Below, in pieces: positions 1-64,000 of a stretch of 64,000 nucleotides of DNA; positions within the stretch are counted from its first letter, which is position 1; the number at the start of each line of letters is the position of its first letter. The notes beneath the pieces are model-generated. The model did no database searches. It was not told where the DNA came from and saw only the letters and a list, made by a program, of their open reading frames with translations. The stretch lies in assembly GCA_950097015.1 (NCBI GenBank), contig CATNEN010000038.1, positions 4,588,001 to 4,652,000 on the forward strand, in the 5' to 3' direction. The position numbers and the translations under genes were made by a program. Source of the DNA: Macrostomum hystrix. Taxonomy: Eukaryota > Animalia > Platyhelminthes.

Positions 1-7
1 TCGGCAA

Positions 8-3000
8 CTACCAGTAATAGTCGAACGCTCTGCACTGGAAAGCACTGCTGTCACTAGACAGGTTGATGGTCAGCTGCTCCAGGAAATCCAGCTCCGGCTC
101 AATTGTGTCATTTTCCTGCGGGGTGGTGGGCGCAGGCTTGATAATCGAGGTGGTGGGTGCAGGCTAGAGTATTGGGTTGGTGGGTGCAGGCTAGAATATT
201 GGGGTGGTGGGCGCAAGCTAGATTATTGGGGTTGTAGAATGGGGTGGTGGGTGCAGGCTAGAGTATTGGGGTGGTGGGTGCAGGCTAGAATATTGGGGTG
301 GTGGGTGCAAGCTAGATTATTGGGGTTGTAGAATGGGGTGGTGGGTGCAGGCTAGAGTATTGGGGTGGTGGGTGCAGGCTAGAATATTGGGTAGTGGGTG
401 CAAGCTAGATTATTGGGGTTGTAGAATGGGGTGGTGGGTGCAGGCTAGAGTATTGGGTTGGTGGGTGCAGGCTAGATAATTGGGGTGGTGGGTGCAGGCT
501 AGAGTATTGGGTTGGTGGGTGCAGGCTAGATAATTGGGGTGGTGGGTGCAGGCTAGAGTATTGGGTTGGTGGGTGCAGGCTAGATAATTGGGGTGGTGGG
601 TGCAGGCTAGATAATTGTGGTGGTGGGTGCAGGCTAGAGTTTTGGGGTGGTAGGTGCAGGCTAGATAATTGGGGTGGTGGGTGCTGACAAGTTAAAAAGG
701 TGAGATACTCACGTGTTCATTTTTTAAATATTGGTCGCCCAGCGAGCTAGGTGGCACTCCAACATTCAGGCTGCTAATTAGCATGCTTGTCTCGGACATG
801 CAATCGCAGCACTCAGCCAAATCGTTTAGCAGTTGGGCCGCCTCATCTTCATCGTCGGGTACGTTGTCAACGCCAATATTCTCGGTAACATTCTCGTCTT
901 TGCACTTTGTAACACTAGAAGCTGAACCCGCGGCTGCCAGACTCGTTGGCGTTTCGCAGAGCCAGTTGTCGATGTCGCTTGTAGCTGATGGCTGGTCTAG
1001 CGCTTTCTTATAATTGCTATCATTTTTGACATTGTCAAGAATGGCTGGGTCGTTAGCAATCTTCGACTTGCTCTGCTGCGCAGGAGACGCCTTTACCACC
1101 TTAGTGAAGGAGACAAAGCAGCTGTTGGTGTTGCTCATGTTGTCCCTTTGCTTCATCTTCAGTGCGTGTTTACCTGCGGCCTCCTTGCCTTCCACAAGTT
1201 CATCTGTATTTGGCTCCCTACCAACCCGGAACTGCATCTGGACGAGCTCGATCTGGGACAACTCATGCAGCATGTCCTTGGTGAGGTAGGCCCAGGCGTC
1301 CTTGATCGAGTTGAACTCTCGGATGACGTTGATTTGGACGTCGCTGAAAGAATTCTGCAGCTTTGGATCGATGACGAAGTCCACGGCTCTGGCCGGGTAG
1401 GGTGGGAATTGCGCGCTGGCGAAGTACACGAACTGCTTGGACTGCAGCAGCAGCCGGGTGATGATGCCGGTAATCTTGCCAATGTTGCCCAGGGTGCCCA
1501 CGCGCCGATTCTCCAGCCTCTTACGCATCTTCGCGAGTTGCAAGTTATTGAAGACAGTTGCGGACTGGGTGGTCAGCTTGTCCTGCTCGCGTTGAATCAG
1601 GTTTAGCATCAGAACTACCAGGTTGCGAAGGTCGCGGGCGCGTGGCGAATCCGCTTTCAGCTGGCTGCTGTTGCAGTAAAACCCTCGCTTGGCCATCACC
1701 GCGACAGAGTCCAGACACATCTTGGGCGATGATGGGGCTGTTGTCATCAGCTCTGCTCTGATCTACCTTCTGATCTCACCTAACTCACACTATGACTTAA
1801 TTGTCCCTTTGTTTTCCTTCATTATCTCTTAATTATCTATGCATTAACCATTATAATAATATTGATATTCGCTGGAGGGCTGCGGGCAATGGCACATCAT
1901 TTGGTGACTGTAGACCCGCAGCCAGCGAGGAGGCAATTCTGCCCATTTCGCTGTCTTATGAGCACACAGATACTGTACGCAGGCACACACTCACACAGGT
2001 GTGTACATCTGCCCTGACTTTCTCATCGCCAGGCAGTGTACACTCTCACTGTGCCTTGGAGGTTGGCCCTCATAGGGCGTAAATTGCACGACAAGCCCCC
2101 AAGCCTTCTCTCCGCGGCTGCGCAACAAATGAATGTGGCCTCGCCGCGGAATCGAGCTCAGGGACCTTGGCGCGAGAGGCAAACGCGTTAACCGCTCTGC
2201 CACTGCCCCCTTCATTATGCAATATTTATATGCTAATTATCCCTTCAATATCCCTTCAGTATCCCTTCATTATCCCTTCATTATCCCTTAGCCTCACCCT
2301 TCACCAAAGCGTTTCGCACCTGCATCCGTTTGCTGCACCTGTCCTTCTCCAGTGCGTAATGAATAACCCGAACGCCCTCCGACACGTAATTCACCACCTC
2401 GTTCTGCTTGGACTGCGCGGCACTGTTGTTGGCGTTGACCAGCTGCGGGCGCTGCTGCCTGCTCTCCGGCTCCACCCGCCACTGCTGGTCAGGCAGTTGG
2501 GGCCTGCCAATTTGATACCAGCGACTGCTGTTGGACTGGCTGTAATTCAGCACACCTTTGCGGCCGCTTTTCTTCTTCTCCGCTTCCTCAGCCTGCTTGC
2601 CTGTCACATCATAGTCCTGCACCTGCTGGGTTTTGGTTGGCAACCGTCTATAGCATCACTGGCAATCCCTCACCTGAATCACTGGCAATCCCTCAACTGA
2701 ATCACTGGCAATCCCTCACCTGAATCACTGGCAATCCCTCACCTGAATCACTGGCAATCCCTCACCTGAATCACTGGCAATCCCTCACCTGAATCACTGG
2801 CGATCCCTCACCTGAATCACTGGCGATCCCTCACCTGAATCACTGGCGATCCCTCACCTGAATCACTGGCAATCCCTCACCTGAATCACTGGCAATCCCT
2901 CACCTGAATCACTGGCAATCCCTCACCTGAATCACTGGCGATCCCTCACCTGAATCACTGGCGATCCCTCACCTGAATCACTGGCGATCCCTCACCTGAA

Positions 3001-5433
3001 TCACTGGCAATCCCTCACCTGAATCACTGGCAATCCCTCACCTGAATCACTGGCAATCCCTCACCTGAATCACTGGCAATCCCTCACCTGAATCACTGGC
3101 AATCCCTCACCTGAATCACTGGCAATCCCTCAACTGAATCACTGGCAATCCCTCACCTGAATCACTGGCAATCCCTCACCTGAATCACTGGCAATCCCTC
3201 ACCTGAATCACTGGCAATCCCTCACCTGAATCACTGGCAATCCCTCACCTGAATCACTGGCGATCCCTCACCTGAATCACTGGCGATCCCTCACCTGAAT
3301 CACTGGCGATCCCTCACCTGAATCACTGGCAATCCCTCACCTGAATCACTGGCAATCCCTCACCTGAATCACTGGCAATCCCTCACCTGAATCACTGGCA
3401 ATCCCTCAACTGAATCACTGGCAATCCCTCACCTGAATCACTGGCAATCCCTCACCTGAATCACTGGCAATCCCTCACCTGAATCACTGGCAATCCCTCA
3501 CCTGAATCACTGGCAATCCCTCACCTGAATCACTGGCAATCCCTCACCTGAATCACTGGCAATCCCTCACCTGAATCACTGGCAATCCCTCATCTGAATC
3601 ACTGGCAATCCCTCACCTGACTCATGAGTATATTAGTATTGAGTCCAAATGCAGCTGCTTTCTTCTTGAGCTCATTAACTTGAATCGAGCAACTGCGCAT
3701 TTGTAGATATCGATGATAGTCTTGCGCCATCTCCAGCAGTGATCTGGTGCCAATCATCTTGGTGCCGACTGGCAAGTCTTCAACATTGACAAGGCCAGTT
3801 GGAATCCTCTGTTTCGGCGTTGGCGGCAGCAGTTTAACCAACGGCAGCTTTAGAAACTTGTAGACGCCCATGTCTCGGGTCATATTGAGAAGCAGCGACT
3901 TCAGGGGATACTGAGGCCGCTCGTACAGCAGCACAAGGCCGGCCTCGAGCCAGTCAAAGAAGTAGAAAGCTCGACGCTCATATTTTCGCCGCATCGGCAG
4001 AGCCAACGGCTGGCTAGGATTCCAGCCGGCTTTTTGCATGTTCACTGTGGCCTCGAAGCAGCGCATGCGCAGCATGACCACGCTGGGCGGGAAGGCGTGA
4101 AAATCGCCGTGATTCAAATCTTGCACGTGCGATGCGAACTGCGGCTCGTTTGGATCTGAGACCAGTGTGTCGCACGAGTCTTTGTAGAACAGGAACAGGT
4201 CAACTAGGGGTAGCTGAAATTCGCATGGGTACGGAGGTTTACAAAACGTGCAGGAGTGTCTAAGCGTGCAGGAGTCTCAAAGCGTGCAGGAGTGTCTAAG
4301 CGTGCAGGAGTCTCAAAGCGTGCAGGAGTCTCAAAGCGTGCAGGAGTCTCAAAGCGTGCAGTAGTGTCTAAGCGTGCAGTAGTGTCTAAGCGTGCAGGAG
4401 TGTCTAAGCGTGCAGGAGTCTCAAAGCGTGCAGGAGTGTCTAAGCGTGCAGGAGTCTCAAAGCGTGCAGGAGTGTCTAAGCGTACAGGAGTCTCAAAGCG
4501 TGCAGGAGTGTCTAAGCGTGCAGTAGTCTCAAAGCGTGCAGGAGTGTCTAAGCGTACAGGAGTCTCAAAGCGTGCAGGAGTGTCTAAGCGTGCAGTAGTC
4601 TCAAAGCGTGCAGGAGTGTCTAAGCGTGCAGTAGTCTCAAAGCGTGCAGGAGTCTCAAAGCGTGCAGGAGTCTCAAAGCGTGCAGGAGTCTCAAAGCGTG
4701 CAGGAGTGTCTAAGCGTGCAGGAGTGACTAAGCGTGCAGGAGTGTCTAAGCGTGCAGGAGTCTCAAAGCGTGCAGGAGTGTCTAAGCGTGCAGGAGTCTC
4801 AAAGCGTGCAGAAGTCTCAAAGCGTGCAGGAGTCTCAAAGCGTGCAGGAGTCTCAAAGCGTGCAGGAGTCTCAAAGCGTGCAGGAGTCTCAAAGCGTGCA
4901 GGAGTCTCAAAGCGTGCAGGAGTCTCAAAGCGTGCAGGAGTCTCAAAGCGTGCAGGAGTCTCAAAGCGTGCAGGAGTCTCAAAGCGTGCAGGAGTCTCAA
5001 AGCGTGCAGGAGTCTCAAAGCGTGCAGGAGTCTCAAAGCGTGCGTGCAAGAGTGTTAAAGCGAGCATAGGCAATTCCATCGCGATAATCGCGGCACTCAC
5101 ACTGCGCAGGTACAGGGCTATGCCCAGAGCGGACAAGTACAACACAGTGTGGGTCCTGAACATAGGCAGAGTGGACAGGTCATCAGGTCTGTAGATGGCC
5201 GGATTGTCAACCATCTGGAAGTACCGACCTCTGATGAGGTCCGGATTCAGTTCAACCTTACGCCGGACTGTGTCCTCTTCGTTGGCTTTGATCATAGCGA
5301 TCAGCCATCGCGTGTTGGGATGCTGAAAGCTGCAAAATCTAGGCGGAGCATAGCAGAAGCAAGAGTCCAAATCGTATAGCGGATCAAGAAACGCTGGCGC
5401 GCTTGGCAACAGTATGTTGTGTGTAGACGGCAT
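8..5433 (-). CDS. Uncharacterised 5-exon protein-coding gene (~800 aa); exons ~5433-5101, 4213-3617, 2625/2622-2320, 1762-713, 115-8
   Basis: Non-repetitive ORF segments join in frame through GT-AG phase-0 introns (donors AGT|GTGAGT, CAG|GTGAGG, CAG|GTGCGA, CAC|GTGAGT; acceptors TTTCAG, CAGCAG, GGTAG, CGCAG), ending at TAG 10-8. No recognisable family; start codon uncertain. Confidence 0.6.
120..685. repeat. Intronic minisatellite, ~27-bp unit GGGGTGGTGGGTGCAGGCTAGA(G/A)TATT
   Basis: Visible tandem array filling intron 4 of the minus-strand gene up to its acceptor. Confidence 0.9.
1850..2212 (-). mobile_element. tRNA-derived SINE, family A
   Basis: Minus strand has an A-box-like TGGCAGAGCGG, a B-box-like GCTCGATTCC and an AT-rich tail; a related copy lies at ~31465-31603. 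Confidence 0.65.
2655..3620. repeat. 23-bp minisatellite (~42 copies) ATCACTGGCAATCCCTCACCTGA
   Basis: Near-perfect tandem array; on the minus strand the unit contains the exon-2 donor CAG|GTGAGG. Confidence 0.95.
4245..5045. repeat. 18-bp minisatellite AAGCGTGCAGGAGTCTCA / AAGCGTGCAGGAGTGTCT
   Basis: Tandem array in intron 1 of the minus-strand gene; explains the RFETPA/SKRAGV pseudo-ORFs. Confidence 0.95.
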
Positions 5434-5699
5434 AGGGCAAGCACTGCAGGGCGCTGAAATATTCAAATCTTTCAAGTTTGCACAATTAGCTCGTTTGGCC
5501 AGCCTCAGTGAGTCAGTGGAGATTCACTGTGGACGCTAGTGGAGATTTTAAAAGACAAGGCAAGCATGCCTCTCGGCCATAGACAAAACTATTCCGTTTG
5601 GCTAGTCAGAAAACTATGAACTTGCTTTCCACGGTACATGCTCGTAGTTAGCAACGGTTCCTGAGTACAAATTTCGAAAAAACCATCGAAATAATCGCA

Positions 5700-7190
5700 G
5701 CATGGACGTCGATTTTAGAATCGCAGCACGGAATGTAAGAGTCTTAGTAAGAACTGTTGGACTAGCAGCATAAACTATTGGAATCGTAGCAAGAACTGTT
5801 GGAATCGTAGCTAGCTATATCTAGAATTGCAGCAAGAACTGTTGGAATCGTAGGTAGCTGTATCTAGAATCGCAGCTAGAATGAAGCTGCACTAGAATCG
5901 CAGCAAGAACTTTTGGAATCGTAGCAAGAACTTTTGGAATCGTAGCCAGAACTTTTGGAATCGTAGCTAGCTATATCTAGAATCGCAGCAAGAACTGTTG
6001 GAATCGTAGCAAGAACTGTAGGAATCGTAGCTAGCTATATCAAGAATCGCAGCAAGAACTGTAGGAATCGTAGCTAGCTATATCTAGAATCGCAGCAAGA
6101 ACTGTAGGAATCGTAGCTAGCTATATCAAGAATCGCAGCAAGAACTGTAGGAATCGTAGCTAGCTATATCTCGAATCGCAGCAAGAACTGTTGGAATCGT
6201 AGCTAGGTATATCTCGAATCGCAGCAAGAACTGTAGGAATCGTAGCTAGCTATATCAAGAATCGCAGCAAGAACTGTAGGAATCGTAGCTAGCTATATCT
6301 CGAATCACAGCAAAAACTGTTGGAATCGTAGCTAGGTATATTTAGAATCGCAGCAAGAACTGTTGGAATCGTAGCTAGCTATATCTAGTATGGCAGCACG
6401 AACTGTTGGAATCGTAGGTAGCTATATCTAGAATCGCAGCTAGAATGAAGCTGCACTAGAATCGCAGCAAGAACTGTTGGAATCGTAGCAAGAACTTTTG
6501 GAATCGTAGCTAGCTATATCAAGAATCACAGCACGAACTGTTGGAATCGTTGGTAGCTATATCTAGAATCACAGCACGAACTGTTGGAATCGTAGGTAGC
6601 TATATCTAGAATCGCAGCACGAACTGTTGGAATCGTAGGTAGCTATATCTAGAATCGCAGCACGAACTGATGGAATCGTAGGTGGCTATATTTAGAATCG
6701 CAGCTAGAATGAATTTGCACTAGAATCGCAGCAAGAACTGTTGGAATCGTAGCAAGAACTTTTGGAATCGTAGCTAGCTATATCAAGAATCACAGCAAGA
6801 ACTGTTGGAATCGTAGGTAGCTATATCTAGAATTGCAGCAAGAACTGTTGGAATCGTAGGTAGCTATATCTAGAATCGCAGCAAGAACTGTTGGAATCGC
6901 AGCAAAAACTGTTGGAATTGTAGCTAGGTATATTTAGAATCGCAGCAAGAACTGTTGGAATCGTAGCTAGCTATATCTAGAATCGCAGCAAGAACTGTTG
7001 GAATCGTAGCAAGAACTTTTGGAATCGTAGCTAGCTATATCTAGAATCGCAGCAAGAACTGTTGGAATCGTAGCTAGTTATATCTAGAATCGCAGCAAGA
7101 ACTGTTGGAATCGCAGCAAGAGCTGCTGGAATCGTAGGTAGTTATATCTAGAATCGCAGCTAGAATGAGGCTGTACTAGAATCGCATTCC
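5700..7190. repeat. Complex ~20/43-bp minisatellite (AGAATCGCAGCAAGAACTGTTGGAATCGTAGCTAGCTATATCT)
   Basis: Visible diverged tandem array with mixed subunits. Confidence 0.9.
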
Positions 7191-8552
7191 TATTCGGGGT
7201 ACAATATGCAAGTTAAGCATGAAGTTGATCAGTGTGACTCAATCAACTTTTAGTCAGGATCCCCGGGTCCCAGCGCAGTGAGTGACAGCAGCAGCAGCAG
7301 CAGCAGCCAGCTTGGCATATTGTCATAATTGCAATTGACCAGTGCAACACAAGTATTGCTTCAGTTGAAAATTGCTTCCATTATTCGGACTGGCTGATCG
7401 ATTTTGCCTAACGACATAATTCTCAACTTTGTAGATGCACTTTTCTAATTCTCTTACTGATGTTCGATGTACCAAATTTGCGCGGGCGGAGAGGCTGGGG
7501 TGGCTTGTCGAGCGGTTGACACCATCAAGGGCCCTGACAAGGAGAAAGTCAGGCCACATGTACTCACTGAGTATGTGCTCACAGGCTCACTTACAATCGT
7601 CATCAAATGAAGTTTCACGTTGCCCACAAACTTACAGCAAAAATTTATCGTGCTCAAAATTTGGAGATCGTTTTCCTGGAAAATTATTAATGCTCCAATG
7701 ATTGAGTCTGAGCTTTTCGCTTATTTAATCAGTTCGTTTTACGTATAAAAAACCGAGACAAATATTTATGAGAAATCCGGGAATTATTTTGACAGTGAGA
7801 GAATAAACGGATTGCCTGCTGAGTCTTATAAGGAGAAGATGGCAATGCGCAAGGGTGAGGTAATAAATCTGGGTAGGTCAGGCTGTCAATGTCTGAGTCT
7901 GTATAACTCAGACTCACCATATGGTGCAAACGTGACGGCACTGCTAATAGTGCAGCTCCTGGCACGCTTCCCGGCCATCAATCGCTAGCCGCCACCCACC
8001 CCGCCACGGAAACTACGTTTCTTAGAAAACCATTTGAAGGCCGGTTTTCGCGAAAAAAAAATACACTACGGAGCTAGGAAATGTTAATTTTTTTCATATT
8101 TAAATGGTGACAGGTTTTGATTGGAAGCAGATACGAAGCTGTTCTTTTGATACAACTTGCTTAACGTGTTGCTTTACCGAATGTTATGAAGTTCTGTGCA
8201 TGAAATTTGATCTTCATACGATTCTCTTTACTTATAAAGATTCAATTCACTGAAAATGTTTTTAAATATTAGGTATCTTTTTAGGTATTAATCATTTAAT
8301 TTTGCTAAAGTAGTTTTTTCCACTTTAGCAAGAAAAATCGTATGAGGATCAAGTTGTTGTGCTTTTTCTAAGAAACTTAGTTTCCCGGCACTCTACTCCG
8401 AGTGGTCCTCCGCTGTCTTGTGGGGTCAATAGCGCCGACGCCAGCCAATAGCAGCCGAGTTCCACACATCTATAGATATTCCTAATCCAGTCCAAAGTGA
8501 ATGCTTGGGGGGACATTGTGCCACGCAGTCGAGTCGCCCGCCGGTTTCGGTA

Positions 8553-8910
8553 ATGCCGCTGCAGCAACTGGCTGGATCGCGGCGTAACGGCTGGTGCAGT
8601 CGGCTGAACATTCGAGCCGACAATGCCCGCTTCATGCTGCTGGCGGTGCTGCTGCTGCTGTACATGCTGGCTGGCGCGGCTCTGTTCATGCTCATTGAAG
8701 GCCCCAATGAGCAGTTGGAGAAGGCCGCCTATTTTCAATTCGCCGATTCATTTCGCCAGCGCTACGCCGGCGTGTTGAACATGACGGAGCTGGACGCCTA
8801 CCTCAGCCGGCACGCTGACGCATTCAGCGCTGGCTACCTGCGGGATCGACGACAGCGCTGGGACTATTCAGGATCTTTCTACTTTGTTGGAACTGTCGTG
8901 TCCACCATTG
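8553..8910 (+). CDS. KCNK13: Two-pore-domain K+ channel, THIK (KCNK12/13) type, exon 1
   Basis: DNARF-LL..LLLYMLAGAALF (M1), cap region and pore helix WDYSGSFYFVGTVVSTIG; donor G|GTAAGG at 8910/8911. Confidence 0.9.
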
Positions 8911-8931
8911 GTAAGGGGATTGTCTGTTTCC

Positions 8932-9657
8932 GGGACTGCTAGATCTAGCACTTTTCATTGATTCAGGTATCAGGGACTGCTAGATCTAGCACTTTTTATT
9001 GATTCAGGTATCAGGGACTGCTAGATCTAGCACTTTTCATTGATTCTGGTATCAGGGACTGCTAGATCTAGCACTTTTCATTGATTCAGGTATCAGGGGC
9101 TGCTAGATCTAGCACTTTTTATTGATTCAGGTATTAGGGACTGCTAGATCTAGCACTTTTCATTGATTCAGGTATCAGGGACTGCTAGATCTAGCACTTT
9201 TCATTGATTCTGGTGTCAGGGACTGCTAGATCTAGCACTTTTCATTGATTCAGGTATCAGGGGCTGCTAGATCTAGCACTTTTTATTGATTCAGGTATTA
9301 GGGACTGCTAGATCTAGCACTTTTCATTGATTCAGGTATCAGGGACTGCTAGATCTAGCACTTTTCATTGATTCTGGTGTCAGGGACTGCTAGATCTAGC
9401 ACTTTTCATTGATTCAGGTATCAGGGACTGCTAGATCTAGCACTTTTCATTGATTCAGGTATCAGGGACTGCTATATCTAGCACTTTTCATTGATTCTGG
9501 TGTCAGGGACTGCTAGATCTAGCACTTTTCATTGATTCAGGTATCAGGCACTGCTAGATCTAGCACTTTTCATTGATTCTGGTGTCAGGGACTGCTAGAT
9601 CTAGCACTTTTCATTGATTCAGGTATCAGGGACTGCTAGATCTAGCACTTTTCATTG
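8932..9657. repeat. 41-bp minisatellite containing the palindrome TGCTAGATCTAGCA
   Basis: Tandem array starting ~20 bp after the exon-1 donor. Confidence 0.95.
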
Positions 9658-9701
9658 AAATCATACGATACATGTTCCTACTATACTATTACTATACTTG
9701 A

Positions 9702-9860
9702 GGTGTCGTAGCCTGTCTTAGTGGTTAGAGCCTCAGACTCACGACTTGAAGGTCGGGGGTTCGATTCCGGGCTCCGCTGGAACACTTTCTTTTGTGTCCT
9801 TTAGCAAAACACTTAACTCTGCATTGCTTCAGTTCACCCAGCTGTTGAACGGGTATCAGT
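9702..9860 (+). mobile_element. tRNA-derived SINE with CORE-like domain, family B
   Basis: A-box-like TAGTGGTTAG and B-box GGTTCGATTCC, followed by TGTGTCCTTTAGCAAAACACTTAACTCTG...CAGTT resembling the MIR/CORE-SINE core; reverse-oriented copy at 12780-12887. Confidence 0.7.
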
Positions 9861-10554
9861 GCTTACGGCTGCACATGTGTTCCGATTGGGGACAGGTGCA
9901 ATAACTAATTTTGTATTAGCAAATATTTTAAGGTGCATTAAATTTTATTCGGCCCTGAAATCAAGCCAGATGCTGAAAGTGTATAAAAGCAGTTATTATT
10001 AAGCTATTATTAAAGCAATAAATGCAGTCGAACCGTAAACTACAATAACTGCTCTCATCCATGCAATATGTGCAATATTACTCACGAGCTTCAGCATATG
10101 CGCGTTCCAATAAAATCTGTGGGAACGAAAATTCCTACGGAATCCTACGGAATCCGCCTTCCGATAGAGAGGAGTTGCGAAAGTGGACCAAATGGAAGAC
10201 GTCATAAATCTCGGGGCAACCCTTATCCACGACTGGTTAGGGGAAAGGGGAAAATTCTCCCCTCTTTCCTTATGTAGTTGAAAGGCACCGATTCTGTAGC
10301 AGCTGTGAGATCCCAGAAGCAAATCGATCTTGATAAGATTACCAGGCAAAATTAAATGCCAAATAATAGGTCCCAGGAACCAATGCGACCTTCTCCATTG
10401 GGTGGTGACTTGGGCGCGTTCGTGATCGTGTGTACTATATACCTCAGGATTAACTGCGGATTAGTGATGGAAGTGAATAATAGCCCGACACCATTTTTTA
10501 ACCCAATGAACCATTGCAGACTCAATAGTGAAATTTCTAAGCTAGTGGATGCAC

Positions 10555-10875
10555 CACCTGGGATTGGGGGTATGGGGAGGCGCCACCTGGGATTTGGGAT
10601 TAGTGCTCTAACTGGGATTTGGGATTAGTGCTTCATCTGGGATTTGGGATTAGTGCTCCACCTGGGATTTAGGATTTGTGCTCTAACTGGGATTTGGGAT
10701 TTGTGCTCTAACTGGGATTTGGGATTTGTGCTCTAACTGGGATTTGGGATTTGTGCTCTAACTGGGATTAGGGATTTGTGCTCTAACTGGGATTAGGGAT
10801 TTGTGCTCCATCTGGGATTCGGGATTTGTGCACCATCTGGAATTTGGGTTGGGGAATGCGCAACCTGGGATTTAA
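10555..10875. repeat. 25-bp minisatellite CTGGGATTTGGGATTTGTGCTCTAA
   Basis: Visible tandem array. Confidence 0.85.
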
Positions 10876-12779
10876 CGTGGGGGAGGTGCCACCTGGGGTT
10901 TGTGGTTTGGGTCCACGATGGATTTAAGTAGGGCGTACCGATATAAAATGGGATTCACCCCTTGTATTTGGAGGCCATGAGCATGGATTTCGAGGCGATT
11001 AGTCATCCGATCGGGAATTTAAACAAAGCTTATTTCAAGGCCCAGGTAAACCTGCAAAGATTATTGTTCACTGCACCTTAAAATAGAAATAATTTTCAGC
11101 AGCACAGCAACTTTCCAGTTGTACAGTATCTGGCCAATTTCTTATACGCGAATGTCTCAGTGGGCAGCAACATTTGGCCAGTTGCATTTGATCAGGCAGG
11201 CAGATTGGAGAATCGATTGATAATTGACAAGGCGAGGACGGAACCGCAGCCTGGCATGGTACAGCTGCTATCGTCTGAAAGATCTTCACAGAGCGGATTT
11301 GAGTTAATCCTTACCTAAATTGATAGATACAGGCACTCTATATGCATATATTTATATGGCGACACTTCCGAAGGCTAATAATTCCATTTTGAGCAGTAAT
11401 AACTGCCGCTGACTGCTCAACTGGCCCTAGTCATATGCAACAGATCAGCTATAGAGAAAGTCATATGAGAGTGTAGTGAAAGTGTTATAATGCTCTCTAG
11501 GACTACTACACAGCAACTCATAACTGTACCTAAATGTCTAATTCGACTAGCAAGTACACAAGGGGTACATCTTTGATTTCTAGAAATACAAATTCAAAGA
11601 AATGAACATTCTTAGAAATACAGGTTTTTATTATTTATTTTTTAAAAGACAACATTTGTTTTTTATTTTAATTCTTAGAAATACTGTTTCGAAGAAATAC
11701 GCTCGTATTAATTCCTAGAAACATCGATTTTTAATCATTTTATCATTCCTAGAAAGAAAAAATACGAACTAATATTTTCTGTTATGTGGATTCTTATAAT
11801 CAAAACTCTGATTTAAAGAGCACAAATTTTTAGAAATTTAAGTATTCTGAAATCTAGATTGTCTGAAGTGTCTGAAGAATTGTCTGAAAATTCGTAGGAA
11901 ATCCAAGTATTTTTTAATTCCGATTCTTATAACTCCAGATTCTAAGAAAATATCAGATTCTTAAAACTGTGAAATCATCGCTAAAACTTTCTGAGAAATA
12001 CTCGTTCTTTGAAATGCTGATCATTGTAACGTTCGGTTCTTAGAAATTCTGATTTCTTAGAAACCGAAAGCTTTTGAAATCTAATTTTCCTAAACTTTTG
12101 AGATTTAGATAACAAATTAGTCCTAATGATCGATAATTTGTCAGCAAGTATTGTGATTGAAACTATATTTTCATGTTTTAAACTATTTACTGATCGGTTG
12201 TTACAGCTTTGGTGGTTCCAGCTCTGCTACCATTTTTTCATTACAACTCAATCTTTTCGGCTGCTTTTTTCTAGTTGCTCACCTGGGCTTTCATCTTTCT
12301 TGCACCCAAAACTCTTTAAACTAGTACAGTTCTTTAATTAAAAAAATTGGCTGAGAACAGCAGAAAGAGAATTTATATTTTCTGAATTATTCACTCCAGC
12401 CCAGCAACACAGGCAGAGCTAATTGAACAAACACTCAACAGGCAGGCTTTCTGGTTGAGCAGAAAAAAGCCAGTTTGAAGCACTTGCAAGAATTTTTTTG
12501 CAGCCATTTTAGTCTGTCTGCTTTTCTGGAAGGATTGGGGGTAAATTGTCTTGAGCTCTTAACTTTGGGATCAGGTGGAGACACACGCCAGTCACCTGGC
12601 TGGTTTCCCATGCGGATGGGAAAAATTTCTAAAACAAATAATTATAAATTTAGTCGGGATAAGGTATATGAAAAAGAAACTGGCTGCCAGATGAAAATAC
12701 CACGCAGCTTTTGCGCGGCGCATCCGAAGGCTGCGTACGGCTGATCAGTCCATGGACTGGGGGGACGCCACTCCCACCC

Positions 12780-12887
12780 TCGAACTGAAGCAATGCACAG
12801 TTGAGTGTCTTGCTAAAGGACACTAATCTTTTCAGTGTAGTCGGGAATCGAACCCCCGACCTTCAAGTCCCACAGTCTAACCACTAG
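12780..12887 (-). mobile_element. SINE family B, second copy
   Basis: Reverse complement matches 9702-9840 (GAAGGTCGGGGGTTCGATTCC...GTGTCCTTTAGCAAGACACT...GCATTGCTTCAGTTC). Confidence 0.7.
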
Positions 12888-13386
12888 TCTAAAACCTCTA
12901 CTATAATTGAAATATTTATAAATTTATACATTTAGAGGACGAAAAGGTTAAGGTGGATAATTGAATAGAACCAACCAGGTAGCCTGGAATTATTGAATCC
13001 ATAATTGTTTATAATACCCCCCCAGATCCATATGACATTTTATCTTCATTAAAAGCGGTATTGATTGACACCTGCGTTTCCAAGCTGGATCTTATTAGGA
13101 TATCTCTTCTTTTAGTCCTTTTCCGGAGTTCTTGTGAGCCAGACTTGGCTATGAATTCCTTTCAAAGAGATTGGCACCGACTTTACGCTAGCCAAATAAT
13201 AGTAAACTGGGCGGCCCGCCCATGTTTGACGACATCTCAGACATCAAAACCGCTGAGCTTATTGACGATAAATGTTGACTCATCCTGTCGATGGCTAGAA
13301 CACGATCGTGATGTGTTACACTGACATCTGTCAAATAGGAGACTGGCATACTGCTCATTTCTTGGCTGGAATAACTCAAATAACTC

Positions 13387-16459
<3,073 letters not shown>

Positions 16460-16461
16460 GG

Positions 16462-16690
16462 TCAGTTGGATGAGTACGTCTCCTCTGAAATGTGGTTAAG
16501 CGTACAATCGATCAGAGTTGGAAGTCTTGAGGGGCAGAGTATGTCTTTTAACGAGCGGGACTTGGTGTACGCAGCTACAGTGTTCAGACCCTGTGCGTGC
16601 TCAGATATGGCAGTGCGCATTTTACGTATAGTGCTTGCAGAGTGGTCACTGAATGGAATCACTATGGGAATGACTTTTGTTATTGTCAGC
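16462..16690 (-). CDS. Probable C-terminal segment of the PLE RT-EN protein, out of frame by +1 (VIPIVIPFSDHS...AAYTKSRSLKDILCPSRL)
   Basis: Frame overlaps the end of ORF2 and resembles PLE post-RT linker motifs (P-x-V-x-P-Y/F; AY-x4-L-x-D-x-L-x2-S-x-L); stops 3 bp before the 3' repeat. Confidence 0.55.
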
Positions 16691-18703
16691 TGTGTTTATT
16701 CCAGCGGGAGCCATGGTGCTTAATAAGTCTATGAGTTTCTGCTCCATGTCACGGCGTTTGCGTTGAGCTGCCGCCTTGTCTGTGTCACTCTCAGGACTGA
16801 TGTACCACAGTCCCATGAAGCGTAAATCCTGGAGGTTGTGACCTGAAGCGCAAAAATGCCTTGCAACTGGGGTGTCCTTGGTTAGTCTGATGTCGCTCAG
16901 GTGGGCCTTGAGTCGAGTCTTTAGAGCCCCACCTGTCTCACCTACATAAACGCAGCTGCTATCGCAAGCTTTGCAAAGAATAGCGTAGACAGTGTTTCTT
17001 GAATCGCAGCGGACTTTTTGGCAGATTCTGTAGACCATTTTCGTAGAATTGGAGCCAGGGCAGACCTGGCCGAATTGGCCGTGCTCCTTGCACAAGTCGC
17101 AGCCAGGGGTGTCACAGAATAGGAAACCAAACTCCCAAAGACAATCCGGGTAGAAGCCTAACTGTCTGAGGGCAGATTTTTTCGCGTTCCGAATCAGACG
17201 GACTGAATAACCCTGCTTCTTTAATATGCCCATCAGGTCGCTGCTGGCCTGGTCAAAGTCGGCTTTGAATGTGCAGCGACGTGCATAGCGTAGGAACTGG
17301 GATTTCAAAATACCCTTAAAGGTGTGCTTCGGGTGGAATGAGTTTGGGTTCAAAAGTTGGCGAGAGTCAGTGGGTTTGAAGTAGATCGAGCAAGTCAGTT
17401 TTCTCTTATTATCATGTGTAGTTAGGCCAACATAGCAGTCTAGGAAGTTAACTTTCTCTTTACTGTGTTGCATTGTGAGCCGGATATTGCTGTCAAATGT
17501 ATTTAAGTGTCTGTGTAGTTCCATTAGTTGGGACTCTGTACCAACAAAAACCATGAAGATGTCGTCAATGTAGCGTTTATACAATCGTGGCGTGAAGGGT
17601 GCAGAACTCAGGGCTCTGGATTCCCAGTCTGCCATAAAGATGTTCGCGTAGGAAGGCGCAAAAGCTTTCCCCATACTTGTGCCCTTAATTTGAAGATAGC
17701 GCGTGTCATCAAAAATAAAGTCATTTTGGTTAAGGTTGATGTCCAAGAGATCTAGTATTTGTTGATCTGGTCTCGATTGTTGAGGGTAGATCTGAAATGC
17801 GTTTTTCACAGTCGCAATCCCTCTATCCGTTGGGATGTTTGTGTAAAGTGATTCGACATCCATTGTGACCAGAAAAGCTTCTTCATCCACGGAAAGATCC
17901 AGGCTCTGAATCACTGCTTGGAAGTGATCGGTGTCTCGAACGAACGAGTCTTGCTCTTTTGCGATCGGTTTTAAGAACGTATCAATTAGTTTGGCGCTCA
18001 TATAACTTTCAGAGTTGCAGTCGGAAACAATCGGTCGTCCGGGGGGTACCCCGGGGATTGGCCAGGACTCTGGATCTTTGTGAATCTTCGGAAGCAAGTA
18101 GAAGATTCTATCTCTCTGTTCCTTGGGTGGGACTAGTTGGGAATATTGATGGTTTGTTATAACCTTTAGATTCTTTAGGTCTTTGAAGATTTGTGTGATC
18201 CGAGCAGTCGTGTGAGTGCTAGCGGCGGAATTCACTTGTTGATAGAAAGTAGAGTTGGAGAGTTGTCTATTTGCCTCCCGAATGTAGTCTTCGCGGTTCA
18301 TAATAACCATGTTGTTGCCTTTGTCGGCTGGTTTAATAACAATCGTATTGTTGTTCCTTAGACTCTGAATTGCGTTTTTCTGGTGCTCGAGTAGGTTAGG
18401 CTTGTTGTAAAGAACCTTCGGAAATTTAATGTTGTCTAGTGCTTCGAACAGGTGTCTGTGTGATTGCCAGTTCTCGAGATTGATGTTCGGGATCGATGGG
18501 CGACAGGGAAACAGGGTCCGTGGTGTAAATGCGCAAGTGCGGCGTTGTAACAGTGAGTTTAGGGCTACTCTCTTCTTGAAGGTCGAGATTGAGTCTGAAA
18601 GTACCTCGGATCCAAGGAACGTCGGGGTCGGTATAAAGTTTTTCCCTTTTTCCAAAACTTCAACCTCACTGTCGGAAAGCCTATAGTGTGATATGTTAAT
18701 CAC
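16646..18703 (-). CDS. PLE ORF2: reverse transcriptase + Cys finger + GIY-YIG endonuclease
   Basis: KPADKG, YLLPKIHK, GRPIVS, MDVESLYTNIP, QIKGTSMG, RYIDD, FLD, YFKPTD; CDTPGCDLC; VYAILCKAC..YVGETG..LKTRLKAH..PVARHF..E..GIN. Confidence 0.95.
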   Translation of the reverse strand: MINISHYRLSDSEVEVLEKGKNFIPTPTFLGSEVLSDSISTFKKRVALNSLLQRRTCAFTPRTLFPCRPSIPNINLENWQSHRHLFEALDNIKFPKVLYNKPNLLEHQKNAIQSLRNNNTIVIKPADKGNNMVIMNREDYIREANRQLSNSTFYQQVNSAASTHTTARITQIFKDLKNLKVITNHQYSQLVPPKEQRDRIFYLLPKIHKDPESWPIPGVPPGRPIVSDCNSESYMSAKLIDTFLKPIAKEQDSFVRDTDHFQAVIQSLDLSVDEEAFLVTMDVESLYTNIPTDRGIATVKNAFQIYPQQSRPDQQILDLLDINLNQNDFIFDDTRYLQIKGTSMGKAFAPSYANIFMADWESRALSSAPFTPRLYKRYIDDIFMVFVGTESQLMELHRHLNTFDSNIRLTMQHSKEKVNFLDCYVGLTTHDNKRKLTCSIYFKPTDSRQLLNPNSFHPKHTFKGILKSQFLRYARRCTFKADFDQASSDLMGILKKQGYSVRLIRNAKKSALRQLGFYPDCLWEFGFLFCDTPGCDLCKEHGQFGQVCPGSNSTKMVYRICQKVRCDSRNTVYAILCKACDSSCVYVGETGGALKTRLKAHLSDIRLTKDTPVARHFCASGHNLQDLRFMGLWYISPESDTDKAAAQRKRRDMEQKLIDLLSTMAPAGINTADNNKSHSHSDSIQ

Positions 18704-20835
18704 TTGGCTGCTGTTTGCAGTCCCGGAACTGTCAAGTTTTTTTGCGCTTTTCCATGTGCCACCTGGAAAATCCTCGAAGCGGATTCATTTGAGAGGCTGA
18801 CAAGGTCCGGTTGGAATGACAGATGTCGAGACTGTAGTGTCACGTGGTTCTTCGGGTTGATCGTCCGGAGGTGGCGGTTCAGCTTCTCCGTCGTTTTATG
18901 AATGTCGTCCGGTGCCTCAGCGTCAGCAGCCGAGTCCAGGGTGTAAATGTTGGCCTTTGGGAAAGCCTTGTGGCAGTGGTTGAGAATCGTCGTGAGCTGT
19001 TTGTCGATGACACCTTCGAACTGTCTCGACAGGTCCTGGCCCCACGGGAACAGAATGACGGTTCTGACCAACTGATTAGGGGATTCTGTTTGTCCCCGTA
19101 GTACTTTGATCAGGTTCTCGGCTCTGAGCTTCGGAAAAATCTCGAATTGTACATCCGAGTTTTCCGCACCCGGTTGTGTTAGGCATTCGTCACCGATCGC
19201 AATTGTGGATTTTACTATTGGTGAGAGCTTCCAGTCTTTCTTCGGTCCCTTGTGGACATTCACATTGGTTAATGGTGTCACGGTTGTTTGGCTCTGCTCT
19301 TGAAGTGTTTCTTGATTTGCTTCAACGGTCTCAGTTGGGAGTGGTGCCTTAGTGGCCCCGGTAACATCGCATAGTCGAGTGGCGTTTTGGTCAGATGGTG
19401 TGTGGAAGGCCATTGATGAGTGTGTATTGTCCGGGTGATTGCTGTCATTCACAGGTGAGGATGTCTGGTCACAGACCACCCCCGTGTCGAGCCCCTGAGC
19501 ACAGGCAACTCGACTCTGCGAATTTAAAGCTTCAGTATTGGACAAAAGTTTTGTCAGATCTATGTTAGCTTGGTTTCCTTTGTTAGTACAGTCGACCACT
19601 GCAGGTGAGGATGTCTGGTCGCAGACCACCCCCGTGTCAAGCCCCTGAGTACCGGAAGCTTGGTCCTGCGAGTTTGAAGATTCAATGGTGACCACACGAA
19701 TTGCAAGATCAGTGTTGGTTTGGGTTCCTTTGCAAGTGCCGCTGTCGCTGCACATGCTCGGTTCCTCATTGAAGCTGCACCAGTTAGGAGACAGCTCTGC
19801 GACTGTCAGGAAATTGGCATGTTGGGTCCTTTGATTTGTCAACGTGTCCCCACTATCTGTGGTACTCTGATCCCTGATCTGGGTTATCAACACACCAGGG
19901 AGCTGTTCTGAGATCGTTTCAACTTCATTGGCCCTAGTTGGTGGTTTTGTGATATTTGGGTGAAAGTCATTCAAAAACAAAAGCGATTCACCGGTATTGT
20001 CGTCCCAAGTCGGAATGTTGAGCTGGATTTGCATTCGCCGTAGCTGGGTCTTCAGCGTGTCACGGGAGGAGGAGAACCGCTTGCCGCTGTCTCTTGCGGC
20101 CCAACGGAAGCCCACTCGCCAGCCTGTGTGCAGCTCGCTTGCGTCGATCTCCTTGGAAGCTTTTTCGATCTCCTTAGCCAGATCCATAATGCAGTTCTCG
20201 TAGTGGCTTTGCATCGTGTCCTGGGTGCTTAGCTCCCAGTTCTCCGCGTTCTCTTCCACGCGTTTCTGTGTGTGGTCGGAAGGCATCGCTGGTCGGATGA
20301 AACTTTTTAGCATCTCCGTTCTCCGGTGTACGCCGTTGGGTATAGAGTCCCAGTTTCCAAGGTGGTGCACCGCACGGAACAGTTTTTTTACACTGCGGGC
20401 GATCTGGGCCGCTCCACCTGGCATATGTTCCTCAGGGTGGACGTCCTGTCGGCTGTCACGGTGGTTGTTCTTGCGGGCGTCCTGGCGAGCTTCACGATGG
20501 ATGTTCCGGCGAGCTCTGAAACGAGACTCGTCGCGAGTGTTCTGACGAGCGATTTGATTAGTGCTGCGGCGAGCGTTGACATCGAACCGGCGAAGGTCGC
20601 GCCAAGTGTCGCGGTCCGAATCCCGCCATCTCCCATCACGCCGCTGAGTGCCCATCCAAGTGAGCTTCCCGGGTGACCGGCTCCTGACGTCATTCCGTCG
20701 CTGTCTCGATTGGTCATCTTGAAAATTTGGACGCCGTCTAAATGTTGGATCCGATGAGTCAATAAGACGTGCAGGTCTTTGAAAATTCTGTTCATTCAGT
20801 CCTGAGTTTTGCCAAGTGCGGTTATTTGATGGCAT
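18700..20835 (-). CDS. PLE ORF1 (~711 aa): Arg-rich N-terminus, helical region, low-complexity linker, degenerate SGNH/GDSL-like C-terminal domain
   Basis: Long intact non-repetitive ORF with ATG at 20835 just inside the 5' repeat; C-terminal IAIGDECL...VQFEIFPKL...VRTVILFPWGQD...AFPKANIY pattern; stop overlaps ORF2. Confidence 0.8.
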   Translation of the reverse strand: MPSNNRTWQNSGLNEQNFQRPARLIDSSDPTFRRRPNFQDDQSRQRRNDVRSRSPGKLTWMGTQRRDGRWRDSDRDTWRDLRRFDVNARRSTNQIARQNTRDESRFRARRNIHREARQDARKNNHRDSRQDVHPEEHMPGGAAQIARSVKKLFRAVHHLGNWDSIPNGVHRRTEMLKSFIRPAMPSDHTQKRVEENAENWELSTQDTMQSHYENCIMDLAKEIEKASKEIDASELHTGWRVGFRWAARDSGKRFSSSRDTLKTQLRRMQIQLNIPTWDDNTGESLLFLNDFHPNITKPPTRANEVETISEQLPGVLITQIRDQSTTDSGDTLTNQRTQHANFLTVAELSPNWCSFNEEPSMCSDSGTCKGTQTNTDLAIRVVTIESSNSQDQASGTQGLDTGVVCDQTSSPAVVDCTNKGNQANIDLTKLLSNTEALNSQSRVACAQGLDTGVVCDQTSSPVNDSNHPDNTHSSMAFHTPSDQNATRLCDVTGATKAPLPTETVEANQETLQEQSQTTVTPLTNVNVHKGPKKDWKLSPIVKSTIAIGDECLTQPGAENSDVQFEIFPKLRAENLIKVLRGQTESPNQLVRTVILFPWGQDLSRQFEGVIDKQLTTILNHCHKAFPKANIYTLDSAADAEAPDDIHKTTEKLNRHLRTINPKNHVTLQSRHLSFQPDLVSLSNESASRIFQVAHGKAQKNLTVPGLQTAAK
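18715..18742 (-). promoter_or_regulatory. Candidate -1 programmed ribosomal frameshift signal: A_AAA_AAC heptamer (18742-18736) + downstream hairpin
   Basis: Heptamer is in the X_XXY_YYZ register of ORF1; the -1 frame is ORF2; followed by TTG-A-CAGTT-CCGG-GACTG-CAA. Confidence 0.7.
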
Positions 20836-20873
20836 TTCGACACAAGTCGCTACCTGAACTGGTCCTGGGATGA

Positions 20874-21122
20874 GATAATGAAGAACAGAGGCCACGCACG
20901 CAGTTCAGGCAGTTGCTTGCTGATTAAGAAACAAAAAAGTTGACTATTAAATTACCAATATTTCGGCCAAAGTTTGGCCTTCGTCAGGGTATTATTGAAA
21001 AAACGAAAATAAATTTTAAAACGAGTTACAAGGTTAATAATCAAATTTTAGAGTCAATTAGAGTCAATGGGTTTAAAAGGCGTCTCAATGTAGGCATGTT
21101 GCCATCGCTGTGCGGGAGCAGG

Positions 21123-21123
<1 letters not shown>
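20874..21123 (-). repeat. 5' terminal direct repeat (pLTR), 250 bp
   Basis: Matches 16210-16459. Confidence 0.92.
20953..20991 (-). ncRNA. Minimal hammerhead ribozyme (copy 3, 5' repeat)
   Basis: Same motif as 14294-14332. Confidence 0.8.
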
Positions 21124-21457
<334 letters not shown>

Positions 21458-21904
21458 TGTAACTTCACGTCACATTATCTTACTGTGTTGCTTCGACCAG
21501 TAGAAAACTAATGTGTCTAACAAGTTGATGCTTGCGTTGTTAGACACTGTGTCTAACAGTTTCACACTCATTATTCAGAAATAAACTTTTCTCTATGGCA
21601 GTGTTGCTACTATGGTCAAAGTGCTCCCACCAATTTTTCCTCGAGTCGGTCACACTAAGTGAGTTGTGAGTGTCGGAGAACTTTGTCGTTCTCATCTCAG
21701 CTGGCAATTCATTCAGCTTTGGTGCTCGACTGCTCAAGAAAAACGGAGGGCAAAATTCGATTTGGCAACTGCGTGGAGTTCAGTGCGAGTTTTGCGCTGA
21801 TGAGTGCGGCAAATGGGGGTGATGTCAGGGCAGTGCAGGAAAACGGGTTGTGTGAGCAGGACAGTAGCCTGATCAACAAGCTGAGCTACCCGCGTCTGCC
21901 TGCT

Positions 21905-22705
21905 TCATTATCTCAGTTGCATCATCAGCTGTTATCTCAGCTGCATCAGCTGTTATCTCAGTAGCATCAGCTGTTATCTCAGTTGCATCAGCTGTTATCT
22001 CAGTTGCATCAGCTGTTATCTCAGTAGCATCAGCTGTTATCTTAGTTGCATCAGCTGTTATCTCAGTAGCATCAGCTGTTATCTTAGTTGCATCAGCTGT
22101 TATCTCAGTTGCATCAGCTGTTATCTTAGTTGCATCAGCTGTTATCTCAGTTGCATCAGCTGTTATCTCAGTAGCATCAGCTGTTATCTTAGTTGCATCA
22201 GCTGTTATCTCAGTTGCATCAGCTGTTATCTTAGTTGCATCAGCTGTTATCTCAGTTGCATCAGCTGTTATCTCAGTTGCATCAGCTGTTATCTTAGTTG
22301 CATCAGCTGTTATCTCAGTTGCATCAGTTGTTATCTCAGTTGCATCAGCTGTTATCTCAGTTGCATCAGCTGTTATCTCAGTAGCATCAGCTGTTATCTC
22401 AGTTGCATCAGTTGTTATCTCAGTTGCATCAGTTGTTATCTCAGTTGCATCAGCTGTTATCTCAGTTGCATCAGTTGTTATCTCAGTTGCATCAGCTGTT
22501 ATCTCAGTTGCATCAGCTGTTATCTCAGTAGCATCAGCTGTTATCTTAGTTGCATCAGCTGTTATCTCAGTTGCATCAGCTGTTATCTCAGTTGCATCAG
22601 CTGTTATCTTAGTTGCATCAGCTGTTATCTTAGTTGCATCAGTTGTTATCTCAGTTGCATCAGCTGTTATCTCAGTTGCATCAGCTGTTATCTCAGCTGC
22701 ATCAG
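21905..22705. repeat. 21-bp minisatellite ATCTCAGTTGCATCAGCTGTT
   Basis: Tandem array; explains the TADATEI pseudo-ORF. Confidence 0.95.
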
Positions 22706-23147
22706 TGGCCATGCCCTAATGCTTTAGTTGCACTTTACAAAAAGGTATGGCATAATTCTATGATGCTAAAATCCAGTGACTTTGGTGGAATTTTCTCCGA
22801 ATTCCTGGAAAGTGCACTGCAATTAGCTGGAACCGCAGCTCCAAATTCGTGCAGATTAATTGCATTAGCAAGTCAAATTCTTAGATTGATGGCGTGGTTG
22901 CGGGCGTCTCGCTCTGGCCTCTTAATCATCACGCAACCCAAATGCTGCAGTTTTCGAAAAAAATAGCTGTGTTACTTATAAGGAAGTTTTAAGAAAGTTT
23001 TGGTGTCAAGAAACCGCCTTAAAAATTCAACTTTAACAAGCAAATCAACAGACTGAATAATTGGAAACTTAGCCAATCAGGACAAGTAACAAGTCAAAAT
23101 AAATATTGTCAACAATAAGAAATATTCGTATCAAAGGACTGAGGAAA

Positions 23148-23445
23148 CCAACCAATCAGTGAGTCGCTCGGATCACTCCAACCAATCAGTGAGTCTCTCT
23201 GATCACCCCAACCAATCAGTGAGTCACTCGGATCACTCCAACCAATCAGTGAGTCGCTCGGATCACTCCAACCAATCAGTGAGTCACTCGGATCACCCCA
23301 ACCAATCAGTGAGTCGCTCTGATCACCCAACCAATCAGTGAGTCGCTCTGATCACTCCAACCAATCAGTGAGTCGCTCGGATCACCCAACCAATCAGTGA
23401 GTCGCTCTGATCACTCCAACCAATCAGTGAGTCGCTCGGATCACT
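23148..23445. repeat. ~30-bp minisatellite CCAACCAATCAGTGAGTCGCTCGGATCACT
   Basis: Tandem array abutting the exon-2 acceptor. Confidence 0.9.
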
Positions 23446-23454
23446 TCAACGCAG

Positions 23455-24179
23455 GCTTCGGCATGACAACCCCGCGCACAATGGCGGGCAAATCTCTGGT
23501 GATCTGCTACGGATTCCTTGGCTGCTCAGGCGCCATCCTGTTCTTCAATCTGTTCCTCGAGCGCATCATCACCTTCTGGGCGTTGATCCTTCGCCAGCTG
23601 CACCAGCTGACTGGCCGCATCAAGACTGCGCGCCGGCGTCGTCAAGCCGGTGGCGAGCCGCAATTCGAGACAACGACAGCGCGGGCCTCCTCATCGGCCG
23701 CGTCGGCTGGCGCAGCGGCTGACAAAGCCGACGGATCGGCTGACTCGCTGGACAGCTGGAAGCCGTCAGTGTACAAGGTGCAGTTCCTGCTGCTCTGCAC
23801 AGCCTGCGCCATCGCCTGCACAGCCTCGGCTGTGTACCATCCGGTGGAGTCTTGGAGCTACTTCGACTCCGTCTATTTCTGCTTCGTCGCCTTCTCCACA
23901 ATCGGCTTCGGAGATCTGGTTGTCAGCCAGCGGTCTGAATACGCATTTAGCACCCTGTACCGGCTCGGCAACTTCTGCTTTCTGATGCTGGGTTGCTGCT
24001 GCATCTACTCATTCTTCAACGTGACCTCGCTGGTGCTTAGAACAATGCTGGACAGGATGATCCGCCGGCTGGATTGTCGCTGCACCAACTGCCTGAAGCC
24101 CCGGGCCAAGACGCGAACACTTCCACCACCACCGAGATTCCGCAGGAATGCCATCACGGAGAGGGACGTCGAGGAGCAG
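23455..24179 (+). CDS. KCNK13: THIK-type K2P channel, exon 2
   Basis: Completes G|FG of pore 1; GMTTPRT..GK...ICYGFLGCSGAILFFNLFLERII; WKPSVY; pore 2 YFCFVAFSTIGFGDLV; acceptor GCAG, donor CAG|GTAATG. Confidence 0.92.
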
Positions 24180-24245
24180 GTAATGATGCGCTGGAGAGTT
24201 CGGCAACCTTATGGGGCTGAATTCACAAAACGACAGCCGTGGACG

Positions 24246-24715
24246 GATGAGATATGGGACAGGGGAGATAGGAGACAGGGGAGAGATGAGACACGAGAGA
24301 GATGAGACACGGGAGAGATGAGACACGAGAGAGATGAGACACGGGAGAGATGAGACACAGGAGAGATGAGACACGGGAGAGATGAGACACGAGAGAGATG
24401 AGACACGGGAGAGATGAGACACGGGAGAGATGAGACACGGGAGAGATGAGACACGGGAGAGATGAGACACGGGAGAGATGAGACACGGGAGAGATGAGAC
24501 ACGGGAGAGATGAGACACGGGAGAGATGAGACACGGGAGAGATGAGACACGGGAGAGATGAGACACGGGAGAGATGAGACACGGGAGAGATGAGACACGG
24601 GAGAGATGAGACACGGGAGAGATGAGACAATATTGAGGTGAGACAAGGGAGAGATAAGACAAAGGAGAGATGAGATGGGGCTGATATAAGATAAGGCTGA
24701 TATGAGACAGGGAAA
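24246..24715. repeat. 17-bp minisatellite GGGAGAGATGAGACACG
   Basis: Fills K2P intron 2; reverse-complement relative of the 47120-51600 array. Confidence 0.9.
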
Positions 24716-24765
24716 AGATGACGCTCGGAAAAGTCTCATAAACTTTTCTTTCGTCTCGTTCGCAG

Positions 24766-25026
24766 GCAAAAGACGCAGCTCACGAGGCTCGCCGACTCAA
24801 GCGGCAGTCGTTCGACTCAAACTACGACTCGGACAGGTCGGATTTGTCAGACGAGCTCATCTGCATGCAGGACTTCCTGAGGCCCAACAAAGTGCACCTG
24901 ATTCAACTGCAGAAGCAGCTGTTTGAGACTGCTCAGAGGGCCAGGGAGCCAGATGACGGCTTCAAAGGCGGCGTGGGCCCCCTGGCTGTGGTCAGTCAGA
25001 AGTTTGAAGCCGAACCAGCATACTGA
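24766..25026 (+). CDS. KCNK13: THIK-type K2P channel, exon 3 (last)
   Basis: In-frame acceptor TTCGCAG; ELICMQDFL..NKV.L..LQKQL.E and GGVGPLAVV match the THIK C-terminus; TGA at 25024-25026. Confidence 0.85.
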   Translation, partial: AKDAAHEARRLKRQSFDSNYDSDRSDLSDELICMQDFLRPNKVHLIQLQKQLFETAQRAREPDDGFKGGVGPLAVVSQKFEAEPAY

Positions 25027-25142
25027 GCAGCTGGTGTGGGTTGTCATTGGATACAGAATGGACAGCTTGCTTTGTAATATTTGCTTTCAAGCCTGATTTG
25101 TTACAGGAATTTACCAATATGTAATGCAAGGACCACTTAAGC

Positions 25143-27710
25143 TAACAGGTGAATGTGTCAGATGTCACAACTGTGCCTGTCAGTGTGTAACAGGTGAATG
25201 TGTCAGATGTCACAGCTGTGACTGTCAGTGTGTAACAGGTGAATGTGTCAGATGTCACAGCTGTGACTGTCAGTGTGTAACAGGTGAATGTGTCAGATGT
25301 CACAGCTGTGACTGTCAGTGTGTAACAGGTGAATGTGTCAGATGTCACAGCTGTGACTGTCAGTGTGTAACAGGTGAATGTGTCAGATGTCACAGCTGTG
25401 CCTGTCAGTGTGTAACAGGTGAATGTGTCAGATGTCACAGCTGTGCCTGTCAGTGTGTAACAGGTGAATGTGTCAGATGTCACAGCTGTGTCTGTCAGTG
25501 TGTAACAGGTGAATGTGTCAGATGTCACAGCTGTGACTGTCAGTGTGTAACAGGTGAATGTGTCAGATGTCACAGCTGTGACTGTCAGTGTGTAACAGGT
25601 GAATGTGTCAGATGTCACAGCTGTGACTGTCAGTGTGTAACAGGTGAATGTGTCAGATGTCACAGCTGTGACTGTCAGTGTGTAACAGGTGAATGTGTCA
25701 GATGTCACAGCTGTGCCTGTCAGTGTGTAACAGGTGAATGTGTCAGATGTCACAGCTGTGACTGTCAGTGTGTAACAGGTGAATGTGTCAGACGTCACAG
25801 CTGTGACTGTCAGTGTGTAACAGGTGAATGTGTCAGACGTCACAGCTGTGACTGTCAGTGTGTAACAGGTGAATGTGTCAGACGTCACAGCTGTGACTGT
25901 CAGTGTGTAACAGGTGAATGTATCAGATGTCACAGCTGTGACTGTCAGTGTGTAACAGGTGAATGTGTCAGACGTCACAGCTGTGACTGTCAGTGTGTAA
26001 CAGGTGAATGTATCAGATGTCACAGCTGTGACTGTCAGTGTGTAACAGGTGAATGTGTCAGATGTCACAGCTGTGCCTGTCAGTGTGTAACAGGTGAATG
26101 TGTCAGACGTCACAGCTGTGACTGTCAGTGTGTAACAGGTGAATGTGTCAGATGTCACAGCTGTGCCTGTCAGTGTGTAACAGGTGAATGTGTCAGATGT
26201 CACAGCTGTGACTGTCAGTGTGTAACAGGTGAATGTGTCAGATGTCACAGCCGTGACTGTCAGTGTGTAACAGGTGAATGTGTCAGATGTCACAGTCGTG
26301 ACTGTCAGTGTGTAACAGGTGAATGTGTCAGATGTCACAGCTGTGCCTGTCAGTGTGTAACAGGTGAATGTGTCAGATGTCACAGCTGTGCCTGTCAGTG
26401 TGTAACAGGTGAATGTGTCAGACGTCACAGCTGTGACTGTCAGTGTGTAACAGGTGAATGTGTCAGATGTCACAGCTGTGACTGTCAGTGTGTAACAGGT
26501 GAATGTGTCAGATGTCACAGCTGTGACTGTCAGTGTGTAACAGGTGAATGTGTCAGATGTCACAGCTGTGCCTGTCAGTGTGTAACAGGTGAATGTGTCA
26601 GATGTCACAGCTGTGACTGTCAGTGTGTAACAGGTGAATGTGTCAGATGTCACAGCTGTGACTGTCAGTGTGTAACAGGTGAATGTGTCAGATGTCACAG
26701 CCGTGACTGTCAGTGTGTAACAGGTGAATGTGTCAGATGTCACAGCTGTGACTGTCAGTGTGTAACAGGTGAATGTGTCAGATGTCACAGCCGTGACTGT
26801 CAGTGTGTAACAGGTGAATGTGTCAGATGTCACAGCTGTGCCTGTCAGTGTGTAACAGGTGAATGTGTCAGATGTCACAGCTGTGACTGTCAGTGTGTAA
26901 CAGGTGAATGTGTCAGATGTCACAGCCGTGACTGTCAGTGTGTAACAGGTGAATGTGTCAGACGTCACAGCTGTGACTGTCAGTGTGTAACAGGTGAATG
27001 TGTCAGATGTCACAGCTGTGACTGTCAGTGTGTAACAGGTGAATGTGTCAGATGTCACAGCTGTGACTGTCAGTGTGTAACAGGTGAATGTGTCAGATGT
27101 CACAGCCGTGACTGTCAGTGTGTAACAGGTGAATGTGTCAGATGTCACAGCTGTGACTGTCAGTGTGTAACAGGTGAATGTGTCAGATGTCACAGCCGTG
27201 ACTGTCAGTGTGTAACAGGTGAATGTGTCAGATGTCACAGCTGTGACTGTCAGTGTGTAACAGGTGAATGTGTCAGATGTCACAGCCGTGACTGTCAGTG
27301 TGTAACAGGTGAATGTGTCAGACGTCACAGCTGTGACTGTCAGTGTGTAACAGGTGAATGTGTCAGACGTCACAGCTGTGACTGTCAGTGTGTAACAGGT
27401 GAATGTGTCAGATGTCACAGCTGTGCCTGTCAGTGTGTAACAGGTGAATGTGTCAGACGTCACAGCTGTGACTGTCAGTGTGTAACAGGTGAATGTGTCA
27501 GATGTCACAGCTGTGACTGTCAGTGTGTAACAGGTGAATGTGTCAGATGTCACAGCTGTGCCTGTCAGTGTGTAACAGGTGAATGTGTCAGATGTCACAG
27601 CTGTGACTGTCAGTGTGTAACAGGTGAATGTGTCAGATGTGACAGCTGTGACTGTCAGTGTGTAACAGGTGAATGTGTCAGTTATCACAGCTGTGCCTGT
27701 CGGTGTGTGA
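25143..27710. repeat. 45-bp minisatellite (~57 copies) TAACAGGTGAATGTGTCAGATGTCACAGCTGTGACTGTCAGTGTG
   Basis: Highly homogeneous array starting ~115 bp after the K2P stop. Confidence 0.97.
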
Positions 27711-28434
27711 TGAACATTTTATGTCTCAATTGTGACATTGCGAATAGTTCGTCATCAATTTCCCCGATTAAGAGTAGTTTAAATAAAAATCGATACTTTC
27801 ATAATAGGTATTTTGTCCCCAACACATGTTCATGCGATCGCACAGTTGAAAAATGTAAAGGCAGATAACTTGATTCGCATAAAAATGCATAATTCACTAA
27901 AAGTGTTAGTGAATTACGAGTATTTACCAAGCGTACTTTCTCATTCTCATGTACAACATTTTCATAGAATTTATGACATTTCTGATTTCGTTTTGTTAGC
28001 TAGAGAAAATGGAACAAGTAGATTTTTAAAAAACTGTAAGCAAGTGTGAATAATTTACACATTTAAAGTTTTTAGTCAAGTTTATTGACACCACACACCC
28101 AAGTATATATTTTAATTGAATCAGTTTGAATTGCAATTTGTAAAATAGACATATTGGTGAGTTTTGAAGCAAGCATTTTATTCACTATTCGATACAAAGT
28201 AGGCGAAAAATATAGAAGCATAATACACACCATATACTACTAATCAATTTGTAGGACATCAGCAGTCTAAGCAGCATTTAAAAACCAACTGCTGAATAAG
28301 CATACTTCAACAGGTAATTATTATCTCATTGAAATGACTGAGTACCAAACTTATAATTATTCTCTATATAAGTAGACTGACAGATCGGATAGAGGGGTGA
28401 TAAAATCAATGTGCCTGATTACTCACACAGGAAG

Positions 28435-28725
28435 TCACACAGGTACTGAGAGGCAGTCAGACAGGTAGTCAGGTACTGACAGGCAGTTAGGTACTGACAG
28501 GTAGTCAGGTACTGACAGGCAGTCAGGTACTGACAGGCAGTCAGACAGGCAGTTAGGTACTGACAGGCAGTTAGGTACTGACAGGCAGTCAGACAGGCAG
28601 TCAGGTACTGACAGGTAGCCAGGTACTGACAGGCAGTCAGACAGGCAGTCAGGTACTGACAGGCAGACAGGTACTGACAGGCAGTCAGGTACTGACAGGC
28701 AGTCAGGCAGGTAGTCAGTACTGGC
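28435..28725. repeat. Short degenerate tandem repeat CAGGTACTGACAGGCAGT
   Basis: Visible array. Confidence 0.8.
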
Positions 28726-29382
28726 AGTTTATCAGATAATGACGATCAGACATTGACAACTTTGATAAGTTTGACAGGTTCTTAAAGTTCTTGATATTCA
28801 TACTGACAGCACAAACAGGATCGCAGTACGTTGTATTTTCAACTTAACACAAGCTGTCAATAAAAGGAGACTTGGCAAATGAGATAATTTATGAAGAAAT
28901 AAAAAATCAGTGGCTTAGACCGGCAAAAGTGTTTCTTTTACACGAGCAAAACGCAACAATTTAAAATTAGCAATGGCCAAGATTTTCATGTCTAACAAGA
29001 AATATTCATAGATTGAATAATACTCAGGACAGTACTTACTTTAGTAGTATAGATAAGAAGTAATTTATTGACGTCTTGACGTATTGAAAAATCAAAAAAT
29101 CTCATTTTTAATTCTTGGGGCGACAAAAAAAGGAACGCTTATATTGTGAATGCTTATGACTGGGGCAGTCTTGCACATTGCCATTAAGCTAGGGTGAAGT
29201 CGCTATTGACAAAGAGCTGCAATTTTCCCGCAGCTGAGACTAATGACAATCACAGATGGAGCCAAACTAGTGGAGAGGGAATTATGGACGAAAGCAGAAG
29301 ATATTTAGAAGATACAGCTAGTGGGTTGGGATGAATGGGTAAATGGAAAAATTGCAGTTGGATAGTGACAAACTGGCACAAT

Positions 29383-29680
29383 GACAGACAGACAGACAGA
29401 CAGGCGGACAGACAGACAGACAGGCGGACAGACAGGCGGACAGACAGGCGGACAGACAGGCGGACAGACAGACAGACAGACAGGCGGACAGACAGACAGG
29501 CGGACAGACAGACAGACAGGCGGACAGACAGGCGGACAGACAGACAGGCGGACAGGCGGACAGACAGACAGGCGGACAGACAGACAGACAGGCGGACAGA
29601 CAGGCGGACAGACAAGCAGACAGACAGACAGACAGGCGGACAGACAGACAGACAGACAGGCGGACAGACAGACAGACAGG
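29383..29680. repeat. (GACA)n / GACAGGCG compound microsatellite
   Basis: Visible array downstream of GOSR1. Confidence 0.9.
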
Positions 29681-29935
29681 AAAGCGAGGATTCGAATAAA
29701 AATGGGAAGTTTCAAAAACAAACTGACCAAGGCCAAGGAAATGAGCCAATCAAAGAAAATCCAACCGCAAAACTACAAACATCCGGTAAGCAAACAACAA
29801 TAAAGAAAAGCACACTGCAGTTTCTAGGAAAATAAAAACTTGACATCCGAGGCACGGACAATAACAAGCAAACGAATTTCTGCAGTCTCTAAGCTACATA
29901 TGAAGATCGGCAAAACACACACGCAGACACACAGC

Positions 29936-31831
29936 TCATCGGAACACGTACACGATGAGCAGCACTAGGCAGAGCGCTGTGACGCCGGCCACAACGATGG
30001 CGTCGCGCCGTTTCCTCAAGTTAATCTTGTGAATGAGATTGTTCATTGTGGGGAATCTGGTTGCTACGGAGTTCAGGCGGTTCTGGACTCCGCGCACAAC
30101 ACGATTCTGGCCCAGCAGATTCTCCTTGACAGTCATGGCCAGATCAATCTGCTGATCGGCCAGTCTCTCGCTGGCCTTCAGCGACTCATTCTCGGACAGG
30201 ATGAGGCCGGTGCGACCCTGGGCGCGGAAGGCGCTGATGTCTGTCCTGACGGAGCCCAGGAGCTCCTCCCGCTCTCTGGCAGCTTCGATGTTGTGACGGG
30301 TGCGCTGGAACTCCTTCTGGTAGTCCGTCAGGATGTCGCGATGCCGCTGCAGGGTGTGTAGAGAGCCGGCGCCGCTTTCAACGCACTCTGTCATCGCTGA
30401 GTGACAGGCCGACAACTCGCCTGATGGCGGTTGATGAAGGACAAATCAACAGTAAGCAACTAAGCTTGAGAGGTTCGAACTGGGAAAAGTCTAACCCCAG
30501 AGCGCGATCCCAAAATACTTATGGTACCAGGTACTAAACAGTAAGAATTCAATCCCTCACTGTGAGATTTTGATCCTCAACTGTGGGACTTTGATCCTAA
30601 CTGTGGGATTTTTATCCTTAACTGTGGAACTTTGATCCCCAACTGAGGGACTTTGATCCCCAACTGTGGAACTTTGATCCCCAACTGAGGGACTTTGATC
30701 CCCAACTGTGGAACTTTGATCCCCAACTGAGGGACTTTGATCCCCAACTGTGGAACTTTGATCCTCAACTGTGGGACTTTGATGCCCAACTGAGGGATTT
30801 TGATCCTCAACTGTGGGACTTTGATCCCCAACTGTGGGATTTTGATACCCTAATGCGGCAACTGTGGGGTTTTTTATACAAATGCAAGAAGGGGATTTTG
30901 ATTCCTGTGGGATTTCGATACAATTAAAAATGGGATTTTGATCCCAAGCTGTGGGATTTTAAAACCCTAACTGTGGGATTTTAATCCTAAACTGTTGAAT
31001 TTTAAACCCCAACTGTGGGATTTTGATCCCATGTATGTGGCAACTGTGGGATTATGATACAAAGAAGGATTTTGATCCCCAAGTGTGGGATTTTGATCCC
31101 TGAATGTGGCAACCGTGAGATTTTGATACAAAGAGGGATTTTGATTGCTTAAGTAGGATTTAATTTTTTAAATACAATGTCTGCCTTTTTTCTTTTACAA
31201 GACGAACTCGATGCTAGTTGGAGTAGGATTTGAATCTGAATAATTTGAACTATGATCTCAAAATTGCTCTTTGAATAAGAAAAAGGTGTGATTCCTTTAT
31301 TCTCAAAGTTGGGATTTGTTATTCTCAAAGTTGGGATTAGTTTTACAAAAGTGCCAATTCTGATCATTTGAATAAATCGAGAATTTACATCATAAAAATT
31401 ACTATAAATTTAGGCTAAATACTGCTTTCGCGCCCATATAAAAAACAAATAATTGCTGCAGTCTGAAGACCAGGCAGGGCAGACCAGGCACTGTACATTT
31501 TCACCGTGCCTTGGAGGCAAATAAATGTGGCCTCGCCGCGGAATCGAGCCCAGGATCCTTCGTGCGAGAGGCAAACGCGTTAGACCGCTCGTCTCCGCAC
31601 CCAAATCGCTCACTCACCCAGCAGTCGTTCAACTTCGGCGCTCATGGAGGCCAGCATGTGTCCGCCGGTCTCGCCACCGCTGCCGCTGCCGCTGCGCCCG
31701 GAGCTGGCGCCCAGCTTGGACAGGCTCACCAGCTTCTGATCTAGCGAGTTCTCTAACTGGCGGGCACGCCTGCGCACCTCCTCCCAACGCTTGGCTTGCT
31801 GCGCCGGGCCGCCCGTGGAGTCCATAAACAT
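29936..31831 (-). CDS. GOSR1: Golgi SNAP receptor complex member 1 (Gos28); exons 31831/31825-31618 and 30420-29936
   Basis: WEEVRRRARQLENSLDQKLVSLSKLG; HTLQRHRDILTDYQKEF; REREELLGSV; RFPTMNNLIHKINLRKRRDAIV + C-terminal TM; phase-1 GT-AG intron. Confidence 0.93.
30558..31145. repeat. 21-bp minisatellite CAACTGTGGGACTTTGATCCC
   Basis: Array in the GOSR1 intron. Confidence 0.88.
31465..31603 (-). mobile_element. SINE family A, internally shortened copy
   Basis: Shares AACGCGTTTGCCTCTCGC..GCTCGATTCCGCGGCGAGGCCACAT and CCTCCAAGGCAC.GTGA with 1850-2212. Confidence 0.65.
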
Positions 31832-32420
31832 TGATTACCAAGGTGAGGCTGGAGCCGGTCAGATCTGGCTTTGCTTTTGTGCTTTGTCAATTTTCTTCTT
31901 GTATGGCTTAGTTGCTTTTAGCTTGGAAGATTTGAGCTAAAAAATCGATAACAGATATATGCATTTTCATCTAATCAGAGTAGGAATCAACAACTAGGTT
32001 ATCAGAAGTACAAGGCTGTAATCACTAGCCAGAGCTTTGGGTGACAATATTTAATTTATGTATTTAATCAACAATCGAAATGCAATAATCAATATTATAT
32101 ACCATAACAAATATCAACAGTAACTACAAAACTCAAAGATAATAGCCCTATGGTTTAAGAACCGAGCCACTAAACTAGTTCATGTTATAAAATCAATAAA
32201 TCTGTATTGCAGTACATCTGGGAAGTCTATGGCAATTTTTAAGCAAATTAAGCTTTTCATTATATATTTTTTCTTTATTTTAGTACTTGCTAGTTTTATA
32301 GAACTAAAGTACTAAATAATCATAGATCTATTGTTTATGCCTATTATTTATATGTAGTGCCTGAATATATGAATACTTTTATTATAAATGAAAGCATTTC
32401 AAGGCCTATTACTTATATAC

Positions 32421-32672
32421 CATACATGTGCAACACCCGGCCGACCTGGCCAAACCGGCTGGGTGAAATGAGGGCCAAGCAAGGTAAGTTGCAAAAACCA
32501 ATCAACCAAGTGCAAAAAAATCAAAGGGGGGACCAAGGGACAAAAAAGGAAGGCATGAAGAAGAGGAAAAAGGGGAGAGGAAAATAGAGCAAATGAGAGC
32601 AAACTAAGTTGTAAATAGAGCAAAAACTAAGTCGCAAGGCCAGCTAAGATTTGGGAGGTTGGACATGTGTTT
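32421..32672. mobile_element. Non-autonomous TIR element (MITE), shorter copy
   Basis: Homologous to 55163-55531; ends CATACATGTGCAAC ... GTTGGACATGTG. Confidence 0.65.
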
Positions 32673-33508
32673 GGTACATCTTTTGCTTTTAAGTTGAATC
32701 TAACAAAGTAACATCTCAATTTTAGTATATGCAATCGATCAAGCATATAGCTACTGTGTCCCTAAGTTAAGTCCTGCATGAGATAAGATAGGCCCCTAGA
32801 TACATTTATTGGGATGTATATTAAGTAATTGACAATTTGTTAAGTGCTTCAAATTAGGACAAGCAGGTTGTAAATTATTGTCACATAAGATACAATAGGA
32901 CCTGAGCCTATAGAAATTCTAATTTTGAATGAACATGCAAGCACAATTTCCTGCCCTTAAGGTCCCTAACCTAAACAATAAATGCCAAAACTCAATATTA
33001 CAAGCATGTGCATGTCTTCAATGTGGGGTCATGGGCCTTTGTTGCTTAGGCATACTTAACAACACCCCTGCCATGCCCATGCCCAGGTATGCTTTATGTC
33101 ACAAAATAATAGACATGCCATGATGCCATGCCATGAGACCAAGTCCAGTGGTTGCTTGTTTAACTTAAAAACTTTTCCAACTTAAAAATATGGAAACCAC
33201 AAATCACTATTATGGACTTGGTAGCCATTTCTATAACATTGCAGCTTGTGGGCATGGGGCATGGCAGCTGTGTACATAAGACATAATTACTGCAAATATA
33301 ATTGCTGTTATATTAGTATGCATTCAGCACAGTTCCAGTAGCCCGTGGAGTGGTGCAGGACATAAAAACTGAAATTGAGAAACTCCAGTAACGTGAAAAT
33401 AGGCCTAAGTCATCAACAATAAAACACTGGCATAAAAAAGCCACGCATTTTGTAATTTGCTATAGGGGCCTAGGCCTAGTCATAGCCCTTAGGTTTGCCT
33501 CATACCTT

Positions 33509-33732
33509 GGGTCTACAACAATTGACTGGCACAATTTGACTGTGGGAAAAATGTCTCTGGACAATTTGACTGCCGACTGGACTTTTTGTTCTTGGCATTT
33601 TTGTCTATAGACTGCGACAGGTAAAGCCATTTTGTCTACACTCTTTTTGTGGCAGTTATTTTGTCAACAGTAAAATTGTTATGCGGTAAAATTGTCCCCT
33701 GTCAAATTGTGCCAGTCAATTGTCGTGCACTC
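33509..33732. mobile_element. MITE-like element, ~220 bp
   Basis: Perfect 23-bp inverted repeat ACAATTGACTGGCACAATTTGAC (33518) / GTCAAATTGTGCCAGTCAATTGT (33701-33723); TSD not evident. Confidence 0.6.
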
Positions 33733-33753
33733 AATTTAGACGTGTATATTTTG

Positions 33754-36700
33754 ACGTATTAATTTCCCGATTGACATTCACATTCACATTCACATTCAAA
33801 CAAGAGTATTGTAACTTAAAAAATAACCATTCAATTACAGCGAAACTTACAAGATCTTCTGATGCAACTAAGATAACGTTCCAAAAAAAATATAATTTAT
33901 TTTTGTCAATGCATAAAAGAATTACACAGCTTTGAAGTTTGTTCCTATCTCCGCAGTGTATATTCTTGTACTTTCAAAAAGTAACTTCTACTGCATCAAT
34001 CGCAATGAAAATTTACAAAACCTCTGATGCAATCGAGTTGATTGGATGTGAAAAATTTCAGACTGATTCATGAAAGCGTCTGCGGGTTATTCAATGTTAA
34101 AGTGTGTTTCGTATCTCCGTAGTGTATTTTTGGGAGCCAGCTTGACATTCGCAGGCAGACACTTCTACTGCATCAATCGCAATGAAAATTTACAAAACCT
34201 CTGATGCAATCGAGTTGAACGGGTGGGAAAAATTTCAGACTGATTCATGAAAGCGTCTGCGGGTTATTCAATGTTAAAGTGTGTTTCGTATCTCCGTAGT
34301 GTATTTTTGGGAGCCAGCTTGACATTCGCAGGCAGACACTTCTACTGCATCAATCGCAATGAAAATTTACAAAACCTCTGATGCAATCGAGTTGATTGGA
34401 TGTGAAAAATTTCAGACTGATTCATGAAAGCGTCTGCGGGTTATTCAATGTTAAAGTGTGTTTCGTATCTCCGTAGTGTATTTTTGGGAGCCAGCTTGAC
34501 ATTCGCAGGCAGACACTTCTACTGCATCAATCGCAATGAAAATTTACAAAACCTCTGATGCAATCGAGTTGATTGGATGTGAAAAATTTCAGACTGATTC
34601 ATGAAAGCGTCTGCGGGTTATTCAATGTTAAAGTGTGTTTCGTATCTCCGTAGTGTATTTTTGGGAGCCAGCTTGACATTCGCAGGCAGACACTTCTACT
34701 GCATCAATCGCAATGAAAATTTACAAAACCTCTGATGCAATCGAGTTGATTGGATGTGAAAAATTTCAGACTGATTCATGAAAGCGTCTGCGGGTTATTC
34801 AATGTTAAAGTGTGTTTCGTATCTCCGTAGTGTATTTTTGGGAGCCAGCTTGACATTCGCAGGCAGACACTTCTACTGCATCAATCGCAATGAAAATTTA
34901 CAAAACCTCTGATGCAATCGAGTTGATTGGATGTGAAAAATTTCAGACTGATTCATGAAAGCGTCTGCGGGTTATTCAATGTTAAAGTGTGTTTCGTATC
35001 TCCGTAGTGTATTTTTGGGAGCCAGCTTGACATTCGCAGGCAGACACTTCTACTGCATCAATCGCAATGAAAATTTACAAAACCTCTGATGCAATCGAGT
35101 TGATTGGATGTGTAAAATTTCAGACTGATTCATGAAAGCGTCTGCGGGTTATTCAATGTTAAAGTGTGTTTCGTATCTCCGTAGTGTATTTTTGGGAGCC
35201 AGCTTGACATTCGCAGGCAGACACTTCTACTGCATCAATCGCAATGAAAATTTACAAAACCTCTGATGCAATCGAGTTGATTGGATGTGAAAAATTTCAG
35301 ACTGATTCATGAAAGCGTCTGCGGGTTATTCAATGTTAAAGTGTGTTTCGTATCTCCGTAGTGTATTTTTGGGAGCCAGCTTGACATTCGCAGGCAGACA
35401 CTTCTACTGCATCAATCGCAATGAAAATTTACAAAACCTCTGATGCAATCGAGTTGAACGGGTGGGAAAAATTTCAGACTGATTCATGAAAGCGTCTGCG
35501 GGTTATTCAATGTTAAAGTGTGTTTCGTATCTCCGTAGTGTATTTTTGGGAGCCAGCTTGACATTCGCAGGCAGACACTTCTACTGCATCAATCGCAATG
35601 AAAATTTACAAAACCTCTGATGCAATCGAGTTGATTGGATGTGTAAAATTTCAGACTGATTCATGAAAGCGTCTGCGGGTTATTCAATGTTAAAGTGTGT
35701 TTCGTATCTCCGTAGTGTATTTTTGGGAGCCAGCTTGACATTCGCAGGCAGACACTTCTACTGCATCAATCGCAATGAAAATTTACAAAACCTCTGATGC
35801 AATCGAGTTGATTGGATGTGAAAAATTTCAGACTGATTCATGAAAGCGTCTGCGGGTTATTCAATGTTAAAGTGTGTTTCGTATCTCCGTAGTGTATTTT
35901 TGGGAGCCAGCTTGACATTCGCAGGCAGACACTTCTACTGCATCAATCGCAATGAAAATTTACAAAACCTCTGATGCAATCGAGTTGAACGGGTGGGAAA
36001 AATTTCAGACTGATTCATGAAAGCGTCTGCGGGTTATTCAATGTTAAAGTGTGTTTCGTATCTCCGTAGTGTATTTTTGGGAGCCAGCTTGACATTCGCA
36101 GGCAGACACTTCTACTGCATCAATCGCAATGAAAATTTACAAAACCTCTGATGCAATCGAGTTGATTGGATGTGTAAAATTTCAGACTGATTCATGAAAG
36201 CGTCTGCGGGTTATTCAATGTTAAAGTGTGTTTCGTATCTCCGTAGTGTATTTTTGGGAGCCAGCTTGACATTCGCAGGCAGACACTTCTACTGCATCAA
36301 TCGCAATGAAAATTTACAAAACCTCTGATGCAATCGTGTTGAACGTGTCTGCCTGCGAATGTCAAGCTGGCTCCCAAAAATACACTACGGAGATACGAAA
36401 CACACTTTAACATTGAATAACCCGCAGACGCTTTCATGAATCAGTCTGAAATTTTTCACATCCAATCAACTCGATTGCATCAGAGGTTTTGTAAATTTTC
36501 ATTGCGATTGATGCAGTAGAAGTGTCTGCCTGCGAATGTCAAGCTGGCTCCCAAAAATACACTACGGAGATACGAAACACACTTTAACATTGAATAACCC
36601 GCAGACGCTTTCATGAATCAGTCTGAAATTTTACACATCCAATCAACTCGATTGCATCAGAGGTTTTGTAAATTTTCATTGCGATTGATGCAGTAGAAGT

Positions 36701-37815
36701 GTCTGCCTGCGAATGTCAAGCTGGCTCCCAAAAATACACTACGGAGATACGAAACACACTTTAACATTGAATAACCCGCAGACGCTTTCATGAATCAGTC
36801 TGAAATTTTTCACATCCAATCAACTCGATTGCATCAGAGGTTTTGTAAATTTTCATTGCGATTGATGCAGTAGAAGTGTCTGCCTGCGAATGTCAAGCTG
36901 GCTCCCAAAAATACACTACGGAGATACGAAACACACTTTAACATTGAATAACCCGCAGACGCTTTCATGAATCAGTCTGAAATTTTTCACATCCAATCAA
37001 CTCGATTGCATCAGAGGTTTTGTAAATTTTCATTGCGATTGATGCAGTAGAAGTGTCTGCCTGCGAATGTCAAGCTGGCTCCCAAAAATACACTACGGAG
37101 ATACGAAACACACTTTAACATTGAATAACCCGCAGACGCTTTCATGAATCAGTCTGAAATTTTTCACATCCAATCAACTCGATTGCATCAGAGGTTTTGT
37201 AAATTTTCATTGCGATTGATGCAGTAGAAGTGTCTGCCTGCGAATGTCAAGCTGGCTCCCAAAAATACACTACGGAGATACGAAACACACTTTAACATTG
37301 AATAACCCGCAGACGCTTTCATGAATCAGTCTGAAATTTTTCACATCCAATCAACTCGATTGCATCAGAGGTTTTGTAAATTTTCATTGCGATTGATGCA
37401 GTAGAAGTGTCTGCCTGCGAATGTCAAGCTGGCTCCCAAAAATACACTACGGAGATACGAAACACACTTTAACATTGAATAACCCGCAGACGCTTTCATG
37501 AATCAGTCTGAAATTTTTCACATCCAATCAACTCGATTGCATCAGAGGTTTTGTAAATTTTCATTGCGATTGATGCAGTAGAAGTTACTTTTTGAAAGTA
37601 CAAGAATATACACTGCGGAGATAGGAACAAACTTCAAAGCTGTGTAATTCTTTTATGCATTGACAAAAATAAATTATATTTTTTTTGGAACGTTATCTTA
37701 GTTGCATCAGAAGATCTTGTAAGTTTCGCTGTAATTGAATGGTTATTTTTTAAGTTACAATACTCTTGTTTGAATGTGAATGTGAATGTGAATGTCAATC
37801 GGGAAATTAATACGT
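33754..37815. mobile_element. Foldback (Mutator/FB-like) non-autonomous element: ~230-bp terminal inverted arms plus head-to-head 178-bp tandem arrays, 9-bp TSD
   Basis: Termini ACGTATTAATTTCCCG / CGGGAAATTAATACGT; TATATTTTG at 33745-33753 and 37816-37824; ~13 units forward and ~7 reverse, switching near 36345. Confidence 0.9.
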
Positions 37816-38277
37816 TATATTTTGAGGACAAATATTCGGCAATTTTAAATATACACATAATTACTAGTAGAACAAAAAACGTTTGGTTTTGATAGAAAGA
37901 ACTTTAAAATTTATTTTTTTATTCAAGAATACGAGTTTACTTTTTTATGGGATTACTTTTTAAACAAACGCAACTGCGAAATTGTTTAACTATGCTTGCA
38001 CGAAAACTTGAAATTATTCCGACTGTCGTCCTAGTAATATTGATCAACTATTTATTGTACACCAGCAGTGAACTAGTTTGGAAGAAATTAATTTTCATGC
38101 CCTTGGTAAACTTTTGTCTATTTGTTTATTGTCATTTTTTCTAGTTTTTCAAACTTGATGTTTTGGGACCGCAAAATACCAAAACCAAATCCAAAAGCGA
38201 ATACGCGGCATAACTAACAATTATTTTGTGATGCGTATTTCCGTGTATTAATCGATAAAATTTAGGTGTGACACAGC

Positions 38278-38508
38278 CTATACTTTGAACTAGATTTAAA
38301 TATGCTTCGAATTTTTGCTAACAACTTAATAACTTTGCTAACGACCTAATTGCAACGAAGACTACGAAGAAAGTACTACCTTACATGCAAAATCTATACT
38401 TTGAACTAGATTTAAATATGCTTCGAATTTTTGCTAACAACTTAATAACTTTGCTAACGACCTAATTGCAACGAAGACTACGAAGAAAGAACTACCTTAC
38501 ATGCAAAA
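38278..38508. repeat. 116-bp tandem duplication (2 copies)
   Basis: CTATACTTTGAACTAGATTTAAATATG... recurs at 38278 and 38394. Confidence 0.85.
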
Positions 38509-38749
38509 ACTGTATTTTGTCGCAAATTCGCACGACTAAAGTTATTATATATGTGCTTTGTAGTTTACCTTTCAATTGAAAACTAATTTAAGAAATAATA
38601 AGTAACGTTTACGTAATAAAAAAACAACCAAGTTTTGGAGTTTTTTTTATCTACGAATAATAAACTTCGAATTAACTAGAATCTAGCAATATACGAGGGG
38701 TGTCCAAAAAGTAGTGGGAATTTTCAACGTAGCTCGTTGTCCACAGCAG

Positions 38750-46711
<7,962 letters not shown>

Positions 46712-47119
46712 AGCAACTGGCTCAGATCAAGCAGATGTGTTAACGGATATTGATGCCTTCGTTAAGACTGCCCGAACTTTATAAGACCAATTCGGGCTGT
46801 GATTGGACACTTTGGTAATCCCTTGTGGGAATTGGCTTAATGGACTAGTTTAACTTCGGCTTGCCATCGGGTTTGGCTCCAAAATTGTGCTCAAATTTCT
46901 TTTGAATACTTATTAACGGAGTTGCCTCATCAAGCTAAGCTACTGAGATTTTTTGTAACATCTCCTCCAAGAAATAAATAACTCCGATTGGAAATTCGAG
47001 GATCCGCCTACGCAAATACAACTGACCAAGAAATGCTCCCAACTGCTATATTAACACTGGAGAATACCTAATATATCTCTCGGTTCTCATCTCTTCCCTG
47101 ACTAATTTCTTCCCAGCTT

Positions 47120-50100
47120 CATCTCTCCCGTGTGTTCCCTGTCTTATCTCTCCCCTGTCTCGTCTCTCCCCTGTCTCGTCTCTCCCCTGTCTCGTCTCTC
47201 CCCTGTCTCATCTCTCCCCTGTCTCATCTCTCCCCTGTCTTATCTCCCCCCTGTCTTATCTCCCCCTGTCTTATCTCTCCCCTGTCTCATCTCTCCCCTG
47301 TCTCGTATCTCCCCTGTCTCGTCTCTCCCCTGTCTCGTCTCTCCCCTGTCTTATCTCTCCCCTGTCTCATCTCTCCCCTGTCTCATCTCTCCCCTGTCTC
47401 GTCTCTCCCCTGTCTCCTGTCTTATCTCTCCCCTGTCTCATCTCTCCCCTGTCTCATATCTCCCCTGTCTTATCTCTCCCCTGTCTTATCTCTCCCCTGT
47501 CTCATCTCTCCCCTATCTCATCTCTCCCCTGTCTCCTGTCTCATCTCTCCCCTGTCTCCTGTCTTATCTCTCCGCTGTCTTATCTCTCCCCTGTCTTATC
47601 TCTCCCCTGTCTCCTGTCTTATCTCTCCCCTGTCTCCTGTCTTATCTCTCCCCTGTCTCATCTCTCCCCTGTCTCATATCTCCCCAGTCTTATCTCTCCC
47701 CTGTCTCATCTCTCCCCTATCTCATCTCTCCCCTGTCTCCTGTCTTAACTCTCCCCTGTCTCCTGTCTTATCTCTCCCCTGTCTCATCTCTCCCCTGTCT
47801 CATCTCTCCCCTGTCTCGTCTCTCCCCTGTCTCCTGTCTTATCTCTCCCCTGTCTCATCTCTCCCCTGTCTCATATCTCCCCTGTCTTATCTCTCCCCTG
47901 TCTTATCTCTCCCCTGTCTCATCTCTCCCCTATCTCATCTCTCCCCTGTCTCCTGTCTCATCTCTCCCCTGTCTCCTGTCTTATCTCTCCGCTGTCTTAT
48001 CTCTCCCCTGTCTTATCTCTCCCCTGTCTCCTGTCTTATCTCTCCCCTGTCTCCTGTCTTATCTCTCCCCTGTCTCATCTCTCCCCTGTCTCATATCTCC
48101 CCAGTCTTATCTCTCCCCTGTCTCATCTCTCCCCTATCTCATCTCTCCCCTGTCTCCTGTCTTAACTCTCCCCTGTCTCCTGTCTTATCTCTCCCCTGTC
48201 TTATCTCTCCCCTATCTCATCTCTCCCCTGTCTCATATCTCCCCAGTCTTATCTCTCCCCTGTCTCATCTCTCCCCTATCTCATCTCTCCCCTGTCTCCT
48301 GTCTTAACTCTCCCCTGTCTCATATCTCCCCTGTCTTATCTCTCCCCTATCTCATCTCTCCCCTGTCTCATATCTCCCCTGTCTTATCTCTCCCCTGTCT
48401 TATCTCTCCCCTGTCTCATCTCTCCCCTATCTCATCTCTCCCCTGTCTCCTGTCTTAACTCTCCCCTGTCTCCTGTCTTATCTCTCCCCTGTCTTATCTC
48501 TCCCCTGTCTCATCTCTCCCCTGTCTCATATCTCCCCAGTCTTATCTCTCCCCTGTCTCATCTCTCCCCTATCTCATCTCTCCCCTGTCTCCTGTCTTAA
48601 CTCTCCCCTGTCTCCTGTCTCATCTCTCCCCTATCTCATCTCTCCCCTGTCTCCTGTCTTAACTCTCCCCTGTCTCCTGTCTTATCTCTCCCCTGTCTTA
48701 TCTCTCCCCTGTCTCATCTCTCCCCAGTCTTATCTCTCCCCTGTCTCATCTCTCCCCTATCTCATCTCTCCCCTGTCTCCTGTCTTAACTCTCCCCTGTC
48801 TCCTGTCTTATCTCTCCCCTGTCTTATCTCTCCCCTATCTCATCTCTCCCCTGTCTCCTGTCTTATCTCTTCCCTGTCTCATCTCTCCCCTGTCTTATCT
48901 CTCCCCTGTCTCATCTCTCCCCTATCTCATCTCTCCCCTGTCTCCTGTCTTATCTCTTCCCTGTCTCATCTCTCCCCTGTCTCATCTCTCCCTTGTCTTA
49001 TCTCTCCCCTGTCTCCTGTCTCATCTCTTCCCTGTCTTATCTCTCCCCTGTCTCATCTCTCCCTTGTCTTATCTCTCCCCTGTCTCCTGTCTCATCTCTT
49101 CCCTGTCTCATCTCTCCCCTGTCTCATCTCTCCCCTGTCTCATCTCTCCCCTGTCTCATCTCTCCCCTGTCTCATCTCTCCCCTGTCTCGTCTCTCCCGT
49201 GTCTTATCTCCCCCGTGTCTTATCTCTCCCCTATCTCATCTCTCCTCCATCTTATCTCTCCCATGTGTTCTGGTTTCTGTTTTTGCCTGGCCCACGTGGT
49301 GAATAAAACTCTTATGAAGGCAAGAAAAAAAGTCTTATCTCTCCCCTGTCCCCTGTCTCATATCTCCCCTGTCTTATCTCTCCCCTATCTCATCTCTCCC
49401 CTGTCTCCTGTCTCATCTCTCCCCTGTCTCCTGTCTTATCTCTCCCCTGTCTTATCTCTCCCCTGTCTCCTGTCTTATCTCTCCCCTGTCTCATCTCTCC
49501 CCTGTCTCATATCTCCCCTGTCTTATCTCTCCCCTGTCTTATCTCTCCCCTATCTCATCTCTCCCCTGTCTCCTGTCTTAACTCTCCCCTGTCTCCTGTC
49601 TTATCTCTCCCCTGTCTTATCTCTCCCCTGTCTTATCTCTCCCCTGTCTCATCTCTCCCCTATCTCATCTCTCCCCTGTCTCCTGTCTTATCTCTCCCCT
49701 GTCTCCTGTCTTATCTCTCCCCTGTCTTATCTCTCCCCTGTCTCATCTCTCCCCTGTCTTATCTCTCCCCTGTCTCATCTCTCCCCTATCTCATCTCTCC
49801 CCTGTCTCCTGTCTCATTTCTCCCCTGTCTCCTGTCTCATCTCTCCCTGTCTTATCTCTCCCCTGTCTCATCTCTCCCTGTCTTATCTCTCCCCTGTCTT
49901 ATCTCTCCCTGTCTTATCTCTCCCTTGTCTTATCTCTCCCTTGTCTTATCTCTCCCCTGTCTCCTGTCTCATCTCTTCCCTGTCTTATCTCTCCCCTGTC
50001 TCATCTCTCCCTGTCTTATCTCTCCCCTGTCTCATCTCTCCCTGTCTTATCTCTCCCCTGTCTTATCTCTCCCTGTCTTATCTCTCCCTGTCTTATCTCT

Positions 50101-51600
50101 CCCCTGTCTCATCTCTCCCTTGTCTTATCTCTCCCCTGTCTCCTGTCTCATCTCTTCCCTGTCTTATCTCTCCCCTGTCTCATCTCTCCCTGTCTTATCT
50201 CTCCCCTGTCTCATCTCTCCCTGTCTTATCTCTCCCCTGTCTTATCTCTCCCTGTCTTATCTCTCCCTGTCTTATCTCTCCCTGTCTTATCTCTCCCCTG
50301 TCTCATCTCTCCCTTGTCTTATCTCTCCCCTGTCTCCTGTCTCATCTCTTCCCTGTCTTATCTCTCCCCTGTCTCATCTCTCCCTTGTCTTATCTCTCCC
50401 CTGTCTCCTGTCTCATCTCTTCCCTGTCTTATCTCTCCCCTGTCTCATCTCTCCCTGTCTTATATCTCCCCTGTCTCATCTCTCCCTGTCTTATCTCTCC
50501 CCTGTCTTATCTCTCCCCTGTCTCATCTCTCCCTTGTCTTATCTCTCCCCTGTCTCCTGTCTCATCTCTTCCCTATCTTATCTCTCCCCTGTCTCATCTC
50601 TCCCTGTCTTATCTCTCCCCTGTCTCATCTCTCCCTTGTCTTATCTCTCCCCTGTCTCCTGTCTCATCTCTTCCCTGTCTTATCTCTCCCCTGTCTCATC
50701 TCTCCCTGTCTTATCTCTCCCCTGTCTTATCTCTCCCTGTCTTATCTCTCCCTGTCTTATCTCTCTCTTGTCTTATCTCTCCCTGTCTTATCTCTCCCCT
50801 GTCTCATCTCTCCCTTGTCTTATCTCTCCCCTGTCTCCTGTCTCATCTCTTCCCTGTCTTATCTCTCCCCTGTCTCATCTCTCCCTGTCTTATCTCTCCC
50901 CTGTCTTATCTCTCCCTGTCTTATCTCTCCCCTGTCTTATCTCTCCCTGTCTTATCTCTCCCCTGTCTCATCTCTCCCTTGTCTTATCTCTCCCCTGTCT
51001 CCTGTCTCATCTCTTCCCTGTCTTATCTCTCCCCTGTCTCATCTCTCCCTGTCTTATTTCTCCCCTGTCTTATCTCTCCCTGTCTTATCTCTCCCCTGTC
51101 TCATCTCTCCCCTGTCTCGTCTCTCCCGTGTCTTATCTCTCCCCTGTCTTATCTCTCCCCTGTCTTATCTCTCCCCTGTCTCATCTCTCCCCTGTCTTAT
51201 CTCTCCCCTGTCTTATCTCTCCCCTGTCTCATCTCTCCCTGTCTCATCTCTCCTGTCTTATCTCTCCCCTGTCTCATCTCTCCCCTGTCTCATCTCTCCC
51301 CTGTCTTATCTCTCCCCTGTCTCATCTCTCCCCTGTCTCATCTCTCCCTTGTCTTATCTCTCCCCTGTCTCTTGTCTCATCTCTTCCCTGTCTTATCTCT
51401 CCCCTGTCTCATCTCTCCCCTGTCTCATCTCTCCCCTGTCTCATCTCTCCCCTGTCTCGTCTCTCCCGTGTCTTATCTCCCCCGTGTCTTATCTCTCCTC
51501 TATCTCATGTCTCCTCCATCTTATCTCTCCCATGTGTTCTGGTTTCTGTTTTTGCCTGGCCCGCGTGGTGAATAAAACTCTTATGAAGGCAAGAAAAAAG
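47120..51600. repeat. Pyrimidine-rich ~17-bp satellite CTGTC(T/TC)ATCTCTCCCC with a higher-order duplication
   Basis: 4.5-kb array; a unique ~75-bp tail is repeated at ~49260 and ~51530. Confidence 0.95.
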
Positions 51601-52079
51601 TCCTGCAAATATCACTTCTATTCTCTTCTACTGGCGAAACATTTGTGTTATAAATAAATACATCAAATATATCAAATATATTTCAATAAACTTTTCTCCC
51701 AGTGTGACATTACATTTTTTGCTGACGTCAGTCTGATCGTCAGTCCATCGTTTGACGAAGCTAAAAACGATGCACTTTAAACCATCCAAACTTTGTGCAA
51801 GCAAGCTTTCAGCTTTCTCAGCTTTGAAGTCTGAAAAAAATTGAATATAAGAGGTCAAGAAATATTTGCCATTCATTTACATTCCTGCACTACAGCAAGA
51901 AGAGGTGAACTTGACTGTGAACCCGGAACTTTTGAGCTAATATTTAGCATTGCTGAGAGCTGGAGTCAACATCTGACTGTCAAGAGCATGAGATTCGCAG
52001 GCAACATGAATATTGACTTCCTCCTTGGCCATTCATTCCTACCATGATTCTGCCTCCGTCTTCCAGCCCTTCAGTCTTT

Positions 52080-52535
52080 CCCCCATTTCTCCCTTCACTC
52101 CTTCCTCCCTTCCTACCTTCACTCCTTCCTCCCTTCCTCCTTTCCTCCCTTCCTACCTTCACTCCTTCCTCCCTTCTCCCTTCACTCCTTTCCTCCCTTC
52201 TCCCTTCACTCCTTTCCTCCCTTCTCCCTTCACCCCTTCCTCCCTTCCTACCTTCACTCCTTCCTCCCTTCCTCCCTTACTCCCTTCCTACCTTCCTCCC
52301 TTCACTCCTTCCTCCCTTCACTCCTTCCTCCCTTCCTCCCTTCACTCCTTCCTCCCTTCACTCCTTCCTCCCTTCTCCCTTCACTCCTTCCTCCCTTCAC
52401 TCCTTCCTCCCTTCTCCCTTCACTCCTTCCTCCCTTCCTACCTTCTCTTTTACCTCCCTTCCTCCCTTACTCCCTTCCTACCTTCCTCCCTTCCTCCCTT
52501 CCTCCCTTCACCCCTTCACTCTCTTCCTCCCTTCA
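52080..52535. repeat. CT-rich low-complexity repeat (CCTTCACTCCTTCCTC)
   Basis: Visible. Confidence 0.85.
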
Positions 52536-53792
52536 CCATTCGCTTTCTTTATTCCCTGCCGGGTCACTCCTTTCGCTCCCTTTAATTTAGTACGTCTTTT
52601 CATTATCTTTCTTCTATCCTCTTTTTGTCTTCTAGCATGCAAAGAAATAAAGTAATTTGCTTTAGACTGGTTACTTGCATCACCAAATGAACATGGAATT
52701 GAAAAAGTACAGAAATTATAGTTCCTTTGTAACAGCTATATATGGCCTGCTCCAACTTGCACAGTAAAGCAGAACACACATGATACTATAAAGTAAACAG
52801 AAAAGTTTTATAGTCTAAATATTGGTAGAGCAGACAGAGCAGAAAACAATTTTTGCATTTCGTTTCATCTTACAAAGTACTGCGCGATTCTATATATTCA
52901 TATTCCGCCAATTTTTTATCTAGAATTTCAACGATTGCAAACACGATGTAAGTTTTATATGTACATGGCTTTTATTGTCGTGGCTTTACATGCGTTGTCA
53001 TAGATGTAGCAGTTTGATCGAGTAACAAGGCTAGAATGTCCAGAAACTATGGCCGCTTTTGTCACGAACCTTTAGTTGGCCCTCGAAAAGCCATAAATGC
53101 TAAAGATCATCTATAGCACGACAAGTCTACTGACACACGAAACATTGGCCCTTGTTGGCGACTTTATATAGACTCGTAAATCGAAGGAATTGAATCCTGA
53201 TTGTTGTCGAGAGCTAAACAAAAACAAAACAAAAGCTAATCAGACTGAGTGTGTCAAAAAAATGTAGAAAAATATAAGCTAAATGAATAAATAGAATAAA
53301 TGAACAATTACTCTTTACATTCCGGTCTTGAAATTGCGTAGTTTTGATATCGTATTTGTACCCGTATACGCACAAAGTTAACATCCGAACTTTCGCCTAT
53401 TTTATGTAGAATATTCATTTAATTAATGCTGATTGTTGTCTTGCTTCGCATGTATTATTGTAATTGGTTATGTAGTGGTTATGTCTAGTCTTTTTGTACC
53501 CCAAGTATAATATAAATATTCTCGATATCAGCAATTCATAAATACACCGTTATACCGCTACACCTCAACATACCGCAAAACCGTAACACCGCTATAAAAT
53601 ACACCGCTACAAAATATATTAAAAATGTACGCTTTAAGCGTAGGCTATTTTGTTTTTTATTTTCAACCAGATAAAACACGTCCTTAGTTGTTATTGTGGG
53701 CACGTTAAAAAAGCAGGACACGTAACATTTTGTTCTAATTAAGAAAACTCGGAAAACGATATGTGGTCCATTTATGTGATGCTGTGAATAGA

Positions 53793-54764
53793 GGGGTGTG
53801 TATAATCTATGGGTCTGGGCACACTGGGCTCACTGGGTTTAAAATAATAAAACAAAGTATATAAGTTCGAAAAATTACTAAAGCTTATTCTGATATCGCT
53901 AACCTTGCGCTATTTTTTGCTGACACTTGATTTTGGCGTATTTTTATTTTTTTAGCGTGTCAAAAGCTAAAGCTGAAACTATGAGGCCGCCATAGCATGT
54001 AAAATTTACAACTATTAAATTATGGTTTTCATTTTTTTTCATTCATTTTTTGTACACTAGGCATTTAAATTTTTTTATTAAAACATTTGTTTCGAAATGT
54101 AACTTGTACGTTTTCAATGTTTTTGTCTTAAAGTTTTTTACACACTTAGCATTTCAGCATACTTTATTTAAATTGTGCGGATATTGATACATTTTTTTGT
54201 AGTTCTACGGTTTTGTTTTTTTTGTTTTTTTTCTAACCAGTCGGCAAATATTTTCCTATTTGCTGGGCTCCGCAAATTAGTTTTAACTTTCTAGTCAGCT
54301 CTATATGTGTTCCACAGCGTATGTATTATCCTTACTTTTGTTGGTAAATATACGTAATTGGCAGCTTGTTGACACGGATTTTTTTTCCATGCCTTCTTCT
54401 TTAACAGAAACTATTAGAAACAAAAATCATTACAAAGTAAATCATTTTTATAATTTACCAGCAAACAAGTTGAGTAATTACTACAGCTTTCTCGTTGCTT
54501 TTCGAGAAAAAGTAAAGCTTTCAGTTGAAAGCAAATATTTTATCGAAAGGAAGTTGAAAATCGTTGTTAAAACATTTTAGTTATCAAGTAAAGACGTAGC
54601 AATTTTAAATAAACGTTTCTGAAAATAAAAAAAATATTTTTCTATTTTCCTCTTCTTGCATTAAACGCTGATGAAGGTAAAGAAATGTATTTTTTGTTAT
54701 AATGTTTCAAACCCAGCACGGTCCCAGTGTGCCCAATGCGAGCCCATGTTTTATACACCCCCCG
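53793..54764. mobile_element. Old non-autonomous TIR element, ~970 bp
   Basis: Imperfect ~60-bp inverted ends (GGGG..TGTATAA..ATGGG..TGGGCACACTGGG..CTGGGTTT.AAA); GAATAG(AG) directly repeated on both flanks. Confidence 0.6.
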
Positions 54765-55162
54765 GAATAGAGCAAACAATTCATGTACAGATTTTTAACA
54801 TATTATAGTTAAAGACTGTCCCAGACATACTCTCCTGCGTTGCATTTTTTACATTTGATTTGGCGCAAAGTTTGTTCTTGTACAGTTCCAATTTCAGGTT
54901 TTAAATTTGCATGATTAGGCCCCTACAATTTATTTATTTTCATTTCATTGGTTTTCTATATTAATATACTTGTAGTACAAAGCACCATGTTCATATGCAT
55001 GACAGGATATAAATGCCTAGCCGATATACATTGCAGACCAAGTTAACCCAACTAAGATGTGAAGCATTGCTTGATGCTGGTATGGGCCTGGTTAGACAAT
55101 TTGGACAATTGGCCAAAGCTTTGCTAAGCCTTGCTATATGTAGGCCTATCTGACTATAGTAT

Positions 55163-55531
55163 CATACATGCGCAACACCCTGGCCCTCGTTTCACCCGGC
55201 TGGTTCGGCTGGGTCGGCGGGTGTTGCGGTACCGGATAAAACGCGGAAACGGAAACGCAACACCCGGCCAACCCAGCCGAACCAGCCGGGTGAAACGAGG
55301 GCCAAGCAAGGTAAGTCGCAAAAACCAATTGACCAAGCGCAAAAAAATCAAAGGGGGGACCAAGGGACAAAAAAGGAAGGCATGAAGAAAAGGAAAAAGA
55401 GGAGAGAAAAAGAGAGCAAATGAGAGCAAACTAAGTCGTAAATAGAGCAATGAAACAAACTATGTCGCAAATGAGAGCAAAAACTAAGTCGCATGTATGT
55501 AAACTAAGATTTGGGAGGTTGCGCATGTATG
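55163..55531. mobile_element. MITE with CATACATGCGCAAC terminal inverted repeats and an internal GC-rich hairpin
   Basis: Perfect 14-bp TIR; homologous to 32421-32672. Confidence 0.7.
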
Positions 55532-58016
55532 TATAGGCCTAGTATACCTTATATTGTACATATAGATATAGGGCTATAGGCCTAGGCCTAGTAGTAATAA
55601 AAAGTTATAACACTGAGATTCCTTCCTATTTTGTTAATTGAATTGAACTATGTGTAGGTGTAGGCCTAGCTATTGCAGCCTGCCCTGCCCCATCCACATT
55701 ATAATAGGCCTATTTAATTTTAGGTTCCTAACTAACATCCTAGACACTGTACTATACCTAAGCTTTTGGATGTTTTTTAATCTGCCTACCTGTTTGGGTT
55801 TAGTAAAACTAAATTAGGTGCTTCATCCACCTCCTTGTTGCATCCTTAGGACCTCAGGTCAGACATGGTACCTATACCTAGATACTTTGTCATCTTACAA
55901 CTTTGTCATCTAGATGACGATCTGTCCAATATCTCAGAGGGTGGATGACAAAGAGACAGACTTGTGGACACTTTGTCATCTATAAAACAAAATTTTTCAA
56001 AGTTAGAACAGAACCACCCCTCCTCACATTGTGTTGGCACCTATCTTTCAACTCTTATAATGAAATCAGTTTTGACACCTTTTTGAAAATTTAGAGTATG
56101 AAGTGTGTTCACATCTCTGCCCCACAACCCCACCCTCACTTTATTGATGACAAACCTAATTGATTGTTATTACTAGATAATGAACTGACCAAACTTTAAA
56201 GCATGCCAATTAGCCAGATGATGAAGTGTCCTACCTTCCAAGTGGATAACAAAGTGTCTAAGATCTGTCAGACACCGTGCAGCTAAGTCAAAGTAAGTCA
56301 GTCTACCTACCTACCACTATACCACTTAGTGGAAATAGAATAGTGGTCTGACAAAGGCCTTAACATTAGACACTGCCATCCACATTTGTATTGTTAGGCA
56401 AATTGCCATTTTATAGTTATAGTATAGACCTAGTTTCTTTCTTTATTTCTTTATTCTTGAACATACTTTGGTATTGCCCTTGGGATTGGGGTACTTTGCC
56501 CCTTCATTTGATGTAGTTGTTTATTTTTGTAGTAGGGTAGGTCCCTATTGTAAAAAATGATTAGATCTACCTAAGATTTATAGCTCTGAGTTAGCTCTGA
56601 TTTATAGTTCTGAGTGTAGGTCCTAATTATGTCATTAAGTAGTTAAATACTTGCTTAAAAAGGAGCTGTTATTTGGTCTTATAAATTTCATATGCTGGCT
56701 AAGTGAAAAACCTAGCTAAACATTGACCAAATTAAGCTATTTTTCTGTGTCAGTATATATTATAACTTCTATGCAGTATTAGGCCTAAAGAAAAATACAA
56801 TTTAAAGTCTTGTTGATTCCCTGTCCAAAAATAAATTATCAACAATTTTCTAGTTTTGCATGTTTAATTTTTAATTAAAGATAAAGACTTTTCAGCTACC
56901 ACAAGTAATTGTTTGAACTGATGTGATTGCCTAGGCCTAATAATTTTATAGAATAAAAAATATAGGACTAGGTTGAGTGCAGCTAATAAATTGTATATGA
57001 TTCAATATAATATATGCCCAATTCTATTAGTTTTCAGATGTTGTATGCCACCTGAGAAGTTGTAATGATTTTCAATAGTATATGTATAGTATTGTAAATA
57101 ATTTCAATATAATTTAAACAACAAAAAACTAATAATCTATCTGTCCTAGGCTTTCCTTACCTATATCTTTTTGGCAATCCTCTAGCTTTGCATGTTGAAA
57201 TATTTAGCAATTAGCTAATTAGCAACAAATTTCCTAACATTATACCAATCAAATAATTAAACTCATTCAAGCTTTTTAACTGCTGTGGTTGTACAAGGCT
57301 ATGTATTTAGCAAAATATTCACATTTGCAAGAGTTTTCTAATGATGTAGCAGTGCTGTCTATGGCCATGCAGTTGTATATGTTGCAATGTGACTGTCTAT
57401 GGCCAAAACTTAAGACAAAGTGATAAGTGGCAGGAAGGACAAAAAAGGTTAGATTAATAGTTCTTGTGTTGTTAGCAATCATGGCTGGACACCTCTTGTG
57501 GACCTGCAACCTGCTATGGATCTATTTAACTTAAACCCCTTGATTGCAAAAGCTAAGTGCAATCACAGCATCATTTTCTGGGTGCACACTACTATACCAT
57601 CTGAGCATGCCACCATGACATCTGAGTGGCTTGTTGGTTGTTACTCTGTTAAAATTTCAAAAGTTGTTATGTTCCATTAAAATGTGACAGTTTTGACAAT
57701 GTCAACTTTATAGAAACAAGATAACAATCGAGTCTAACAATAGGCCTATCTAAGTTTATTTAGCCCACTGTTTCTGCCAAGCAGGAAATCAGCTACTAGT
57801 TTGGAGGTTACATATAATAATATTAATCTAGAAAATACATATTATCTGCTGCGTATTTTTGTACTTTTCAGACTTTTAAAGGCAATCAATATCAGCGGAG
57901 CACAGAAACTAGAGACTTTGATAGATCATGGACTATGCTCTAAAACTGCTCAATCATTAGTCGGCTAAGGTCTTTTGGTACTGTTTTTTTCATATAACAA
58001 ACTAAAATAAAATGGG

Positions 58017-61000
58017 ATGAGTGAACAAGATGCAGTCGATGGCAGCAAAGCCGTTGTGGCCGACAATAGCGATTCGCCAGCTGGCATCCAGCTGGTTTGG
58101 ATTGGCCAGCGTGACCTTTTCTCCGATTCTAAAAATAATACTGAAGATGGATTTACTGCCCTGAGCTCGTCTGGGTCTAATGAGAGTTCGTTGAGACAAA
58201 GTCAATATTTGGTTGAGACCAATTCCACTAGTCGAATGAAGAAGATAGATTTTGTGCTAACTTATCATCAGCGCAATCAGTCTAGCGGTTTGAGCAGCAG
58301 CGAGCAACGAGCCGACCAGCTGCGCGCCAACCTGATCGCTTCGCTGCGTTCTCAAGGTGTCGACGTTGAACTTGCTGCAAAATCTGTCAGCAATGAGGAT
58401 GTTAATGAGGATGGCGGTACCACTGTAGAGTATCTGCTGTTGCACGCCACGTTTCCCTTACTGGCCAGGTCTGCTTCAAAATCTGTCTTTTGTCCTTGTG
58501 TTTATATTTGTGTCCTTGAGCAAGGCACTTCATTCCCTAGATCAGCTGTGCCACTGGCTGTATATCTTAGGAACTAAGCTTAGTGTAATTAAATTAAACT
58601 TTGTGTAAAATCTTCAATATGCTAGATTTGACAGCCTCAGGCTGAATCCTTCAGGTTAGCCCACCAGCCTCAGGCTGAATCCTTCAGGTTAGCCCACCAG
58701 CCTCAGGCTGAATCCTTCAGGTTAGTCTACCAGCCTCAGTCTAAAACCTTCAGGTTAGCCTACCAGCCTCAGTCTAAAACCTTCAAGTTAGCCTGCCAGC
58801 CTCAGTCTAAAACCTTCAGGTTAGCCCACCAGCCTCAGTCTAAAACCTTCAGGTTAGCCCACCAGCCTCAGTCTAAACCTTCAGGTTAGCCCACCAGCCT
58901 CAGTCTAAAACCTTCAGGTTAGCCCACTAGCCTCAGTCTAAAACCTTACAGGTTAGCCCACCAGCCTCAGGTTGAAACCGAAAACCTTGCAAAATTGCTA
59001 TAGTGCTAACTGCATTAACATCAACAGGTAGGCCGAAGCAATAAAACTACAAATGCCGCTGCGAGATCAAAGCCTTAGCGAGAGCGAAGACGATGCCACG
59101 GCGACTGGCGCATTGACCACCGCGACAGTTGTTACGCCCACAGACATAGACAAAGCGAGGCCCGTATGCTGCTGCCTGTGCAGGGTGTTTCGCCACTCCG
59201 AAGACAACGCTGGCGATAGGAACGATTTATTTACGGCGCCATTTATCGAAGACCGTCCAGAAATGTTCGACATTGCCGACGTTGACAGTTTCTTCACCAG
59301 TGCACAGCGATCTTTGCTGCTGCACACCGCACTGATCTCTCTGCCACAGTTCAATCGCTGCGTTTCAGCCGGCGCCATCAAGGAGGCTTATCCTCTGCAT
59401 GACGGCGGGCACAAGCCGCCATCGCAGGCTGCCACCGGTGTAGCCGGCTGCGAAAATGACAGGCAGGAGCTGTACCTGCTGTGGGCTGCCGGCAGAAACT
59501 GGTATCGATTCCAGCCGCTGATGCTTATTAGGCGCTACTTTGGAGAGAAGGTTTGTGAGGCTGACTGCTGAATTGGGTATGATGTACTTTGCGATTAGTA
59601 GCCATAAATAGCAGCCCTACTCCGTATTGTACTGTAGCCGTAGCTATTGCATTACTGTAGCCGTAGCTATTGCATTACTGTAGCCATAGCTATTGCATTA
59701 CTGTAGCTGTAGCTATTGCATTACTGTAGCTGTAGCTATTGCATTACTGTAGCTGTAGCATTTGCATTACTGATGCTGTAGCTATTGCATTACTGTAGCT
59801 GTAGCATTTGCATTACTGATGCTGTAGCTATTGCATTACTGTAGCCGTAGCTATTGCATTACTGTAGCCATAGCTATTGCATTACTGTAGCTGTAGCTAT
59901 TGCATTACTGTAGCTGTAGCTATTGCATTACTGTAGCTGTAGCATTTGCATTACTGTAGCTGTAGCTATTGCATTACTGATGCTGTAGCTATTGCATTAC
60001 TGTAGCTGTAGCTATTGCATTACTGTAGCTGTAGCTATTGCATTACTGTAGCCGTAGCTATTGCATTACTGATGCTGTAGCTATTGCATTACTGTAGCTG
60101 TAGCTATTGCATTACTGTAGCCGTAGCTATTGCATTACTGATGCTGTAGCTATTGCATTACTGTAGCCGTAGCTATTGCATTACTGATGCTGTAGCTATT
60201 GCATTACTGTAGCCGTAGCTATTGCATTACTGATGCTGTAGCTATTGCATTACTGTAGCTGTAGCTATTGCATTACTGTAGCCGTAGCTATTGCATTACT
60301 GTAGCTGTAGCTATTGCATTACTGTAGCTGTAGCTATTGCATTACTGTAGCCGTAGCTATTGCCTTACTGTAGCTGTAGCTATTGCATTACTGTAGCTGT
60401 AGCTATTGCATTACTGTAGCTGTAGCTATTGCATTACTGTAGCTGTAGCTATTGCATTACTGTAGCCGTAGCTATTGCATTACTGTAGCTGTAGCTATTG
60501 CATTACTGTAGCTGTAGCTATTGCATTACTGTAGCTGTAGCATTTGCATTACTGTAGCTGTAGCATTTGCATTACTGTAGCCATAGCTATTGCATTACTG
60601 TAGCTGTAGCTATTGCATTACTGTAGCCGTAGCTATTGCACTACTGTAGCCGTAGCTATTGCATTACTGTAGCCGTAGCTATTGCATTACTGTAGCTATT
60701 GCATTACTGTAGCCGTAGCTATTGCACTACTGTAGCCGTAGCTATTGCATTACTGTAGCCGTAGCTATTGCATTACTGTAGCCGTAGCTATTGCTACGGA
60801 CATATGTAGTCTATTGTAGTCCTAGTGACATTAATTAACTGTAGTCACACTCAGTGCATATCTGGACCTGTAGTTAATGTTTACAAAATCTGTAGTAATT
60901 GTTTTATGTGTGGCTAAGCAAGCCCTCGCCATTAAAATTACTTATCGTAGCCGTAATAGTTCATTGCTTTTAAATCTATATTCAAACACTGACAGGTAGC

Positions 61001-63392
61001 CATGTACTTTGCCTGGCTAGGCGCCTACAACATGTGGCTGCTGCCCATATCCCTGCTAGGCTTAGTAGCTTCTATATACGGCGTTGCAACCGCTTGGACT
61101 GACGAAACTGTCAATCATATTTGCGACGAAAGAACTGGCGCCGGCGGCCTTGACATGTGCCCAGTTTGTGACGGCGCCTGCGGCTATTGGAAACTAAGCG
61201 AGAGCTGCACTTATTCTTACATTGTACACGTGTTCGATAACAAAGCATCCGTGCTATTCGCTGGCCTAGTTTCATTGTGGGCCACCTGCTTCTTGGAGTT
61301 CTGGAAGAGGCGACAATTTGTGCTCCAGTACAAATGGGACGTGGCCACGTGCAATATGGACGAGGTAGGTAGGACTGGTTCCATATGGTTCACTGACACC
61401 TGTACTTTCCATATGGTTCACTCTAGCACCTGTTATTTCCCACCTGGTTCACTCTAGCACCTGTTATTTCCTACCTGGTTCACTCCAGCACCTGTTATTT
61501 CCCACCTGGTTCACTCCAGCACCTGTTATTTCCCACCTGGTTCACTCCAGCACCTGTTATTTCCCACCTGGTTCACTCCAGCACCTGTTATTTCCCACCT
61601 GGTTCACTCCAGCACCTGTTATTTCCCACCTGGTTCAATCCAGCACCTGTTATTTCCCACCTGGTTCACTCCATCACCTGTTATTTCCCACCTGGTTCAC
61701 TCTAGCACCTGTTATTTCCTACCTGGTTCACTCCAGCACCTGTTATTTCCCACCTGGTTCACTCCAGCACCTGTTATTTCCCACCTGGTTCACTCCAGCA
61801 CCTGTTATTTCCCACCTGGTTCACTCCAGCACCTGTTATTTCCCACCTGGTTCACTCCAGCACCTGTTATTTCCCACCTGGTTCAATCCAGCACCTGTTA
61901 TTTCCCACCTGGTTCACTCCATCACCTGTTATTTCCCACCTGGTTCACTCCAGCACCTGTTATTTCCCACCTGGTTCACTCCAGCACCTGTTATTTCCCA
62001 CCTGGTTCACTCCAGCACCTGTTATTTCCCACCTGGTTCAATCCAGCACCTGTTATTTCCCACCTGGTTCACTCCATCACCTGTTATTTCCCACCTGGTT
62101 TACTCTAGCACCTGTTATTTCCCACCTGGTTTACTCTAGCACCTGTTATTTCCCACCTGGTTTACTCTAGCACCTGTTATTTCCCACCTGGTTTACTCTA
62201 GCACCTGTTATTTCCCACCTGGTTTACTCTAGCACCTGTTATTTCCCACCTGGTTCACTCTAGCACCTGTTATTTCCCACCTGGTTTAATCTAGCACCTG
62301 TTATTTCCCACCTGGTTTACTCTAGCACCTGTTATTTCCCACCTGGTTCACTCTAGCACCTGTTATTTCCCACCTGGTTCACTCTAGCACCTGTTATTTC
62401 CCACCTGGTTTACTCTAGCACCTGTTATTTCCCACCTGGTTTACTCTAGCACCTGTTATTTCCCACCTGGTTTGCTCTAGCACCTGTTATTTCCCACCTG
62501 GTTTACTCTAGCACCTGTTATTTCCCACCTGGTTCACTCTAGCACCTGTTATTTCCCACCTGGTTCACTCTAGCACCTGTTATTTCCCACCTGGTTCACT
62601 CCATCACCTGTTATTTCCCACCTGGTTCACTCCAGCACCTGTTATTTCCCACCTGGTTTACTCTAGCACCTGTTATTTCCCACCTGGTTCACTCCAGCAC
62701 CTGTTATTTCCCACCAGGTTCACTCTAGCACCTGTTATATTCTATGCAGTTTACTCTAGCACCTGATATTCACCACCTGGTTCACTCTGGCACCTGTTAT
62801 TCACCACCTGGTTCACTCTAGCACCTGTTATTTCCCACCTGGTTCACTCTAGCACCTGTTATTTTCCACCTGGTTCACTCTAGCACCTGTTATTTACTCC
62901 ATATATTTACCCATTTAGATTTACCCATTTAGATTTACCCATACATCGCATACGCAGGTGCCCCGCCCAGAGTTCCGCCAGTCGTGCCCACTACTCCGCG
63001 GCTCTCGCTACTTCTTCAGCCTCATCACCGTGGCTTTCATGATGGCGCTGGTTCTAGCCGTACTTGTTGGCGTCATTACCTACCGGGTTGCTATGCTGGT
63101 GGTGTTTTCATCTATCAAAAGCCTGGATGTGCTCATGAGTCACCTGCGCCTGCTCACAACAGTCACGGCGGCTTGCATCAATTTCGCGTGCATTCTGCTG
63201 CTAAATCAGCTTTATAAAAAGCTGGCCATGTGGCTAACAGCTCTTGAGCGGCCTCGCACCGAAATTGACTTCGAAGACTCTTTCACCATCAAGATGTACT
63301 GCTTTCAGTTTGTTAATTATTATTCCTCTCTGTTCTACATCGCCTTCGTTAAAGGAGCCTTCACTGGACGGCCGGGCCAGTATGCCAGGTTG
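58017..63392 (+). CDS. Anoctamin/TMEM16 family protein, 5' part; exons 58017-58468, 59028-59550, 60996-61364, 62958-~63388/63392; continues beyond the window
   Basis: KIDFVLTY, LHATF.LL, FFTSAQRS, AYPLHDG, QPL.LIRRYFGEKVAMYFAWLG, MCPVCD..C.YWKLSESC, FDN, FLEFWKRRQ, PRPEF, ERPRT...FEDSFTIKMYCFQFVNYYSSLFYIAFVKG. Confidence 0.92.
58633..58972. repeat. 33-bp intronic minisatellite CAGCCTCAGTCTAAAACCTTCAGGTTAGCCCAC
   Basis: Visible array. Confidence 0.9.
59630..60795. repeat. ~24-bp intronic minisatellite TAGCTATTGCATTACTGTAGC(C/T)G
   Basis: Visible array. Confidence 0.95.
61385..62895. repeat. ~32-bp intronic minisatellite CACCTGGTTCACTCCAGCACCTGTTATTTCC
   Basis: Visible array. Confidence 0.95.
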
Positions 63393-63419
63393 GTAAGGGG
63401 CCTTGGTATGCCTATGATG

Positions 63420-64000
63420 GGGTGATGGTTTCGGATAATCTAATGAGGGGTGAGATTTTCGGATAATCTATGAGGGGTGAGATTTTCGGATAATCTATGA
63501 GGGGTGAGATTTTCGGATAATCTAATGAGGGGTGAGATTTTCGGATAATCTAATGAGGGGTGAGATTTTCGGATAATCTAATAAGGGGTGAGATTTTCGG
63601 AAAATCTAATGAGGGGAGAGATTTTCGGATAATCTAATGAGGGGTGAGATTTTCGGATAATCTATGAGGGGTTAAGAGTTTCGGATAATCTAATGAGGGG
63701 TGAGATTTTCGGATAATCTATGAGGGGTTAAGAGTTTCGGATAATCTAATGAGGGGTGAGATTTTCGGATAATCTAATGAGGGGTGAGATATTCGGATAA
63801 TCTATGAGGGGTTAAGAGTTTCGGATAATCTAATAAGGGGTGAGATTTTCGGATAATCCAATGAGGGGTGTGATTTTCGAATAATCTAATGAGGGGTGAG
63901 ATTTTCGGATAATCTAATGAGGGGTGAGATTTTCGGATATTCTATGAGGGGTTGAGAGTTTCGGATAATCTAAAAGGGGTTGAGATTTTCGGATAATCTA
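63420..64000. repeat. ~27-28-bp intronic minisatellite GGGGTGAGATTTTCGGATAATCTAATGA
   Basis: Visible array running off the window. Confidence 0.92.

Follow-up and report, generated by a model that had tools for sequence, protein, structure and literature searches.

The Penelope-like element (PLE) located on the minus strand of a 64,000-nt stretch of the Macrostomum hystrix genome (the window) very probably expresses its reverse transcriptase (RT) and endonuclease (EN) by programmed -1 ribosomal frameshifting, which would join its first open reading frame (ORF1) to the second (ORF2). The two ORFs overlap in the -1 frame around an in-register slippery heptamer, the first ATG of ORF2 comes late, ORF1 displays a C-terminal SGNH-esterase fold, and a heptamer at the corresponding position is found family-wide; that the slippage is ribosomal is the step that we infer. 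Ribosomes likely slip back one base at this site, since dozens of distant relatives keep the slippery sequence in place.

Structure of the element

The element, which is Neptune-like and endonuclease-bearing (EN+), extends from 16209 to 21123 and is the single ORF-bearing PLE copy within the window (Table 1). It is delimited by direct pseudo-LTR (pLTR) repeats containing hammerhead ribozyme cores, as is characteristic of EN+ PLEs; the cores are motif matches, with cleavage predicted, and an Rfam scan of the window returned no hammerhead and one chance match (E 2.4). Minimal hammerhead ribozymes (min-HHRs) in PLE pLTRs were reported previously (PMC4209133). More microsatellite arrays are located at 13399-14218 and 21123-21447.

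Table 1. Features of the Penelope-like element and its surroundings (positions in the window).
Feature	Position	Strand	Basis or remarks
Solo pLTR (third copy), hammerhead core 14328-14302	14214..14464	-	blastn, sequence
(ATAG)n/(CTAT)n microsatellite, insertion target of the element	14464..16212	.	sequence
3' pseudo-LTR, hammerhead core 16323-16297	16209..16459	-	blastn, sequence
ORF2, 712 aa, PLE reverse transcriptase + GIY-YIG endonuclease	16646..18784	-	sequence, homologues
ORF1 stop TGA, 33 nt past heptamer	18700..18702	-	sequence
ORF1/ORF2 overlap, ORF2 in -1 frame	18700..18784	-	sequence
Predicted bulged-A stem-loop GG-A-CUGC[AAACA]GCAG-CC, candidate stimulator	18706..18723	-	about +13..+30
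Slippery heptamer A_AAA_AAC, X_XXY_YYZ register	18736..18742	-	sequence
ORF1, 734 aa stop-to-stop	18700..20904	-	first ATG 20835 (711 aa); N-terminal part Arg-rich
ORF1 C-terminal SGNH/GDSL esterase fold, aa 540-713	18766..19287	-	family HMM, profile search, Foldseek
ORF1 conserved all-helical domain, aa 170-279	20068..20397	-	common to 27 relatives; pLDDT 90
5' pseudo-LTR, 251 nt	20873..21123	-	100% to both downstream copies (blastn); sequence
Minimal hammerhead ribozyme core (CUGAnGA, stem II, GAAA), in 5' pLTR	20961..20987	-	motif search

ORF2 contains the landmarks DKG (18325), YIDD (17572), a CX4CX2C linker (17116) and GIY-YIG (from about 16990). A local Pfam scan of the window ORFs returned no significant family, RT and GIY-YIG both being unmatched in the window protein; homologues of ORF2 carry PF00078 and PF01541, placing the element among the EN+ PLEs. 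The CX2-5CxxC linker between RT and EN that is used to define the Neptune clade is present as CDTPGCDLC; this linker is also common to Nematis and Naiad, and its strict whole-motif pattern matches 17 of 43 full-length ORF2s. By eye, the RT motifs of the window resemble those of DreriNep1. The RT tree was constructed with a quick method and without named Neptune references. Viral contigs gave 0 of 27 candidates.

The ORF1/ORF2 junction

The 3' end of ORF1 reads GCG CAA AAA AAC TTG ... AAG TGA, which places the X_XXY_YYZ heptamer in register inside the -1 overlap. The first-pass annotation had proposed the overlap, the frame and the register of A_AAA_AAC, and the coordinates of both ORFs and of the heptamer (18742-18736) bear this out. 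It had placed the upstream closure of ORF2 about 45 nt from the heptamer and the first ATG about 130 codons in: the ORF2 frame is closed by a TGA (18787-18785) separated from the heptamer by 42 nt, and its first ATG, codon 159 of the frame (18310), lies 131 codons beyond the point (18703) where the conserved VINIS motif begins. The distance between the heptamer and this N-terminal RT motif, 39 nt, is the commonest spacing in the family (12/56).

The junction coincides with a run of seven A (18743-18737), and eight A in other copies would have pointed to a private indel. This was checked on two assembled contigs from two studies, not on raw reads, and both carry seven: one (X2) spans 16764-20860 and differs by 7 substitutions and a single 6-nt insertion, which leave the junction unchanged, and the other (X5, from a separate study) spans 18694-18920 without any difference from the window. 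As neither contig differs at the junction, the seven A are no error private to this copy. Taken alone, the heptamer of a single copy is not significant, because in-register canonical heptamers occur 5 times per 734 codons in ORF1 and the chance of finding one in the 27-codon overlap is about 16%; it is the family comparison that decides.

Conservation of the slippery site in the family

Relatives of the element numbered 502. The family set comprised 59 sequence clusters with less than 80% amino acid identity, the window included. In 45 of the 59 clusters, U_UUA_AAC precedes the RT start by 30-135 nt and lies in the -1 register, compared with 0 and 1 of 59 in the remaining two registers and 0-1 of 51-59 in five control windows. 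When canonical and G-led heptamers are both counted, 56 of the 59 clusters possess one inside the overlap (the three without are L020, L025 and L046), with the reservation that canonical heptamers in general are also frequent in control windows (up to 23/59). The variants besides U_UUA_AAC are A_AAA_AAC, G_GUA_AAC, G_UUA_AAC, G_GAA_AAC and U_UUU_UUA; the A_AAA_AAC of the window, also present in cluster L013, is a minority type (2/56). The distance from heptamer to RT motif takes 16 different values, every one of them a multiple of 3. Phe-Lys at the junction is coded TTTAAA in 48/48 cases versus 76/201 inside ORF2 bodies, and the constraint therefore acts on nucleotides; together with the 45/0/1 distribution over the three registers, this bias represents nucleotide conservation beyond the need of the protein.

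An upstream ORF of at least 200 aa in the -1 frame was found in 49/59 clusters, and only nine of 59 have an ATG in frame that comes no later than the RT motif. The ORF1 stop codon directly follows the heptamer in 37 of 56 clusters and lies at most one codon away in 46; the distance in the window is the longest. A second collection of nine loci contained three with the whole junction (38-40% identity), each carrying a heptamer in register where ORF1 ends. Since relatives with an intact junction were obtained only to about 52% identity, the window site rests on positional homology.

The ORF1 protein

ORF1 is composed of a helical domain and an SGNH-esterase fold, and is not a Gag. The helical domain was matched neither by sequence profile (PDB) nor by Foldseek (PDB and viral libraries). 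The esterase fold of the window ORF1 is recognized by the family HMM (E 5.8e-20), and the best PDB match of the esterase profile is 4c1b, the ZfL2-1 ORF1 esterase (E 1.3e-11); PF13472 is found in 28 of 44 family ORF1s at E<=0.01, the window copy lying outside those 28. The fold is present in the window copy without an intact catalytic Ser/His pair: GDE stands in place of GDS, replacing the catalytic Ser, and the C-terminal His motif is missing (no DxxH). Loose versions of both motifs are matched in 39/49 family ORF1s. Comparison of sequences lends strong support to the main suggestion of the first-pass annotation, a probable -1 frameshift with gag-pol-like expression in an EN+ PLE.

Protein P0041 carries the esterase in frame with the RT, indicating that the ORF1 and RT parts are collinear. 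Among 26 long homologues, the esterase profile matched only the Macrostomum gene model P0121 and the helical-domain profile matched none (0/26), both of which are weak evidence. Fifteen of 16 esterase matches terminate just past the esterase domain.

RNA structure downstream of the heptamer

The bulged-A stem-loop listed in Table 1 is predicted with pair probabilities of 0.94-0.97 in the window. A different hairpin had initially been drawn directly after the heptamer (TTG-A-CAGTT-CCGG-GACTG-CAA); it can be drawn, but with a pair probability of 0.026 it loses to this competitor, does not belong to the minimum-energy fold, leaves no spacer, and was rejected. With a descriptor made after seeing the data, the bulged-A stem-loop was found at +13 in 13/55 relatives, all 13 having a stop codon directly after the heptamer, and at +15 in the window. 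It begins 8-12 nt downstream of the heptamer, the usual spacing of a stimulator being 5-9 nt. Over the 45 nt that follow the heptamer, the mean folding z is just -0.77, RNAalifold on 29 chosen junctions gave 0 consensus pairs, and a simple H-type pseudoknot search matched 1/56, not the window, against a background of 0-6%.

Alternative explanations

Termination-reinitiation has been proposed for some LINE ORF2s, and ORF2 could likewise be translated separately, by this route or from a non-AUG start near the ORF1 stop, with UUUAAAC-stop serving as the reinitiation signal. Such a signal would agree with the 37/56 junctions where the stop adjoins the heptamer, with an ORF2 devoid of a usable ATG, and with the absence of strong downstream structure. 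It is nevertheless very unlikely, as the motif occupies the tandem-slip register in 45/59 clusters and nearly never the other registers, its variants preserve the X_XXY_YYZ form and not the letters, and the stop in the window lies 33 nt from the motif. Production of ORF2 from a spliced RNA, with ...AAACUAA acting like the branch point of an intron whose end lies shortly before the RT start, would fit the conserved introns of PLEs (PMC8557442, Fig. 1 legend) and the gene models P0121 and P0161, which fuse esterase to RT, possibly via predicted introns. We consider it highly improbable: the CTRAY branch consensus coincides with the heptamer end in only 10/56, an intronic signal would not hold one register across 16 spacings, the stretch from heptamer to RT motif contains a stop in the third frame in 44/56, and from every U_UUA_AAC site (45/45), all located without conditioning on frame, the reading continues open as far as the RT motif.

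The least credible explanation is that the ORF of this copy was once fused and has been broken by a private indel, or that its junction reflects an error in the homopolymer or slippage of a polymerase on A7. In favour are the 7-A run itself, the existence of single-ORF PLEs whose N-terminal extensions are long, and the fused P0041; against this stand the seven A in two contigs from two studies, the break at the place usual in the family, with 39 nt to the RT motif, the U_UUA_AAC of the family, which is not a homopolymer, and the long single-ORF proteins themselves, which are without ORF1 domains and mostly fall on other branches of the quick tree.

Comparison with known systems

Neptunes with an esterase ORF1 and a PLE "ORF1 frameshift" are already in print. 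The sponge element Neptune1_Ren is described in PMC3905857 as a PLE with an SGNH-esterase ORF1p, which by this description resembles the window element, and is a published ORF1p-bearing exception to single-ORF EN+ PLEs. The structure 4c1b, the best PDB match of the window family, comes from the same paper, which calls the esterase catalytic residues strongly conserved, whereas the window esterase is without them; the word "frameshift" is absent from the text and supplement searched, one supplement file excepted. With the Neptune clade as described in PMC8557442, the window element shares the C-terminal GIY-YIG with two internal cysteines, the CX2-5CxxC linker, the hammerhead pLTRs and the microsatellite target. 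Canonical EN+ PLEs are described there as single-ORF; in contrast, the window and 49/59 clusters have two overlapping ORFs, linked by a conserved slippery site.

In their legends to Fig. 1, PMC8557442 and the corresponding preprint mention a PLE whose ORF1 is set apart by a frameshift accompanied by a pseudoknot. As far as these legends go, the arrangement resembles the present one in having ORF1 upstream of the RT and linked to it by a frameshift. The published mark presumably refers to the EN-negative Athena/Terminons; the window element is EN-positive, has an esterase-type ORF1, and yielded no pseudoknot. Both A_AAA_AAC and U_UUA_AAC are among the most shift-prone heptamers (PMC5009743), and retroviral and coronaviral -1 sites, as described there, display identical heptamers, the same register and the same structural-then-enzyme gene order. 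They differ from the junctions studied here, where no pseudoknot was found, the stem-loop is 8-12 and not 5-9 nt downstream, and the ORF1 stop adjoins the heptamer in most relatives. Our literature search found no report of a PLE with an endonuclease in which a slippery site is kept across the clade.

Proposed mechanism and significance

Under programmed frameshifting, ORF1 would be translated into the overlap with the start-less RT/endonuclease ORF, and at A_AAA_AAC a fraction of the ribosomes would slip by -1, yielding a fusion protein predicted to comprise ORF1, RT and endonuclease in about 1,400 aa; unslipped ribosomes would terminate 11 codons on and release ORF1 alone. Slippage would set a high ORF1:enzyme ratio, and ORF1 may be a structural RNP or membrane-binding component, like the LINE esterase ORF1p. 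The weakest step is the stimulator, for which the candidates are the short stem-loop that begins 8-12 nt past the heptamer, the nearby stop codon, or both. A broader proposal, tentative and on balance rather unlikely, is a clade-wide, stop-codon-coupled -1 frameshift in EN+ Penelope elements of aquatic animals: the ribosome would stall on the ORF1 stop immediately past U_UUA_AAC, the bulged-A stem-loop, 5-7 nt from the stop and not spaced from the heptamer, would drive the slip, a bound protein, perhaps ORF1 itself, might assist, and the window copy would be a derived form with its stop moved one ribosome length downstream.

Endonuclease-bearing Penelope elements are the sister group of telomerase RT, and the proposed frameshift bears on how PLEs balance structural versus enzyme products. 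Annotation of these elements as an RT ORF of 720-770 aa leaves out roughly half of the protein that is likely made, and "frameshifted" copies of this type are probably intact. A cassette of 100-150 nt, with dozens of natural variants, provides a precise and cheap test system, and the natural variation within the family makes it possible to examine if a stop codon next to the heptamer can take the place of a pseudoknot in stimulating a -1 shift.

Architecture of the element and of its ORF1/ORF2 junction

The Penelope-like element (PLE) is 4.9 kb in size, is located on the minus strand, and is surrounded by (ATAG)n arrays. Its pseudo-LTR (pLTR) copies, two flanking and one solo, are 100% identical (3/3) and lie within these arrays, which suggests a recent, microsatellite-targeted insertion. 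A minimal hammerhead core is present by motif match in each of the three repeats, was not detected by Rfam, and is of a type reported for PLE pseudo-LTRs (PMC4209133, excerpt). A short-period tandem repeat, read on the minus strand as EITADAT repeats, is found upstream of the element.

Features of the element and its surroundings (window numbering), and relatives carrying a NADAR domain
Feature	Position	Strand	Description
ORF1	20904-18700	-	734 aa, stop-to-stop
ORF2	18784-16646	-	712 aa, -1 frame relative to ORF1
Slippery heptamer	18742-18736	-	A_AAA_AAC
Additional in-register 7-A run	20389-20383	-	A_AAA_AAA
ORF1 helical domain	20397-20068	-	N-terminal, all-helical
ORF1 internal duplication	19732-19602 and 19582-19452	-	131 nt, 78% identity
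ORF1 SGNH domain	19287-18766	-	
Flanking repeats	21123-20873 and 16459-16209	-	251 nt, identical
Solo repeat (third copy)	14464-14214		251 nt
Long (ATAG)n arrays	13399-21447		contain element and solo pLTR
Short-period tandem repeat	21868-22727		
NADAR-bearing loci	L003:1-2442, L012:192-2651, L019:1-2568, L035:544-3246, L037:1627-4038, L075:2157-4385		
NADAR-bearing proteins	P0152, P0157, P0160, P0162		

ORF2 encodes a Penelope-type reverse transcriptase (RT), a CX4CX2C linker and a GIY-YIG endonuclease, and its earliest ATG is codon 159, downstream of the conserved N-terminal and DKG motifs. The A run at the junction is 7 nt long, and the ORF1 stop lies 33 nt beyond the heptamer. The first-pass annotation had described this junction correctly throughout, except for its hairpin. 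In the window's overlap alone, an in-register canonical heptamer has a chance of occurrence of ~16% (ORF1 contains five in 734 codons). The additional 7-A run lies where the ORF1 helical domain begins; no functional evidence was found for it.

Parts of the element are present in ten DNA-type sequencing runs from four studies; three of these runs (X1, X2 and X5) were read, as assembled contigs of depth 4-6. A single 4239-nt contig of X2 spans 16764-20860 and differs by seven substitutions and 6 nt inserted at 20579, the junction being unchanged, and a 227-nt contig of X5, from a separate study, spans 18694-18920 with zero differences; X1 had no coverage of the site. The 7-A run, proposed for verification outside the window, is thus kept in both contigs, the independent support being counted as one study since X2 possibly shares its source with the window.

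Conservation of the slippery site

The ORF2 homologues are mostly 720-770 aa long, and many start with Phe-Lys-Leu, the -1 frame translation of U_UUA_AAC, just ahead of the RT N-terminal motif. A metagenome scan returned 502 relatives, 79 of which were examined as loci; three loci that stop within the junction or close to it (L018, L033 and L072) were dropped, as was L053, without RT motif. The remaining 75 loci and the window formed 59 clusters at 80% amino-acid identity, most of which share 33-44% identity with the window. In a fixed, frame-independent region 30-135 nt 5' of the RT motif, the -1 register contained U_UUA_AAC for 45 of the 59 clusters and the remaining registers for 0 and 1, these clusters being related and their counts therefore not independent trials; five control windows gave 1/59, 0/59, 0/59, 0/56 and 0/51 for the -1 register. 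Any canonical heptamer was found in 53 (-1), 1 and 4 of 59, with a control background of up to 23/59. Counting G-led variants, 56/59 carry a heptamer in the overlap, the exceptions being L020, L025 and L046. The distance from heptamer to RT motif takes 16 values (39-129 nt), that of the window, 39 nt, being the commonest. Phe-Lys at the junction is coded TTT AAA in 48/48 cases, compared with 76/201 in ORF2 bodies. In 49/59 clusters the upstream sequence contains, in the -1 frame, an ORF no shorter than 200 aa, the others being mostly contig-end cuts or broken frames. An ATG in frame with ORF2, level with the RT motif or 5' of it, exists in only 9/59.

A second collection comprised nine loci, five without usable junction. 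All three loci with 38-40% identity and a whole junction have an in-register heptamer ending a long ORF1 (G_UUA_AAU, G_GAU_UUA and U_UUA_AAC), and a locus of 29% identity has an open single frame. On a quick, midpoint-rooted tree of 79 rows, built without named references, the frameshift rows are mostly separate from long single-ORF PLEs, and the row with a name closest to the window is a Macrostomum lignano gene model. The heptamer signal extends across deep branches of this tree despite the kinship of the clusters: the 49 frameshift rows require 2 label changes, versus a shuffled mean of 20.4. ORF1 is also carried by fish gene models. One 951-aa protein (P0041) has esterase and RT in one frame, and is either a naturally fused family or an indel-bearing copy. 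Nine animal retroelements (L080-L088) are located on contigs of bacterial genome assemblies, probably through host contamination.

Sequence downstream of the heptamer

The hairpin proposed earlier as stimulator, with zero spacer after the heptamer, was rejected: its pair probabilities are 0.026, and it is outcompeted by a stem-loop at +13..+30, GG-A-CUGC[AAACA]GCAG-CC, with pair probabilities of 0.94-0.97 and a lower energy (-7.7 versus -5.2 kcal/mol). Folding z downstream of the window heptamer was low for 50 nt (-2.6) but not for 80 nt (-0.5) or 100 nt (-1.2); the mean over 56 junctions was -0.77, with control windows at -0.03 to -0.46. A descriptor of lower stem, unpaired A and upper stem, composed after viewing the sequences, matched 13/55 relatives when the A was placed precisely at +13 and 0-2 at each other position, on a background of 1.1% (maximum 5.9%) over 45 control offsets. 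The window fits it with the A at +15. RNAalifold found zero consensus pairs in 29 chosen junctions, and a simple pseudoknot scan was positive in 1/56.

The ORF1 stop follows the heptamer immediately in 37/56 junctions and one codon further in nine; the 33 nt of the window are the longest distance among the 56. All 13 relatives with the +13 stem-loop belong to the 37 with immediate stop, their stem starting 8-10 nt past the heptamer and 5-7 nt past the stop; a corresponding shift to +16 was not seen in the nine. The frameshift sites of arteriviruses and cardioviruses are protein-stimulated. Their spacers are 11-14 nt, the usual ones being 5-9 nt (PMC5009743, part searched).

The ORF1 protein

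The C-terminal 170 aa of ORF1 have an SGNH/GDSL fold. Pfam PF13472 was found in 28/44 family ORF1s, the top PDB profile match is 4c1b, the ZfL2-1 ORF1 esterase (E 1.3e-11), and the window ORF1 matches the profile built from relatives (E 5.8e-20). The window domain model has a pLDDT of 85 and matches PAF-acetylhydrolases (E 6e-7). As Glu replaces the catalytic Ser and the His motif is absent, both being kept in most relatives, ORF1 of this copy probably does not act as an enzyme. Despite the missing residues, its reading frame is unbroken and the SGNH fold is still predicted; the domain is likely a non-catalytic derivative.

The helical domain, common to 28/49 ORF1s, has His-His, Pro and His motifs and a confident predicted fold, with zero matches by sequence profile (PDB) or Foldseek (PDB, viral libraries). 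The variable middle contains a duplication; contigs from other runs match the duplicated stretch, with unrelated flanks. A NADAR domain (PF08719) is located mid-ORF1 in 10 of 12 long ORF1s, picked for length or precomputed hit, nine exceeding the Pfam cut-off; Pfam found none in the window ORF1. NADAR domains remove ADP-ribose. No mention of NADAR within a retrotransposon ORF1 was found in the literature searched. ORF1 is a LINE-type esterase ORF1p, so that the proposed gag-pol likeness concerns only the logic of expression and not the protein, which is not Gag.

Interpretation and relation to earlier work

The junction combines overlap, register, a missing start and nucleotide-level conservation, and judged from sequence it is very likely a programmed -1 ribosomal frameshift. 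Tandem tRNA slippage on the heptamer would yield an ORF1-ORF2 fusion of ~1,400 aa, presumably as a minor product beside an excess of ORF1. Expression of ORF2 by reinitiation is improbable; access to it by splicing, for which a branch-point consensus occurs in only 10/56 junctions, is less probable still; and a sequence error or private indel is the least credible. All three leave the register and the variant form unexplained.

Among PLEs, the marking of frameshift with pseudoknot is reportedly that of Athena, and Neptune may be marked too. The Fig. 1 legends of PMC8557442 and its preprint describe a PLE ORF1 separable by frameshift with pseudoknot, and canonical endonuclease-bearing (EN+) PLEs are described in PMC8557442 as single-ORF (excerpts). 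Penelope-like Neptune1_Ren is listed with an SGNH esterase ORF1p in PMC3905857, whose text and supplement, as far as searched, lack the term 'frameshift'. 'Penelope' is absent from the searched part of PMC5009743, and programmed frameshift in EN+ PLEs was not found in the searched parts of PMC3846280, PMC5408684, PMC5718144, PMC6431247, PMC6515669 and bioRxiv 10.64898/2026.07.22.740005. The literature searched, with subscription journals and Repbase Reports lying outside it, contained no description of a slippery site for EN+ PLEs. Both this type of recoding and an esterase-type ORF1 have precedents; no published precedent was found for a U_UUA_AAC or A_AAA_AAC site, kept across a clade and accompanied by an adjacent stop, in endonuclease-bearing PLEs. 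The feature is real and very likely a programmed -1 frameshift, common to a wide Neptune-like clade.
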